Source: a virus. Taken from it: a DNA stretch of 64,000 nucleotides. The stretch spans positions 1-64,000 of IMG/VR virus record IMGVR_UViG_3300050132_000248, one strand, 5' to 3'. The first letter of the stretch is position 1. Each line of letters opens with the position of its first letter. Below are positions 1 to 64,000 of the stretch, in pieces. A model generated the notes under the pieces. It was not told the DNA's origin, did no database searches, and saw only the letters and a program-made list of their open reading frames with translations. A program made the translations under genes and the position numbers.

Positions 1-29
1 AAAAAAAGAACCCTTTAAACTTAAAAAGT

Positions 30-275
30 ATGAAACAAATGATGAATGGTCCAATGACACCACAGAAAATGGGTAAAAAACCTATGAAAAAGATGCTACC
101 AATGAAAAAGAAACCTACATCAGTTCCTGTAAGGTCTCAACCAACAAGAATGATGCCTCCTCAACAGGGGCCAATGCAACAGGGTCCACAACAGCAATTT
201 CAACCTCAGCAACCTCCAATGAAAAAAGGTGGAAAAGTGAAGAGAAAAAAATGTTGTGGCGGAGGTCGTATATAA
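30..275 (+). CDS. small Met/Lys/Gln/Pro-rich basic protein
   Basis: 81-aa ORF, low complexity, basic C-terminus; first of three tandem basic ORFs. Confidence 0.6.
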   Translation: MKQMMNGPMTPQKMGKKPMKKMLPMKKKPTSVPVRSQPTRMMPPQQGPMQQGPQQQFQPQQPPMKKGGKVKRKKCCGGGRI

Positions 276-290
276 CAAAAGGAAGTAATT

Positions 291-452
291 ATGGCAACTA
301 AAAAAAAGGGCAAGAAAGATTGGATATCTTCAGCTGTGAATCCCAAACACAAGGGATATTGTACTCCAGAAACTAAGGCCACATGTACACCAGCTAGAAA
401 GAGGTTGGCTCACACGTTTAAGGCAATGGCCAGAAAAAGAAAGAAAGGATAA
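291..452 (+). CDS. small basic protein (53 aa, not in ORF track)
   Basis: Read by eye: MATKKKGKKDWISSAVNPKHKGYCTPETKATCTPARKRLAHTFKAMARKRKKG*, preceded by AAGGAAG. Confidence 0.65.
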   Translation: MATKKKGKKDWISSAVNPKHKGYCTPETKATCTPARKRLAHTFKAMARKRKKG

Positions 453-454
453 TC

Positions 455-598
455 ATGTCAAAAGCTGGAACTCCAAAAAAGGCACCAAAAATAAAGGCTC
501 CTTCAAAGCAGAAGCCTAATTTCATGCGAGAAAATTTACATGCAGATAATAGGAAAAGCCCTCAAGCTCCTATGAAGAAGAAAAGATTGTCTAAATAA
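455..598 (+). CDS. small basic protein (47 aa, not in ORF track)
   Basis: MSKAGTPKKAPKIKAPSKQKPNFMRENLHADNRKSPQAPMKKKRLSK*; starts 2 nt after the previous stop and overlaps the convergent methyltransferase stop. Confidence 0.6.
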   Translation: MSKAGTPKKAPKIKAPSKQKPNFMRENLHADNRKSPQAPMKKKRLSK

Positions 599-1220
599 AT
601 TGTTGTTTATCTGTCAGCATTGTGAGAAATTCTTCTTCACTAATTAAATGAAGGAGAATTTCTCTATTTTTATTGAATTCCTCCCATGATAAATTGAGAG
701 AATATCTCTTTGAATACATAATAGGAATAGTATAAGGATAGATGATTCCTACACCCCAATCAGTATTAATGGTAAAATGATGCACATTGAAACTGTTAAC
801 AGCTTCTATGTATCCTTTATATACATCACCATTCCAATCTCCTCCTGTTTTCTTAAATTCTTCATAACTTCTTGTATGCCATTCAGTTGGAGGAGAGCAA
901 TCATGCATTACAATAATTCCTTTAGGATTGAGATGAAATAATGAATTTCTAATATCCTTGAACACTTGTTTTGCTTCATGCATTCCATCAATAAAAACAA
1001 TATCAAATTTTACATGATCACTCACTCTCTCGAAGAAGTCATCAGAGGTTTTAGGATAAAGCCTCACCTTTCCTTTATAGGAATCAAAGTCAGGATCTAT
1101 TCCTATCTTATATGGAGCTATGCAGCCATCCAATGTTTCCCCTACATGTACTCCTATCTCCAGATATCTCTTATAGTAGAATCTGTTAATGAGATGATTG
1201 ATGATGTCTAGTCTGTTCAT
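591..1220 (-). CDS. class I SAM-dependent methyltransferase (Methyltransf_24-like)
   Basis: YLEIGV motif I, FDIVFIDGMH, LNPKGIIVMHD motifs. Confidence 0.85.
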   Translation of the reverse strand: MNRLDIINHLINRFYYKRYLEIGVHVGETLDGCIAPYKIGIDPDFDSYKGKVRLYPKTSDDFFERVSDHVKFDIVFIDGMHEAKQVFKDIRNSLFHLNPKGIIVMHDCSPPTEWHTRSYEEFKKTGGDWNGDVYKGYIEAVNSFNVHHFTINTDWGVGIIYPYTIPIMYSKRYSLNLSWEEFNKNREILLHLISEEEFLTMLTDKQQFI

Positions 1221-1879
1221 AGTCTTTCTTTATTTAGTCTTGACCAAATTGCTTCAGGATATTTACCATCTAAATGATTCAAATAGTATTTCTCTTCCTC
1301 TGGAAGAGCATTAAAATCCAAATACCATGGAATGTGTCTGCAGGCAAAATCTCCTCCTATTCTCACACTATCATATCTATAGCCTGCAGATTTACTATCA
1401 AGGGAGAATGTCATATCTGTAACACCATGATAAACATTCTCATCTTCTGTTGTAAACCAACATATATTCTGATGATTCTTTATTTTCTCTTTTAGTTCTC
1501 CTTCAGGAACATCATCAAGTCTGAGAACAAGACTGGCTTTTCTGTCATATTTCTTATGCAGTTCCATTAATATTTCTTGCCAATTAGAAGGCATATTAGG
1601 ATTTAACTCAAGATCACAATCCGAATAAATGTAATAGTCTTCCTTACAGCAAGCATAATATCCTGAATAGAAGAAGGACCAGCATCCTTTATTCTCTGTA
1701 TGACGGACTATATTAACAGTTCCTTTAATACACTCATACCATTCTAATAATGGAGGATATGTAGATGCATTATCAATTATTGTAATTCTACTATTCCCAT
1801 CTAACCTAAACAGGTCTTCTACCATTTTTTTGGTGGTAGAAAGCCTGTTCATGTTGGTTAGATAGATGGGATAGTTCAT
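1217..1879 (-). CDS. GT-A fold (GT2-like) glycosyltransferase
   Basis: IIDNAST and YIYSDCDL (DxD) motifs; ATGA-type overlaps with neighbours. Confidence 0.7.
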   Translation of the reverse strand: MNYPIYLTNMNRLSTTKKMVEDLFRLDGNSRITIIDNASTYPPLLEWYECIKGTVNIVRHTENKGCWSFFYSGYYACCKEDYYIYSDCDLELNPNMPSNWQEILMELHKKYDRKASLVLRLDDVPEGELKEKIKNHQNICWFTTEDENVYHGVTDMTFSLDSKSAGYRYDSVRIGGDFACRHIPWYLDFNALPEEEKYYLNHLDGKYPEAIWSRLNKERL

Positions 1880-2637
1880 TCTATACTCACTTTACCAGAT
1901 TGAATATTAATAGGAAAATTTCTTGCTGCTTTTAATTCAAGTTTAATTTGTTCAACATCTAAATCCATATATCGAGGATCTCCTATTCCACCTTTACAAC
2001 TAACAATGAATTTGAAATCCTTAGATAGAACAATTTTCTCTGGAGGATTGAAATGAAACTCACAGTTTATGTAGCTTTCATCATTCACTCCCGGTTCATA
2101 TCCCCATTCTCTGTCAGCAAGTTGATAACTTCTCATCACTTTACAGAAAGCAATCATCTTATTCTTTGTACCTCCAAAGAAAGCACCCAGAAAATACATC
2201 TGAGGAAGTCCTGTATCATGAGGAATATAAGCTTTGCTTCTTGAATTTCTCTCAAAAGGTCTTCCTTCTGTTAACATAGATCCTTGATCATTATAATGTT
2301 GACCTCCTACCATGTCTCCTAAGAACCAATTCTCATCAAAAGGTTTATCAACATTAGTGTCAGCATCGAAGTAGAATAAATAGTCAACATCTCTATTCTC
2401 CAAATTCATGATACAGGGAAACTTCATATCTGTGCCTTCTTCCCAATTATTATTAGTAGTGTGAATATACTCGACAAAATTATAATTATCAGGAAGATAC
2501 TCTTTGGGATTCAAATCAGAGAAAAAATAGAAAATTATAGTCTTATCCCTTTTATAGAATTGCATAAACCTCTTGATAAATCTGATACCTAAAGGGAAAT
2601 ATCCCCTAGTTGCCAACACTACTATCCCTATTCTCAT
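1876..2637 (-). CDS. GT6-family glycosyltransferase (ABO/alpha-1,3-Gal(NAc) transferase-like)
   Basis: IGIVVLATRGY N-terminus, YFFSD, YLFYFDAD, FERNSRSKAYIP, YFLGAFFGG and NDESYIN align to GT6 hallmark motifs. Confidence 0.85.
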   Translation of the reverse strand: MRIGIVVLATRGYFPLGIRFIKRFMQFYKRDKTIIFYFFSDLNPKEYLPDNYNFVEYIHTTNNNWEEGTDMKFPCIMNLENRDVDYLFYFDADTNVDKPFDENWFLGDMVGGQHYNDQGSMLTEGRPFERNSRSKAYIPHDTGLPQMYFLGAFFGGTKNKMIAFCKVMRSYQLADREWGYEPGVNDESYINCEFHFNPPEKIVLSKDFKFIVSCKGGIGDPRYMDLDVEQIKLELKAARNFPINIQSGKVSIE

Positions 2638-2972
2638 ACTTCAACACAAAAAGTTCCTGAATTCAATGCATAATCTGCTTGCATTAAATTAATACCTCCA
2701 ATTGATCCTCCTTGATAAATTATCTCTGGAGTGGGATTATACCATGGATAAACATAAGGTCGAGGCCAAATATCAGGATAATAAGGAAAAGAGCGAGAAT
2801 ACTCTTTGATAACAATAGGACTCTGCCAAACAATTTGTGTATTTGTTTCCAGTTTGAATGTTTTCCATTCTTCTGAAGAGAGAAGTTTGTCTAAAGCTTC
2901 AATCAATTCACCAAGATTTACTGATTCTTCAATTTTGATAATTTTGTTTGTAGTATCTAGTAATAGTTTCAT
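2634..2972 (-). CDS. hypothetical protein
   Basis: 112-aa ORF in a tightly packed operon. Confidence 0.6.
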   Translation of the reverse strand: MKLLLDTTNKIIKIEESVNLGELIEALDKLLSSEEWKTFKLETNTQIVWQSPIVIKEYSRSFPYYPDIWPRPYVYPWYNPTPEIIYQGGSIGGINLMQADYALNSGTFCVEV

Positions 2973-2974
2973 AA

Positions 2975-3271
2975 TTATTCTATTGACATTAGTTTTATAA
3001 ATCTTTCGTTATCATCATCCATTAATGTAACATTTGTTTGATAAAGTCCTTTTTCTTTCTTGATTTTAAGAACTTTACCATTTTTAATAGCAGAGGGAAC
3101 TTCTCTAATTTCTTCATGAAAATCATCAAGAACAACAAGTCTCTCTGTTGGAGAAATTTCCATTGTCAGAATGATTTTGTCTAAATTGAAACTGTCTTTT
3201 TTAGTAATAAATTCTCCCTCTTTTCCAGAGACAGATTCTCGTCTTTCGTAGAAAAATTGATTTTTAGTCAT
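2975..3271 (-). CDS. hypothetical protein
   Basis: 98-aa ORF in operon. Confidence 0.65.
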   Translation of the reverse strand: MTKNQFFYERRESVSGKEGEFITKKDSFNLDKIILTMEISPTERLVVLDDFHEEIREVPSAIKNGKVLKIKKEKGLYQTNVTLMDDDNERFIKLMSIE

Positions 3272-3519
3272 AATTTTGAATTTTCGGTTAATATTTTATT
3301 TAATTTAGTAATTAATTCTACTGAATAAGGTGACGTAAATTTATGAGCTCCTATGTATACAACAAATTCTACAGGTTCATCATCTTCTGTATCAATCCAA
3401 TAACCAAGTAAATCTTTTCTATTGAAATAGAAATTGGTATATGAATCAGGAGAATCCAATCCCGTATCTTGTAATTTAGTATTAGAAAGTGTTATTTTAA
3501 TAGTTTCCATAACTAACAA
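3268..3519 (-). CDS. hypothetical protein
   Basis: 83-aa ORF; resembles the 35023-35256 ORF (acidic, GYW/GWW..D..D..F motif). Confidence 0.6.
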   Translation of the reverse strand: MLVMETIKITLSNTKLQDTGLDSPDSYTNFYFNRKDLLGYWIDTEDDEPVEFVVYIGAHKFTSPYSVELITKLNKILTENSKL

Positions 3520-3962
3520 TCTTTACAATATAGTTCGAGAACAGCTTTTAATTGATTATTCCTTTCACTTGAAGATCCTTGAAACACATGTCTAGGATTT
3601 ACTCTATATAGTTGAGAATCAATTTTTACAATTATGTTCTCCTTAAGAAGATAAGTAAACGCACTATCAAAGGAACGAGGTTTACACCCTGTTTCCTTAG
3701 CTATGATAGTCTTTAATGATTTACTCATAGAAAATTCTTGCCCTTTACTATATCTCTCTAATAAAGAGGCAAAAAGTTTCATTCTGACATCACTACTACC
3801 TTTTAATATCAGTACCATAGAAGAATACATGAGATAAAATTCCTCTTTAGTATTTGCTAGATATGTTGACCTATTAACAATAATATCAACCACTTCACCT
3901 GTTCCACTATCTACAATAACATCTGTAGAAGTGTTTCCTGTTTTTAGAAACGAATTTTCCAT
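3513..3962 (-). CDS. RepL-like winged-HTH replication/maintenance protein
   Basis: V.VD.GTGEV N-terminus, HTH segment, YRVNPRHVF C-terminus typical of the RepL family; start revised to ATG 3962 because the track start lies inside a promoter. Confidence 0.65.
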   Translation of the reverse strand: MENSFLKTGNTSTDVIVDSGTGEVVDIIVNRSTYLANTKEEFYLMYSSMVLILKGSSDVRMKLFASLLERYSKGQEFSMSKSLKTIIAKETGCKPRSFDSAFTYLLKENIIVKIDSQLYRVNPRHVFQGSSSERNNQLKAVLELYCKDC

Positions 3963-3965
3963 ACG

Positions 3966-3997
3966 CAAAAGTAACGTATAATTAAACAACCACCAAA
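3966..3997 (-). promoter_or_regulatory. Bacteroidota-type housekeeping promoter
   Basis: TTTG-N20-TACTTTTG on the minus strand (consensus TTTG-N19-21-TAnnTTTG); ATG begins 4 nt after the -7 box. Confidence 0.65.
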
Positions 3998-4028
3998 TAT
4001 TTCTTACTATTTTTTTATGTGTACATAC

Positions 4029-4088
4029 ACACTTTATAACGTAGAAGAATCTACGCTATAAACTGTAATCATCTACGCTATAAAGTGT
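4029..4088. repeat. iteron/operator-like repeat triplet upstream of the RepL-like gene
   Basis: ATCTACGCTATAAA at 4049-4062 and 4071-4084; inverted 16/17 copy at 4029-4045 versus 4072-4088. Confidence 0.7.
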
Positions 4089-4170
4089 ATAGATATACAT
4101 TATTAAACGTAAGAGTTATTGATATAAATTATTGAGATGTTGAAAGTTAGAAAATAATCATCTCTATCTA

Positions 4171-4548
4171 TCATACAAGGTTATATTTTTTCAATAGATA
4201 TTCCCTCCTTCTGTTAATTTCCTCATATCTATATTTATCAGACTCCACATTAGAATGCTCATCCAGAGTTAGTAAAATAATATTCTCTTCATCATATTTA
4301 GCTTCTGGATATTTCTCCTTTAGAAGAATATGATGAAAATAGGCTGATGAGGGGAATCCGTTAATCTCATATAGTTTGTCATTATTTAATTCACTCTGAT
4401 GTTTTCTTTTTTTCCATATAGAGAGGAAAAAATCATACATCTTTTTGATATTCTCAATTTCTTCCTCTGTGACAACTTTTTTATGTCTCTTAAATAGCTT
4501 CCTCTTTAGTGGTACTCTTTTTATTTTGCTGAATGTCTTCTTTAACAT
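4171..4548 (-). CDS. HNH-like endonuclease
   Basis: FHHIL...ENIILL...EH..VE pattern. Confidence 0.55.
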   Translation of the reverse strand: MLKKTFSKIKRVPLKRKLFKRHKKVVTEEEIENIKKMYDFFLSIWKKRKHQSELNNDKLYEINGFPSSAYFHHILLKEKYPEAKYDEENIILLTLDEHSNVESDKYRYEEINRRREYLLKKYNLV

Positions 4549-5524
4549 CGTTTGAATTTTTCAGTTTGTTAATCACCTTTTCTCTTATTTCTTCATAGAG
4601 TTCTGGATTGTCATCCATTAGATGTTGTACCTTCTCAATTCCTTGTCCAAGTTTGGTCTCTCCATAACTAAACCAAGAGCCTGCTTGTATTATTATACCA
4701 AAATCAATAGCATAGTCCAATATTTCTCTTTCTTTTGAAATACCAATACCCCATTGAATTTGAAACTTTGCTTGTCCAAAAGGCTTTCCTATTTTACTTT
4801 TAACAATATCAACAGTTGTTTTATTTGCTTCATGCTCTTTATCTCCTATTTTCCATATTTTCCATCTGGCATCTGCATAGAACTTTATAGCATTTCCTCC
4901 ACTGGTGATTGTTGGATCCCCATATCCACCAATATTACTTCTTGTTTGAGAAATGATAAATAGTGTAGTTTTATGGATTGTTAATAAACCCTTCACCTTC
5001 ATACAGAATTTACTATTATTTCTGGCTTGAAGTCCAATAGTACTATCTCCCATTTCTCCATCAATAATAGCTTTAGGGCAAGCTGCAGTTTGACTATCTA
5101 TCACTATGCAAGAAACTAAATCTTTTTGAATCAAAGCTAATATCATATTGTATCCAGCTTCTTGAGAGTCAGGTTGATAGATTAATAAGTCATTAGTGTT
5201 TATACCTATAGCTTCTGCGTAGGCTTTATCAAAAGAATTTTCATAATCAAATAATGCCACCTTCCTCTCTGGAAAAGCCTTTTGATATTCTGCCATTTGA
5301 TGTAAAGACAACGTAGATTTTCCAGAACTGTTTTCACCAAACAATTCTATCATTTTTCCTATAGCTGTACCACCTATCTCCATAGCTTGATCAAGTTGTA
5401 CACTTCCTGTACTTACGATTATTAACTCATCCATGGAAGCTCTTCCCATTCCATATTTCTTTTCTAACAAATCAAGAATTGCATCATTTCCTTGTTTTTC
5501 AGGTTTTTGTTTCGCCATTTTCAA
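4490..5524 (-). CDS. recA: RecA recombinase
   Basis: IVSTGS..LD.A..IGG, GENSSGKST Walker A, IVIDS, GGNAIKFYA, QAGSWFSYG. Confidence 0.92.
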   Translation of the reverse strand: MKMAKQKPEKQGNDAILDLLEKKYGMGRASMDELIIVSTGSVQLDQAMEIGGTAIGKMIELFGENSSGKSTLSLHQMAEYQKAFPERKVALFDYENSFDKAYAEAIGINTNDLLIYQPDSQEAGYNMILALIQKDLVSCIVIDSQTAACPKAIIDGEMGDSTIGLQARNNSKFCMKVKGLLTIHKTTLFIISQTRSNIGGYGDPTITSGGNAIKFYADARWKIWKIGDKEHEANKTTVDIVKSKIGKPFGQAKFQIQWGIGISKEREILDYAIDFGIIIQAGSWFSYGETKLGQGIEKVQHLMDDNPELYEEIREKVINKLKNSNDVKEDIQQNKKSTTKEEAI

Positions 5525-5726
5525 TTAGTTTTTTAGTTATATTGTCTATGTGTTTATATGTTAAATACACATCTGCATCAGGATGTTCGATTACTATCTT
5601 CTTTCTGAATTCTTCCATTTCTTTATAATCATTGAAGATTATTTCTGCAACATCTTTGTGAGAAGTTTTACTTCCATTCACTACATCGTATTTTATTAGT
5701 TCCAACATACAATTACTGTTTAGCAA
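5499..5726 (-). CDS. hypothetical protein
   Basis: 75-aa ORF in operon. Confidence 0.55.
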   Translation of the reverse strand: MLNSNCMLELIKYDVVNGSKTSHKDVAEIIFNDYKEMEEFRKKIVIEHPDADVYLTYKHIDNITKKLIENGETKT

Positions 5727-6156
5727 TCATTTGACTTATTAAATACTTATTGAGAGTCATATCCTCGCATACTCTTATAAATTTATCAAGAGTGGAAGGA
5801 TTAGTTCCAAACAGAGTCTTTATTGTTTTTATTGAGTAGGGAACAGAGCCTTTGTTATTAAGTTTGAATAGAAGAGATATTCTGTTCTTCTTCATTCTTA
5901 CAACATAATACATTAGGAGAATTGACATTTGACGTGCTTCAACTATTTCCCTTTTTCGGGTTAGTTTATATACTGCTCCTTTTGATAGTCCATATTGAGT
6001 CTCTACAAGATCTGTAATTCTCTCAATCTGGGAAGTAGTATTATTTATTGGATCCATTTGCTGAATCTGTAATTTCATCCTATCTAAGCTCTTCTGTACA
6101 TTATCAATCTCTTGAAGGAGATCTAAAGGAGTGATAGGATGTATTCTTATACCCAT
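5713..6156 (-). CDS. protein with DnaA domain-IV-like (DnaA C-terminal HTH) region
   Basis: TRKREIVEARQMSILL resembles the DnaA_C R.R.IV.ARQIAMYL signature; ATG 6156 preferred over TTG 6186, which lies in a hairpin. Confidence 0.55.
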   Translation of the reverse strand: MGIRIHPITPLDLLQEIDNVQKSLDRMKLQIQQMDPINNTTSQIERITDLVETQYGLSKGAVYKLTRKREIVEARQMSILLMYYVVRMKKNRISLLFKLNNKGSVPYSIKTIKTLFGTNPSTLDKFIRVCEDMTLNKYLISQMIAKQ

Positions 6157-6171
6157 AATCTTAGTTTTAGG

Positions 6172-6202
6172 GACAAAGGGGAGCAAATATACTCCCTTTG
6201 TC
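6172..6202 (-). promoter_or_regulatory. hairpin whose 8-nt loop is a -7 promoter box
   Basis: GACAAAGGGAG-TATATTTG-CTCCCCTTTGTC on the minus strand (11-bp stem, 1 bulge). Confidence 0.5.
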
Positions 6203-6238
6203 TCACATTTCCTACATAAATATTGTTAATTTTTAAAA

Positions 6239-6640
6239 TTAGACTTCATCAATATTGTTATCAATATATTGAACAGCAGCAAGTATTGCATAGTGTTCAA
6301 CATCAGGTCTATTGAAGAAATCTTCTGGAGTTTCTTCCAAACATTTTCCTTTTGGACAGATATAATAATTGAATATCACCTTTCCTGTTATAGGCACCTG
6401 TTGTACTACAATACCAACATAAACCTGTAAACTGTCAAATATTTCAAACAAAGCTGCAGGATTCTTATCAATAATATTAGCTAACATCTCATCAGCAACT
6501 CCTCTTTCTTTCATTGTATTCCTGAACTCCTCAGGAACATCAGTTGACATTGGCAAACTCTCCAATAGTTTAGTTGTGAAATATTCCTTAATTATCTTAG
6601 CTACCTTTGGATAGGTATCTAATAGTTCTTTTCCTTTCAT
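6239..6640 (-). CDS. hypothetical protein
   Basis: 133-aa ORF with a strong GGAGGTGAT SD. Confidence 0.7.
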   Translation of the reverse strand: MKGKELLDTYPKVAKIIKEYFTTKLLESLPMSTDVPEEFRNTMKERGVADEMLANIIDKNPAALFEIFDSLQVYVGIVVQQVPITGKVIFNYYICPKGKCLEETPEDFFNRPDVEHYAILAAVQYIDNNIDEV

Positions 6641-7212
6641 GACATCACCTCCTCTTTTTTTAAATATTGTTTAAGTCTTTGTTCAGTTAGTGTTTCTCTA
6701 TCCTCTTGATATCCTTCATAAACTTCAGAATCTTCTGGAAGATCTGTTTGAAGAAGGTCTTCCCAGAATTTTCTAAGATCTGGAGTTTTCTTGAATATTC
6801 TCACCTGAAGAGAAATTTCATCTCTACGAAGTCCATCTATAATTATTTTTACTGTCTTGGGAAATAATGCTTGAAATTCAGGAGATGTTTTAGAATATTG
6901 GGAGTGTCTTATTTTATCAAAATCTCCCTTGAAATCAGGATTAAGTTTATAAACGATAACAACAAATCCATCTGAATGATCATAATCAGTGATTATATCC
7001 TTGGTTCTTTCATATTCACTATCAAGAAATTCTCGAAACCTATCTATGTTCTTTGGACGAAACAATAAGTAGCAAGAATCCTCATAATGTTCTTCACGAG
7101 CATCATCTTTAGCATATCCATTTAGAAATTCATTAGCTTTTAGTGCTTCTCTATCAATACCTAAACTTGGCACCATAAATATTGAGGTAATAGTCTTTGT
7201 TAGTTTTTCCAT
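6637..7212 (-). CDS. conserved hypothetical phage protein
   Basis: 191-aa ORF in the replication operon. Confidence 0.7.
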   Translation of the reverse strand: MEKLTKTITSIFMVPSLGIDREALKANEFLNGYAKDDAREEHYEDSCYLLFRPKNIDRFREFLDSEYERTKDIITDYDHSDGFVVIVYKLNPDFKGDFDKIRHSQYSKTSPEFQALFPKTVKIIIDGLRRDEISLQVRIFKKTPDLRKFWEDLLQTDLPEDSEVYEGYQEDRETLTEQRLKQYLKKEEVMS

Positions 7213-7216
7213 TAAA

Positions 7217-8263
7217 TCATTTTTTCAGATTAACAATTCCATTAGATTCATAATTTTCTCTACTTATTGACCACTGATTTTCAGTTTGAGCCCATTCAAG
7301 AGAATTCACTAGGTCGGAAACTCCGACATACTGCCTTCCTTTATACTCAAATCCTTCTTTTGCTTCTTTCAAATCGTCAAATGTAAGAGCATATATCAAC
7401 GGATTATAGTAGTTGGTACTATCACAAACAATAAACTTAATAGGTTGAATGGAGTATCCCGGGAAATTGATATTTCTGTAATGCTGAATAGCACAATGAT
7501 AAACATATGCCTGAATATAAGCCTTCCTGTACAGGTAGTACTCTTCAAGAAAGTTCTCAACTGCCCAAGTGGTCTTAAGATCAAACACTTGCAGAGTTTT
7601 AGTAAGGTGATTAATATGTACCAAATCCATCATACTCTTAAATTGCAGATTTCCAATCTTATATCCCTCAACCTGTAATTGCTTATGAACTTCCCACTCA
7701 TTGCTATTTACACGATTGACAATATCCTTGGTAACAAAGTTTGTCTTCAGCTCTTCAACAATCTTTTCAGCATTAGTAACATCTTGTGTAGTGACAACTG
7801 TTAAATTGTTAGTTCTCACCTTCAGGATTTCATTGAAATAAATTTCAGCATCGCTTCCTGCAAATTTTCCTATAACAGCCTCATATTTAATTTTGAATCC
7901 AGAGTCATTATAAGCATCTTGGGAGATGTCTGCAAACTCACGCATTACTATCCCCTCTTCGTTCCTTGCATTCATTGTATGCTTATATAAAGCTTCTACG
8001 AAGGCCAACATCAGATTGGTTGGAGCAGATGCACAAGCTGATAAATAAAACTTTTCATCGAATTTTTCTGGTTCCAGTAATAAAGTTTCCACTACCATGC
8101 CAGTGACAATGGCTTTGGTTTCTTCTTCTTCAACTTCCTCATTTAAAATATAACGTTTGTAATAACGTTTTCTGTTAGTAGCGAAATCTTTTAAGCTACT
8201 ACTTGAGTCGAGGAGCAGCTGACGGTACTGAGTTTCAGTAGGTTTTGTATTTCCTTGTATCAT
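7217..8263 (-). CDS. PD-(D/E)XK exonuclease (RecE/exonuclease VIII-like)
   Basis: SSSLKDF, G.VVETLL, KSMMDL, FDLKTT, Y..QAY.Y motifs. Confidence 0.75.
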   Translation of the reverse strand: MIQGNTKPTETQYRQLLLDSSSSLKDFATNRKRYYKRYILNEEVEEEETKAIVTGMVVETLLLEPEKFDEKFYLSACASAPTNLMLAFVEALYKHTMNARNEEGIVMREFADISQDAYNDSGFKIKYEAVIGKFAGSDAEIYFNEILKVRTNNLTVVTTQDVTNAEKIVEELKTNFVTKDIVNRVNSNEWEVHKQLQVEGYKIGNLQFKSMMDLVHINHLTKTLQVFDLKTTWAVENFLEEYYLYRKAYIQAYVYHCAIQHYRNINFPGYSIQPIKFIVCDSTNYYNPLIYALTFDDLKEAKEGFEYKGRQYVGVSDLVNSLEWAQTENQWSISRENYESNGIVNLKK

Positions 8264-8269
8264 TATTTT

Positions 8270-8560
8270 TCAGTTTTTAGGTTTAATTTGTGGAGAGGTG
8301 TTTAAATATACACTCCACCAACTTCTATCAAATAACTTTCCTTTGATTCCTGTTACTTTTTGGGTGTATTCTTTTGCCCATTTTTCCCATTCGTCATGTT
8401 GTTCCTGAGTAACCATATATGATTCATAAAACTCTCTTGTATGTTTCTCTGGGTTCTTTTCCCATTCAGGATGTTCTTTCTTAATTTTCTCTAAATCAGT
8501 GTGATGATATTTCTTCAACCACCAGTTTATCACATCTTCAGGTTTTACTAGTTTTCTCAT
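8270..8560 (-). CDS. hypothetical protein
   Basis: 96-aa Trp-rich ORF. Confidence 0.6.
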   Translation of the reverse strand: MRKLVKPEDVINWWLKKYHHTDLEKIKKEHPEWEKNPEKHTREFYESYMVTQEQHDEWEKWAKEYTQKVTGIKGKLFDRSWWSVYLNTSPQIKPKN

Positions 8561-8928
8561 TTTCCATGAATTTTATTGTGACATTTTGAACATAAAACAA
8601 TTAATCCTTCCTTTTCACAGAATAATCTTTCAGCAAATGAAGAGAGGTCCGCAAAGGAATTAAGTGAACCACAGTCAATTTTATGATGTACCTTTACTTC
8701 CTGTATAGGAAATTCATGATGACATTCAGTACAAACATAAGAATATTTTCTTCTCTTATTTGGTCCTTTATATAGAACTTGAGCTTCTTTTCTTGCTTGA
8801 GAAATAGGTTTCCAATACATAGAAGCTCTGCGAAGTTTTTGTCTTAGCCATTGAAAGAACATACTCTCCGTCATAGTGTTTCCATTCCTTGTTCTCGCTA
8901 CTCGGAATTTCTTAACTTTCTTTTTCAT
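8557..8928 (-). CDS. HNH endonuclease
   Basis: CTEC...VHHKIDC...LCSKCHNKIH zinc-binding HNH pattern. Confidence 0.8.
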   Translation of the reverse strand: MKKKVKKFRVARTRNGNTMTESMFFQWLRQKLRRASMYWKPISQARKEAQVLYKGPNKRRKYSYVCTECHHEFPIQEVKVHHKIDCGSLNSFADLSSFAERLFCEKEGLIVLCSKCHNKIHGK

Positions 8929-8940
8929 AATAAATAAAAT

Positions 8941-8977
8941 AGGTTAGTACAAAGATAACGATTTTTTGTACTAACCT
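8941..8977 (-). terminator. 13-bp hairpin (terminator-like) containing a -7 promoter box
   Basis: AGGTTAGTACAAA-N11-TTTGTACTAACCT followed by ATTTTATTT; TATCTTTG at 8950-8957 spans the loop and 3' arm. Confidence 0.6.
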
Positions 8978-8991
8978 ATTATGTTAGTTAG

Positions 8992-10407
8992 CTATTCTTC
9001 CTCATCTTCTTCATTAACAACACGGTTTTTTATAATATCAGTCATTTCATTAAGAACATCTACAATATTTCTCATTTGAGAAGAAGATAGATTTGAAAAG
9101 TTAAATTCATGTTTTGTAGCTTCAGCAGCAAATCCTTCTTTTACCTTTTCTTCTAAATTCTGAAGTTCGTCTATTGCATATTGCTCATCCAATTCCAAGA
9201 AGTCAAAATCTGCAGAATTCATAATTTCTTCAGCTTCTACTACACTACTCGTCATGAATGGTAAATACTCCCAACATCTTCCTTTTTCAATACCAATACC
9301 AACAACCTTCATTGGATTATGAAGAGTGAAAACAGTAGTGTCTCCACATAATACATAAGGAGCTGTATGACCAGCAAAATGTAATCCTGCTTCTGCACAA
9401 TCTGCTGTAGACCAACTACATTTCTCTGGAGACATAGTTACTTTCTGACCAATTCTGATATTGAAGGAATGCGTATATGCGTCAGTATAACTATTTTCCT
9501 TCATCTTTGGGAGATCCAGATATAGACTTTCAAGATTACCTACAATAGTTCCTTTGGGTTCATTTACTACCTTATGCATGGAATATTTACCATCCTTTTC
9601 TTCAATCCTAAAATCTCTCGGGGATTTTTTCCATACTGCTTTGACATTATTATATGTATTAGAAATTATTTCTACTAATTCATGATTAGCTTCATCTTTT
9701 CTAACAACATTTCTTAAAGCTACAAAGAATCCTTGTTTAGTGATTTTAAAATCATTCCTTACAAGAAAGTCATATAGTTTGTCTGCTACTTCTGCCCTAG
9801 GATTTAAGCAACACCATAAAAAGAATCGTTTAAGAGAAGTATATTCCACATCTGCGTAAACATCATTTTCCCATGCTCCTCCTAAACCCTTAAAATAATT
9901 AATTATTTCAGCAAATTTGCTTACAAGAAGAGGGGGAAGACTTCTATCAATTCCCTTGAGATAGATAGAATTTCCTTTTGTTTCAAAGTCAGGAAAGTCA
10001 ATAACACTATTTATATCATCATTAGAGACCTGAATACTATCTAGAATATCCTTCTTTGGTTCCTCTTTTCCTCTCATTATATCAATGATTTCATCTTCTG
10101 TAGAACAAGCTTTTACATCAAGAAAATCATTGACAGTTGCTTGAGATTTGTTAATAACACTACCATCATTGAAGACAATAGTGAGAACGTTGTTTACGAA
10201 TTTAAGCCTCTTATACGGCCCTGTAGGAAAATAAGGCTGAGGTGTAGGAGATTTTATACATTTTAAAACCTCATCTTTATTATCACGGAGTTCCTCCCTT
10301 TTCAGATTCTTCTCTATAGAATCATTAAACAATTCTTCTCTCCTTATTTGAAGATCAAGAAGCTGTTCTTGTTTCTTCTTATCTTTAAACCAATTTAAAA
10401 TACTCAT
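8992..10407 (-). CDS. rIIB-like protein
   Basis: FFLWCCLNP, LYDFL...DFKIT..GFFVALR.V, SVVEA motifs; directly downstream of the rIIA-like gene. Confidence 0.75.
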   Translation of the reverse strand: MSILNWFKDKKKQEQLLDLQIRREELFNDSIEKNLKREELRDNKDEVLKCIKSPTPQPYFPTGPYKRLKFVNNVLTIVFNDGSVINKSQATVNDFLDVKACSTEDEIIDIMRGKEEPKKDILDSIQVSNDDINSVIDFPDFETKGNSIYLKGIDRSLPPLLVSKFAEIINYFKGLGGAWENDVYADVEYTSLKRFFLWCCLNPRAEVADKLYDFLVRNDFKITKQGFFVALRNVVRKDEANHELVEIISNTYNNVKAVWKKSPRDFRIEEKDGKYSMHKVVNEPKGTIVGNLESLYLDLPKMKENSYTDAYTHSFNIRIGQKVTMSPEKCSWSTADCAEAGLHFAGHTAPYVLCGDTTVFTLHNPMKVVGIGIEKGRCWEYLPFMTSSVVEAEEIMNSADFDFLELDEQYAIDELQNLEEKVKEGFAAEATKHEFNFSNLSSSQMRNIVDVLNEMTDIIKNRVVNEEDEEE

Positions 10408-10419
10408 AAGTTTTTGTTT

Positions 10420-12714
10420 TTAATTGTTTATAATTTCATCATTTTCTTCTTTTAATTCTGATTCTGACTTTTTATTATACCAATCAAGGTTTACTTTATA
10501 CTTGTTATATTTCAACAAATCAACGATTATTCTGTCTCTGGTAGTGTCATTATTTCTAATTTCTCCATAGATGATATCAAGAAAAGGGAACCTGTCAAGA
10601 GTTTCTTTCATCTCCAGATATTCCAGATATATACTATAATCAAATAGATCGTGTGTTGTAGCTACTTCTAACATAGCTGTAAATAATTCATCAGACACTC
10701 CATGACTATAATTCTTACTATCATAATTATTTATCTTCTCGAGTTTGTTTGATAAATCAGTAGATATAGTTTTTATGTCATCTCTATTATCAAAGACATG
10801 TCTGTATTTACTTTTCAATCTGTCAATTAATTGAGCAGTTATTAGTCTTTTATAGATTGCATTGTTTCCTTCCATAAATTTCTCATATGAAATTAAATTA
10901 TGAACATCAAGTGTATCCACTCTTTTTATTTCTCTTTCAGAGAATGTAATAAGTTTACATGTTTGGTTAGAAGAAAGTTCATATAGTCTATCAAGTTTCA
11001 GAGAATTATCATGAGAAGTATAAATATAGAACATATTAGTACTCATGATTTTTTTGAGATCAATGGAGAAAGGAACAAACTTACAACTCTTTCCATCAAC
11101 ATATCTCTCTAAATTCTCTGCTCTCTTACATGACAATTCACCTTCAAGCTTCTGATGTCCATTCTTCTTGATTTTAATGGTTACTCTCTGGGCTTTTCTA
11201 TTGGCAAGCCATGGTGCAGGAATCACAAGAGCATCAGCATCAATGATATTAGCCTCAAGGCTTTCTTTAATAAGCTGAAACTCCTTTATTCTTGCTCTCC
11301 ATTCACTTTTAGGATGTAAATGTAGACTGAGAAGAGAATTATAAGAGATATTCTTGCCATTATCAAACAAATCATTCTTATTAGAAAAAAGTTTTCTCTC
11401 TCTTATCTTCTTTATAAAATATGCGTTCTTGGAAGAAATAGACTTGATATACTCTTTTTTAACACCTCCTAATTTTTCAGAGAATTTATAGATGTTGTAC
11501 TTATCTTCAAAATGCCACCATTTAACATAGTCATTGTATTTTCTCTCCCTTAATCTACTGCTATAACTAAGTTCGTATTTTACAGCATATTCAGAGAATA
11601 TTTCATCTCTTTGTCCTGCCAGCTTTTTGAGATCTAATAAAGAGATTCCCTTAAGATGAGGTTCTTTGATCTTTACATCAGAATATTTGAGAATACTACT
11701 AATTTCAACATTCTGTTTATGTCCAACATCAATATATCTTCCATTATTAGAATAATACTGAACAATCTTCCTGAAATCATCTGTATTCTCTATGAACTTA
11801 TTATACATTTCAACCAGCTTGGAAGCAACAGTCTTTATCTTTTTAAGAATAATTTCTTTTGCTTCATTGGTATATCTGATTGATTCCCTGTTTACTACAG
11901 GATAAATTCCATCAGATAGACCAAATCTTAAACCAATTGGAACAGCTATTGGAGAAATTCCTAATTTAGAAAAATCTAAAGGATAATAGACATTATCAAG
12001 ACATAGATGTAAATTACTATCAGTGGTAAGTTCTGACATTTGAAAATCGTCATATCTGGTTATTTTGAAATTGTTATCTATGGAGCCATTATTACAACTC
12101 ACATCAAAATAGATACTCTCAAAATAACAAAGTTGCTCTTTGATTTTAGTAAAGAAGTTATTTGCATCATAATAACTGACAGGAACAATTATTTTTACCC
12201 CATTGGGTTGGTCAGTAGAATTCTCATCAATCAAATCAATGATATTTTCCTCTTCTCCTTCAGACATTATATACTTCCTCTCTATTCCATTCTTTCTTAC
12301 GATAAAAGTGAAAGAAGAAGTATATGCTAATGGAGCTTTCCACCCTAATCCGTACATTCCCAATTCAATACTACTAAGCTTCTTGGTAGATTTTCCATAT
12401 TTGGAAATAATATCCACAACATCATTATGATCCAAGCCTTGACCAAAATCCTCTACTGTGAATTCATAATTATTATTCTCACGTTTGAAGGATACAATAA
12501 TAGGTCTGTCGGTCACTCCTGCTGCTCTATGACTGTCTAATGCGTTACTACAAACTTCACGCACAGTACTACCAATAGCATCTGAATATAAATTCTTACT
12601 TAGGATTTGCATTATGTCTTTTGCAGAATCTAAGTCAAGTGACATTTTGATGGTTTCCTGAATATTCTCTCCATCTTGTAGAATTACTGCTCCTGATTGC
12701 TTTTGTTCTATCAT
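10420..12714 (-). CDS. rIIA-like protein with N-terminal GHKL (Hsp90-like) ATPase
   Basis: LYSD.IGSTVREVCSNALD, VEDFGQGL, G.ST, G.YGLG.K motifs. Confidence 0.8.
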   Translation of the reverse strand: MIEQKQSGAVILQDGENIQETIKMSLDLDSAKDIMQILSKNLYSDAIGSTVREVCSNALDSHRAAGVTDRPIIVSFKRENNNYEFTVEDFGQGLDHNDVVDIISKYGKSTKKLSSIELGMYGLGWKAPLAYTSSFTFIVRKNGIERKYIMSEGEEENIIDLIDENSTDQPNGVKIIVPVSYYDANNFFTKIKEQLCYFESIYFDVSCNNGSIDNNFKITRYDDFQMSELTTDSNLHLCLDNVYYPLDFSKLGISPIAVPIGLRFGLSDGIYPVVNRESIRYTNEAKEIILKKIKTVASKLVEMYNKFIENTDDFRKIVQYYSNNGRYIDVGHKQNVEISSILKYSDVKIKEPHLKGISLLDLKKLAGQRDEIFSEYAVKYELSYSSRLRERKYNDYVKWWHFEDKYNIYKFSEKLGGVKKEYIKSISSKNAYFIKKIRERKLFSNKNDLFDNGKNISYNSLLSLHLHPKSEWRARIKEFQLIKESLEANIIDADALVIPAPWLANRKAQRVTIKIKKNGHQKLEGELSCKRAENLERYVDGKSCKFVPFSIDLKKIMSTNMFYIYTSHDNSLKLDRLYELSSNQTCKLITFSEREIKRVDTLDVHNLISYEKFMEGNNAIYKRLITAQLIDRLKSKYRHVFDNRDDIKTISTDLSNKLEKINNYDSKNYSHGVSDELFTAMLEVATTHDLFDYSIYLEYLEMKETLDRFPFLDIIYGEIRNNDTTRDRIIVDLLKYNKYKVNLDWYNKKSESELKEENDEIINN

Positions 12715-12718
12715 GTGT

Positions 12719-13003
12719 TTAAATGTTTAAAAGTTTAAGTGCTTCAAGTGCTGTTTCATAGGTATCTCTTACTTCTGGATTAATAATCAACTCTGGAGAA
12801 TATTTAACTATTCTGTCTGGAAGATACTTTTTCATATGAGATTTATAAGGCTTATCCTTTTTATCTACAATAAACCAGTTCCATAAGCTATTTATAGTAT
12901 AATATTGATGATTTCCTAAATAAAAAGCAGCAGTTCCATATTTATCCTCAACTACAAAAATCAAATCACCCTTCTTAATTTCTCCTGATATATAACTTTC
13001 CAT
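12719..13003 (-). CDS. hypothetical protein
   Basis: 94-aa ORF, GGAGGG SD. Confidence 0.6.
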   Translation of the reverse strand: MESYISGEIKKGDLIFVVEDKYGTAAFYLGNHQYYTINSLWNWFIVDKKDKPYKSHMKKYLPDRIVKYSPELIINPEVRDTYETALEALKLLNI

Positions 13004-13004
13004 A

Positions 13005-13319
13005 TTACATTCCCTCCCTTTTTACAAGCCACATATCTTTGTAATTCAATCCATATATCATCTTTTCAGTATTATGTTCCTCTGGAGTACAGTAATAACG
13101 ATAAAAGACTTTAGTCCTCATATAACTTGTTCCCTGATATAATACTCTTTCTTCTCTATCCATTTTCGTAGAACATTTTACTCCTGACCATTTACTACTT
13201 TTAGCACTCTTCTTTGGAAGTCTACACACCTTATAATATCTCAAATGACCGTTGGAAGAGACAATAATCTCATCTCCTATTTCCAATTCTTCAATTTTGA
13301 TTATTCTGTTTGTATCCAT
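13005..13319 (-). CDS. hypothetical protein
   Basis: 104-aa ORF. Confidence 0.6.
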   Translation of the reverse strand: MDTNRIIKIEELEIGDEIIVSSNGHLRYYKVCRLPKKSAKSSKWSGVKCSTKMDREERVLYQGTSYMRTKVFYRYYCTPEEHNTEKMIYGLNYKDMWLVKREGM

Positions 13320-14068
13320 GTGATTGTTGTATTATTGTTTTCTTTTAGTATTTTATTCACGGCTGTAAATGTTCCTTTAGAATCCCATTGACTATTAGTG
13401 TATGCAGCACTCGCTGGGTGAGAGAGTTCAAATATCCATGTAAAGGGCATTATATACCTCTTAAGTTTTTGAGCTTCTCTGCCTAATAGAACAATAGGAA
13501 TTCCATTGGTTGTAAACACCTCTTCAAATAGGAATTTCATAAACGGTTCCCAAATTTCCTGATGACTTCCGGGTTTTCCTTCCTCTACAGTAAGAGCAGA
13601 ATTTAATAAAAGGACTCCCTCGTGAGCAAGATAACTAAGGTCTGGATCCTTCACCATATTCAATTGTAAACCTTTTCCTATATCAGTTTCTAATGCATTG
13701 TAGAATTGCTCCAACGATGGTTGTAGTCTTTTAGTTATTGAACAACTCATCATTAAACCATCTGCGATTGGATATATCTTAGAAGGTCTATTCATATCAG
13801 CATTAGGAAGAAATTTGTCTGACCATCCAGCGAATGTATGATAAGGGCAAAAACCTGCCAAAACAGTCCTTACATCATCTAAAGGAGTTTCTTGAAAACA
13901 TCTAAAGACATTATGAGAAAGTGGTGCAATTTTTTTTCCTCTAGCAGAATCTGTTTTAAGTCTCTCATACACAGCATCAAAGCCTCCAGAGAGGAAGAAG
14001 GGCTTGAATTTTTCAGCCCAACTTCCGAACAGAGGTTTAAACAACTCAAAATCAAGTTTTGTGCTCAT
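13301..14068 (-). CDS. family-1 uracil-DNA glycosylase homolog with altered catalytic motif
   Basis: VF.CFQETP..DV, GFCPYH (canonical GQDPYH), GVLLLNSALTV, SHQ.IWEPF, LSHPAS. Confidence 0.8.
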   Translation of the reverse strand: MSTKLDFELFKPLFGSWAEKFKPFFLSGGFDAVYERLKTDSARGKKIAPLSHNVFRCFQETPLDDVRTVLAGFCPYHTFAGWSDKFLPNADMNRPSKIYPIADGLMMSCSITKRLQPSLEQFYNALETDIGKGLQLNMVKDPDLSYLAHEGVLLLNSALTVEEGKPGSHQEIWEPFMKFLFEEVFTTNGIPIVLLGREAQKLKRYIMPFTWIFELSHPASAAYTNSQWDSKGTFTAVNKILKENNNTTITWIQTE

Positions 14069-14324
14069 TCTTCCATTTTTTAAACTCTCTAATAGTCATT
14101 CGTGAAAGAGAAGAGTAAGAAATAGATAATTTTCGATGACTCTCTTCTAATTTACTTAATTTCTCCTGAATAGATATGAGTACCTCATCATTGGTAAGAA
14201 GAAAAGCGCCATATCCATCTTTAAGATTTACTCCTACTCTCTTGTACTTTCCTATGTGGTTTAATTTGAAATCTCTTAATTTATTATAATAATCAAGAGA
14301 AATCGTTACTGTGTCTTTTTCCAT
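14052..14324 (-). CDS. hypothetical protein
   Basis: 90-aa ORF. Confidence 0.55.
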   Translation of the reverse strand: MEKDTVTISLDYYNKLRDFKLNHIGKYKRVGVNLKDGYGAFLLTNDEVLISIQEKLSKLEESHRKLSISYSSLSRMTIREFKKWKNEHKT

Positions 14325-15223
14325 TATTCTAATTCTTTAGATTCATTAGGAACAATAGTTGGTTTAGCAAAAGATGCCAAAGGAATATTTGCTATTTCTT
14401 CTTCAGACAATTCTTCTGTTACTCCCGGGACATCAAATATTTCCATTTGATTGGTAGCAAATCCATTAGAAATATCATTCTCAATAAGTATATTCTTCTT
14501 CTCTGGAACAAATAGTCCAGCTTCATTAACGAAGAATTTATTGGCTGCAAGGTGGTCTTTCATCCATAATGAGGGATGAATATCACGCATAGAATAGGTT
14601 ACAAACTGATAAATTTCCCACATACTGTTAGGAGCACCATAATCATAGGTAGGTTTCATCAATTCTCTCTTTATGATGTTCATTTGGGTAGATTCGATGA
14701 AATCTTCCTCAATATACATCCTTCCAAGTAGTTCAGCCTGTACTCTCTTACTCAATTGCATTTCCTTCATTGTCTCACGCTGTTTCTGCATCTGTATGAA
14801 CATATCTCCTGCTGTCTTGATATACTCCTCTATTGTCTTGGGAGTGAACTCCTGTACATCGCCAGTGTGCTTACGTTTGAAATTACCCATATCAGAACTA
14901 CAACATCCATTAGAACACACGAAAACGTGAATTCCCAATGCAAATTTTAGGCTAACTTGCTTATTATAAGAGTTTTGCCATGCGATTTGTAATTGCATTT
15001 CCTTATCTGCGATATTCTTAATAGAATAATGCCCTGTAGCAATTGCTCCATCTCTGGCAGATTGATACCACTCTTTCTCAAGTTCAAACCCTGCTCCTGA
15101 TATACTATTGAGTGTTAAATCAATTAGTTGTTCATGAGAAATTGGTTTGTATGATTTTGTTTCCTCAGCAATTGGAACTCTTACCAATACTTCTTTTGTT
15201 GTTTTATATGTTACTTTGTCCAT
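14324..15223 (-). CDS. DUF932-like protein
   Basis: YKPISH..LI, NSYN, FVCSNG, RKHTG, SMW.IYQ..T motifs. Confidence 0.7.
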   Translation of the reverse strand: MDKVTYKTTKEVLVRVPIAEETKSYKPISHEQLIDLTLNSISGAGFELEKEWYQSARDGAIATGHYSIKNIADKEMQLQIAWQNSYNKQVSLKFALGIHVFVCSNGCCSSDMGNFKRKHTGDVQEFTPKTIEEYIKTAGDMFIQMQKQRETMKEMQLSKRVQAELLGRMYIEEDFIESTQMNIIKRELMKPTYDYGAPNSMWEIYQFVTYSMRDIHPSLWMKDHLAANKFFVNEAGLFVPEKKNILIENDISNGFATNQMEIFDVPGVTEELSEEEIANIPLASFAKPTIVPNESKELE

Positions 15224-15233
15224 TTGTTATGTT

Positions 15234-15443
15234 TTAAGATTGTTCAATTGTGAATTCGATTCCTAATTCTCGTAATACCTTTCTTGCCATGTTAGTTTCT
15301 CCAGCAGATTCTCCACCAGAGTAAGCATCATCAAAATTTCCTCCTGACATATCTTTAGGATCAAAGTCATCTTGTTCATCCCAAGATTTATTTTCAGCAT
15401 AACTCTTCAATGTTTTAATAAATTCTTCTGTAAGTTCTTTCAT
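15234..15443 (-). CDS. hypothetical protein
   Basis: 69-aa acidic ORF. Confidence 0.6.
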   Translation of the reverse strand: MKELTEEFIKTLKSYAENKSWDEQDDFDPKDMSGGNFDDAYSGGESAGETNMARKVLRELGIEFTIEQS

Positions 15444-15447
15444 AATT

Positions 15448-15768
15448 CTAGTTTTTATATTCTACAAAAAGTTCTTTCCCATTCCATTTGCTCTTCTCAT
15501 TCCATATCCACTCTCCCTTTAGTCTTCTTAGTCTTACTCCCGGGAGAGTATTTAGAGCTTGTGCTGTTGTTGCTGTGCACCATCCACAATCATAAATAAG
15601 AAATCCTCCTGCACACAATTCTGCAATTGTGTTTCCAAAGAGGATGAATTCAGATCCTGTGGATTCATAATTTCCAAGTTTGAGCCTCTGTCCATTTACA
15701 AAGGCTCTTGCCATTTTAATTGCTGTACTATTTCCCATTTTCTTTTCGTTTTTGTAACACATCTTCAA
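15448..15768 (-). CDS. hypothetical phage protein
   Basis: ORF with LFGNTIA and DCGW.T.TT..LN motifs; true start probably the internal Met. Confidence 0.6.
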   Translation of the reverse strand: MKMCYKNEKKMGNSTAIKMARAFVNGQRLKLGNYESTGSEFILFGNTIAELCAGGFLIYDCGWCTATTAQALNTLPGVRLRRLKGEWIWNEKSKWNGKELFVEYKN

Positions 15769-16033
15769 GTTTGAGATAGAAATCTATTCCTTCTTCTACA
15801 GAATGGGAAATTGCTCTATCTAGTTCAACATTAAGAACTTCTGTCAAATTGGTATAGAATCTTGAGGTTCCAAACTTACTCTTGATTTGATGATATTTGA
15901 ATCCCGGGATTTTAATAAGTCCCTGAAATATCTCATCAAGCTTATTAGTTACCTCTGGAATACTAATATCAAGTCCATAATGACCTTCTTCCAAATAATC
16001 TTTGTATTTCTCGTTAAATTCATCCGTTGTCAT
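15728..16033 (-). CDS. hypothetical protein
   Basis: 101-aa ORF, QIK.KFG..RFY motif, GGAGG SD. Confidence 0.65.
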   Translation of the reverse strand: MTTDEFNEKYKDYLEEGHYGLDISIPEVTNKLDEIFQGLIKIPGFKYHQIKSKFGTSRFYTNLTEVLNVELDRAISHSVEEGIDFYLKLEDVLQKRKENGK

Positions 16034-16036
16034 AAT

Positions 16037-16327
16037 TTATCCTCCATCTGTTCCTTCCTGCATAGCAGAAAATACTGATTTTTCATCTGAATGACATTCA
16101 TTTTCATACTTCTTTGTAGGTTTTCCTGTTTTAGGATTTAACCAATCATCCTTCTTTAGTTCATCATGATTATATGGAATAGTTGCTACAAAACTTACCC
16201 TCCTATGTAGCATTACAATATTACCACAGCAGGTAGTTACACCTTTTGGATTTCCTTCATATATTTCACAATTTTGAAATACAGGAGCCAAAAATTCTAA
16301 TTCTCCATTACAATGTGGACATTTCAT
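16037..16327 (-). CDS. hypothetical zinc-ribbon protein
   Basis: CPHC...TCC. Confidence 0.6.
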   Translation of the reverse strand: MKCPHCNGELEFLAPVFQNCEIYEGNPKGVTTCCGNIVMLHRRVSFVATIPYNHDELKKDDWLNPKTGKPTKKYENECHSDEKSVFSAMQEGTDGG

Positions 16328-16328
16328 A

Positions 16329-17384
16329 TTATTCCTCCTCTTCTAAATCACGTTTATATTTGAGTTGTGAAATTGTACATTCATCTGGTTCTACATCATC
16401 ACGAAATTCCTTTAGAACAGGTTGAAAAAGGCTACCACCTTTATAGGCATATAAGTATTTGATTTCCAGCACCTGACCAATTTTCGGCATTTCCTGATTT
16501 GGATATACAGTTACACTTCCTACATTTACTCTAACAGGACCATCATAAAGCCACATTTCTACTGATCTTTTTCCTTCTTTTCTTTGCTCTCCTGCAATTA
16601 CAGAACATGTAGCCCTGAATTTGAATTTCAAATGATCACCCCCACTATTAGGTCTACCAGCTTTATAAAGAGAATCTTTCCTCTTGAAGACAACACCTTC
16701 AGCATTCTTCTCTTTCATTTCCTTAAAGAGAGCAATTTTCTCTCGTTGAGTAGTAGCAGTCTTTGTAATCTTGATATTATCAGAGTTCATTCTTCCCATT
16801 AATACCTGAAGTATGAGATATCTATCTATATAGGGAGATTTTCCTGACTTAATAGAGAAATCTATAGCATCCCAACATTTAAAAACCTCCCCTACAAGTT
16901 CTCCACAGAAAGTTACATCATCAGCAATATTAATCTCAATATCATGAATGATCTTCTCTGGAATAGAAATCTGCAAACCTTTCTTATTTGAGGCAATGGC
17001 TTTACCATCTTTGAAAATAACTCCAATATTTCTCCCATCCTCTTTCTCCTGCATAAGCCAATCATCATTCAATATCAATTGATTAGCAATATCCTCATCA
17101 ATTTCATTAAGAAGTTGAGGTTTATAACCAACATAATTAGAATCTGTTGGAGTAGAATAAGCCACTCCTTCACTTCCTTCATTATAACCTTTTGCCTTTT
17201 TCTCGTTAATTAACTGATTGTAAACCTTTAAGGCTTTATCAGGGGTACAATTCTCACATTTCACTAAACTCGTGAGAGCATTTCCTCTCCTTCCATATTG
17301 AACAGTAACAGTTCCTTCTGATAAGGAAACATGATATTCCTTATCCGATCTGGAATCTTTGTAATATAAAGACGTTTTTTCCAT
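16329..17384 (-). CDS. ATP-dependent DNA ligase with N-terminal WGR-like domain
   Basis: N-terminal DKEYHV...VQYGRRG (WGR-like); QEKEDG (motif I), FCGELV, CWDAI, EGVVFK, LKFK, C-terminal OB fold. Confidence 0.85.
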   Translation of the reverse strand: MEKTSLYYKDSRSDKEYHVSLSEGTVTVQYGRRGNALTSLVKCENCTPDKALKVYNQLINEKKAKGYNEGSEGVAYSTPTDSNYVGYKPQLLNEIDEDIANQLILNDDWLMQEKEDGRNIGVIFKDGKAIASNKKGLQISIPEKIIHDIEINIADDVTFCGELVGEVFKCWDAIDFSIKSGKSPYIDRYLILQVLMGRMNSDNIKITKTATTQREKIALFKEMKEKNAEGVVFKRKDSLYKAGRPNSGGDHLKFKFRATCSVIAGEQRKEGKRSVEMWLYDGPVRVNVGSVTVYPNQEMPKIGQVLEIKYLYAYKGGSLFQPVLKEFRDDVEPDECTISQLKYKRDLEEEE

Positions 17385-17608
17385 TATATTTCCTCCTGTT
17401 TTGGTAATTCTGTTAAAGATTCATCTCCAAATTCCACTCTTCTTTCATTCAATTCTTCAAGGGAGTAATATTCTGTTTGTGTGAAATAATGAAATCCACA
17501 ATCAAAACATTCTCCACTAACAGCATCAAAGGGTTTATAATCACCACTACTTATTGTATTTTCACTTCCACAATTTGGGCAAGTGAAACTGTCTGACCAT
17601 CCACTCAT
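17384..17608 (-). CDS. hypothetical zinc-ribbon protein
   Basis: CPNC...CFDC. Confidence 0.6.
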   Translation of the reverse strand: MSGWSDSFTCPNCGSENTISSGDYKPFDAVSGECFDCGFHYFTQTEYYSLEELNERRVEFGDESLTELPKQEEI

Positions 17609-17639
17609 AATATTTTCCTTTCTTTTAAATAATCTTCAA

Positions 17640-17816
17640 TTAATTTCTTTTTGCATGAATAGTAGAAATCTCTGCTTCTGGAAATTTCTCTTTAAAGTAT
17701 ATTTTTGCAATATTAGTTGCATTCTCAGCACTATAGGAGGAATAATGATATTCTACAACATAATTACTTCTATTGAGTATATAAGTTATTTCTACTTTAA
17801 ATAAATAAGATTTCAT
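17640..17816 (-). CDS. hypothetical protein (58 aa, not in ORF track)
   Basis: MKSYLFKVEITYILNRSNYVVEYHYSSYSAENATNIAKIYFKEKFPEAEISTIHAKRN*; its ATG overlaps the TGA of the upstream ORF (ATGA). Confidence 0.55.
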   Translation of the reverse strand: MKSYLFKVEITYILNRSNYVVEYHYSSYSAENATNIAKIYFKEKFPEAEISTIHAKRN

Positions 17817-18661
17817 ATTAATAATCCTTTCTTTTTAAAATGTTCTTCAACTTCCTTCATATTTTTGAAATTTTTGAATTTTTCATATTTTCTTAATAAT
17901 TTTATACAATTATCGTCAGAATAGATATACTCACAGAATCTTAAAACTTCTGATATTCTTGTAATAAACATATACCAAGAATTACTTCTCTTATCTTTCT
18001 TATGATTTGCATTAATATTTAACTCTTTACTTAGAAAGATAGAGAGATCTTTTAAGAACCATTCACTACTTACAATATTTATCATTATTCTATTCTGGGA
18101 AGCATAAATACACTCATCTCCATCTATATATCCCCTAATAAAATGACTTAATTTATCTAAAGGAACCTGTTCCTCTGTAGGAAATTTTAAAATTTGGGAT
18201 TTATTGGCAGTTATACCCTTCCCTTCCAAATCATTTATTAACTTTTCAGAGTTTAGTTCTAAAGAGTAGTAAGCCTTTCCTATATACTTGGTATTTTTGA
18301 TAGGTTTTGATTTACCGTATGCTAATGGTTTTTTTGTCTCTACTTCTTTTCTTAAACTTTCGAGAATATAACTATCCTTTTCTGTTAGAGTTATCTTGCA
18401 GCTATTCTTTTTAGTGTTAATAGAACCATCAGCATATAGAAGTCCCAAGAAATAAGCCTTATTTGGAGTGTTAATATTTTCAAAATACCTGTCATTGAAT
18501 TTGTATCTAAATCTAGTTATCTCTACGTTATTACTTTTTAGATAAAAACCTACAGTAACTGCAGATATATGAAGTTCTTTGGCTATTTCTTTTGTATTTT
18601 TTCTAACTGTTACATAACTGTAGATCATGTAATCAATCATTTCTTGTGTTATTTTCGTCAT
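17813..18661 (-). mobile_element. free-standing LAGLIDADG homing endonuclease gene with N-terminal HTH
   Basis: KAYFLGLLYADGS and SHFIRGYIDGD motifs; own promoter; C-terminus is a copy of the primase C-terminus. Confidence 0.85.
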
Positions 18662-18682
18662 ATTACTTATATTTTATTTCTG

Positions 18683-18714
18683 CAAATATAAGTAATTCTA
18701 GTGATTGAAACAAG
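18683..18714 (-). promoter_or_regulatory. Bacteroidota-type promoter driving the endonuclease gene
   Basis: CTTG-N20-TATATTTG(C) on the minus strand, about 21 nt upstream of ATG 18661. Confidence 0.55.
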
Positions 18715-18722
18715 AAATTATA

Positions 18723-19745
18723 TTAAAATAATCCTTTTTTCTTGAAGTGCTCCTCTACCTCTTTCATGCTCTTAGCTCCCCAACTTGCAAAATCCTTACA
18801 ACATTCAGTTAATAATTGATCAGGAGGATTAATATGTTTCCATTTGAATGTATCTGTTATTATATAACTTGCTGATTTTCCAACAGGATCACTATCACCT
18901 CCATAAAAGACAAGAATAGAATTATTGTTTATATAGTCTACTGTCTCCTGAGAGAAAGCTGCTAATGATTCATTTTGCACATGACAGACATAAGAGTAGA
19001 TTTTTCTGCAAACAACCTGATCCTTAAGTGATTTAGCGATAAGAGTATTATGATTCTTATCCAAGTTCTCTAATCCTCCCGCTAAACTTAAGGGAACATT
19101 AGAAAGCCATTTGGTTTTCTTACTATTGTGAGGTCGATAAAGTTTCCAATATCTTCCCTGATAAAGATAACCAAACCTCAATTCAGTTTCCTTTAAAGGA
19201 AATCTCTTTCTATTGAGAAACAGTTTATCAATAGAATAGATGTGATTATCTCTCAGATCCTGTAGGTCTATATGATAAGAATTCCAATAGGATAGCTCTT
19301 CATTTGTAAACTTACGAGTAACAACTTGAATCATTACTGAATGTTTCTCTTTATCTTCCTCTGGCTGCTTATATTCAGAAACTATTCTCTTATATTCTCC
19401 TACATTTGAAACATCAGATATTCCCAAGCCAAACTCTTTATCAATTATTCTCAAAGCCTCATTATATGAGCATGCATGGAGTGCCTTTATAAAATCAAAT
19501 GCATCTCCCGAGAGAGAAAGACTAAAATCAATAAATGTTAGATGACCATTCTTATTACCGATAAGAAAGCTTGGATTCTGGTCTGGATGTAGGGGTGAGT
19601 TTGTAGCTTCATTAATCCTCCAATTTATATTTGGCATGAAATGTCTGAATATATCAAAAGGAGTGATCATTTTAAGAATATTCTCTGCTGTTAGTTCTAT
19701 TTTAACTTTTCCTTTTATCATTATTGTACCATTTAATGAATTCAA
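18723..19745 (-). CDS. DNA primase (DnaG-like; degenerate CHC2 region plus TOPRIM)
   Basis: SPL..DQNPSF N-terminus, KSLKD, QNES, GDSDPVG TOPRIM, KDF C-terminus; likely start 19721. Confidence 0.8.
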   Translation of the reverse strand: MNSLNGTIMIKGKVKIELTAENILKMITPFDIFRHFMPNINWRINEATNSPLHPDQNPSFLIGNKNGHLTFIDFSLSLSGDAFDFIKALHACSYNEALRIIDKEFGLGISDVSNVGEYKRIVSEYKQPEEDKEKHSVMIQVVTRKFTNEELSYWNSYHIDLQDLRDNHIYSIDKLFLNRKRFPLKETELRFGYLYQGRYWKLYRPHNSKKTKWLSNVPLSLAGGLENLDKNHNTLIAKSLKDQVVCRKIYSYVCHVQNESLAAFSQETVDYINNNSILVFYGGDSDPVGKSASYIITDTFKWKHINPPDQLLTECCKDFASWGAKSMKEVEEHFKKKGLF

Positions 19746-20154
19746 CTACTGCAACCCATGTAGCTTCGATCTTTGAGGATATTTTACTTGAGGAAGGATT
19801 AATAGTACATCTTATTTCTCCACCAAGACAATCTTTAATTGTACAATTCCAATTATCAATTATAACAGCATGACCATAAAAGTCTCTATATGAAACATTA
19901 GTATTCTCTATCTTTTCTACAACAGGCATTAACCAATTCCAATCTTTATGATAATTCAAACTTGTGGTATAACCAACTCCTTTTTCATTTATCCATCTCG
20001 ATGGTGCAAAATATTCACCATGAGAATCTGTTCCATGACTTGCTCTTGCAAATTTCATTCCTATGAATTTTGCAATTAGTTCATTTCCTTTCTTTGCATC
20101 TTTAGCTTTCATGTTCATACCATTTAATAAATTCAACCACTGTAAGCCATACAC
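19702..20154 (-). CDS. hypothetical protein, tandem paralog A
   Basis: N.LIAKF, YHKDWNWLMPVVEKIE, KIEATWVAVVEFIKWY; likely start near 20112. Confidence 0.65.
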   Translation of the reverse strand: MYGLQWLNLLNGMNMKAKDAKKGNELIAKFIGMKFARASHGTDSHGEYFAPSRWINEKGVGYTTSLNYHKDWNWLMPVVEKIENTNVSYRDFYGHAVIIDNWNCTIKDCLGGEIRCTINPSSSKISSKIEATWVAVVEFIKWYNNDKRKS

Positions 20155-20650
20155 ATTCTATTTTTGTAGAAGGTCTCCATGTTCCCATTTCATAATTTAC
20201 TTTACCTCCTTCAGTTATCATTTCTTTAGAATAAGGTTTAGAACTTTCAAATTTCAATAAAGGTTTATGATTATGAACAATAATACCACAATAGTTCTCA
20301 AATCCAATAACTACTCCAATAGAATGATTATTAATCTTTGTTTGTTCAATCTTCTCAATAACCCTAAGAAGCCAATCCCACGAAGAATGAAACTCTAATT
20401 GATCAAAAGAAAATTGATGATCATCTTTATCATCTTCATGAGGATTATAATTTGTCTTATCTGGAATATCAAATCCCTCTATACATTGATGATAGCCATA
20501 TTCATCTTCATAATGAGGAAAACCATTTTTATATTCCAGAAATTTAGCAATTAAAACATTCCCTTCTATTCTTTCTTTATTTGTCATATATATGGAGTTA
20601 TTAATGATATAAAAAAGAGGTCTACTATTTCTAATAGGCCTCTTTAACAA
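20102..20650 (-). CDS. hypothetical protein, tandem paralog B
   Basis: N.LIAKF, FHSSWDWLLRVIEKIE, KIECVWLTVVEFIKWY; likely start 20587 (track start crosses a terminator). Confidence 0.65.
   Translation of the reverse strand: MLKRPIRNSRPLFYIINNSIYMTNKERIEGNVLIAKFLEYKNGFPHYEDEYGYHQCIEGFDIPDKTNYNPHEDDKDDHQFSFDQLEFHSSWDWLLRVIEKIEQTKINNHSIGVVIGFENYCGIIVHNHKPLLKFESSKPYSKEMITEGGKVNYEMGTWRPSTKIECVWLTVVEFIKWYEHES
20611..20645 (-). terminator. intrinsic terminator
   Basis: AAAGAGGCCT...AGACCTCTTTTTT stem plus U-tract after the 20660 stop. Confidence 0.65.
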
Positions 20651-20659
20651 TTTAAAGAT

Positions 20660-21538
20660 TTAATATTCCGAAGAAGCAGGATCTATCACTTTATCACTGC
20701 TCGTAATGAATTTACTTGGATCAAATTCTTCCAAATCTTTTAATACATATGCATCCCGGCAACCATATTCACCAACAACCTTCAGGACAAATTTCTCATA
20801 AGCTTTCTGATCCTTTGGTTTCTTTGCAGAAATTTTTGCAATGACATCTGGATTTGAATAATCAACAAGTCTAAAGTTCTTAATTGCATAAGGTGGCAAG
20901 AAAGCCTTGTTATAGATCCCTTGATATTCCTTCTTTTCTATTTCTCCTGTTTCAGTATTTGCTTTCTCACGAGTGATTACAGTAGCAAGAACACCAACAT
21001 TACCAGCATATTCTCCACCAATCTGTTCTGACAACTCTTTAACATTGCCTTTCATAAGTTTCTTGAAGTCAATACTTAAATCAGCTTCTGCTTTACGAGT
21101 GTCAATATTTATCCATGTACGCAGGAATTCATATAATTCTTCTTCTCCTGTATTAGCTTTGCGATAAGGATATTTCTTAAACCAATCAGGAAGATTATTC
21201 TCACCATCAGCCCATGTGGTACTACCAATATTGTTAATATATTGTATTTTGGTACCTTCTTTATTCTCTCTGATTTTATCTTCAAGATAGAAACTAACAG
21301 GAGCTTGAAATATTTCACCTGGTGTTTTTATATCCTTCAGCCAGAAGTTCAGCCTTAAATATGTATTTCCCTCCTTGCTTTCTCCAAGATATTCAGTTGC
21401 CTTACTTTCTTCAGGCAGCGTTATTCCTAACACCTCAGAATACTCTTCAATAGAAGGATTAATAATTACTACGGAACCCTCAAAAATTCCTACAGATTTG
21501 CTAAAATCTTTAGCTTCACGCTTATTTCCTTGTATCAT
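20660..21538 (-). CDS. conserved replication-module protein (possibly ssDNA-binding)
   Basis: 292-aa ORF next to the Sak4-like ATPase; acidic tail; function inferred from context only. Confidence 0.5.
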   Translation of the reverse strand: MIQGNKREAKDFSKSVGIFEGSVVIINPSIEEYSEVLGITLPEESKATEYLGESKEGNTYLRLNFWLKDIKTPGEIFQAPVSFYLEDKIRENKEGTKIQYINNIGSTTWADGENNLPDWFKKYPYRKANTGEEELYEFLRTWINIDTRKAEADLSIDFKKLMKGNVKELSEQIGGEYAGNVGVLATVITREKANTETGEIEKKEYQGIYNKAFLPPYAIKNFRLVDYSNPDVIAKISAKKPKDQKAYEKFVLKVVGEYGCRDAYVLKDLEEFDPSKFITSSDKVIDPASSEY

Positions 21539-21550
21539 GATTTATAGTTT

Positions 21551-21895
21551 TTAGTTATTAGTTTCTTTTATTTTATAAGATATCTTTTGAATTTCTTCCA
21601 TTTCATAGAAATGTATAGTGATAAAACAATCCTCAACTTCTGACTCTTCTGACTCTTCTGAAAATAGATTGGTAATTAGTCTTATGCCAAGAAATCTATC
21701 ATAAATTCCTATTACTGTTGTGATTAGTTCATACCATCCATGAGCATCAGGATTCAAATAATCCTCAAGCAACTTCCAATTGCCCTCGAAATACTCCTTC
21801 CATATATCATCAGGAATATTCTCTTCCCAGCTCATTGATTTCTGAAGGATTTTTAAATCATTCAGCTTTTTCAATAATTCATCAAATTTTTCCAT
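21551..21895 (-). CDS. hypothetical protein
   Basis: 114-aa acidic ORF. Confidence 0.55.
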   Translation of the reverse strand: MEKFDELLKKLNDLKILQKSMSWEENIPDDIWKEYFEGNWKLLEDYLNPDAHGWYELITTVIGIYDRFLGIRLITNLFSEESEESEVEDCFITIHFYEMEEIQKISYKIKETNN

Positions 21896-21896
21896 A

Positions 21897-22562
21897 TCAC
21901 TTATAATATTCGTTTACAGTAGTTATTACATCTTTCATATTATTAGGAATCTTCAATTCGTTAAACATTCCCGTTGGTGATTTAGCTGGATACTTTTTAT
22001 ATCTATTTGTAGCAAACCAATAATCTGTCTTTTCACCCTTAGTTTCTACGATAGCATATAGTACAACAGTAAAAAGTCCTTCTAATTTAATCTGAGAATC
22101 TATGAGTTTCCCCGCAGTCTTCATCTTGTAGGTAGTAATTTCTCCACTATCATCAACTTCTTCCAAATGAGAGATATAGATAACAATTAAATCATCTCTA
22201 AGCTTCTTTGCAGTCTTAATGAGGTTAACCATTTGCTGAGCCATTACAGAGAATTTAGTATATCCTACTTCAGTGGCTTTTGCTACTAAGTTGAATCCCA
22301 TAATGTAATTGGCATCCTCAATGATTATATTCTTTATCTGGGGAGCTGTATCTGATAAAGTTTGAAGAAGTCTTTGAATCTCAGTAGCATCTTCTACTGT
22401 CTTATAATTTTTGTTATCTCTATTATATATTGCAGAACTCCCTTTAAATGGTAACTCTTTATCTGCTACATTGATAATATATGTTTCCTTGTGATCCAAG
22501 AATTGGATACTGTGGGATTTTCCGCTTCCGGTATCACCTACTAATGCAATTAGTTTGCTCAT
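21897..22562 (-). CDS. AAA_24/Sak4-like P-loop ATPase
   Basis: GDTGSGKS, IIIED, SH.EE, KTAGKLID, EGLFTVVL, AKSP.GMF. Confidence 0.8.
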   Translation of the reverse strand: MSKLIALVGDTGSGKSHSIQFLDHKETYIINVADKELPFKGSSAIYNRDNKNYKTVEDATEIQRLLQTLSDTAPQIKNIIIEDANYIMGFNLVAKATEVGYTKFSVMAQQMVNLIKTAKKLRDDLIVIYISHLEEVDDSGEITTYKMKTAGKLIDSQIKLEGLFTVVLYAIVETKGEKTDYWFATNRYKKYPAKSPTGMFNELKIPNNMKDVITTVNEYYK

Positions 22563-22611
22563 ATTTATTTATATTTAGTTGATTATTTGTTGTTTCACTC
22601 TGTAAAATTAA

Positions 22612-22800
22612 TCAAATTTCTTCAGACTTCAAAACTTTTTCTTTAGTTTGTATTACATCAGGGTTAGCTTTAATTTCTTCATATCGCTTCTCAATTTCAT
22701 CCTTATCATAGCTTCCAACTATGAATTCTCCATCTATAGTTATTCTATACCAAGGATAAGGATTATTAAATTTGTGTTCTTCTGTTAGTTCTATTTTCAT
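22612..22800 (-). CDS. hypothetical protein
   Basis: 62-aa ORF. Confidence 0.55.
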   Translation of the reverse strand: MKIELTEEHKFNNPYPWYRITIDGEFIVGSYDKDEIEKRYEEIKANPDVIQTKEKVLKSEEI

Positions 22801-23036
22801 GATTTATAGTTTATTAGTTTTACAAAACCTTTGCTTAATTTTATACAGAATTCTTCTTCTATCTTAGATTCAATTTCATTTCTTAACTTATTCCTTGAAT
22901 ATTCAATTATAGCCAGAATTAATTTTCCAGGGACTTGTGCATTATTAAGAAAAGGAACTTGAATAATCTTATCTTCAATATTCTCTTCTTCAAAGAATTT
23001 CTCTAATTCTTCAAGTGTTTTTTTACTTAGTTCCAT
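22797..23036 (-). CDS. hypothetical protein
   Basis: 79-aa ORF. Confidence 0.5.
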   Translation of the reverse strand: MELSKKTLEELEKFFEEENIEDKIIQVPFLNNAQVPGKLILAIIEYSRNKLRNEIESKIEEEFCIKLSKGFVKLINYKS

Positions 23037-23037
23037 A

Positions 23038-24108
23038 TCATAAATATTTGATTTTAGATTTGTTGAACAGTTCTAGTGATTTATGCAACCATGCAGATTC
23101 TGTGGGTTCTGTTGAGGATAAAATAGTAATCTTTGCAACCTTCTCTGCATTGTCATAATCAAAATTCATACAACGATTTATTTTTTGTGTCATATTCTGA
23201 CTATTACTATCAAAAAAGTTAATGATCACTCTGCTTAGATTTAGATATGTGGTACCAGTGTTTCCGATTTTACAGACAGCTAACTGTTTAATATCTCCCT
23301 TGACAAAATCCTCAAATAGATTCTTCTCTGTGGATTTACTATGATAGGATGGAATCCCCAAAGAATCCGCTATTTTGATAACTCCACAGAAAGTTAATAC
23401 TCTTTGATTCTCATACTCCTTTAGAAGAGAAATAGTTTTATTCTTCTTTGCAAGACTGTTTTGAATAATTCTCATTCTCTGTAGTCTTAAAAAGAATGTA
23501 TCCTTTCCCTCTTTAACAAGTTTATTAATCACCCATGAGACATTATCAAATTTCTGTTTCTCTGTTTTGCCATTGTACAGCTTCACTTTATTATCTAAAG
23601 GAACAGAAACAACACTAATTTCATAATTCGCTATAATACCCTCTTCAATTGCTTGCTCTATGGAATATTCAGCAATAACATTAAGACCAAGAACATCTTT
23701 TATAGTTTTCCTTGTATCTTTAGCCAATGTGCCAGTTAATGCAAGACAGATTTTGTTCAGTTTAAGAAGTTCATAACATGTAATTAGTTGCTGCTCACTA
23801 AGAAGGTGCACCTCATCAATTATTACAATATCATAACTTGCATCCTTATATTTATGTAAAGAAAGATGAGTTGTAAATGTAACATTGGGATTGATATAAT
23901 TCATTATTTCAAATTCATCAATCCAAGACTGCCTTATTTTCCCATCAGGATATGCAATTAATACAGAAGGCTGTGGATTGAAAGTGTTTAGTATAAGGAC
24001 ACCAATCCTGCTCTTACCTGTCCTTGGAGCTGCTAAAATGATCCCAAACTTTTCACTTTCAATCCACTTATCACATAATTCTTGCTGTCGTTGATCACGT
24101 AGACTCAT
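23038..24108 (-). CDS. SF2 (DExH) helicase
   Basis: AAPRTGKS, IIIDEVH, LALTGT, QKINR; start revised to ATG 24108. Confidence 0.8.
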   Translation of the reverse strand: MSLRDQRQQELCDKWIESEKFGIILAAPRTGKSRIGVLILNTFNPQPSVLIAYPDGKIRQSWIDEFEIMNYINPNVTFTTHLSLHKYKDASYDIVIIDEVHLLSEQQLITCYELLKLNKICLALTGTLAKDTRKTIKDVLGLNVIAEYSIEQAIEEGIIANYEISVVSVPLDNKVKLYNGKTEKQKFDNVSWVINKLVKEGKDTFFLRLQRMRIIQNSLAKKNKTISLLKEYENQRVLTFCGVIKIADSLGIPSYHSKSTEKNLFEDFVKGDIKQLAVCKIGNTGTTYLNLSRVIINFFDSNSQNMTQKINRCMNFDYDNAEKVAKITILSSTEPTESAWLHKSLELFNKSKIKYL

Positions 24109-24382
24109 TCTTCTTCTTTTTATATTCTTCAAACCATGCCTTAAATAAGAAATAAGGATCTTTACCATCATTTAATGTAGTAAAGGCAAAGACCTGTCCA
24201 GCAATGTTTAACACTTCTTCTTCAGAATACATTCCTTGTGTATGGAAATCTTTAGCACTCTGTGATTTAGCTCCTGTAATAAAAGCAATATGCATAAAAG
24301 CATCATAAGATTTAGTATTACCAGGAATAGCACATTGTCCATATACATATTCTTTAGCAGCTTCTTCTATTGTCTGTTTCAT
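24095..24382 (-). CDS. hypothetical protein
   Basis: 95-aa ORF, TIEEAA and YSEEEV motifs common in phage ORFans. Confidence 0.6.
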   Translation of the reverse strand: MKQTIEEAAKEYVYGQCAIPGNTKSYDAFMHIAFITGAKSQSAKDFHTQGMYSEEEVLNIAGQVFAFTTLNDGKDPYFLFKAWFEEYKKKKNEST

Positions 24383-24603
24383 GATGTTGAAATTAGAAGT
24401 TTATACTCAAATTGAGGAGGAAATGAATCTATTGGTTCTCCATCTTCCATATCACATAAATCATATTCATTATCACCAATTACTACAGTAGAAGGTCCTC
24501 CTCTTGAAGGATTATAGTAGATTTGTAATTCATCTAATAACTCTACTGCCTTACGAAGTTTAATCATATCTGGGTGATTATCAGTTAGTTTTTGTCTTTT
24601 CAT
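24379..24603 (-). CDS. hypothetical protein
   Basis: 74-aa ORF. Confidence 0.55.
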   Translation of the reverse strand: MKRQKLTDNHPDMIKLRKAVELLDELQIYYNPSRGGPSTVVIGDNEYDLCDMEDGEPIDSFPPQFEYKLLISTS

Positions 24604-24916
24604 ACCATTTTTGTTTTAAAGCTTCATCAAACATTTCAATTAATTCATCAACCAAATCTTCATTATTCTCAAGATAGTGCCACACTTCTTTGAATTCTAA
24701 TTCATCTTCATGTGTACATGTTCTATCTTTCCATCTATGGAGAAAAGGATAAAATGTATCAAAGAGATAGGTATCATTATCCCAAGCTAAATGTTGATCT
24801 GAATAGTCTTCTTCATGAAGCTCATAAAATTCAAGCCACGTAAGTCTATCACCTGTTGTAAAGCTGGAGAGTTCTATTTCTCCTAACATTGTGTGTAAAG
24901 TTGTTGTCTGAAACAT
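24581..24916 (-). CDS. hypothetical protein
   Basis: 111-aa acidic ORF. Confidence 0.55.
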   Translation of the reverse strand: MFQTTTLHTMLGEIELSSFTTGDRLTWLEFYELHEEDYSDQHLAWDNDTYLFDTFYPFLHRWKDRTCTHEDELEFKEVWHYLENNEDLVDELIEMFDEALKQKWYEKTKTN

Positions 24917-24918
24917 AA

Positions 24919-27165
24919 TTAAGGGTTTTTAAAAAAGTAAGTTTTATCTATAATTGCTTCATAATCAGAATCTGTAATGTCACTCTTCTTAGGCATCTCT
25001 TTGAATAAACCTAACTCACCCAAGAATGCGAGTCCAATTCTCAGGTCATCGCTGCCCATTGAGTTCTTAATAAGTCTCAAACTTCTGTAATACTTATTCC
25101 CAAGATTGTCTTTTAATTTCTCAAGATTGTATCCAGAGGTGTCTTCAACTTTATATCTTATAGGATCAAAGAGAGCAAGAACAGCATCTGCGTCATTCTG
25201 AGTCTGAGAACTATCAGCAAAATCTTCAAGATTTGGCTCTACATCTCCAACCTTCAGTCTCATAGGATTAGAAATTGATCTATTGAACTGGCTTACCAAT
25301 ACAGGCGTATAACCATAAAAATCTCTGGCTCTCTGCATCTCAGAACTTAATTTATCAATTACATCCTTTTTAGTATTAAGGTCTTTTGTAAGTCTCAACA
25401 AACCAACATGATCAACGATTACAATAGTAATTTCATTGTTGTTGTTTGGTATGTAGATGGTGTTATATTGACTGATTTCTTCTATCCTGCCATGTTCAAG
25501 AGCATAAGTTCTCAAATCTTTCGCAACACCAACAGGATTTTCAGGTCCGTCAATGAGAATTACAGTTTCCTCTAACTCATTAATGTAATCCTGATAGGAG
25601 AGATAGAGATCATGCTCATCATGGGTCATTTTCTCTGTCCAACCCAATAGTTTATCAACAGGAACAATAAATCCTTGATCCATGAATATCTTTCCACTTA
25701 TCCACTTAGCTAATTTATACTTCTTATTCCTCTCCATGGAACGATAGATGATTTTCAGCTTGATTCCTGTTGTATTCTCCTTGGATCTGACAAATTCAAA
25801 CGGATTAAGAACAAAGGCATTATCTACAAAACTCGTGTTATGAGTTACTGTAAAATCCTCCAGAAAGAATAATTTAGAATCTTCAAGTTCAAATCCATAA
25901 TACTCTCCTTCCCCTATTGATTTAATTACTAACTGTCCTCTAGTATTATCTTTATTTGGAGTATTAATCTTAGCTTGTTTTCGTTTAACTCTGCATGGAA
26001 TTTGATTAACTGCTCCATAGATTTGAATTCTAAATACAGGACATGAATAAATAGTTCCATCTTTTCTTTTCATTGTAGCAAGTTTTGGATTAATAGATGT
26101 ATAAAATCCTAATGATCTACTAAGCCAAACTATATCATTAGCTAACTGTTCGTTCTTCTGTATAATTTCATAACCCGCTTTATTAGTATAATATCCATCT
26201 GTATCTACTAATCCTGCTAATAATTCTAATCTATTCTTTCTTGAATTTCTAGAAAAGTCAAATGGAATGTGTTTATTATTTAGAACATTTAATGATCTTA
26301 GTATAAGTTTAAATGGAATACCATTATTCTTATTTCTCTTCCAAAAATATCCTCCAGTTTTTGATCCTTTTATAGCTGCTGTTGATATATTACTATTAGC
26401 TATTCCAGTTTTTCGTGAAGCATCACAAGCATTCTTAAACTCCTCAATAAAATTCAAATTCTCATCTAGTTTTATAACTGCTTGAGAACGTCCTGCTACA
26501 ATATGATATGATGGACAACTACTACTATTATCAATCCTTATAAAATTATTAATAGATTCAGAAAATTTATAAATTGCTTCCTTTAGCTCAGGATCTGGAG
26601 TAGTTATAGCAGGTTCAGCACATGAACCATCTCCTAACCATAGTCCAAGAATATAAGGATCCAAAGACAATTGTTTTTCTGGAAAATCTACACCTACTTT
26701 ATATCCATATAATCTATCTCGTTGCCATTTAGGTAACTTTAAATAGGATTTAATATTTATATTTAAAGTTTCTCCAAATTTTTTCATTAGTTGTTTACCT
26801 GATGGTTTTAAGGATAAAATATGAGAACCGTTCACTACATATGTCATTCCTCTTTTTTGACTAATAGAAAACATTTCTTCAGTACCAGAACAGATTCCTA
26901 TAACCTTTGTAGATTTACTATCTATAGATATTAATAAATCATCTACTTTTATATCCTCTACCTTCTTATAAGTACCATTATACATCAGTACTTTAGTACC
27001 TTTAGCTAGACATTTCCCAGATCCAGTATTTCCACCTACTAGAAAGAAAGTAGCCTTTCTAAGCCCCACATACTTATTAAGTCTACCAAATCCTATAGGA
27101 ATGCCTTTGTTTCTCCCAGCAAGCCCATCATTAACTTCCTCATTTAATGTTTCAAAATAACTCAT
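24919..27165 (-). CDS. DnaB-like replicative helicase interrupted by an intein
   Basis: GGNTGSGK|intein|TSF Walker A, SME, IVIVDH, VSQFNR, DFADSS...DAD, LIKNS.G. Confidence 0.9.
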   Translation of the reverse strand: MSYFETLNEEVNDGLAGRNKGIPIGFGRLNKYVGLRKATFFLVGGNTGSGKCLAKGTKVLMYNGTYKKVEDIKVDDLLISIDSKSTKVIGICSGTEEMFSISQKRGMTYVVNGSHILSLKPSGKQLMKKFGETLNINIKSYLKLPKWQRDRLYGYKVGVDFPEKQLSLDPYILGLWLGDGSCAEPAITTPDPELKEAIYKFSESINNFIRIDNSSSCPSYHIVAGRSQAVIKLDENLNFIEEFKNACDASRKTGIANSNISTAAIKGSKTGGYFWKRNKNNGIPFKLILRSLNVLNNKHIPFDFSRNSRKNRLELLAGLVDTDGYYTNKAGYEIIQKNEQLANDIVWLSRSLGFYTSINPKLATMKRKDGTIYSCPVFRIQIYGAVNQIPCRVKRKQAKINTPNKDNTRGQLVIKSIGEGEYYGFELEDSKLFFLEDFTVTHNTSFVDNAFVLNPFEFVRSKENTTGIKLKIIYRSMERNKKYKLAKWISGKIFMDQGFIVPVDKLLGWTEKMTHDEHDLYLSYQDYINELEETVILIDGPENPVGVAKDLRTYALEHGRIEEISQYNTIYIPNNNNEITIVIVDHVGLLRLTKDLNTKKDVIDKLSSEMQRARDFYGYTPVLVSQFNRSISNPMRLKVGDVEPNLEDFADSSQTQNDADAVLALFDPIRYKVEDTSGYNLEKLKDNLGNKYYRSLRLIKNSMGSDDLRIGLAFLGELGLFKEMPKKSDITDSDYEAIIDKTYFFKNP
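25837..27012 (-). mobile_element. intein (392 aa) with LAGLIDADG homing endonuclease
   Basis: Begins CLAKGT, block B VNGSHIL, LGLWLGDG and LLAGLVDTDG, ends YGFEL...FTVTHN followed by Thr(+1); inserted right after the Walker A Lys. Confidence 0.92.
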
Positions 27166-27329
27166 ATGGGTTCTGTATTAGACAGTTGTTCTCTTAATTC
27201 TTCTATTTTCTCGTCTTTCTCATCAACTAATTTCTCAAGAGATTCTATTTCACTAATTAGTTCCTCTATGTAGCCTTCTACATTGTCACAAGAATTTCTT
27301 GCATCTCTTTCAAGTTTTGTATTGTTCAT
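27162..27329 (-). CDS. small coiled-coil protein (55 aa, not in ORF track)
   Basis: MNNTKLERDARNSCDNVEGYIEELISEIESLEKLVDEKDEKIEELREQLSNTEPI*; ATGA overlap with the helicase start. Confidence 0.6.
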   Translation of the reverse strand: MNNTKLERDARNSCDNVEGYIEELISEIESLEKLVDEKDEKIEELREQLSNTEPI

Positions 27330-27330
27330 A

Positions 27331-28134
27331 TTATTTTTTGTTATTTAAAAATTCAAGAAATTCGTCTATTACATTTCTGCGATAAGTTCTTCCTGAAGAA
27401 TCAAGGGCTTTATTCAGAAGATCAATATGTTTCTCAGCTACAGTCTTTTGTCTTTGTGTGATAGCTAATGGAATACCAGAACTCCATACCTTTCTATAGT
27501 CTTTGTTATAAAGACTTTCCATATTGCTCCATATATAGTTCTGAATATTCTCAGTCATAGTGATAATCTCTTCATACTTCTCATTGGGGATTTCTACATA
27601 TTTATTAGAAAAATCTTTACTCAAAGGATATTCCACCTTCATCCAAGAAGAATATGGAGTCATAGGAACCTCTGATATATCAGCTGTCTGTAATTGATCT
27701 AAAGGAACTTTCTTTGCCCTTCCATCTTTCTTAAATGAAGTTCTTACAGAGTATTTTCCACCAGACAACCCTTCAGTTAAAGTTTTATGTCCGTTTGTTC
27801 CTCCTGTTTTGTTATATTCAGGATCACTCCATTTTTCATCATAATATGTATGTTTCGCAAGGAGAGCAGGAGCACAATGAATATATATACAATCAGCATA
27901 AAGTTCAAGACATGGATTTTTATTATAGTCTTCTCTTGCTCTTGAATCTCTTACATATATAACTTCCCAATAAGCATCTCCAACCATATTAGCTCCACCA
28001 AATTTGATGTAGCTCTTTCCATGCATTGTTTTTCCCTTTTCTGTTATTTCTGCCAAGAATTTTTGTTGTTCATTATGTTTTTCTTTTGCTTTTGCTTTTT
28101 CTAATTCTGCAATTTGTTCATCTATTGTCTTCAT
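27331..28134 (-). CDS. hypothetical protein
   Basis: 267-aa ORF. Confidence 0.65.
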   Translation of the reverse strand: MKTIDEQIAELEKAKAKEKHNEQQKFLAEITEKGKTMHGKSYIKFGGANMVGDAYWEVIYVRDSRAREDYNKNPCLELYADCIYIHCAPALLAKHTYYDEKWSDPEYNKTGGTNGHKTLTEGLSGGKYSVRTSFKKDGRAKKVPLDQLQTADISEVPMTPYSSWMKVEYPLSKDFSNKYVEIPNEKYEEIITMTENIQNYIWSNMESLYNKDYRKVWSSGIPLAITQRQKTVAEKHIDLLNKALDSSGRTYRRNVIDEFLEFLNNKK

Positions 28135-28136
28135 GT

Positions 28137-28484
28137 TTATTTCTTTTTGATTAAATTATACTCTGCTTCTGGCATATACTCATTGAACATTCTTTTACCT
28201 CTCCATTCAATTCTTTCATTATTTCCAATCCATACAAGTCCTGAATCTCTTGCAGCTCTTTGTTCTGCATTTGATTTACTCCAATCACCTCTATATCTAC
28301 CATTTGCAAAAGCTTTCATATATTCGTCATAGAGCTTTACAGAACATCTCTTACAAAGATTAGTTGGATCAAAAGGTTCAGGACTCCCAGGATCAGCACA
28401 ACCAAATGGGATATAGGAATCCATTTCACTATATTTGAAGAATACACCACAATGTCCACATTGATTACCTACATATCTTTTCAT
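28137..28484 (-). CDS. hypothetical zinc-binding protein
   Basis: CGHC...LCKRC. Confidence 0.6.
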   Translation of the reverse strand: MKRYVGNQCGHCGVFFKYSEMDSYIPFGCADPGSPEPFDPTNLCKRCSVKLYDEYMKAFANGRYRGDWSKSNAEQRAARDSGLVWIGNNERIEWRGKRMFNEYMPEAEYNLIKKK

Positions 28485-28485
28485 A

Positions 28486-29670
28486 TTAGTGAGATTTAAA
28501 ATTGTAAACAGTTTTAATAGTGTCTATTACATCTACAGTATCAACAATTGCTGTTCTTATTTCTTCAATAGATTTGTATGCCTGTGGAGATTCATCAAGA
28601 GTTTCAGGAACAACAGATGTGCTATAAATATTCTTCATAGAATCAGAAAAATCATTCATGTTTATAGTTGCTTTTGCTCTACTCCTACTCATCAATCTAC
28701 CTGCTCCATGAGGTGCCGAATAATTCCATTCTTCATTTCCTTTTCCAACACACAACAAAGAACCATCTCTCATGTTTATAGGAATAATAAGTCTTTGTCC
28801 ATTCTCTGAACTAACAGCTCCCTTTCTTAGGATCATTCTCTTGAAATCTATGTAATTATGTATTGTCTCAAATCTATCTACCTCTCGAAGATTTGCTTCT
28901 TTTATTATGATTTCAGCCATTGTTTTTCTATTAAGAATGGCAAATTGCTGAACTATTGACATATCATTCATATAATTTGCAAAATCATCTCCTGAGAGAA
29001 AAGCTAATTCCTTATCTGTTACGGGCTTCTTTATTTTCTTAAGTTCTGCTGCTATCTCCTTTTCTCTTCCTTCCTTCTTTAATTTATCAATGAGAGCTTG
29101 TGTAATAGTACTCATTTCATTAACATTCTTGAAAGCTGTATCCTGATAATATTTACAAACATCTCCTCCAAGTTTCCTGCTTCCTGAATGAATAACCAGA
29201 TAGAGTTTTCCAGTATTTTCAGATTTTCCTATTTCAATGAAATGATTTCCTCCTCCAAGTGAACCGATAGAAAGAGAGGCTCTTCCTAAATCAACATGTT
29301 TCTGACAACGTAAATTTGAGAAATCAAATGATTTTTTTGATTCTTGATGTATATTAAATCCACTTGGAACATTATTTTTAATAACATCATCAAGAATAGC
29401 AAAATCAATAACGTCTCCTTTCAGTTCACTGGTGAGCATTCCACAACCAATATCAACACCGACTAAATTAGGTGTAATTTTATCAGAGATGGTCATAGTG
29501 GTTCCAACAGTACATCCTTTCCCAGCATGAGCATCTGGCATAATCCTGATTTTAGCATTTTGGTATGCTTCAAAATTTGCTAATTTCTTCACTTGCTCAT
29601 ATGCTTCATACTCAAAGGTTTCTGCATACACAAGGGTTTCTATTCCTTTGATATTCTTAATTGTTATCAT
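28486..29670 (-). CDS. rtcB: RtcB RNA 2',3'-cyclic phosphate/5'-OH ligase
   Basis: MPDAHAGKGCTVG, VGVDIGCGM, SLGGGNHFIE, IHSGSR, HNY, RKGA, PHGAGR, DESP.AYK. Confidence 0.93.
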   Translation of the reverse strand: MITIKNIKGIETLVYAETFEYEAYEQVKKLANFEAYQNAKIRIMPDAHAGKGCTVGTTMTISDKITPNLVGVDIGCGMLTSELKGDVIDFAILDDVIKNNVPSGFNIHQESKKSFDFSNLRCQKHVDLGRASLSIGSLGGGNHFIEIGKSENTGKLYLVIHSGSRKLGGDVCKYYQDTAFKNVNEMSTITQALIDKLKKEGREKEIAAELKKIKKPVTDKELAFLSGDDFANYMNDMSIVQQFAILNRKTMAEIIIKEANLREVDRFETIHNYIDFKRMILRKGAVSSENGQRLIIPINMRDGSLLCVGKGNEEWNYSAPHGAGRLMSRSRAKATINMNDFSDSMKNIYSTSVVPETLDESPQAYKSIEEIRTAIVDTVDVIDTIKTVYNFKSH

Positions 29671-30290
29671 ATGTCAGTTGCACCCACGCTTTTAGTTTCT
29701 GTTATCTTCACCCCTGAATTCAATAATTCAATGAATCCGTCATAACTGCGTTGATTGAGCCATGTAAGACTATTTTGCATATAGGATAGTTTATTAGAAC
29801 CTTCTTTAAGTGATTTCTCCTTTTTCTGAAACACTTCAAGTTTTAGAGCTTCTACTATCTGTTTTGCATCTATCTCGCCTTCCAAAAGAATCTTATTAAA
29901 CTTAGTTCGACAATCATCCTTACCCACTCTCAAGCTTCTACTCCCTTGAAAGGTTTTACCTTTATATTCAAAGGAATCACTACGAGGATATATTTCCCAG
30001 AAATCATCAAACTCTGTACATATTACTTTTGGCTTAATAATCTTCTTCTTATCCTTGGAATCTATAAACACTAATAATTCCTTTCCAATTGTTGTTAATT
30101 TAGCTTCTGTTTCAAAGACAAGCCCTTTTCTAATTAAACTTTGGTGAATGAGAGCTATCTTACTGCTCTCATTCACATTTTTAGAAATGTCAGTACCTTC
30201 ATCAATCAGTTTTAGGATACTTATATGATCGAGGTTGTAACCCTTCTCAACGATTTCCTGTATTTTTTCAATTGTTAGTTGTAGTTTCAT
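29667..30290 (-). CDS. phage replication initiator/replisome-organiser-like protein
   Basis: N-terminal wHTH-like region; FDDFWEIYP...TWLNQ motif typical of phage initiator C-terminal domains. Confidence 0.6.
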   Translation of the reverse strand: MKLQLTIEKIQEIVEKGYNLDHISILKLIDEGTDISKNVNESSKIALIHQSLIRKGLVFETEAKLTTIGKELLVFIDSKDKKKIIKPKVICTEFDDFWEIYPRSDSFEYKGKTFQGSRSLRVGKDDCRTKFNKILLEGEIDAKQIVEALKLEVFQKKEKSLKEGSNKLSYMQNSLTWLNQRSYDGFIELLNSGVKITETKSVGATDI

Positions 30291-30508
30291 ATTTCTATTT
30301 CCTCATGACATTTTAAACAATGATAAATATAATGTTCGTTTCTATAAACAACCTTTTTCCAGTCATGATCACATTTATTCTTCTTGGGAATAAATTTGAA
30401 TATCATTCCAAACATAGGAATTGGAAAGAAATAAAGCCATTTATTCTTAGAATCCCAAAAGAAACCAATCCAGAAGTCATACCATTTAAAAATCAATTGT
30501 AGTTTCAT
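30287..30508 (-). CDS. hypothetical protein
   Basis: WYDFWIGFFWD motif; C-terminal C.H...C..C. Confidence 0.6.
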   Translation of the reverse strand: MKLQLIFKWYDFWIGFFWDSKNKWLYFFPIPMFGMIFKFIPKKNKCDHDWKKVVYRNEHYIYHCLKCHEEIEI

Positions 30509-30603
30509 AAAGTTATTACTTTAGATTTGTTACATTTTCATAAAGTGGTAGCTTTAAAATTATAAGGAGATGGAATTTCTTTCATCTCCTTATAATTTCT
30601 TTA

Positions 30604-30891
30604 TTAATAGCCATAGCCATAGCCATAGCCATCGCCATTGCCATAGCCATTGCCATTGCCATTGCCATAGCCATAGCCATCGCCATTGCCATTGCCATAG
30701 CCATAGCCATTGACATAGCCATAGCCATTGACATAGCCATAGCCATAGCCATAGCCATAGCCATAGCCATTGCCAAAGCCATAGCCATAGCCATTGCCAA
30801 AGCCATAGCCATAGCCATTGCCATTGCCATTGCTATAAGTATTTTGAGAGTCCTCAAAATTAATAGCTATTCTTAAATCAATTTTTTCCAT
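30604..30891 (-). CDS. Gly-X (X = Tyr/Asn/Asp/Phe) repeat protein
   Basis: Roughly 75 residues of alternating Gly; hexamer repeat GGC-NNT; coupled to the upstream ORF. Confidence 0.65.
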   Translation of the reverse strand: MEKIDLRIAINFEDSQNTYSNGNGNGYGYGFGNGYGYGFGNGYGYGYGYGYGYVNGYGYVNGYGYGNGNGDGYGYGNGNGNGYGNGDGYGYGYGY

Positions 30892-31220
30892 GACTCAGGA
30901 TTTACAGTAATAGTATGGATAACCGTAAGAAAATCAAATTCAACAACTCCTTCACATTTATCAAGTTTTGTAGAAGATGTTGCTCCATTTACCAATTCAC
31001 CTAATCCTTTTGTAGTTCCCCAAGTCCTAATGTTATAAGCATTATGGAGTTTACAGTCGTTTCCATTTCTTTCAAACCTTCCAATATAAATCCATCCTCT
31101 CTGAAGAACAACAATTTTTATGTCTCCTGTAAATTCTTTAGGTTGTTGAATAGAATTTTTTGGAACATATAAAGTCCCATTAATGTCAATTTCTTGAATT
31201 GTTTGTTTCTGTGTGTCCAT
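30873..31220 (-). CDS. conserved phage protein (DUF6948-like)
   Basis: VVLQRGW.YIG, IR.WGT..GLGEL...G motif; usually found beside Gly-Tyr repeat ORFs. Confidence 0.6.
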   Translation of the reverse strand: MDTQKQTIQEIDINGTLYVPKNSIQQPKEFTGDIKIVVLQRGWIYIGRFERNGNDCKLHNAYNIRTWGTTKGLGELVNGATSSTKLDKCEGVVEFDFLTVIHTITVNPESWKKLI

Positions 31221-31224
31221 GATT

Positions 31225-31425
31225 TTAAATTTTTGAGTTAGTGATTATTGTTTCTTGTTTATTTATTTGTAGTAGTTTCATATCTTCTTCCAAAATTATT
31301 CTTGCAGGAAGCTGTTGATTATATTGTTCTGCTTCACGCCAATCAGCTTCCATTTCTATTCTTTTTTCTTCTTCAAGAATGATTTGGTCTCTTAGATATT
31401 CAAGTTCGTAGTCTTCTGTTTCCAT
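31225..31425 (-). CDS. hypothetical protein
   Basis: 66-aa ORF. Confidence 0.5.
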   Translation of the reverse strand: METEDYELEYLRDQIILEEEKRIEMEADWREAEQYNQQLPARIILEEDMKLLQINKQETIITNSKI

Positions 31426-31429
31426 AGTT

Positions 31430-31651
31430 TCATTTTTTATGATGATTTAACAGATGAGCTGTAACTTCTTCACTACTCCCAAGATATCCACAGAAAGGAC
31501 ATTCGCAACTTGTGTCTTTTTTTAGTCTATAATATGACCCTGGTTCTTCATCTAGTTCATCAAGAGAATCCCTCAACAGTTTTCTCCAATAATCCAAACC
31601 ACTAATCCAATGTTGTTTACCATTCTTAAAGAACTGTTTTATCTTTTTCAT
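31430..31651 (-). CDS. hypothetical protein with C2H2-like finger
   Basis: CPFC...HLLNHH. Confidence 0.55.
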   Translation of the reverse strand: MKKIKQFFKNGKQHWISGLDYWRKLLRDSLDELDEEPGSYYRLKKDTSCECPFCGYLGSSEEVTAHLLNHHKK

Positions 31652-31853
31652 TTTCTTCCTTTCTTTTTAATGAATGTGCTTGAGGACCTTTTGGTATCCT
31701 CCAGAAATATTCACATGATTTTGTTTCCTGATTATAAGGAGCTTCTGCAAAGTAAGATTGTCCATATTCATCAGGAATCACTCTAAACCTGTAACATTTG
31801 TTCTTTTTATTTAGAGGACAACCCTCTCCTCCGCACATTGTTATATCACTCAT
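31626..31853 (-). CDS. small Cys-rich phage protein
   Basis: DITMC.G.GCP...CYRF...QSYF...C.YFW. Confidence 0.65.
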   Translation of the reverse strand: MSDITMCGGEGCPLNKKNKCYRFRVIPDEYGQSYFAEAPYNQETKSCEYFWRIPKGPQAHSLKRKEENEKDKTVL

Positions 31854-32068
31854 AGCTTGTTTTCATTTAAAAATTTACATACAGCTTTTAACATTTTGTT
31901 ATTTTTCTTTGTCCATTCTCTCACCTCTTTCCTGCTCCAATTAAGTAATTCTTTATCAGAAGGAAAGAATGGTTCAAGAACACCAGAGGTGTATTTTCCA
32001 AATCTACCTGGAATTTCAATACCTATTCTTGTAGCTACTCCAGAGATGTAATCAATTGTATATTTCAT
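31850..32068 (-). CDS. hypothetical protein
   Basis: 72-aa ORF. Confidence 0.55.
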   Translation of the reverse strand: MKYTIDYISGVATRIGIEIPGRFGKYTSGVLEPFFPSDKELLNWSRKEVREWTKKNNKMLKAVCKFLNENKL

Positions 32069-32073
32069 ATTAG

Positions 32074-32328
32074 TTAGTTTTTAATTCTTACACCAAACAT
32101 CTGCCAATACCATTCAAAATTCTGTAATGCTTTATTCTTATTACATCTGAATGTTTTCATCATCAAGGAAACAGCATAGTCTTTAAAAATTATATACTGT
32201 TCCCTTGTCATGGTAAAATGATAAAACCAACGATCATCATCAATTATATCTAATCTTGTCTTTCCTATGATATCCAATTCAAAGGTAAAAAGATGATCAC
32301 CAATATTCTCTCTTTTAACTTTTTCCAT
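32074..32328 (-). CDS. hypothetical protein
   Basis: 84-aa ORF. Confidence 0.6.
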   Translation of the reverse strand: MEKVKRENIGDHLFTFELDIIGKTRLDIIDDDRWFYHFTMTREQYIIFKDYAVSLMMKTFRCNKNKALQNFEWYWQMFGVRIKN

Positions 32329-32501
32329 TATTCAGAAGGATAAATATCATCATCAAATGCTTGTAAAAGAACTTTTGACAGATCCTTCACTTGAGTTCTT
32401 GTAAGTTGAATGTAAGAAGATCCTTCATCATTAGTAATTGTAAGTTGTAACATTCTTCCATTCCCTTTTCTTCCAATTATTTCTTTTATATCTGTACTCA
32501 T
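32328..32501 (-). CDS. hypothetical protein (57 aa, not in ORF track)
   Basis: MSTDIKEIIGRKGNGRMLQLTITNDEGSSYIQLTRTQVKDLSKVLLQAFDDDIYPSE*; stop overlaps the next ATG. Confidence 0.55.
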   Translation of the reverse strand: MSTDIKEIIGRKGNGRMLQLTITNDEGSSYIQLTRTQVKDLSKVLLQAFDDDIYPSE

Positions 32502-32509
32502 AACTTTAT

Positions 32510-33010
32510 TTATAAGTAAACATTATCAATTTCTCCATTTTCTATTTTCTGAAGAGTTTCGTTCATACGAACAAGATCTCTTTTACAAGACTCAATATTA
32601 TGCTCAGTATCATCTATTTTGTTTTTTATAATATAGAGCATTCTATCTTTATCTCTTAGTGCAGTTTTTCGTTTAGCCCATACTGTATAACATCCATGTT
32701 GATGAGATAGATTAAACAGATCATCATAGGAATAATATTCTGTCTCCCACTCTTTAATATATTCAACATCATCCAAATTACATTTAAAAGTAAGAGTTCC
32801 TTGTTTCAATGCTTCTTCAAGTGTAAAAGTTCTGTTATCATTTTCTCCCCAATATGTATCAACTAGCATTAATCCATCTTTATAATCTTTTACCACAAGT
32901 TGCCTATCAAAACAATGATAAGGTTCAAATCTCTTTTTTACTTCACTATCATTATATCTAAAGGAGTAGACATCATTAATTTTTAGCTGTATTTTCTGTT
33001 CTTCGTTCAT
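32510..33010 (-). CDS. hypothetical protein
   Basis: 166-aa ORF. Confidence 0.65.
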   Translation of the reverse strand: MNEEQKIQLKINDVYSFRYNDSEVKKRFEPYHCFDRQLVVKDYKDGLMLVDTYWGENDNRTFTLEEALKQGTLTFKCNLDDVEYIKEWETEYYSYDDLFNLSHQHGCYTVWAKRKTALRDKDRMLYIIKNKIDDTEHNIESCKRDLVRMNETLQKIENGEIDNVYL

Positions 33011-33020
33011 AATTTTTACT

Positions 33021-35012
33021 TTAAAAAAGTGAAAGTTGATTTGCTACTGTCTTATTATTTCTCTTTTTTCCTTGAAATTCTACCTTGAAGATGATATTAT
33101 TAGCTTTCTCAATGTAATATGAAAAGTTAATATCCGCATCTTTCACTTGTGTAGTTTTTGGAAGATAATTACAAATAGTCATAACCCACTCACCTGCTTC
33201 TACTTGTGATTTAGCTGCTGCATTAGTTGTGCAACTTGGATTCTTAATTTTATACACCTTCTCTCCATGGTTTGAAACATAATAACGAATAAGTTTGTTA
33301 TAAATATGTTTCTCTCCTGTGGAAAGGATTGTTCCTTCATAATGAAAATCACGAGAAGCTTTTTTCCTAATGCAGAAATCATAAATGTTTGTATGATTCT
33401 TGATTGTCTCTTCAACAGGGATGTTATTAACAAAATATTCCTTGAGAGTAATGGGAATAATTCTCATTGAACTATTCTTGTGCAGAAGTTTGTCAATCTC
33501 AAAATCTCCCTTTTCTTTGGTAGTTCCATCAAGTTTAAGAGCAAGATAATCATTAACAGATGTCTGAGCAATCCATTTAAACTCAGTATATTCAAAATTA
33601 CCAAGAATATCATTTCCAATTATCTTTTCCCATTCAGTTAGAATAGCTTTAAATTCTTCTTCTCTGGAGATTGATATGATTGTATCCCAGCCATCAGTGT
33701 TAATCGAGACAACATTAAAACCCTTCAGAACTAAATCCTCAACAATCATTAATATTTCCATCTGTCCACCAATAGTTACCTGAAGCATTCCGTAAGGATA
33801 TTCCTGAAAATCTCCTTTACTATTTAAACGACCAAAACATCCCCCATTGAGACTTAATTTTCCCATTTCCTGCATAGAGTTATATTTAGGATCTCCTGTC
33901 GCCTTTCCAAGTTTCTTATATTTTAATCGTCTATCAATTTTACTAACAATTAAACTATTCCATCCCGGGAGATGTGAAGGTTCAACTTTATACTTACGAA
34001 TTGCATTTGGATATTGGCTGCCTATATCGCAGGATATGTATTTTTCATCTTCTTTTGGTTGCAGGAATCTACCTACTTCATTACTGTGTGCACCACCTTT
34101 AGCAATAGTAACTATAAGCTTATTAGGAAATGTAAATTTGAATTCCTGTTGCTGGGCAAGAGCATAAGTATTGCCAAATTCTTTTACAAACTTCTTGAGT
34201 TCAGGAGTTTGATAACTTATCCATTTAGGAAAGAACTTCTTGAATGGTTTTCCATAGAATGTAATTATCTGCTTGGGTTTAATATCCTTCTCCAACTTTC
34301 TACTCATCTTCAAATAATCAAGCTTATTCCATTCAGCTCCTATTTTTACATCACTCCAATTAAGACATTTTAGACCAAATTCCTGTTCCATAATAAGTCT
34401 ATCTTCTATCTTATTCTTTCCTTTATATAGAGACATTTCTGTCTTACCAATAGTAATTTTATAGAACTGATAAGTAGCAAAGACATCATTGTGACAATAT
34501 TTAATAACATCATCCATTTGATCATCAGTCATTTCTTTCATCCAATGATCTATTGGCATTTCCTCAATATTTTCAAGACACATGGAAAATTCTAATGATT
34601 TTAATGAGGTACGAAGATTAAGATTTTCATATCCAGAGATTGTAAATAAATCAATCTGTTTGAAAGATAGATATTCTTCTCTATATTGAGGAAGTACACC
34701 ATAATTCCCATCATCAATTACATCTTGTGCCTTCTGATAGATTAGTCCCACTATTTCATCTACAGGGGTATCAATCCACTGTTCATGATTTCTGATTATC
34801 CATTCAATCACCTGACTGTCAAAATGTAAACCATTAAAAGAGATATAGTAGTAATCCTCATGTGTGTCTATGAACTTGATAAGACTATCAAGCTGATTCT
34901 TTCTCCTACTCACCTCAAAATCATAAGTCTTGTCTTCTATAGGATCATAAACACACACAAGGAACATACATCTAATGGTTTCAATGTCATAACATAAAAC
35001 CTTGTCTATCAT
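33021..35012 (-). CDS. family B DNA polymerase
   Basis: Exo I YDIET, Exo II FNG..FD, Exo III YCHND; motif A DIGSQYP, motif B KLSLNGGCFG, motif C NTDG. Confidence 0.9.
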   Translation of the reverse strand: MIDKVLCYDIETIRCMFLVCVYDPIEDKTYDFEVSRRKNQLDSLIKFIDTHEDYYYISFNGLHFDSQVIEWIIRNHEQWIDTPVDEIVGLIYQKAQDVIDDGNYGVLPQYREEYLSFKQIDLFTISGYENLNLRTSLKSLEFSMCLENIEEMPIDHWMKEMTDDQMDDVIKYCHNDVFATYQFYKITIGKTEMSLYKGKNKIEDRLIMEQEFGLKCLNWSDVKIGAEWNKLDYLKMSRKLEKDIKPKQIITFYGKPFKKFFPKWISYQTPELKKFVKEFGNTYALAQQQEFKFTFPNKLIVTIAKGGAHSNEVGRFLQPKEDEKYISCDIGSQYPNAIRKYKVEPSHLPGWNSLIVSKIDRRLKYKKLGKATGDPKYNSMQEMGKLSLNGGCFGRLNSKGDFQEYPYGMLQVTIGGQMEILMIVEDLVLKGFNVVSINTDGWDTIISISREEEFKAILTEWEKIIGNDILGNFEYTEFKWIAQTSVNDYLALKLDGTTKEKGDFEIDKLLHKNSSMRIIPITLKEYFVNNIPVEETIKNHTNIYDFCIRKKASRDFHYEGTILSTGEKHIYNKLIRYYVSNHGEKVYKIKNPSCTTNAAAKSQVEAGEWVMTICNYLPKTTQVKDADINFSYYIEKANNIIFKVEFQGKKRNNKTVANQLSLF

Positions 35013-35022
35013 TTAGTTAGTA

Positions 35023-35256
35023 TTATTTTGGTAAAATTGAGTTAAGAATATTAAAGTTTTCTTCATCATAATCACAACAGAACTTATTACCATCTACATA
35101 GAATATAATATCAGAAGATTTGTCTTCATCATTTCTGGCAATCCACCATCCAGATAGTTTATCAGGACGAAAGATGAATGTAGTATATTCATCATCTTGA
35201 GATATACCAAGATCTCTCAGTTCAGCATTCTCTATTGCTATTTCTATTTGACTCAT
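35023..35256 (-). CDS. hypothetical protein
   Basis: 77-aa acidic ORF. Confidence 0.55.
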   Translation of the reverse strand: MSQIEIAIENAELRDLGISQDDEYTTFIFRPDKLSGWWIARNDEDKSSDIIFYVDGNKFCCDYDEENFNILNSILPK

Positions 35257-35663
35257 TCTTCCTCCTCAATTAGTTTAATAATAATCTTTTCTTCATCATA
35301 AACAGGAATAATCATTTTTTCCTTTTCATAGAGTTTATCCTTGATTTGTATCATACAACGATGTTTGTTTGCAAGAATAATATTAATGTCATCAACAGTT
35401 ATTTCATGCATGTCTTCAGAATCTTCTCCTTCATCTACCCAAGCTATTTCTTCATGTTTAGCCAATAGTATTTCCAGAGATGTATCAAAGAGTTGTAACT
35501 CAACAGGATGTCCATTATTAAATATAAATGCATTCATGTCATAAATTTTATGATTCAACTCAAAAACCTCAACACTATCTTCTCCCTTTATGACAAATAA
35601 CATTCCTTGTTGTAATTTACGAGGACTGTAAGCAGTGAGTACTAATTCAGCAGTTATGTACAT
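35253..35663 (-). CDS. hypothetical protein
   Basis: 136-aa ORF, CGGAGG SD. Confidence 0.65.
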   Translation of the reverse strand: MYITAELVLTAYSPRKLQQGMLFVIKGEDSVEVFELNHKIYDMNAFIFNNGHPVELQLFDTSLEILLAKHEEIAWVDEGEDSEDMHEITVDDINIILANKHRCMIQIKDKLYEKEKMIIPVYDEEKIIIKLIEEEE

Positions 35664-35955
35664 GGTTTTCCTCCGTTATTTCTTCATTCCACCATTCTTC
35701 AAAGATTAACTTTTCTCCTCTATCGTAAGGAGTATTTCTGTTTTTATACCAATCTATAGTTGCTCTTTTCCATGCCTGCCAAGCAGATTCCTTACAAAAT
35801 TCTTTAAGAGTTTGCATAGAAACATATCCTAAATTATCATTACCAGACATGTAATAAGGTTCAATATTTTCTAATATTTTTTCATATCTTTTCATATCTC
35901 TGGAGTTATGTACATAATGCATTATGATTTGCAAGACACATTTCAATATACTCAA
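35647..35955 (-). CDS. hypothetical protein
   Basis: ORF with uncertain start; FEEWW motif. Confidence 0.45.
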   Translation of the reverse strand: MSILKCVLQIIMHYVHNSRDMKRYEKILENIEPYYMSGNDNLGYVSMQTLKEFCKESAWQAWKRATIDWYKNRNTPYDRGEKLIFEEWWNEEITEENHVHNC

Positions 35956-36112
35956 TCAAATATTTAGCATAAGAACAAAGAATTTCCTGTCCACCAAATA
36001 TAAATATTCCTGTTCTATCTTTATGAAATTCATATTCCTGTTTCAACACAGATAGATATGCATTTGCTGCTTCTGGAGTAAGCGATTGCCCATTTATAAT
36101 AATATTTTTCAT
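35906..36112 (-). CDS. hypothetical protein
   Basis: 68-aa ORF. Confidence 0.55.
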   Translation of the reverse strand: MKNIIINGQSLTPEAANAYLSVLKQEYEFHKDRTGIFIFGGQEILCSYAKYLIEYIEMCLANHNALCT

Positions 36113-36133
36113 ACATCTCTGGAGTTTAAAATT

Positions 36134-36170
36134 AAAAAAAGAGTGAACAGAAACATTCTCTGCTCACTCT
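36134..36170 (-). terminator. intrinsic terminator
   Basis: AGAGTGAGCAGA-N7-TCTGTTCACTCT then T-tract. Confidence 0.7.
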
Positions 36171-36184
36171 CAACATGAAAACAA

Positions 36185-36397
36185 CTATATATTGTCCTGA
36201 ATTAAACCAAAATGATCTATGCATTCCTGTTCACCTATTTCATCAAGTAGTTTATTATGATCAAAATGATGAACAATCTCTGATTCAGTAAAATGATCTA
36301 AAATTTCATCACCATCTACGTGTGAGATTTCTAAATCTACAGCATTAGTATTCCATGCTGTTATTTGAAGTGATTTGCACTTGATATTTATATCCAT
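36185..36397 (-). CDS. hypothetical acidic protein
   Basis: Likely start MDINIKC at 36397, just after the upstream stop. Confidence 0.55.
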   Translation of the reverse strand: MDINIKCKSLQITAWNTNAVDLEISHVDGDEILDHFTESEIVHHFDHNKLLDEIGEQECIDHFGLIQDNI

Positions 36398-36398
36398 A

Positions 36399-36716
36399 TC
36401 ACTTTTTATTAAATTCTGATAGAAACTTTCCATCAGAAATAACAAGCTTTCCATTATAATAAGCTTTCTTAATTTTACCACAATTCACAGAGCCATCTCC
36501 TCTACATTCTTCAAATTGCTTGAGAATTATAAGAGCTTCATCCAAAGACATTACATCCTTGAAAGTATATGTTGTTCTGAAATCTTTGGATCCTTTTCCT
36601 GTCAAAGAGTCTTTTCTTGCAGGATTGTATAAATATACAACTACACGATGCATATTTGGAGAAATTAATTCTCCTTCTCCATGAATTTTACGATTTAATT
36701 TTGTCTTTGTTTCCAT
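36399..36716 (-). CDS. hypothetical protein
   Basis: 105-aa ORF. Confidence 0.6.
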   Translation of the reverse strand: METKTKLNRKIHGEGELISPNMHRVVVYLYNPARKDSLTGKGSKDFRTTYTFKDVMSLDEALIILKQFEECRGDGSVNCGKIKKAYYNGKLVISDGKFLSEFNKK

Positions 36717-36742
36717 CCTTAAATGATTTTGTATTAGTTTAA

Positions 36743-37390
36743 TTAATGTTTATAATTATATATCCAAAAAGAAGCTTGCCTTCCGCTATCGAAGCATATC
36801 CAACTTATAATAGCTTTCCCTGCGATAACGTACCACTTTCTATTGCTGTGAATATCAGCTAAATTAAATACTAATCCTCCTGTTAAGAATAGGTTTCTGC
36901 CCATTTGAATCCCATGATATTTGTCCGTTGTCCAGACAAGGAATGAAGTTGAACCCAGGAATTTAGCACCCTGTTTAGGATCGTGATTTTTGTATTTGTT
37001 AGTCCATGTCAGAGCAGGGTCACACCTATAAGCAGGACAGTTCCATAACTTTTCAAAACGTTGTGGTGAGTGATCTAATGTCTGCATAGATCCATCACTC
37101 AGACCACTAATGAACCACGAGGCACACCCCGCAATAAATAATGGTGTGATAATGGGCTTCTTTTCGATCTTCACTACTGCATACCGTTGGGAAAACTCCC
37201 TGCGGTCTCTGGTTATTATAGAATCAGGTAAAACACAATCACCGGGTCTTCCGTAATACAATTTTGCTGTATCTATTCCAGTTCCTTTTATTTGTGGAAA
37301 CATTCTGTATTTCCCTACTATTGAATCCTGTGAATGTCCTGTAATGCCAATCAATACGAATAGCATCATAATGCTTAAAATTGTTTTCAT
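36743..37390 (-). CDS. exported/membrane protein with Sec signal peptide
   Basis: MKTILSIMMLFVLIGITGHS|QD (cleavage before Gln); further hydrophobic segments; visibly more GC-rich than neighbours. Confidence 0.65.
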   Translation of the reverse strand: MKTILSIMMLFVLIGITGHSQDSIVGKYRMFPQIKGTGIDTAKLYYGRPGDCVLPDSIITRDRREFSQRYAVVKIEKKPIITPLFIAGCASWFISGLSDGSMQTLDHSPQRFEKLWNCPAYRCDPALTWTNKYKNHDPKQGAKFLGSTSFLVWTTDKYHGIQMGRNLFLTGGLVFNLADIHSNRKWYVIAGKAIISWICFDSGRQASFWIYNYKH

Positions 37391-37408
37391 TTTTTTGTTT
37401 TTAAAGGT

Positions 37409-37639
37409 TTATTTCTTTAGATATTCAATAAATTCATCAATATCTGCTACCTCTATCCACAATGTTGATCCTGAATGTCTTTGGTTAAAATACTGCATAA
37501 ACTTGACTAATCCATCTCTTGGTTCAACCTTTGAAGCATAAGCTACCATTAATCTCATAACTTCACTTATAGGAACAAATGAACCATCATGTTTGCATCC
37601 ATTTGTGAATTTTTTTGCATTATCAATCGTGTTTTCCAT
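37409..37639 (-). CDS. hypothetical protein
   Basis: 76-aa ORF. Confidence 0.55.
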   Translation of the reverse strand: MENTIDNAKKFTNGCKHDGSFVPISEVMRLMVAYASKVEPRDGLVKFMQYFNQRHSGSTLWIEVADIDEFIEYLKK

Positions 37640-37657
37640 ATCTCTTATTCCTTTCTG

Positions 37658-38350
<693 letters not shown>

Positions 38351-38371
38351 GTTTCCCTTTCTGTTATTTGG

Positions 38372-39499
38372 TTAATCCCCTGTGTGATTGCCGTAACAGG
38401 CATTTGTTCTCTCAAAATTGGTTTGTTCGTCTTCCTTTTCCCCCTTATCCTCAACATGTTGCACAACTCCATCCTTATCAGGATTCCCCCATTTCCTTTT
38501 CTTATTAACCTCCATTTTAGTCTTTGAAAATTCAACAAGATCATCAAATGTTAATTTGAATTGTGATGCTGTGTTTAACAGTAATATAAAACAATCCGCA
38601 AACTCAGATCCAATCTCATCTTTTGAATGTTCGTGAAATATTGCCTGTTTTAATTCCTCAACTTCTTTAAGCAAATGAATACAATGAGAAATTGGTGTTG
38701 CATTTGGAAAGGTTTTATTTCGCCATTCATCCCAATCTTCCATTAATTTTTGTATTTCCCCCTTATCCTTCACATTAACAGCGTCTTGTGCCGTTACCCA
38801 TTTTGCATGAGGTGAATATGGGTCAAGGAATGAGTTTTTACCCAAAGTTACAGGCTTATCCTCAATAGGCTTATTCAGCAATGTTAACTTGTCAGGATTG
38901 GTATTGCCTTCTAATAATGCTTTAAATGGCTTAACCAAAACACTTTCTGGCTTATCATTAATGTATTTTTCTGCATAAGCACGAACATCAATACCCCTTC
39001 CCTGTAATCCTTTTTCAAGAATTTTAACAATTTCAGTATATCCCATTAAGCCATAAAACATAGAATAAAGACCATCATTAACACCACTCATATAATCAAC
39101 TGAGCCTGAAAACTTGTCTTTAATTCTTTGAATGTACGGATCGGAAATGATGAATTTGCCTTTTTCGTATTTATCTTCATCACCTTCCTCCATAGGTAAG
39201 TTTTCTTTCTTATCCTCAACTCTGGATAGGAGATGGGATTGAAACTTTATATTGCTTTGAACCTGTCTATAAATCAAATTATCCCAAATCTCTGTATTTC
39301 CATATATATTTTCTATGAATGGATATTCTTTTATGACATATTCCCTTATCTCCTCCTCAGACATAGGAGAGGATTGATTGCGGTAGGATTCCATTGCTTG
39401 TAAGGTATCTTCATAAAGCATATACTTTTCATTCTTACCATTCAGATGAAGAGTAAATGTCTTGTATTTACCAGAAATAATTTCTTCTTTTGTTGTCAT
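38372..39499 (-). CDS. multidomain protein with C-terminal MazG-like/DUF550 nucleotide pyrophosphohydrolase
   Basis: W..KTF...HLLKEVEEL...EFADCFILL...KMEVNK.RKW in the last ~120 aa. Confidence 0.7.
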   Translation of the reverse strand: MTTKEEIISGKYKTFTLHLNGKNEKYMLYEDTLQAMESYRNQSSPMSEEEIREYVIKEYPFIENIYGNTEIWDNLIYRQVQSNIKFQSHLLSRVEDKKENLPMEEGDEDKYEKGKFIISDPYIQRIKDKFSGSVDYMSGVNDGLYSMFYGLMGYTEIVKILEKGLQGRGIDVRAYAEKYINDKPESVLVKPFKALLEGNTNPDKLTLLNKPIEDKPVTLGKNSFLDPYSPHAKWVTAQDAVNVKDKGEIQKLMEDWDEWRNKTFPNATPISHCIHLLKEVEELKQAIFHEHSKDEIGSEFADCFILLLNTASQFKLTFDDLVEFSKTKMEVNKKRKWGNPDKDGVVQHVEDKGEKEDEQTNFERTNACYGNHTGD

Positions 39500-39572
39500 T
39501 TTGCTTGTTTTTATTGGTTTATATTTCGTGTCCTGAAAACTTTTCCCAGTCTTTTTCTTCCCCGAAGGGAGG

Positions 39573-39881
39573 TTAATTAATACTCAATGTCTTAACTTTA
39601 CTTTTATCTGGAGAATAACTGATGTGCGATAGATTTACACAGCATCCTGATTTGCCATTACGAGGTTTATAACCATCACACCACTTACCGCAAGGCTTAT
39701 CTTCTATATCATAGAAGGCCTCATATTCTCTGCACCAAAATACATCTCCGATTTTTTCAGGTATAGCAGGATGAAGTTTTACCTCTTTTACTTCTTCGTA
39801 ACTCAGAAACCACCTCCAATATTCAAGAGTATAACAATTTTCAGGATCGGATTCTTCTGCATTAAAATAGAGCTTCTTCAT
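39573..39881 (-). CDS. hypothetical Cys-rich protein
   Basis: WC...CGKWC..YKPRNGKSGCC. Confidence 0.65.
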   Translation of the reverse strand: MKKLYFNAEESDPENCYTLEYWRWFLSYEEVKEVKLHPAIPEKIGDVFWCREYEAFYDIEDKPCGKWCDGYKPRNGKSGCCVNLSHISYSPDKSKVKTLSIN

Positions 39882-40144
39882 TTTTTATGTTTTTTTGGAT
39901 AATAAAGTCCGTATGTTGTTGTATCGGCAGGCTGTATCTTGAAGTTTAAAGCCCCTCCGGTGATCTGTAATGCGTTTATCTTCTTTTGCTGGTACATTCT
40001 GTCGCCCAACTGGAGGGCATTGAGAAGAACACTTAAAATAAGAAATGTACCCAATGCCCAGTCTATTGCAATTTGAATTTTTAATTTTCGTTTATAATCA
40101 AAATTGGAGTCTATCATTATACTATTCTTTGCGAATTTTATCAA
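39878..40144 (-). CDS. single-pass membrane protein
   Basis: Hydrophobic IAIDWALGTFLILSVLLNAL. Confidence 0.55.
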   Translation of the reverse strand: MIKFAKNSIMIDSNFDYKRKLKIQIAIDWALGTFLILSVLLNALQLGDRMYQQKKINALQITGGALNFKIQPADTTTYGLYYPKKHKK

Positions 40145-40625
40145 GAATATTAGTATACAGAGTCATTAAATCAATTTCTGAGTCTATACTCTGAAGAGCC
40201 ATTACAGCAAGTGTCATGGCTTCGGCTTTCATATTAACTTTTTTATATTTTCCCTCTATAATAGCTGTTTGATTTCTACTGATGTTCAGCTTTTCTTCAA
40301 GATCATCCACCTGAGAAGACTTGATTATCCATTTTTGTTTCCATTCTTCAACTTTTTTTGTTGATGTTTCTATTTCATCAGAGAGAGTTTTAATAGCTTT
40401 CTCATTTTGAATGAATACATTATTCAACTGATTACACCATTTTTTAATTTCATCTTTTAGTTTATTAATGAGAATTTTTCTTCTGACATTCTTTGCCATT
40501 ATTATCCCCATCCATATGATATAGACAATAATAAAGAGAATAGAAAGTATAAATATCCAATTATGTACTGTTGTTGGCGTCTTTAACCATTGTATAATAT
40601 TGTTCCAAATATCTGTTGCATTCAT
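40122..40625 (-). CDS. membrane-anchored coiled-coil protein
   Basis: TM WIFILSILFIIVYIIWMGIIM followed by a heptad region. Confidence 0.6.
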   Translation of the reverse strand: MNATDIWNNIIQWLKTPTTVHNWIFILSILFIIVYIIWMGIIMAKNVRRKILINKLKDEIKKWCNQLNNVFIQNEKAIKTLSDEIETSTKKVEEWKQKWIIKSSQVDDLEEKLNISRNQTAIIEGKYKKVNMKAEAMTLAVMALQSIDSEIDLMTLYTNILDKIRKE

Positions 40626-40643
40626 TTTTGTTTGTTTTAGATG

Positions 40644-40889
40644 TTATTTTTCATGTCCTGAGAATTTTTCCCAAGACTTTTCTTCCTTCAATGCTTTATT
40701 CTTTTCATCACTGAGAAGAAGTTTATCATTAAATTCCTTTTCACCTTCATATTCTTCCTCTTCTTCCACACCTGTATGTTCGTGGCATAAGGGACATAAA
40801 TCTGAATCAGGCCAATTAATCATTTCCTCAGCACAGCATTCTGAATAGTATTTCATAGTAAACGATGATGAGTGATATGTTTCTCCCAA
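40644..40889 (-). CDS. hypothetical zinc-finger protein
   Basis: SECC...LCPLCHEH; true start probably 40856. Confidence 0.55.
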   Translation of the reverse strand: MGETYHSSSFTMKYYSECCAEEMINWPDSDLCPLCHEHTGVEEEEEYEGEKEFNDKLLLSDEKNKALKEEKSWEKFSGHEK

Positions 40890-41086
40890 AGTGCTCTTAC
40901 TCTATCTACATCTTCTAATGATTTAGCAAATACAACTGTTTTTCCATCAGAAAGATAAACTGGTATTTTATTAGTGATATCTCCAGCAATACGTTGTTCG
41001 GGAGTGAGTTTATTTTGGATTAAATGATTAATAGCAGATCCTAATCCTTTGGCTGTCTTACGACTACTTACTCTTGGATGTCTCAT
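40853..41086 (-). CDS. hypothetical protein
   Basis: 77-aa ORF. Confidence 0.55.
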   Translation of the reverse strand: MRHPRVSSRKTAKGLGSAINHLIQNKLTPEQRIAGDITNKIPVYLSDGKTVVFAKSLEDVDRVRALWEKHITHHRLL

Positions 41087-41307
41087 ATCTTTTTACTTTT
41101 TCCTGCAAGTTTACGATTATAACCACTCTGATCATACATCATCATTGATTTTTGAATCTCTAATGCTCCTATAATTTCCTGATAGTTTGGCTGAAAACCT
41201 TTCTCAAGACTATTTACATTAATAGTTTGACAGTTCTCACCCACTGTTATAACAATTTCAAATTTCTGTTTGTTGAAATCTGGTTTCATTAGTTTATTTA
41301 AACTCAT
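41083..41307 (-). CDS. hypothetical protein
   Basis: 74-aa ORF, AAGGAGG SD. Confidence 0.6.
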   Translation of the reverse strand: MSLNKLMKPDFNKQKFEIVITVGENCQTINVNSLEKGFQPNYQEIIGALEIQKSMMMYDQSGYNRKLAGKSKKI

Positions 41308-41330
41308 AATATTCCTCCTTAAGTTTTATA

Positions 41331-41380
41331 AGGGAAAAGATTCCAAAATTACTAATAATTTCAATTAGAATCTTCTCCCT
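41331..41380 (-). other. intergenic 13-bp stem with 24-nt loop
   Basis: AGGGAGAAGATTC...GAATCTTTTCCCT; the single mismatch is a G-U pair on the minus strand. Confidence 0.55.
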
Positions 41381-41606
41381 TCAAATTTAATAATGGTTTT
41401 CATACTTATACTCCTTCCTCAAGTTTGAAGATGATTCTTTCTGTTAATGATACTTCAGGATTTACAAGTTTTTCTGTTCTTACAATTCTTGCTGCCTGAC
41501 GAATTAATGATTCTTGATTGCCTGCTGCTCTCAGCTTCTTGTTAATGACAAGAGTTTTCATTATTACTGTTTTCATGTTTTTGCTTTTTTAGTTGTTTAC
41601 TTATAA

Positions 41607-41822
41607 TTATTGTTTTTTAACATTGTTCCACCATATTTCAAATTCCCCTCGATGAAAGCTTAATAAGGAAGCTTGTCTGCAGAGAACCTTCACCTCTTCT
41701 TCAGAATAGAAGAATTTCTTTGCATGTTTGGCATTGTGCTCAGAGAGCATTTCATGAACTCCTTCAATAAGAGTGACATCTTTATCAGAGACATCACTCT
41801 TAACAGATTTGGGTGTTATCAT
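41607..41822 (-). CDS. hypothetical protein
   Basis: 71-aa ORF, GGAGGTGA SD, YSEEEV and FE.WW motifs. Confidence 0.6.
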   Translation of the reverse strand: MITPKSVKSDVSDKDVTLIEGVHEMLSEHNAKHAKKFFYSEEEVKVLCRQASLLSFHRGEFEIWWNNVKKQ

Positions 41823-41922
41823 TTTCTCACCTCCAAATATCCATTTTTCATTCTGAGCATCATCTCATCAATTTTACGAATTAGCTGTTCAACAGCTTTT
41901 TCTAATTTGATTTGTTCTTTCA

Positions 41923-42144
41923 TTATTTTGTCCTCCTATTTGATTTGTAAATTGTGTTTTTAGAAGCTTTTTCCCATTTGCTTGTTTCAGGAAATGAGTT
42001 ATACATATGATTGATTTGAATTCTATGAACAGGAGCAAAATATGATTTATATTTGCTCTTAGAAGAATGATGATGACGTGGAGCTGGAAAAGCTGGTTCA
42101 CATCCCCATAGAAAAATGAGTATGATAATTAATAGTGTTTTCAT
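41923..42144 (-). CDS. small putative lipoprotein/exported peptide
   Basis: MKTLLIIILIFLWGC; AAGGAG SD. Confidence 0.5.
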   Translation of the reverse strand: MKTLLIIILIFLWGCEPAFPAPRHHHSSKSKYKSYFAPVHRIQINHMYNSFPETSKWEKASKNTIYKSNRRTK

Positions 42145-42187
42145 TATTATTCTCCTTATTAGTTAAGATTTAATTGATAATGCTATA

Positions 42188-42523
42188 TTACTTGCTGAAT
42201 TTCTTTTCCCAAAGAGCAATAGCATCTTTGACATTTTTGATTCTTGAGTCATAATCATCATCCTCATACCAAGCATACTTTGCATCTGTAGGACGTTGCT
42301 TTGCCAATTCTGGTAGAAATAGCAAATGACTATTACAACCATGTATGAAGAATCTATTACCCTTCAATATATCATGTTCTATAATAACACACATGAAACA
42401 AAACTCGTTGTCTCTTTTGGCAATTTTCAATTCTTTCAATAATTCCCTGTATATGAGAATTCTGTATTTAGGAAGAATGATTCCTTTCCTGAATTTGACA
42501 TTCTTTAATTCTGTGTTTTTCAT
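42188..42523 (-). CDS. hypothetical protein
   Basis: 111-aa ORF. Confidence 0.6.
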   Translation of the reverse strand: MKNTELKNVKFRKGIILPKYRILIYRELLKELKIAKRDNEFCFMCVIIEHDILKGNRFFIHGCNSHLLFLPELAKQRPTDAKYAWYEDDDYDSRIKNVKDAIALWEKKFSK

Positions 42524-42561
42524 GTTATTTTCTCTTTAAAGTTTTAATTTATAAATAGTTG

Positions 42562-42640
42562 TAACAAGAGGAATAGTTGAAATTCCATCAAAGACTTTCT
42601 ACTTCGATTATCTTTAGCACTCCCGTTGTGCTATCTTGTT
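42562..42640 (-). ncRNA. tRNA-like cloverleaf with a 16-nt anticodon loop (function unknown; possible pseudo-tRNA or mimic)
   Basis: AACAAGA TA GCAC-AACGGGA-GTGC T AAAGA-N16-TCTTT GAT GGAAT-TTCAACT-ATTCC TCTTGTT A, then CAA; all four stems Watson-Crick. Confidence 0.65.
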
Positions 42641-42646
42641 AAAAAA

Positions 42647-42736
42647 CAAACTCTCACAAGGTTGTAATCCTTGATAGTAAATAACTTTTAGTTCTCTACT
42701 ACTCAAATAAGATCGTTCAATTTGAATGAGAGTTTG
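42647..42736 (-). ncRNA. cloverleaf-like structured element, copy 1
   Basis: Closing stem CAAACTCTCA/TGAGAGTTTG; TCAAAT/ATTTGA arm; TAGTA/TACTA arm; CAAGG-ATTACAA-CCTTG arm stacked on the closing stem. Confidence 0.5.
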
Positions 42737-42743
42737 ATATTGA

Positions 42744-42905
42744 TTAACTTTCTATCAAATAGTTATTGAATTCATCTTCATCTCCTTCAACAGAACAAAT
42801 AGTATCCTTTTGTCCTATTCCATGGAGTAATAAATATAACAGCCAGAACTCAAGAATAAGAGCAAAGGTTGATAAAATTGGATGATTGCTTACAAGTGTT
42901 TCCAT
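42744..42905 (-). CDS. small membrane peptide (53 aa, not in ORF track)
   Basis: METLVSNHPILSTFALILEFWLLYLLLHGIGQKDTICSVEGDEDEFNNYLIES*; AGGAGGA SD. Confidence 0.6.
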   Translation of the reverse strand: METLVSNHPILSTFALILEFWLLYLLLHGIGQKDTICSVEGDEDEFNNYLIES

Positions 42906-42923
42906 AATTTTCCTCCTAAAAGT

Positions 42924-43493
42924 TTATTTGTATTTTAAAGCTCTTTTTGCTATGATTATTAATTTTTTAGTAGTTACAGCAGCAGCATCAGCAGCAGCAG
43001 CATCAGCAGCAGCAGCATAAGCAGCATCAGCAGCATAAGCAGCAGCATAAGCAGCAACAGCAGCATTAGCAGCAGCATAAGCAGCAGCATCAGATCTATC
43101 TTTATCACTCAACCAATCATTTGCCCATTTATTCCATTTCTTGTCTTTATAAACTAATTTTCCCATAAGAATGGCAAAAGCAACTCTTTGATTAGTAGTA
43201 AGTTTTGGAAGTTTTATTCTCTTAATAATAGTCATATGAGTATACGCTTCCTTTAATTTATCTGATTTTGACTCTCCACTTACTTCACACTCATAAAGTC
43301 TTGGATTCTTAATATTAGCATGTATAGGATTTAGTAAAACAGCTAATAATGGATGTGAATAACAATGTAACCACCCATCTGAGCACATTTCTCCTATACC
43401 AGAAGTTGTTACTTCTTTATTTAGTTTCCATTGAAAGTCATTATGTGTTGTTAATGACTGTGTTGTAAGTTTATATCTAATTATAGGTTTCAT
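42924..43493 (-). CDS. phage protein with C-terminal Ala/Tyr/Asp repeats
   Basis: YKLT...GWLHCY...RLYECEV domain plus a GCT/TAT/GAT repeat tract at 42976-43090. Confidence 0.7.
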   Translation of the reverse strand: MKPIIRYKLTTQSLTTHNDFQWKLNKEVTTSGIGEMCSDGWLHCYSHPLLAVLLNPIHANIKNPRLYECEVSGESKSDKLKEAYTHMTIIKRIKLPKLTTNQRVAFAILMGKLVYKDKKWNKWANDWLSDKDRSDAAAYAAANAAVAAYAAAYAADAAYAAAADAAAADAAAVTTKKLIIIAKRALKYK

Positions 43494-43519
43494 AATTTTC
43501 CTCCGTAAAGTTTAAATTA

Positions 43520-43774
43520 TTAATTTTCAGTTAGTTCTATTGTGCCTTTAAATGGTGTGTAAAATTGTGAACTCCATCCTTCTGCATATAGTCCTATATC
43601 TGTTGGAGCACCACTGTTTACAACACAGGTTCCTGCTAATTTAGAATCAGAATTTTCTGTACAAAGTACAATAAGAAAATCCTCATCATCAGTCTTAGAG
43701 AAAGTGTAAAGCTTTCCTTTTTGAAATTTTTGGCAGCTTTTATTATATTTTGATGAGATAACTTTTGATTTCAT
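43520..43774 (-). CDS. hypothetical SH3-like protein, paralog A
   Basis: Shares MKS.I.S, FQKGK.Y, I.LCT, G...GW, F.G.IEL with 45051-45308. Confidence 0.6.
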   Translation of the reverse strand: MKSKVISSKYNKSCQKFQKGKLYTFSKTDDEDFLIVLCTENSDSKLAGTCVVNSGAPTDIGLYAEGWSSQFYTPFKGTIELTEN

Positions 43775-43794
43775 AATTATTCCTCTTTAAATTG

Positions 43795-44166
43795 TTAATA
43801 GTTAATAACATTTCTTATTTTAACCCATTGCCAATTATCTGGATAGGTCCCTATTGGATCATCATTAGGAAGTCCATTGATGGTGTCCTGAATGAAAGCT
43901 CTCCAATGTGTGTCAAAAGTTGGTTGTCCATTTGCTGAAGGACAATTGATTGAATCATAAGGCAATAGTTGGATTTTTGTGCAGCCTTCATCTAATTGAA
44001 ATACTACATGTCTATTGCCTGAATTGACAAACCATATATTCCAAGTCATTAACTCAGAATTGTTTATCTTATTTGTGCAGCCAGAGAAGAGCAATGCAAA
44101 TATTATCAATACAATGAGTGCAATCCAACAAGCAATATTTTCCGCTTTGTTGTAAGTTGTTTTCAT
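43795..44166 (-). CDS. putative lipoprotein
   Basis: Hydrophobic stretch ending LLFSGC (lipobox-like); AGGAGG SD. Confidence 0.55.
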   Translation of the reverse strand: MKTTYNKAENIACWIALIVLIIFALLFSGCTNKINNSELMTWNIWFVNSGNRHVVFQLDEGCTKIQLLPYDSINCPSANGQPTFDTHWRAFIQDTINGLPNDDPIGTYPDNWQWVKIRNVINY

Positions 44167-44580
44167 GATAGTCCTCCTAAAGGATGATTAATGTGAAAGC
44201 CAATAGAGCCATCCCCACATAAGACAGATAACAGCTACAATAATGACATCAAGCCAATGACTTTCATTCATATTTATAACACGATTAATCTCCATTTCAA
44301 TATATCCTATAGAAAGGAATAAAGAAAATACAAATACGATAGTTGGTAGCATAGTTTTAAAAATTAGGATTGAATGAATAATTAACCTTATAACTCTGAA
44401 ATTCAGTAGTTACACCTACAGAATCACAAGGAAAATTAAGAAATGGTGTGAGAAAATACTTTCTCTGTCTTCCTGAATAAGCAAGATCATAGCCATATTT
44501 TCTTGCAATGTTGAATAGTTTCTTTTTCATAATATTAGTTTAAATTGTTAATAATCAATCATATATCAAAAGGAATGTGT

Positions 44581-44644
44581 AAAAATGAGAGAAGACAAAA
44601 TACAAAACACATTGTTCAACATAATACAAAATGTCTTCTCTCAT
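44581..44644 (-). terminator. terminator-like 13-bp stem with 34-nt loop
   Basis: ATGAGAGAAGACA...TGTCTTCTCTCAT then TTTT. Confidence 0.5.
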
Positions 44645-44698
44645 AAATTTACACATTGGTGTCATTCTGCACTACCTTCATTTCACTAATTCATTTAA

Positions 44699-45031
44699 TC
44701 AAAAGAACTCTTCACAATCACAATTTATATACAATAAATCATGATGGAAAGTAGGAGCATGTTCTGGGTAACATCCTTCATGAATTCTACAAAAATCTTT
44801 TGCCCATTCAAAAGCTTCAAATGTCCATTCTTTATTACAGTTTGGAAGAGGAATTTTAATATATCTTTTTTCTATTTCAATATCCCGTCCACAAATTCTT
44901 GAACCAAGAGCATCTACAGCATCAGATAGAGAAGGTTTTCTCTTCTGTTTGAATTTAATACATTCAAGAGTTGAATGTTCTTTGTCAATTTCATAACCAT
45001 CAGGTGCAATGATTTTAATTTCTTTTTCCAT
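44699..45031 (-). CDS. hypothetical protein
   Basis: IKI.APDGYEIDKE.ST.E.I.FK N-terminus common in Bacteroidota phage ORFans. Confidence 0.65.
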   Translation of the reverse strand: MEKEIKIIAPDGYEIDKEHSTLECIKFKQKRKPSLSDAVDALGSRICGRDIEIEKRYIKIPLPNCNKEWTFEAFEWAKDFCRIHEGCYPEHAPTFHHDLLYINCDCEEFF

Positions 45032-45050
45032 TTTGTTTAGTTTTAAGACG

Positions 45051-45308
45051 TTATTCTGTTTCTAATTCAATTTTTCCTGTCCAAAGTTCTGGTGTAGATC
45101 CCCAACCCATTGAAAAATAACCCACAATATAATTTTCCTCATTCTCATTTTTCCTAATGACATTGATTATGACTCCTATTAATGATTCATGATCTATTGT
45201 ACATAGAATAATGAGTTTATTACCATTTATATTCCACAAATAGCACTTCCCTCTTTGATATTTGGAAGGATTGGAATTAGTTGTTGTTGATAAAATTGTT
45301 GATTTCAT
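45051..45308 (-). CDS. hypothetical SH3-like protein, paralog B
   Basis: See 43520-43774. Confidence 0.6.
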   Translation of the reverse strand: MKSTILSTTTNSNPSKYQRGKCYLWNINGNKLIILCTIDHESLIGVIINVIRKNENEENYIVGYFSMGWGSTPELWTGKIELETE

Positions 45309-45358
45309 AATAGATTGATTAAGTTTAACTTATAAATATATTGAGTTTTATTGTTGTA

Positions 45359-45455
45359 TTGATAAATATCAACGATATCAATGACAAATATCAATCAAAC
45401 CATTGATATATATCAATGGACTAATTGACAACTCTCATTAAATTATTGATATATC
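45359..45455. repeat. cluster of TTGATA/TATCAA palindromic sites
   Basis: 7 copies in about 95 bp, including TTGATAAATATCAA (45359-45372) and the perfect 20-bp palindrome CCATTGATATATATCAATGG (45400-45419). Confidence 0.7.
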
Positions 45456-45562
45456 TCATTCTCAATTCCTTGTGTATGTCAAAAATTTCACCGACCTTTG
45501 CCAGCAGTGAGCGGAGTGGAATAAAGCGAACACCGCTTATCTAAAAGCTGAAGGAACAGTCT

Positions 45563-45808
45563 CTAACTATAATACTCCCGAGATAGGAATCCAACACTCT
45601 TCAAATAGAATCTTTTATTATGAGTTCTTGACAACATTGTACGAGGTTTACCATTTTTCTTGAGCCTATCTCTTATTGGATTACCACCTATTGTGTTTCT
45701 CCAGCCAAACAACTTTCTATTGGCTTCCATGGAGCTTGAAAACTCACCAATATATTCTCCATCCTCCCAATAAGCTATAACACGAATAGAATTATCAATT
45801 TCTTTCAT
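45563..45808 (-). CDS. stand-alone NUMOD1-like DNA-binding protein
   Basis: VIAY..DGEYIGEF.SS.EA.RKL pattern. Confidence 0.5.
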   Translation of the reverse strand: MKEIDNSIRVIAYWEDGEYIGEFSSSMEANRKLFGWRNTIGGNPIRDRLKKNGKPRTMLSRTHNKRFYLKSVGFLSREYYS

Positions 45809-55055: not shown

Positions 55056-56609
55056 ATGGCTATTCAAACAGTTCCCGGGTTAACGGGTTTTGTCTACTCC
55101 CGTGTGGCTTCAATGGACAAACGTGCAGTGGGTAAATTAACAGACGCAAATCACTTGGAATCATTTCACAGTACAGAGCCTGCGGACTATGATAAAAAAA
55201 TCATTAGTCTATATACCCAGAGCTCTTTGTATAGTAATGACTTCCTTGACATGATCAACAAAAGTACTCCCTATTACATCGACAACAATTCTGATGCATG
55301 GAAATGGGATGTACAGGTACCTTACAAATTTCCAAAAATCATCGACATTCCTGCAGCTACATTGAACTTATCAAAGCCGGGGATTGATGGTCAGGAATTT
55401 CAAATTGTTCTAGATACTAATGAGTTCTCCAAGAATGCAATTGTATCTGTGGGTTCTCGTCAGTATGGTCCTCGTTGGTATGTTACCAAAGATCCTATGC
55501 CTTACAATGTTGGATATCTTTACAACTTTACACTTGTAAGTGATAATCCTATAATTGATTACGTCAGTAGTACATTCCTTCAGGTAGGTGTTGAACTTGA
55601 ACTCATTGATGGTGTAATAGGTGAATTTGATCAGGATCTCTTAGGACTTCCTAGGTTGGGTGAAAAAATCACAATGTTTGAATCTCTTGGTTCAGCATAT
55701 GGTTTTGAACACAAAATTACACAATGGGCTGATGAGAAGATGATGAGGGATGCTTCTGGTAAAGCTTTAGACATTCTTGTATATGCTCCTCAGCGTAGGA
55801 ATCAACTTCCTCTTACAAGAAATGATATTAAATGGGAACCCTTTATTGAGTTCTGGATGCGTAAATCAATGCTTGAATTAAAGGTGAAGCGTATGATTTG
55901 GAGTAAGCCAGGAACTGTAAAAACAGGGGGTACCAAACAAGAATTAAAACGTGTATCTGCTGGTGTATACCATAGAATGCGTAACAATGGAAACCTTGTT
56001 CAATACAACAGGGGAGAATTCTCTGCTAATCTAATTCGTTCTGTCTTTGGTGATTTGTTCTATAGAAGGGTCGATGTAAAAGACCGTCATGTGAAAATGT
56101 ATACCAATGAATCAGGATTTGATGTTTTCCAACAGGCTCTTAAGAATGATGCTCTCAATTCTGGATTAACTTTCATGGCAGATTCTGGTAACAGATATTT
56201 GCAGGGTGAAGGTCAGCACATCACTTATAACTTTGCATTTGATGCAATGGTTACAAGGGAAACTGGTAGAGTGGAACTTATTCACTTAAAAGAACTTGAC
56301 CTGCCACAGAGCAATCTTGAATTTGGTCAGAATAAAAAATCTACACCTGTATTCATGGTGTTTGATGTCTCTCCAATGAGTGATGGATCAATGGTAAACA
56401 ATATTCGTGAGGTAAGGATGCAAGGTGCTCCTTCGATGACATGGGGATATATTGATGGTACTGCTCATCACTTAGGCTTTGCAAAGAGTCAGGGTATGAG
56501 CTCTGCAAATAAATTCCCGGGATATGAACTCTGGATGAAAGACCGTTGTGATGTATTTATTGAAGATCTATCTCGTACAGTGTTGATTGAAGAAATTCCA
56601 CAACTCTGA
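55056..56609 (+). CDS. major capsid protein (crAss-like, HK97 fold)
   Basis: 517 aa, position in module, highly biased codons, followed by a terminator. Confidence 0.85.
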   Translation: MAIQTVPGLTGFVYSRVASMDKRAVGKLTDANHLESFHSTEPADYDKKIISLYTQSSLYSNDFLDMINKSTPYYIDNNSDAWKWDVQVPYKFPKIIDIPAATLNLSKPGIDGQEFQIVLDTNEFSKNAIVSVGSRQYGPRWYVTKDPMPYNVGYLYNFTLVSDNPIIDYVSSTFLQVGVELELIDGVIGEFDQDLLGLPRLGEKITMFESLGSAYGFEHKITQWADEKMMRDASGKALDILVYAPQRRNQLPLTRNDIKWEPFIEFWMRKSMLELKVKRMIWSKPGTVKTGGTKQELKRVSAGVYHRMRNNGNLVQYNRGEFSANLIRSVFGDLFYRRVDVKDRHVKMYTNESGFDVFQQALKNDALNSGLTFMADSGNRYLQGEGQHITYNFAFDAMVTRETGRVELIHLKELDLPQSNLEFGQNKKSTPVFMVFDVSPMSDGSMVNNIREVRMQGAPSMTWGYIDGTAHHLGFAKSQGMSSANKFPGYELWMKDRCDVFIEDLSRTVLIEEIPQL

Positions 56610-56620
56610 TAATATTGAGA

Positions 56621-56654
56621 AAGCTCCCTCTTATTGAGGGGGCCTTCTTCTTTT
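56621..56654 (+). terminator. intrinsic terminator after MCP
   Basis: GCTCCCTC-TTATT-GAGGGGGC then CTTCTTCTTTT. Confidence 0.65.
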
Positions 56655-56684
56655 GAATTTAATTAATTTAAACTACATATTTAT

Positions 56685-57653
56685 ATGGGAAAAATAGGAA
56701 AGATTTCTACTATTAAGAAGGACTATTCAGTTAGTGGATTAGAAACAATGCAAGGAGGATTATCAAAACATGGACTCACAAGAATTCCGGGTACAGGTGT
56801 TTTTAAATATCCTTATAAGGAAATGGATGGAAAGTATAGAACAGGATTAGACAAAGATGCTTCCTACATTAAAAGGATAAGTGATCCTACAGAACAAGAT
56901 ATTGAACGAAAGAGAGTGGAGGATTTAAAGCAGAAATTAGAGAGTGCTCTTGGGGATGTTAAACTTGGTCCTCGTTCAACTTTCTGGAATTATGCACTTT
57001 CTACATCAACTGACGATACTCTTCATGTTCAACCTATGAAGTTAATAGATGGAGATAACTATTTTGACTTAAATATTCCTAGTCAGGAACTTGCTTTTTC
57101 TTGGTTAAGAGTGCATCCTACAATTGCAAGTTCTTATGGAGCTTGGGAAAGAGGAGACTATCCTGCTGAGACACAGTTTTATGTTGTTGATGATGACATT
57201 GAAAATTTGGTAGTATTTAAAAAGAAGGTGTTAATCAATAAGGCAATCTCAAAGTTTGACAGTATGACTCCTGATAAGAAGAAGAAGGTAGCCAGACTTT
57301 TAGGACTTCCTGTTACTGATAGTACAACAGAAGAATCTGTCTATAATCAGGTGGATAATGTTCTTAAACAAACTGAATTCAAATCTGGAAAATATCAAGG
57401 ATTATCAACAGTTGAGGTATTCAACAGATTTGCAGATATGAAAGAAAACCTACTCCATATAAAAGATGTAATTAAACAAGCCGTTCAATTCTCTATATAT
57501 AGGGTGAAACCTAATGGCAAAATATATGAAGGTGAATTTGAAGTGGCTACAGATGAAGATGAACTTCTAAAATTTCTTGCAGATGATGATCATCAGGAGG
57601 ATTTGATGACATTAGAAGGTAAACTTAAAATGAAGAAAATTGCTTCCGTATGA
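56685..57653 (+). CDS. conserved capsid-module protein
   Basis: 322 aa, post-MCP position typical of crAss-like head modules. Confidence 0.65.
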   Translation: MGKIGKISTIKKDYSVSGLETMQGGLSKHGLTRIPGTGVFKYPYKEMDGKYRTGLDKDASYIKRISDPTEQDIERKRVEDLKQKLESALGDVKLGPRSTFWNYALSTSTDDTLHVQPMKLIDGDNYFDLNIPSQELAFSWLRVHPTIASSYGAWERGDYPAETQFYVVDDDIENLVVFKKKVLINKAISKFDSMTPDKKKKVARLLGLPVTDSTTEESVYNQVDNVLKQTEFKSGKYQGLSTVEVFNRFADMKENLLHIKDVIKQAVQFSIYRVKPNGKIYEGEFEVATDEDELLKFLADDDHQEDLMTLEGKLKMKKIASV

Positions 57654-58381
57654 TACCTGTAGATAGTTTATTGTATAAAATAGATCAGAAACTAAATAAG
57701 CTATCGACAAACGATCACCAGCGTATTCAATTGGAAGATAAGATATTAGCCTTAAATGAGGCTCAATTAAAACTAATTAAGGAAAAAGTTGATGGTCCTC
57801 CCACTCCTTCAGGAGCAGGAATGGATGCAACAAGAAAGAGATATGAAGATCTTCAGAAACTCATAGAGTATTGGGAAGATCATCCTCTTGATCTAAAACT
57901 CACGAACAAAGAATTAAATAAGTGGACTGCTTCTTTGTCAACTATAAGTCCTGCATATATGCTTTATGTTGATGCATATGTTCTTGCTGATAAAGGAAAA
58001 TGCAAAGACAGGAAAATATGGATAAACAGAGACTTATTGGCTCATGGAGATATTCAGTTTGTATTAAATAATGTTCATTACAAACCATCATTTGAATATC
58101 AGGAGACATGTAGTTATGTAGCTTCAGATCAGATTGACATCTTTACAGATGGTACATTTACACCTACAAAACTATTTCTATCTTATTTACGTTATCCCCT
58201 TTATATAGATAAGGAGGGATATGTAAAATTAAATGGAAAAGATTCTGTCACTCAGGATTGTGAATTAAAGAATTACTTAGAAGATGAACTCGTTGATTTA
58301 GCTGTACAAGATCTTGCTGGCTATACAGAAAATGCAGGTGCAATGAGTACAGCACAAAGTAGAATACAAAAAAATGAATAA
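57650..58381 (+). CDS. putative head-tail adaptor/ring protein
   Basis: KLNKL...I...LNEAQ, Y.R.P, CEL...L.DELVD.AV pattern seen in phage adaptor-type proteins. Confidence 0.55.
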   Translation: MIPVDSLLYKIDQKLNKLSTNDHQRIQLEDKILALNEAQLKLIKEKVDGPPTPSGAGMDATRKRYEDLQKLIEYWEDHPLDLKLTNKELNKWTASLSTISPAYMLYVDAYVLADKGKCKDRKIWINRDLLAHGDIQFVLNNVHYKPSFEYQETCSYVASDQIDIFTDGTFTPTKLFLSYLRYPLYIDKEGYVKLNGKDSVTQDCELKNYLEDELVDLAVQDLAGYTENAGAMSTAQSRIQKNE

Positions 58382-58411
58382 TTTATTATTAACCCTTAAA
58401 TCTTAAACAAA

Positions 58412-59593
58412 ATGGCTGATTTTTCTTTGACTACCGTCTTTGTAGTACCTGTTGGGAACACTGTTCCAAGCACAGGATCTACACAGAATTTGGCTGCTGG
58501 TCAAGTGGGAATTTTTCTCAATGATTACAGTGCTGCAACTGCCGGAAATGTTGCTGCTGCTCCTTATTTCTACATTGCTCAAGGTAGGACTAACACCTAT
58601 CTGCAAGGTAGTAAACGCTCTGCTAAAATAAAAGGTTGTCCTTCAGGAACTGGCTGCAATAGCAATGTAACTGAATGGTACAAGGTAACAGGATGCCCTA
58701 CACCAGTTAATCAGATAATTGATATTGGTAGTTGGAATGTACAATGTGGTGATATAGTCACATTAACAATTCGTGCTCATTCAAGTTATATTGATACTCT
58801 GTATTTCAATGGTTTAACTCGTAGTGTAACTGTTAATGCTCCTTGTTGTGCATGTGGTGCAGATCCTTGTACTCAAGTTGATTACAATGCTCTTATTAAT
58901 GCATTCATTGTAAAACTGAATGCTACTGCTTCTGATTTCCTATTACCCGGAAGTACAGGAAGTAATCCTGATAATATTTATTTGTCACAATTCTTCACCT
59001 TCACTAATGTTGGTGGAACAGTTTTGGAAATCCAAGGTAAACCTCTTACCAAATATGGTCAGCCTTGTGATGTCTCTGCTTTTCCATTTGAATATGACAG
59101 AATGTGGTTCAGGACATTTGTTTATAGTGGACCTGCTACTACAGCTGACTTTATTGTTAGTGATGCTTGTAACATCGTAGCTACATCTACAACTACACAG
59201 AACTCCAACTTTGCAAAAGGTACTGATGCTGAAATTCAACAGTTGGAAAAGAATTATTACAGTTATCAGGCTGGTTATCTGAAACATATGTATAGGTTGA
59301 TGGGATACAATGGTAACTATGAAGATTGGGTTACTGCTGGAACTATCTATAATACATATTATATCAAATTCAATGGACTTGATAGAAATGAAGAAAATTG
59401 GGGTGACTATATTCCTGAGGATAGTATGGTGATAATTGCTGTTCAGAAGAGTAGTGCTGCAGAGACAGCTATTGTAAATATTCTTACACCTGCTCTTGGT
59501 TCTCCTACTGACGATAGTGGTGCATGTATTACTACAACATCTACTACTACAATTGCTCCAACAACTACTACTACAACCACTGGGATAGGCTAA
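58412..59593 (+). CDS. abundant structural protein (auxiliary capsid/tail-type)
   Basis: 393 aa, Cys clusters, Thr-rich tail, followed by a terminator. Confidence 0.6.
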   Translation: MADFSLTTVFVVPVGNTVPSTGSTQNLAAGQVGIFLNDYSAATAGNVAAAPYFYIAQGRTNTYLQGSKRSAKIKGCPSGTGCNSNVTEWYKVTGCPTPVNQIIDIGSWNVQCGDIVTLTIRAHSSYIDTLYFNGLTRSVTVNAPCCACGADPCTQVDYNALINAFIVKLNATASDFLLPGSTGSNPDNIYLSQFFTFTNVGGTVLEIQGKPLTKYGQPCDVSAFPFEYDRMWFRTFVYSGPATTADFIVSDACNIVATSTTTQNSNFAKGTDAEIQQLEKNYYSYQAGYLKHMYRLMGYNGNYEDWVTAGTIYNTYYIKFNGLDRNEENWGDYIPEDSMVIIAVQKSSAAETAIVNILTPALGSPTDDSGACITTTSTTTIAPTTTTTTTGIG

Positions 59594-59610
59594 CTAAATA
59601 ATTAACTTAT

Positions 59611-59662
59611 AAGAACCGTTAAGGGTAAGGGGATTCCCAAATTCCTTAACGGTTCTTTTTTT
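59611..59662 (+). terminator. intrinsic terminator
   Basis: AAGAACCGTTAAGG...CCTTAACGGTTCTT 14-bp stem plus T-tract. Confidence 0.75.
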
Positions 59663-59675
59663 AAATAAAACAACA

Positions 59676-60224
59676 ATGGCAAACATCATAAATATATTAA
59701 CCATTCCTACTTATGACCTTAATACATTAGCTGTTGTTGACAACTCAGTGTATGATGGCACACCTCCTTCTGTTACATTAACAATAGATGTACCTGGATT
59801 TGGACAAGCTATGGGATTGGCTTTTAATGTTAATTCTGTAAATATTTATAACTCAATAAACTTGGGTATATCTTCAGCACTTGAACCTCTTCCTGATGGT
59901 AATTATTGCATCTCATATATGATAACTGGAAATCCTGTTCCAGCGATAGAGAAGAGAATAATGAGAGTTGATAGGCTTCAGCAAAAATTTGATGAAGCTT
60001 TTCTTACCCTTGATATGATGGAAAATGATAGAGCAATAAAGACGCAATCAAAAATTGATCTTATGAGCATTTATTTCTTCATACAGGGAGCAATTGCTTC
60101 AGCAAATAATTGTGCTGTTGCAGAGGCAACCAAACTTTATATTCAAGCAGACAGGATGTTGAATTCATTTATAGGAAAGAATTGTGGATCTTCAGGAAAC
60201 AATTACATTATAAATTTTTCATAA
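59676..60224 (+). CDS. structural-module protein with Ig-like N-terminus
   Basis: D.S.Y, I..PG, LPDG.Y.I.Y pattern. Confidence 0.6.
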   Translation: MANIINILTIPTYDLNTLAVVDNSVYDGTPPSVTLTIDVPGFGQAMGLAFNVNSVNIYNSINLGISSALEPLPDGNYCISYMITGNPVPAIEKRIMRVDRLQQKFDEAFLTLDMMENDRAIKTQSKIDLMSIYFFIQGAIASANNCAVAEATKLYIQADRMLNSFIGKNCGSSGNNYIINFS

Positions 60225-60225
60225 T

Positions 60226-60363
60226 ATGAAGTGTATAGGATGCCACAAATCAGTTTCATGCAGTTGCCAATTAGTAGATGGCTTATGCTTACAATGTAGA
60301 AAACTTAAGAAAGGAATAATCAATGCTGCACTCACGACTTACAAATTGTTCAGGAGCTACTGA
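60226..60363 (+). CDS. small Cys-rich protein (45 aa, not in ORF track)
   Basis: MKCIGCHKSVSCSCQLVDGLCLQCRKLKKGIINAALTTYKLFRSY*. Confidence 0.6.
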   Translation: MKCIGCHKSVSCSCQLVDGLCLQCRKLKKGIINAALTTYKLFRSY

Positions 60364-60919
60364 CATATCTATATTATTAAATGATATAGATTGCAAGTTG
60401 GTAAAACTTGGGAATGCATTATATGGGAATGCAGTCTATATGATGAATAATGATATTTCAGCAGTTGACATAATTGATTTATTAACATACAAAAGAATTC
60501 TTACCTTTAAACAGGTAAATCCTAATTATGCTTCAGTTGGAAGTTCATGGGGAGCAGAAATGATTGGTGATGTTATTCAATGGAACCAAACCAATCTTAT
60601 TTATAGAACACCTTACATCTTCTGGTGGAACAGAATAATCAAAGATGCTATTTCAACAGATACAATATTTCCTGATCTTATTCCACAAAAGACAGTTATC
60701 ACCACCATTAGTGTTGATAATTTAACTACTAATGGATTTCAACTTGTCATTCAGTTATCAGACACTACTGAGTTACTTAATGAATATATAAATCCATCTG
60801 GATTTTTAACATTAACACTTAACACACCAGTTAATTCATTGAGTGGAATTAATATCACATCTCCTTCATGGAATGGTGCAGAAATAAATCTTTCACTAAC
60901 TATTGAAAATCCATTTTAA
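60323..60919 (+). CDS. structural-module hypothetical protein
   Basis: 198-aa ORF. Confidence 0.6.
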   Translation: MLHSRLTNCSGATDISILLNDIDCKLVKLGNALYGNAVYMMNNDISAVDIIDLLTYKRILTFKQVNPNYASVGSSWGAEMIGDVIQWNQTNLIYRTPYIFWWNRIIKDAISTDTIFPDLIPQKTVITTISVDNLTTNGFQLVIQLSDTTELLNEYINPSGFLTLTLNTPVNSLSGINITSPSWNGAEINLSLTIENPF

Positions 60920-63900
60920 ATGAGAAAGATTTTAATATTTATATTGCTTTTATGGACAGGATTTCTTGTTGCTCAGAATCCTTTTAAAACTTCTAAGCTA
61001 ACTACTCCACTTATTTTTATACCTGATAATATAACTGCTCCTTCTCCTTCAACAGATTTTATATATCATATAGGGAGTGGTCTTTACTGGGGTAATCAAC
61101 TTCTTAATTTTGATACAACAGGAGTTGCAAAGAGAGGATGGGTAACAGCTACTTTTGAACCTAAGTTGGGAAATCCTCTTGTGAATGGATGTATATTATC
61201 TTCTACAACAGGAGGGTTAAGATCATGGATTCCTAAAAGTGGTATAATAGACACTACAATTTTAACAACCCTCTGGCATTTCAATCATTATGCTACATGG
61301 ACAGACAATGGCAATAATAAGCAAACCAGCAAGAGGGATACTGTACAAGTAGAATTTCTCAAACTTCCTAATGATGGACTTTCTGCAATAGACTTTGATA
61401 ATTACGATAGCACAACTATTTACAGTGATCGAAGTGGAAATTTGGTTTTATCAACCGATATGTACAATGGAAATTATTTTAATTTATCCAGACCAGCACC
61501 AGGTTATTCTGGATTCAGGATAGCAGCTCAAAATAAAATGAGCCCGATTACCGAAGAAATAAGTGGCAATTCAAATTTCGATAACCCATTTATAGATTTG
61601 TCTATTGTTTCAAAGGGTGAAAATACTTCTGATTTAAGATTTGATTCAACCGGAATGTGTTTTTACTTTTCAACACCCGGAATACATAGAATGAATTTAA
61701 TGAAAGACACGTTACCTTGTGATACCATATTTTCAAAACACTTAAAACTTGAAGATTTGTCAGGTTCAGGAACTTCATTGGGATTGGATTCTCACAATAA
61801 CGTAATAAAGACAAGTGTTGGTGATTATGATTCCATCTGGACTGAAGATTTAACATTAGGTCACCATTGGTTATATTTAAGACGTTTTAATGATAGTGTG
61901 GGAATAGGACTATCGCAACCAACTGCTAAATTAGACGTAAACGGAGAAATTAAAGCAACTGTAAATAGTGGGGATGCCATAAATGCAACTTCAATAACAG
62001 GAATTGGAGTTTATGCTAATGCTCCTGACAATGTAGGTGTATGGGGTGCGTCTTATAATGGTTCTGGGGTATATGGTTCTTCTACAAATAGCTATGGGGT
62101 ATACGGAAATAGTTATGCAAGCGATGGAGTTAAAGGCATTTCAATAACAGGATTTGCGGGTGAATTTATTGGTCTTACAAAGATGGATAGTGTTATTATT
62201 ACCCACGTCAAACTTCGCACAGGATTAGATACTATAATGGTAATAAATCACGATAGCTTGTATAAGCAACTATTACCCACCATCCCTGCTGGACAGATTC
62301 AATCTGATTGGAACCAGACAAATAATGTTTATCTCGACTTCATTAAGAATAAACCCAACCTTTCAATTTATCGTACATTGGGTAATCATGATTCACTTTC
62401 ACAGTTAAAGGAAAAAAGTTATAATGATCTGACTGATAAACCATCTTTCGTTAGCGGAACTGGCCCCCAAAATTATTTACCAGTGTGGTTATCAGGAGGA
62501 ATAAGTTTAGGTACGAGTATAATAAGTACAACGGGAACAGATATAACTTCTATTTCTACTTATAAAGGATTACATTCTGATGGACATAATATTTTTATGG
62601 GTGGTGGTGGTCAAAATTCCATAGGACAAGTGGGGTCAACTTATCTTGGAAGTAATAATACTGTTTATGGGAATCAATCTTTTATGAATAATACTAATGG
62701 TTATATGAATGTCGCCATTGGTAATACATCGTTATATAGTAATACAACGGGGATTGGTAATGTCGCCATTGGCGGTCAATCTTTGTTTAACAATAGTACA
62801 GGAAATTATAATATTGCCATTGGCTATGGTTCAATGATGCCTTCTAATGGTGACAATAATACTGCTATTGGGAAATCAACACTTATGACTAATACCACTG
62901 GAAGTCATAATACAGCAATAGGGTTTTTTTCTATGGAGGGAAACGAAACAGGATTTTATAATACCGCAATTGGAGAAAATAGTTTGGGAGAAGTATTATA
63001 TGGTTGGGGTAATACAGGATTGGGTAGTTATTCTTTATGGTTAAATTTTAATGGAAGTGACAATATTGGAATAGGAGATAGTGCTGGATTTAATGAAACA
63101 AGTTCATTTAATCTTTATATTGGTAAAGGAGATTCTACGACAGCTCCTATTTATGGAAAAATGTCTAAAAACAGATACAGAATAAACGGCAATTTACTTG
63201 TAAAAACCATTCCAATAGCAGGTTCACGGCCCAATTATGTTTTATCTCCAGACGCAAATAATAATATACAAAAATATTCATTTCCTTCTTATTCAGCCGG
63301 ATATGGATTAGGACTATCAGGAACTACCTTCTATAATTCACGTTATTGGGGAACACAGGATAGTCTTAAAACATCATTATCGGGATTGGTATTGGCAACA
63401 GCAGGTAAGCTGACAGCAATTACTAATAATTCTTCAAATTGGGATAGCGGATATGCTTACCGATTGACAGGAGCAACAGGTTCAGCACCCTTGACATTGG
63501 GATTAAGTGGTAATGCTTTAACAGGTTCGATAGATACCTCAACAGCAAAGACAGGTTTGGCAAACTTATATCAACTTGGATTGAAGGCTAATAAAGCCAC
63601 TACGATAACAATAAACGGAACAGGGTATGATCTATCCACCAATAGGAGTTGGTCTATTGCAGGTAGTGATACTTCGTTACTCAAGCACAAAAATGATACC
63701 GTGAATACCAAAACCGGATTCACTACTTTATACCAAAACGGTTTGAAGGCAAACAAATCAACCATCTTAACTATTAATGGTACGGCATACGATATTTCGG
63801 CTAATAGAAGCTGGACAATTGCCACTACCGACACCTCGCTTTTGAAGCACAAAAACGACAGTATAAATGCAAAGACAGGGTTCACTACCTTGTACCAAAA

Positions 63901-64000
63901 TAGTCTAAAGCAGAATAAGATCACCACTTCAGCCGACACTTCTAAGTTTGCATGGCATGACTTAACTATGCACAAAATTTATTACAGTAATATTCAGGCT
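60920..64000 (+). CDS. large fibre/adhesin-like protein with signal peptide (3' partial, at least 1027 aa; not in ORF track)
   Basis: Open frame from ATG 60920 to window end; MRKILIFILLLWTGFLVA|QN; VGIG...P.AKLDVNG, GVYG repeats, N.AIG..SL..NTTG beta-roll repeats, QSDWNQT...FIKNKP, TINGT.YD.S.NRSW repeats. Confidence 0.8.
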   Translation, partial: MRKILIFILLLWTGFLVAQNPFKTSKLTTPLIFIPDNITAPSPSTDFIYHIGSGLYWGNQLLNFDTTGVAKRGWVTATFEPKLGNPLVNGCILSSTTGGLRSWIPKSGIIDTTILTTLWHFNHYATWTDNGNNKQTSKRDTVQVEFLKLPNDGLSAIDFDNYDSTTIYSDRSGNLVLSTDMYNGNYFNLSRPAPGYSGFRIAAQNKMSPITEEISGNSNFDNPFIDLSIVSKGENTSDLRFDSTGMCFYFSTPGIHRMNLMKDTLPCDTIFSKHLKLEDLSGSGTSLGLDSHNNVIKTSVGDYDSIWTEDLTLGHHWLYLRRFNDSVGIGLSQPTAKLDVNGEIKATVNSGDAINATSITGIGVYANAPDNVGVWGASYNGSGVYGSSTNSYGVYGNSYASDGVKGISITGFAGEFIGLTKMDSVIITHVKLRTGLDTIMVINHDSLYKQLLPTIPAGQIQSDWNQTNNVYLDFIKNKPNLSIYRTLGNHDSLSQLKEKSYNDLTDKPSFVSGTGPQNYLPVWLSGGISLGTSIISTTGTDITSISTYKGLHSDGHNIFMGGGGQNSIGQVGSTYLGSNNTVYGNQSFMNNTNGYMNVAIGNTSLYSNTTGIGNVAIGGQSLFNNSTGNYNIAIGYGSMMPSNGDNNTAIGKSTLMTNTTGSHNTAIGFFSMEGNETGFYNTAIGENSLGEVLYGWGNTGLGSYSLWLNFNGSDNIGIGDSAGFNETSSFNLYIGKGDSTTAPIYGKMSKNRYRINGNLLVKTIPIAGSRPNYVLSPDANNNIQKYSFPSYSAGYGLGLSGTTFYNSRYWGTQDSLKTSLSGLVLATAGKLTAITNNSSNWDSGYAYRLTGATGSAPLTLGLSGNALTGSIDTSTAKTGLANLYQLGLKANKATTITINGTGYDLSTNRSWSIAGSDTSLLKHKNDTVNTKTGFTTLYQNGLKANKSTILTINGTAYDISANRSWTIATTDTSLLKHKNDSINAKTGFTTLYQNSLKQNKITTSADTSKFAWHDLTMHKIYYSNIQA
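63578..63901 (+). repeat. tandem 54-aa repeat within the fibre-like ORF
   Basis: GLKANKATTITINGTGYDLSTNRSWSIAGSDTSLLKHKNDTVNTKTGFTTLYQN / GLKANKSTILTINGTAYDISANRSWTIATTDTSLLKHKNDSINAKTGFTTLYQN. Confidence 0.8.

Follow-up and report, generated by a model that had tools for sequence, protein, structure and literature searches.

The two 3' ends of the primase gene

How can one phage primase gene come to have two 3' ends that encode the same peptide with different codons and lie on either side of a gene for a LAGLIDADG homing endonuclease? This arrangement was found in a window of 64,000 nucleotides, the whole stretch of DNA that was analysed, which covers positions 1 to 64,000 of the IMG/VR virus record IMGVR_UViG_3300050132_000248. 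The locus consists of the following features.

18723..19721, minus strand: DNA primase gene of the CHC2 zinc-ribbon type (Pfam Zn_ribbon_DnaG, 6e-6)
18723..18767, minus strand: replacement ('new') primase tail, MKEVEEHFKKKGLF followed by the stop TAA, without ATGA overlap
17813..18661, minus strand: LAGLIDADG gene of 282 aa, including the relic-encoded C-terminus
17861..18661, minus strand: LAGLIDADG homing endonuclease proper, with an N-terminal helix-turn-helix (about residues 1-45) and two LAGLIDADG domains
17813..17860, minus strand: relic ('old') primase tail, MKEVEEHFKKKGLLI followed by the stop, fused in frame to the nuclease, with native AT-wobble codons and an ATGA stop/start overlap
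17640..17816, minus strand: open reading frame of 58 aa, now coupled to the relic tail

The primase likely starts at the ATG at 19721 with MIKGKVK, which is shared with its relatives; the mechanically called reading frame begins at a TTG at 19745. The majority of its 641 homologues (E<=1e-20) are 330-340 aa long and have the N-terminus MIKGK, and tblastn matched genes of crAss-like and Flavobacterium phages that have the annotation DNA primase. The tail residues H325, F326, K329 and L331 are at least 90% conserved among the primases, so the tail peptide probably contacts something.

Both copies of the tail were re-read and stand where the preliminary description had placed them. On the minus strand, the primase reading frame ends at 18723-18767 with ATG AAA GAG GTA GAG GAG CAC TTC AAG AAA AAA GGA TTA TTT TAA, and the LAGLIDADG reading frame ends at 17813-17860 with ATG AAG GAA GTT GAA GAA CAT TTT AAA AAG AAA GGA TTA TTA ATA TGA. 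The two tails have 13 residues in common (MKEVEEHFKKKGL). Nine codons in a row, codons 2-10, each differ solely at the third base, just as had been described, so that 30 of 39 nucleotides are identical and the longest exact run in common is 11 nt. The ATGA at 17813-17816 had been read as a coupling to the next gene, and the 58-aa reading frame does begin there. A homologue of this reading frame was found in none of the fetched loci, and it is thus not a conserved part of the cassette.

Nuclease-free relatives carry the native tail

If the copy on the nuclease is the original one, relatives that lack the endonuclease had been predicted to share the codons of 17813-17860. The closest nuclease-free relatives, L006 and L099 (82% and 69% amino acid identity in the primase), both have an AT-wobble tail and not the GC-wobble tail. 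L006 agrees with the nuclease-fused copy at 8 of the 9 diagnostic codons and with the primase copy at one; for L099 the counts are 6 and 1 of 9. The ATGA overlap is also present in L006, with the next gene directly attached. Its 13-residue tail is that of the window, although the primases are just 82% identical and 44% of their synonymous codons differ over the whole gene; one peptide can thus have diverged codons in natural genes. The ending (I/L)(I/L) and a stop with ATGA is present in about 60% of the distinct nuclease-free primase tails. For another cassette, L038, the nuclease-free relatives L041/L042 match at 96% over the whole primase gene, and the tails of L041/L042 and of L045/L050 resemble the L038 relic, not its new tail. 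As far as sequence comparison goes, these loci show the relic tail to be the native state of the primase 3' end.

Among about 85 nuclease-free loci, no primase had a duplicated tail. An exact search of viral contigs with the GC-wobble tail gave no match, and these contigs therefore did not yield its donor. An empty-site allele of the same phage was not found, the closest nuclease-free relative being just 82% identical. The contigs of three other peat runs contained the occupied form only, in short low-depth pieces with no joint across the cassette, a result that has no bearing on the existence of empty alleles. At the DNA level, the 3.9-kb region had no match among GenBank phages.

Codon usage of the two tails

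When codons were drawn independently from the codon usage of the window, the probability that all nine differ was 7e-4, a value that applies to a run picked after being seen. In 764 natural pairs of nuclease-free primase tails, codons for the same residue differ at 31% of positions on average, and the observed difference of 75% (9/12) is reached by just 0.4% of the pairs. With a 24-codon tail, the mean difference is 38%, and 75% is reached by 1% of pairs. The gene-wide rate of 44%, taken between the window primase and its closest relative, is a weaker control, with P(>=9/12) = 0.03. These statistics for the window alone are based on 12 codons. Pooled over the cassette family, new and old tails have 38 synonymous differences in 66 codons versus a background of 31-38%.

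The primase copy had been described as rich in G/C wobbles against the AT bias of the genome, and the numbers bear this out: GC3 is 0.50 in the tail of the window primase versus 0.23 in the gene body. Across 81 nuclease-free primases the trend is the opposite, with a tail richer in AT relative to the body (mean difference -0.14, sd 0.10). The new tail of the window lies about 4 sd out and has the highest GC3, none of the 81 tails reaching 0.50. Natural primase tails, even unrelated ones, have a strong AT-wobble bias and agree in 62-69% of codons at identical residues. At the two codons where the native copy has AAG, the new copy has AAA; its difference is therefore specific, beyond mere GC enrichment.

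The LAGLIDADG nuclease

The nuclease contains the motifs LGLLYADGS (D78) and IRGYIDGDEC (D182), with one acidic catalytic residue each. Pfam LAGLIDADG_3 (PF14528) matched in two stretches at 1.5e-12, and a helix-turn-helix of the GerE type matched weakly at the N-terminus. The AlphaFold2 model (pLDDT 94, pTM 0.82) has the pseudo-dimeric alpha-beta-beta-alpha-beta-beta-alpha fold, and its top Foldseek matches were I-Tsp061I, the bI3 maturase and the I-LtrWI/I-OnuI families, with probability 1.00; a sequence-only PDB search gave no match. Three short N-terminal helices were modelled and no additional domain. The homologues terminate 2-5 residues past KFKNY, which makes the last 15 residues of the nuclease an add-on, and in the model this fused tail extends the last helix at fairly high confidence. 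Judged by its motifs and model, the protein has the fold and the catalytic residues of a two-domain LAGLIDADG enzyme.

Residues D78, G79, D180, G181 and D182 are invariant across 30 nuclease homologues. The near-invariant G183, beside the catalytic Asp, is a glutamate in the window (DGDEC versus DGDG in 29 homologues). Going by this motif, the enzyme may have lost some or all of its activity, and the arrangement may be a fossil. Close relatives of the nuclease were not found in the viral contigs scanned. In this genome, GIY-YIG gave no match and HNH_3 a single one far outside the window, so there is no second example in this genome.

The spacer between primase and nuclease

The short region ahead of the nuclease gene contains these elements.

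18662..18722, minus strand: 61-nt spacer with the cassette promoter, between the primase stop and the nuclease ATG
18711-18714, minus strand: -33-like promoter box CTTG
18683-18690, minus strand: -7 promoter box TATATTTG
18662..18696, minus strand: 13-bp hairpin, with the -7 box in its 5' arm and its 3' arm stopping one base short of the nuclease ATG

The promoter motif was kept in 9 of 9 aligned cassettes, and in eight of them the ATG follows 4-5 nt past the TTTG. The promoter that the preliminary description had predicted for the nuclease, at 18683-18714, coincides exactly with this motif. It resembles the Bacteroidota consensus TTTG..TAnnTTTG. A sigma-70 scan did not detect the cassette promoter, the strict Bacteroides pattern TTTG-N18-21-TAnnTTTG was not enriched in the window (1 match versus 2.8 expected), and the 13-mer around the -7 box did not recur as a phage motif. 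The promoter call therefore relies on conservation among the cassettes together with the resemblance to the consensus. The RNA of the hairpin folds with -10.8 kcal/mol (z -2.2). It is unique to the cassette of the window, as the other cassettes are without the extra 21 nt.

The cassette family and its movement

Every close nuclease homologue with visible context was located 20-61 nt downstream of a primase homologue (L007, L008/9, L010, L011/12, L013/14, L038, L095, L096, L097 and the P0133 contig). Of the 10 cassettes with DNA, 8 have a relic primase tail of 6-25 codons after the nuclease. The window (15 codons), L007 (about 14), L008 (about 6) and L013 (about 7) have it in frame, L011 and L038 (about 24 codons) and L095 and L096 (about 22) have it out of frame, and in L010 and L097 none is visible. 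Except in L038 (TAATG), the relics end in the native ATGA overlap, whereas the upstream primases end in plain stops. It had been proposed that the element inserted about 15 codons upstream of the primase stop, that a replacement tail arrived with it and that the resident tail was left as a relic past the nuclease. The comparison with ten related cassettes supports all three parts of the proposal, as it does the promoter of the element's own. In the other cassettes the new tail differs from the old one by 8-11 amino-acid changes and is plainly foreign, so the perfectly synonymous recoding is special to the window and not a rule of the family.

The nucleotide identities between L011 and L038 vary along the locus. 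They are about 70% in the primase body and about 40% downstream, versus 90-98% in the new tail and spacer and 85-92% in the nuclease; the relics are just about 72% identical. At so low an identity, the relic may be either a travelling homology arm or a remnant that each recipient leaves in place. At the level of aligned loci, these data show that the association with the primase is family-wide and that tail, promoter and nuclease move as one unit.

The distribution is sporadic, with the cassette in 1 of 80 IMG/VR primase loci and at least 10 related cassettes from peat, soil and other metagenomes. The same intergenic slot is occupied by a GIY-YIG gene in L005 and by a remnant of one in L025. 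The in-frame fusion in four cassettes (chance about 1/81 if independent) was considered as a sign of selection and rejected, because homing would copy the junction and the four cases may be non-independent.

Proposed replacement of the primase 3' end

We consider it likely that the locus is a free-standing LAGLIDADG cassette in the 3' end of a phage primase gene that works by 3'-end replacement. The mobile unit would consist of the replacement primase tail with its stop, the cassette's own promoter and the nuclease gene, with the relic of the resident tail behind it. When carrier and nuclease-free phages infect a cell together, the nuclease would cut the nuclease-free allele of the primase across the junction of body and tail, about 15 codons before the stop. 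The carrier genome would be the template for repair, with the primase body giving homology on the left and the relic tail, together with any sequence behind it, on the right. The recipient would end up with all three parts of the unit, and its primase would be kept full length because the cassette tail encodes the same 13 residues.

Two features would make the carrier immune to its own enzyme. In the copy joined to the primase body, all wobble positions are changed over 27 bp, which is about the length of a LAGLIDADG recognition site, and the native-looking relic would be without the left part of the site. With just 11 bp of uninterrupted identity, the repeats would also hinder deletion of the cassette or repair of the break without copying it. 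That the recoding destroys the target site, as had been suggested before, we infer from this arrangement, and likewise where the enzyme cuts, that the carrier is immune, that selection caused the recoding and that the element is active today.

A more far-reaching reading is put forward tentatively, as we hold it to be possible but rather doubtful. The wobble-toggled 27 bp might be the footprint of the recognition site, left by an arms race in which an enzyme tolerant of single wobble changes would force the carrier allele to alter every synonymous position. With its length of about 45 bp, the relic might be a right homology arm that is portable and would allow entry into any primase of the family regardless of the downstream gene. 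Phages of the Bacteroidota type might then contain widespread, previously unrecognised natural 'recoded-rescue gene drives'.

Alternative explanations

The same architecture could have a neutral wobble pattern. The tail would then derive from a diverged donor primase with, by coincidence, the same 13-residue peptide, and selection for immunity or against recombination would play no part. The identical tail peptide of L006 at 82% primase identity is a natural example of this kind, the comparison with the gene-wide rate of 44% gives just P = 0.03 for 9/12, and the other cassettes obtained plainly foreign tails. We nevertheless regard it as unlikely, since the AT-wobble bias is common to natural tails and 75% is reached by 0.4-1% of pairs, a GC3 of 0.50 is unmatched in the 81 natural tails, the native AAG pair changed to AAA against a simple GC enrichment, and these codons were found in no natural tail searched. 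Much less probable is a duplication of the primase end in tandem, for example by replication slippage, with an unrelated free-standing nuclease landing between the copies later and no homing by 3' replacement. Such nuclease genes do often occupy the slot, as in L005 and L025, but the layout recurs with ten related nucleases and relics of varied length, nuclease-free primases have no duplicated tails, and new tail, promoter and nuclease co-move between genomes with about 70% identical primase bodies.

The in-frame relic has also been thought to be functional, the nuclease docking on the partners of the primase at the replication fork through the primase C-terminal peptide. The conserved tail residues, the prolonged last helix of the model and the in-frame relics of four cassettes would fit. 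The relic is, however, out of frame in L011, L038, L095 and L096 and not visible in L010 and L097, in-frame relics are down to 6-7 residues, and the retained ATGA stop, which preserves the translational coupling of the next gene, explains an in-frame fusion equally well. The earlier idea of a shared tail recruiting the nuclease thus found no support, and we judge it quite improbable. That the nuclease gene sits in a group I intron or an intein, the downstream copy being the true last exon or extein of the primase, we regard as next to impossible. Introns and inteins are common carriers of LAGLIDADG genes; yet Rfam at E<=1 gave no match, group I introns included, in 16500-20500, the Pfam search gave no Hint domain, and the flanks of the nuclease reading frame are just 61 nt before and 0 nt after it. 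The primase reading frame is complete with a conserved tail, and the nuclease lies in a different frame behind three stop codons and a conserved promoter. This agrees with the original view that no intron is involved.

Comparison with known systems

A description of the 3'-end-replacement layout in phages was not found in the literature searched. A closer precedent than the organellar cases are the WHO elements of yeast, which have the same layout and LAGLIDADG enzymes (PMC7282813). They occur in Torulaspora and Lachancea (Coughlan et al. 2020, PMC7282813; Osborne et al. 2026, bioRxiv 10.64898/2026.08.13.744650), and their mechanism has been demonstrated, including a 28-bp asymmetric site and a greater tolerance of synonymous changes (PMC7282813; bioRxiv 10.64898/2026.08.13.744650). 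In both systems a LAGLIDADG nuclease gene lies directly 3' of an intact essential host gene and brings its own version of the 3' end, which confers resistance in WHO. The old 3' end remains downstream as a fragment, proposed to be a second homology region, neither RNA nor protein splicing is needed, and the target region diversifies under conflict. The differences are that WHO elements live in the yeast nucleus and target FBA1, whereas here the host is a phage and the target a primase, and that the duplicated piece is about 400 bp in WHO versus 18-75 bp here. Clusters of successive elements were not seen here, the new tail of the window is purely synonymous, and the relic is often read in frame as the nuclease C-terminus with an ATGA overlap. 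The nuclease here has an N-terminal helix-turn-helix and neither the Hint (intein-like) region nor the C-terminal GATA-type zinc finger that define the HO/VDE-related WHO family. It is thus not a WHO-family protein, though it would work in a WHO-like way.

In fungal mitochondria, partial duplicates of the 3' end (atp6, cob and others) are located beyond LAGLIDADG or GIY-YIG reading frames that follow the intact gene (PMC6279837). These cases are organellar, their reading frames are often degenerate and multiple, and an own promoter or a compact in-frame fusion was not described; their mechanism is mostly inferred as well (PMC6279837). In mechanism, our locus would be like both these duplications and the yeast WHO elements.

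T4-like phages have free-standing homing endonucleases such as SegF, SegG and MobE that act by 'intronless homing' (cf. PMC10448857). Like the cassette, they are sporadic phage nuclease genes with their own expression signals beside an essential replication gene, they drive co-conversion of the flanks, and their site is a boundary of genetic exchange. They differ in lying between intact genes, in immunity through natural polymorphism of the neighbour gene and in belonging to the GIY-YIG or HNH families, not to LAGLIDADG. We know of no duplicated or replaced gene end described for them. Synthetic 'recoded-rescue' (home-and-rescue) drives are aimed at an essential gene, whose 3' part they bring along in recoded form. 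They likewise cut near the 3' end and supply a synonymously recoded, cleavage-immune replacement, but are man-made and Cas9-based, whereas the element here would be natural and protein-guided.

Implications

Homing elements are usually split into intron-borne, intein-borne and free-standing intergenic ones. As a category of its own, replacement of a 3' end has been recognised solely for yeasts (2020, 2026) and, with less clarity, for fungal mitochondria. The phage version is very compact, with 15-25 codons replaced and its own promoter, and the relic is put to two new uses, as the end of the nuclease and as the place where the next gene is coupled. In annotation, a short primase-like C-terminus of a nuclease reading frame should be taken for a relic and not for a domain. 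The locus would be a natural and directly testable case of synonymous recoding for nuclease immunity, as in the engineered recoded-rescue drives. It would be one origin of the mosaic boundaries and the short duplicated ends of genes in phage replication modules, and it suggests a route by which selfish nucleases enter essential phage genes without introns or inteins.

Primase locus and its two tail copies

The primase gene and the ORFs following it were mapped in the window as follows.

18723..19721, minus strand: primase ORF with a CHC2 zinc ribbon (Pfam, 6e-6), ending ...GAKS-MKEVEEHFKKKGLF-TAA
Between the primase and the 282-aa ORF, minus strand: spacer of 61 nt, read from the sequence
17813..18661, minus strand: 282-aa LAGLIDADG_3 ORF (Pfam, 1.5e-12), ending ...KFKNFKN-MKEVEEHFKKKGLLI-TGA
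Starting in the ATGA that holds the nuclease stop, minus strand: 58-aa ORF, from the ORF map

Between the two copies of the 13-residue peptide, nine codons in a row differ at their third base, and no other base differs. The window sequence thus confirmed the wobble-only difference noticed in the preliminary description; 30 of 39 nucleotides agree, and the longest uninterrupted match is 11 nt. The nuclease frame differs from the primase frame, with three stops between them, and an Rfam search (E<=1) of 4 kb around the locus found no intron and no other RNA family.

The native primase end lies behind the nuclease

If the element had inserted near the primase stop, nuclease-free relatives were expected to carry the codons of 17813-17860. 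Among 641 primase homologues from a protein search, the closest is P0002 (82% identity), encoded at the nuclease-free locus L006. The primase there has the terminus ...ARS-MKEVEEHFKKKGLII; its stop is part of the ATGA that begins the next gene. At the nine diagnostic codons L006 agrees with the nuclease-fused copy in eight and with the primase copy in one; for the nuclease-free L099 (69%) the numbers are six and one. These comparisons therefore identify the AT-wobble copy (17813-17860) as the resident end of the primase gene and the one at 18723-18767 as derived.

Similar relics were observed behind related nucleases. They are in frame with an ATGA overlap in L007 (..EEVLKQKEII-stop), L008 (..KEKGII-stop) and L013 (..KQKQLL-stop). 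In L011, L038, L095 and L096 a primase end of 22-25 codons (for example WADLAKEHGLEAVEQYLKEKQLL-stop) lies out of frame just beyond the conserved nuclease end; the nuclease frame enters it for a few codons and then stops. Where these out-of-frame relics end, the next gene starts, through TAATG in L038 and an ATGA overlap in the other three. Neither L010 nor L097 showed a relic. An (I/L)(I/L)-stop with ATGA closes about 60% of the distinct tails of nuclease-free primases, and the primases upstream of a nuclease have plain stops. With ATGA-type ends behind the nuclease and plain stops on the upstream primases, the alignments thus indicate that in occupied alleles the native primase end now stands behind the nuclease gene. 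A role of the shared tail in bringing the nuclease to primase partners, as suggested earlier, found no support, since half of the relics are not in the nuclease frame; the in-frame fusion is more simply explained by the stop being kept within the ATGA overlap.

Divergence of the two tails

Independent draws from the window codon usage give P = 7e-4 for a difference at all nine codons, the run having been chosen post hoc. As an empirical control, judged fairer than these draws, we used 61 distinct tails from nuclease-free primase homologues. On average 31% of the identical-residue codons differed between tails, and the window value of 75% was reached by 0.4% of 764 pairs; with 24-codon tails the mean was 38% and 75% was reached by 1% of pairs. 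Given the 44% gene-wide synonymous difference between the window primase and its closest relative, P was only 0.03 for 9/12.

Wobble GC of the tail minus that of the gene body averaged -0.14 (sd 0.10, n = 81) in nuclease-free primases, whose tails are AT-richer; the window primase tail, at +0.27, was the most extreme of all. The primase copy is specifically unlike its twin and not merely GC-enriched, because it has AAA at both positions where the downstream copy has AAG. An exact search of viral contigs found no donor of the GC-wobble tail. Family-wide, 38 of 66 identical-residue codons differ between new and old tails (background 31-38%), and in the other cassettes the two also differ at 8-11 amino acids. 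The purely synonymous recoding is particular to the window's cassette.

A family of primase-adjoining cassettes

At E<=1e-5, 173 nuclease homologues were found, the dozen closest being 43-61% identical. In every visible context (L007, L008/9, L010, L011/12, L013/14, L038, L095, L096, L097 and, without available DNA, the P0133 contig) the close homologues lie 20-61 nt downstream of a primase homologue. Only 1 of 80 primase loci in IMG/VR is occupied; in low-depth contigs of three other peat runs, the occupied form alone was seen.

Between L011 and L038, the new tail with the spacer is 90-98% and the nuclease 85-92% identical, at about 70% for the primase bodies, about 40% for the downstream genes and only about 72% for the relics. 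The nuclease-free L041/L042 are 96% identical to L038 over the primase gene; their tails, and those of L045/L050, are like the L038 relic (AKVHGL..YLK..) and unlike its new tail (SRKYGL..ILKEK..). These identities indicate that the new tail moves together with the nuclease.

All nine aligned cassettes have in the spacer TTTG or CTTG, about 20 nt and then TTACTTATATTTG, followed after 4-5 nt by ATG in eight. The motif resembles the Bacteroidota -33/-7 promoter consensus, and coincides with the putative nuclease promoter already proposed at 18683-18714. The rest of the window shows no enrichment of the motif, and the promoter call therefore rests on conservation. The window also has a 13-bp hairpin (18662-18696, minus strand, -10.8 kcal/mol), absent from the other cassettes; its 5' arm takes in the -7 box, and it stops one base short of the nuclease ATG. 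Transcripts reading through from the primase would hold the whole hairpin, and promoter-initiated ones would lack the 5' arm. The layout is similar to that in T4, which confines translation of some genes to late transcripts. A contig of sequencing run X5 matches only window 18649-18679 (31 nt: nuclease start and hairpin arm) and runs on into unrelated sequence in both directions; it may represent the start of a related cassette from another phage or the end of an assembly.

Other nuclease genes near the primase

Unrelated nuclease genes have a hotspot at the 3' end of the primase. In L005 (1857-2897), a 59% relative, a GIY-YIG gene fills this slot directly behind the primase, its stop overlapping the next start, and L025 (3513-3623) holds a 37-residue remnant of it (97% identity). 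In one relative, L001 (5643-5954, 6264-7265, 7281-7733; equal to L016), a GIY-YIG gene divides a DUF932-family gene into two ORFs; in another, L004 (5571-6509), the DUF932-family gene is whole. GIY-YIG genes related to the one in L001 are found in L019, L049, L061 and L062, 0.6-1.5 kb behind the primase. In L011/L012 (5589-5960 and 6008-6798) a 123-aa HATPase_c fragment followed by a second LAGLIDADG gene stands where L010 (from 6205) and L096 (from 5632) have a single gene of about 760-780 aa, which may be a further case of a nuclease gene entering an essential gene. Remoter LAGLIDADG homologues (38-39% identity) lie upstream of the primase, not downstream, in L052 (1-573) and L062 (953-1693), another insertion site of the same family. 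The genome's only other nuclease-type match, beyond the window, comes from an HNH_3 domain (G000:C1:113930-114004) within an open frame of 197 aa. Between L026 and the window (16329-17384 / 20102-20650) the ligase is 75% and the gene upstream of the primase 87% identical, the primase between them only 55%; apparently this gene was swapped between lineages as one block.

The predicted nuclease

The AlphaFold2 model of the nuclease, built with 30 homologues, had a pLDDT of 94 and matched solved LAGLIDADG enzymes with a probability of 1.00. Its three N-terminal helices are compatible with a helix-turn-helix, and the fused primase peptide extends the last helix. In the 30-homologue alignment the catalytic Asp residues are conserved. 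The second LAGLIDADG motif (residues 179-183, 18113-18127) is DGDEC: the near-invariant Gly after the second catalytic Asp is Glu in the window protein only and Gly in the other 29 aligned homologues. The nuclease may be impaired, and the exchange may be a first decay step or reflect altered activity.

Proposed homing by 3'-end replacement

The cassette has the anatomy known from 3'-end-replacement homing in the yeast WHO elements, in which the old 3' end is displaced downstream and proposed as a second homology region (PMC7282813). For one WHO enzyme the recognition site is asymmetric and 28 bp long (-7 to +21), and synonymous changes are better tolerated than other changes (bioRxiv 10.64898/2026.08.13.744650). 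By analogy, the putative site of the phage enzyme would span the junction of primase body and tail. The relic would be immune because the left part of the site is missing, and the new tail through its nine wobble changes over 27 bp; recombination between the repeats would be hindered too, since no identical run exceeds 11 bp. C-terminal duplications adjoining endonuclease ORFs in fungal mitochondria (PMC6279837) are a looser precedent than the WHO elements. The literature searched yielded no account of such a layout from phages, which does not prove its absence.

Taken together, the native relic, the recurrence in a family and the movement of the tail with the nuclease support the main points of the homing by 3'-end replacement first proposed for this locus, and the finding extends to a family of primase-targeting LAGLIDADG cassettes.

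Follow-up and report, generated by a model that had tools for sequence, protein, structure and literature searches.

Phage RNAs that look like tRNAs have been known since the stable RNAs of T4 and T5, they are very common in metagenomes and, to our knowledge, none has an assigned function. The locus considered here, from an uncultured peat-soil phage, raises the question of what such an RNA is in about as small a form as it can take, namely a full tRNA frame with some 30 nt for the decoding arm. The element stands alone, in a phage with neither a true tRNA nor a tmRNA, and is thus a clean, short object on which to ask whether a tRNA frame is enough for the RNA to be cut by RNase P, tailed with CCA and charged, and what a frame without an anticodon binds. 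An initial annotation, made from the DNA sequence, had described a near-perfect cloverleaf with a 16-nt anticodon loop and had offered three explanations, an elbow or acceptor mimic, a processing signal and a tRNA interrupted by a short insert. Chance, splicing, decay and a purely processing role are weighed below, alongside the reading of the element as a gene for a tRNA-shaped RNA that does not decode.

The cloverleaf and its setting

The window analysed is the stretch of 64,000 nucleotides with which a complete 117,331-bp virus record begins. Terminase, portal and major capsid genes are found on the plus strand, from 49 kb, and the replication genes and many small ORFs are on the minus strand. 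The capsid protein is 21-26% identical to those of isolated phages (Leptolyngbya phage Lbo-JY46 and Flavobacterium phage FpV4); at least 599 stretches in IMG/VR encode a relative of this capsid, and the 80 that were kept for comparison are 90-96% identical. Between 36000 and 49000 the early region is hypervariable; of its 40 minus-strand ORFs, 8 are shared with the closest relative, whose capsid is 96% identical, and almost none with 17 other relatives. The closest relative possesses none of the genes that neighbour the element.

The element is held in a 220-nt gap, 42524-42743, which has stop codons in all six frames (Table 1). Its location and each of the parts listed in the initial annotation were found on the minus strand, from 42640 to 42562, with stems of 7, 4, 5 and 5 bp (acceptor, D, anticodon and T) when a tRNA template is imposed, and all 21 stem pairs are Watson-Crick. 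The residues named there as making the core tertiary contacts are present on direct reading (U8, A14, R15-Y48, G18, G19, U54, U55, C56 and A58), and the replacement it reported at pair 53-61 can be seen as well, this pair being U-A where G53-C61 is near-universal. The acceptor stem begins with A1-U72.

On the downstream side, the 111-aa protein matched only itself and a permafrost variant among 5.8 billion proteins, and it has no family match and nothing useful in the protein atlas. On the upstream side, a hairpin, CAAGG-N7-CCUUG, adjoins the 3' strand of the closing stem of the structured RNA that shares the gap with the element. This RNA has a twin on the minus strand at 46561-46684, with which it shares the closing stem (ACUCUCA.../...UGAGAGU) and the hairpin (CAAGG-N5-7-CCUUG); the interiors of the two differ, U-rich tracts follow both, and the 3' motif common to them occurred in none of the related loci fetched.

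Table 1. Features of the tRNA-shaped element and of its surroundings, with positions counted from the first letter of the window
Feature	Position	Strand	Basis or remark
tRNA-shaped RNA gene	42562..42640	minus	read directly; sole ARAGORN -i match in genome
Acceptor stem, 7 bp	AACAAGA 42640-42634 / TCTTGTT 42569-42563	minus	sequence read
U8-A9 (TA)	42633-42632	minus	sequence read
D arm GCAC-AACGGGA-GUGC, 4-bp stem, with A14, A15, G18, G19 and A21	42617..42631	minus	pair probabilities >=0.997
Single T after D arm	42616	minus	sequence read
Anticodon stem of the initial annotation, 5 bp	AAAGA 42615-42611 / TCTTT 42594-42590	minus	encloses 16 nt
16-nt loop TAATCGAAGTAGAAAG	42610-42595	minus	inside AAAGA/TCTTT
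Variable-region GAT	42589-42587	minus	sequence read
T arm GGAAU-UUCAACU-AUUCC, canonical T loop	42570..42586	minus	pair probabilities 0.96-0.997
Discriminator A	42562	minus	sequence read
3' trailer CAA after discriminator A	42559..42561	minus	commonest encoded tail in this phage group
Middle region replacing anticodon arm and variable loop	42587..42616	minus	two alternative folds
UUUUUU spacer between upstream structured RNA and 5' end of cloverleaf	42641..42646	minus	sequence; 5' end is the presumed RNase P site
Only polymorphic site, C67 to U (G6-C67 to G6-U67), acceptor stem	42568	minus	permafrost variant
Downstream ORF, 111 aa, orphan	42188..42523	minus	ATG 38 nt past discriminator
Upstream ORF, 53 aa, no family match	42744..42905	minus	
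Upstream structured RNA, 10-bp closing stem CAAACUCUCA/UGAGAGUUUG	42647..42736	minus	same gap
RtcB RNA ligase	28486..29670	minus	PHROG 1075 E 3e-130; Pfam RtcB 199.8 bits

Chance is no serious explanation for the cloverleaf. A relaxed ARAGORN search had been suggested as a check, and when run with introns allowed it recovered the cloverleaf, c[42561,42640], as its one and only call in the 117,331-bp genome, while the same setting on 340 dinucleotide-shuffled genomes gave two matches, or about 0.006 per genome. The RNAfold z-score is -3.84, with 0 of 200 shuffles folding equally well, and the intron-type ARAGORN calls inspected in 1.9 Mb of phage loci were tRNA-framed genes, with no junk among them. 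An origin by accident in AT-rich intergenic DNA, which we can hardly credit, could appeal to the single copy and the lack of homologues, and to the wealth of weak hairpins in such DNA, where a loose stem-plus-hairpin scan has 356 matches genome-wide. Against this, besides the rarity of matches in shuffled genomes, the strand and genomic neighbourhood are right, the T loop is canonical, the GG of the D loop and U8-A14 are in place, and the A-CAA tail, which is specific to this phage group, has a probability of about 0.006 by chance. The scan itself, for a closing stem plus an adjacent hairpin as a mark of further framed RNAs, was dropped as far too permissive.

The middle of the element, with about 30 nt against the usual 22, can fold in two ways. 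The minimum-energy fold given by RNAfold retains the acceptor, D and T arms, and its favoured middle is a 7-bp arm, AUCGAAG (42608-42602) paired with CUUUGAU (42593-42587), around the 8-nt loop UAGAAAGU. This arm consumes the variable region and abuts the T stem, and a single-stranded linker of 6-8 nt follows the D arm. In terms of nearest-neighbour energies, the one measure behind the preference between the two folds, it reaches -22.0 kcal/mol against -13.1 kcal/mol for the cloverleaf as annotated (about 9 better), with pair probabilities of about 0.92 for the 7-bp arm and about 0.07 for the AAAGA/UCUUU stem. The 5-bp stem and 16-nt loop originally described are there in the sequence, and the pairs are perfect, yet they belong to the disfavoured fold, and the 16-nt anticodon loop probably arises as an artefact when the tRNA template is imposed.

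Decoding, splicing and decay

The tRNA-shaped element cannot decode. It has much in common with canonical tRNA as modelled in RF00005, including stems of 7/4/5/5, U8, A14, R15-Y48, G18 and G19, the T loop UUCAACU and the A-CAA tail, but it differs in its U53-A61 pair and in its loop, which has 16 nt (14 with a shifted stem) and A as its second base, leaving no 7-nt anticodon loop and no U33. None of the excisions from this loop gives a credible anticodon loop. Default ARAGORN calls no tRNA in the genome, Rfam at the gathering score reports nothing, and a permissive Rfam scan of the 220-nt gap has no match. The RF00005 covariance search, another of the checks suggested at the outset, misses the element over the whole genome even at E<=10, and the element lies below every RF00005 threshold tried. 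The initial view that the decoding end is not tRNA-like is borne out by the missing anticodon loop and by the failure of RF00005 and default ARAGORN alike.

The short insert fares less well. If the element were a tRNA precursor, an endonuclease of the host or the phage would remove the extra loop bases and the phage RtcB would join the halves, which would mean that a bacterial virus has tRNA splicing or repair catalysed by protein. ARAGORN does model the removal of a 7-nt intron, AUCGAAG, to leave the loop A-U-AGA-A-A with U33 and A37, and RtcB is encoded by the element's phage with no counterpart in 20 relatives. This single excision, however, places the intron at 32/33 and not at 37/38, and its product would be an AGA serine anticodon, of the unmodified-A34 type that is rare in bacteria, on a body without the serine long arm. 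The folds show no bulge-helix-bulge motif (3-nt bulges around a 4-bp helix), the genome has neither a tRNA-intron endonuclease (PF01974) nor an archease, and the neighbour genes of RtcB have no nuclease signature. RtcB is also 13 kb off, is more simply understood, in phages, as a repair enzyme for host-cleaved tRNAs, and its co-occurrence with the element is one case, and we consider splicing very improbable.

RtcB sits in the replication module, is missing from 20 related records, five of which are at least 90% complete, and no family was matched by the genes next to it, at 29667-30290 and 28137-28484. A search of the genome gave no TROVE protein, tRNA-intron endonuclease, archease or CCA-adding enzyme. 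RtcB is taken here as context only, any tie to the element being putative. A group I intron in the anticodon loop was ruled out, the extra sequence being 7-9 nt against the roughly 200 or more of such an intron, with no Rfam intron match, and so was the tRNA-like domain of a tmRNA, of which ARAGORN -m and Rfam find none in the genome.

By its sequence, the element is a singleton. An exact 24-mer taken from it found no homologue in IMG/VR, the phage GenBank collection yielded none, BLAST of the 220-nt gap against 30 relatives gave nothing, and a single-sequence covariance model found none in the 80 relatives, including the closest, or in 20 fetched regions. Neighbouring proteins used as anchors led to no homologous element, one 46%-identical locus being without it, and a degenerate pattern run on JGI metagenome contigs gave two chance matches, neither with a cloverleaf. 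As no diverged homologue was found in the relatives or metagenome contigs searched, no real covariation test is possible, and conservation of the element cannot be claimed, since it is missing from the 80 relatives and, by pattern, from the JGI contigs.

The sole other copy comes from a permafrost metagenome of a separate study, at a depth of 147 (run X2, contig L270). Over 42413-42970 it differs from the peat copy by one base, at 42568, but this near-identity extends equally to the flanking ORFs and so reflects recent common descent and not constraint. The substitution is one C-to-T transition, about half of such changes would retain a pair by chance, and the variant may be counted as weak support for the pairing. 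Within the 111-aa ORF the permafrost variant has 21 substitutions in 149 nt, 42264-42412, and this cluster inside the orphan gene looks like a mosaic recombination patch.

Could the element be a dead tRNA gene, which has suffered an insertion or duplication of 7-9 nt in its anticodon loop and whose deletion is still pending? Such a gene might well be found in one phage strain and a near-identical variant and be missing from 80 relatives, in an early region that turns over as fast as this one (8 of 40 ORFs common to the closest relative), and might have lost G53-C61. Neutral decay would, however, be expected to break pairs, and here 21 of 21 are intact, together with the residues of the tertiary core and the tail usual in this phage group, despite drift that leaves a best arm score of 14 out of 53 against sampled tRNAs, and the sole polymorphism maintains its pair. 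Contiguous deletions from the 16-nt loop never restore U33, the shifted stem gives AGA (serine) on a body without a long arm, and the inserted bases make, together with the variable region, a stable 7-bp arm. A decayed gene is, in our judgement, rather unlikely. When the arms were compared with 355 distinct tRNA and tRNA-like calls of related phages, no sequence kin were found, and since the stems are perfect although the arms resemble none of these calls, the shape of the element looks selected rather than decayed. The proposal of selection on shape, which had been made from the perfect pairing, is thereby strengthened, with the pair-keeping variant pointing the same way.

tRNA-framed genes in relatives and in known systems

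The relatives offer a view of what else occupies this place. In 10 of the 30 relatives searched, RF00005 matches tRNA-type genes that lie 10.3-18.7 kb ahead of the capsid gene, on the strand opposite to it; the element lies 12.4 kb upstream of its own capsid gene with the same relative strand. A few of these matches are ordinary tRNAs (Arg-UCU, Met). Most are of 87-146 nt and framed as tRNA-Leu with non-anticodon middles, forming shells in which an acceptor AGUCAGG/CCUGACU, a D arm GGCGGAAYUGGUAGACGC and a T arm ACAGGUUCGAAUCCUGU surround a variable middle, with RF00005 scores of 31-40 bits. In a pattern scan the shell family extends to at least 120 IMG/VR contigs, with at least 97 distinct middles of 31-60 nt among the matches listed and often several genes per locus, and the hairpins in the middles show compensatory changes within subfamilies. 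A search of the literature on tRNA-Leu-framed shell RNAs found no paper.

Across the related loci that hold shells (L116-L128, L130-L141 and L147-L266; for example L133:12530-12633, L141:15346-15680 and L225, with six copies), the middles are hypervariable, from 31 to more than 100 nt, and often in arrays. Three relatives have a tmRNA of their own (L130:16388-16771, L139:18030-18353, identical to L123:1028-1353, and L140:16862-17262); these have Rfam scores of 87 bits and tags that end in VAA or IAA, and they lie beside tRNA-framed genes.

Shells and element alike have intact acceptor, D and T arms, a discriminator A, a C-A/T-A tail and a non-anticodon middle, and they share a genomic neighbourhood in the element's own relatives. 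The hairpin of a shell middle is often 0-5 nt ahead of the T stem, which is also the layout of the element's favoured fold. Their arms, however, have no common sequence, with both RF00005 and the element model failing to link them, and the element has a D loop of 7 nt against the leucine-type loop of the shells and is single-copy. The elbow or acceptor mimic or processing signal proposed in the initial annotation sits well with this lineage, in which tRNA-framed genes with non-anticodon middles are found at the same position.

The tail encoded after the acceptor stem in this phage group, over 353 distinct tRNA and tRNA-like calls, is N73-C-A/T-A with no CCA. Its commonest form is ACAA, which, at related loci, ends 62 of the 210 calls that are ordinary tRNAs and 49 of the 143 that are tRNA-framed. 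The A-CAA of the element, at first remarked upon as CAA rather than CCA, is therefore no oddity but the local norm, and an independent hallmark of a tRNA gene. The N73-C-A/T-A tail may itself be a 3'-processing signal.

Among known RNAs, T5 RNA1-3 resemble the element in having a tRNA-type acceptor and T arm and no usable anticodon arm, and RNA1 and RNA2 have a tRNA-Leu-type D arm as well. They are located among early genes and tRNA genes, the element likewise being in an early region, and RNA3, at 73 nt, is near it in size. The folds of RNA1 and RNA2 are tRNA frames interrupted by large inserts, of 60-80 nt, where the element has about 30 nt instead of the usual 22. The T5 RNAs and the element have no sequence similarity, T5 has many true tRNAs alongside while the element's phage has none, and the element, unlike the T5 RNAs, has U53-A61 and an A1-U72 start. 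In the T5 record (AY543070) the label 'tRNA-like stable RNA with unknown functions' is given to RNA1 and RNA2, and 'putative tRNA-like RNA' to RNA3.

T4 RNAC (species 1) and RNAD (species 2) are small stable RNAs from the phage tRNA region. They are processed together with tRNAs and have tRNA-like ends. By description they are set apart from the element, being larger (about 120-140 nt) and having no four-arm cloverleaf. The biological roles of RNAC and RNAD are unknown (PMC3014915, PMC9697503).

Identity with YrlA-type Y RNAs was ruled out, there being no RF02553 match and no Ro60/TROVE gene in the phage. YrlA is encoded in Salmonella in an operon with RtcB, and its ends lie in the Ro-binding stem and not in an open acceptor stem. 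Y RNAs of this type (RF02553) are non-coding RNAs of bacteria and phages, and what they imitate is the elbow of a tRNA (Chen et al. 2014, PMC4201824).

Considering these systems together, the element most likely joins T5 RNA1-3, T4 RNAC and RNAD, and the tRNA-Leu-framed shells by design, an assignment made by analogy, while by sequence it is an independent singleton.

Proposed processing and possible roles

The best reading, which we hold to be moderately probable, is that the element encodes a small, stable, non-decoding RNA of tRNA shape, which is processed like a tRNA. It keeps what the processing and end machinery reads in a tRNA, namely the acceptor stem, A73, the elbow formed by the D loop and T loop, U8-A14 and A15-U48, with a short unrelated hairpin seemingly in the place of the anticodon arm. 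It would share the transcript of the leftward early genes, on which it would follow the upstream structured RNA in tandem. Host RNase P would then cut at the 5' end of the cloverleaf, after the U6 spacer, trimming at the 3' side would follow A73, and a host enzyme would add CCA. An L-shaped RNA would be released, and as a side effect the flanking messages would be separated. Of the roles that the released RNA may have, two seem the most plausible, that of a decoy or sponge for host factors which hold tRNAs by the acceptor end or elbow, and that of a stabilising tRNA frame which presents a small hairpin.

The separation of messages could also be the entire point. In a purely cis-acting account, which seems unlikely to us, the element is punctuation in the early polycistronic RNA, which would be cut there by RNase P and by trimming on the 3' side; the cuts would define where the upstream structured RNA ends and where the message of the 111-aa gene begins, and the excised piece would be functionless. 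A structured RNA has its closing stem 6 nt ahead of the element, an ATG follows the element after 38 nt, and a search for a promoter-like site belonging to the element found none. RNase P processing of tRNA-like shapes in bacterial and phage transcripts is already established, as in the C4 RNA of P1/P7 and the T4 tRNA cluster, with MALAT1-mascRNA as an analogue. For such a signal, however, the acceptor, T arm and elbow are enough, whereas the D-arm core, A15-U48 and a well-formed extra hairpin are also kept here, and the twin of the upstream RNA (46684-46561) has no cloverleaf behind it. Punctuation is in any case compatible with a gene for a stable, tRNA-shaped RNA.

A more specific proposal, which we regard as a long shot, is that the element is a minimal, independently evolved tRNA mimic, which would be cut by RNase P, tailed with CCA and perhaps aminoacylated in spite of having no anticodon, and which would act off the ribosome as a decoy for tRNA-attacking defence toxins, with RtcB re-sealing what they cut. 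The toxins would hit tRNA acceptor ends or loops, and RtcB would re-seal either the mimic or host tRNAs. A73, A15-U48 and U8-A14 form a set of the kind that, we presume, is read by bacterial leucyl-tRNA synthetase. A decoy tied to RtcB, if true, might connect RNA mimicry with counter-defence; as a processing signal and no more, or as a dead gene, the element would be nothing unusual.

Metatranscriptome contigs (X12, X22; depth 2-5) lie over the neighbouring ORFs and none lies over 42524-42743, which is uninformative for assembled contigs of low depth; the three runs cover small parts of a 3.5-kb stretch, they may contain carried-over DNA, and the capture of small structured RNAs is poor.

A perfect 12-nt complement of the element's loop, UUCUACUUCGAU, occurs at 2365-2376 on the minus strand, within a family-6 glycosyltransferase ORF (1876-2637). 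An antisense target near 2376 was considered, and the match was taken as chance, with about 0.05-0.1 such matches expected.
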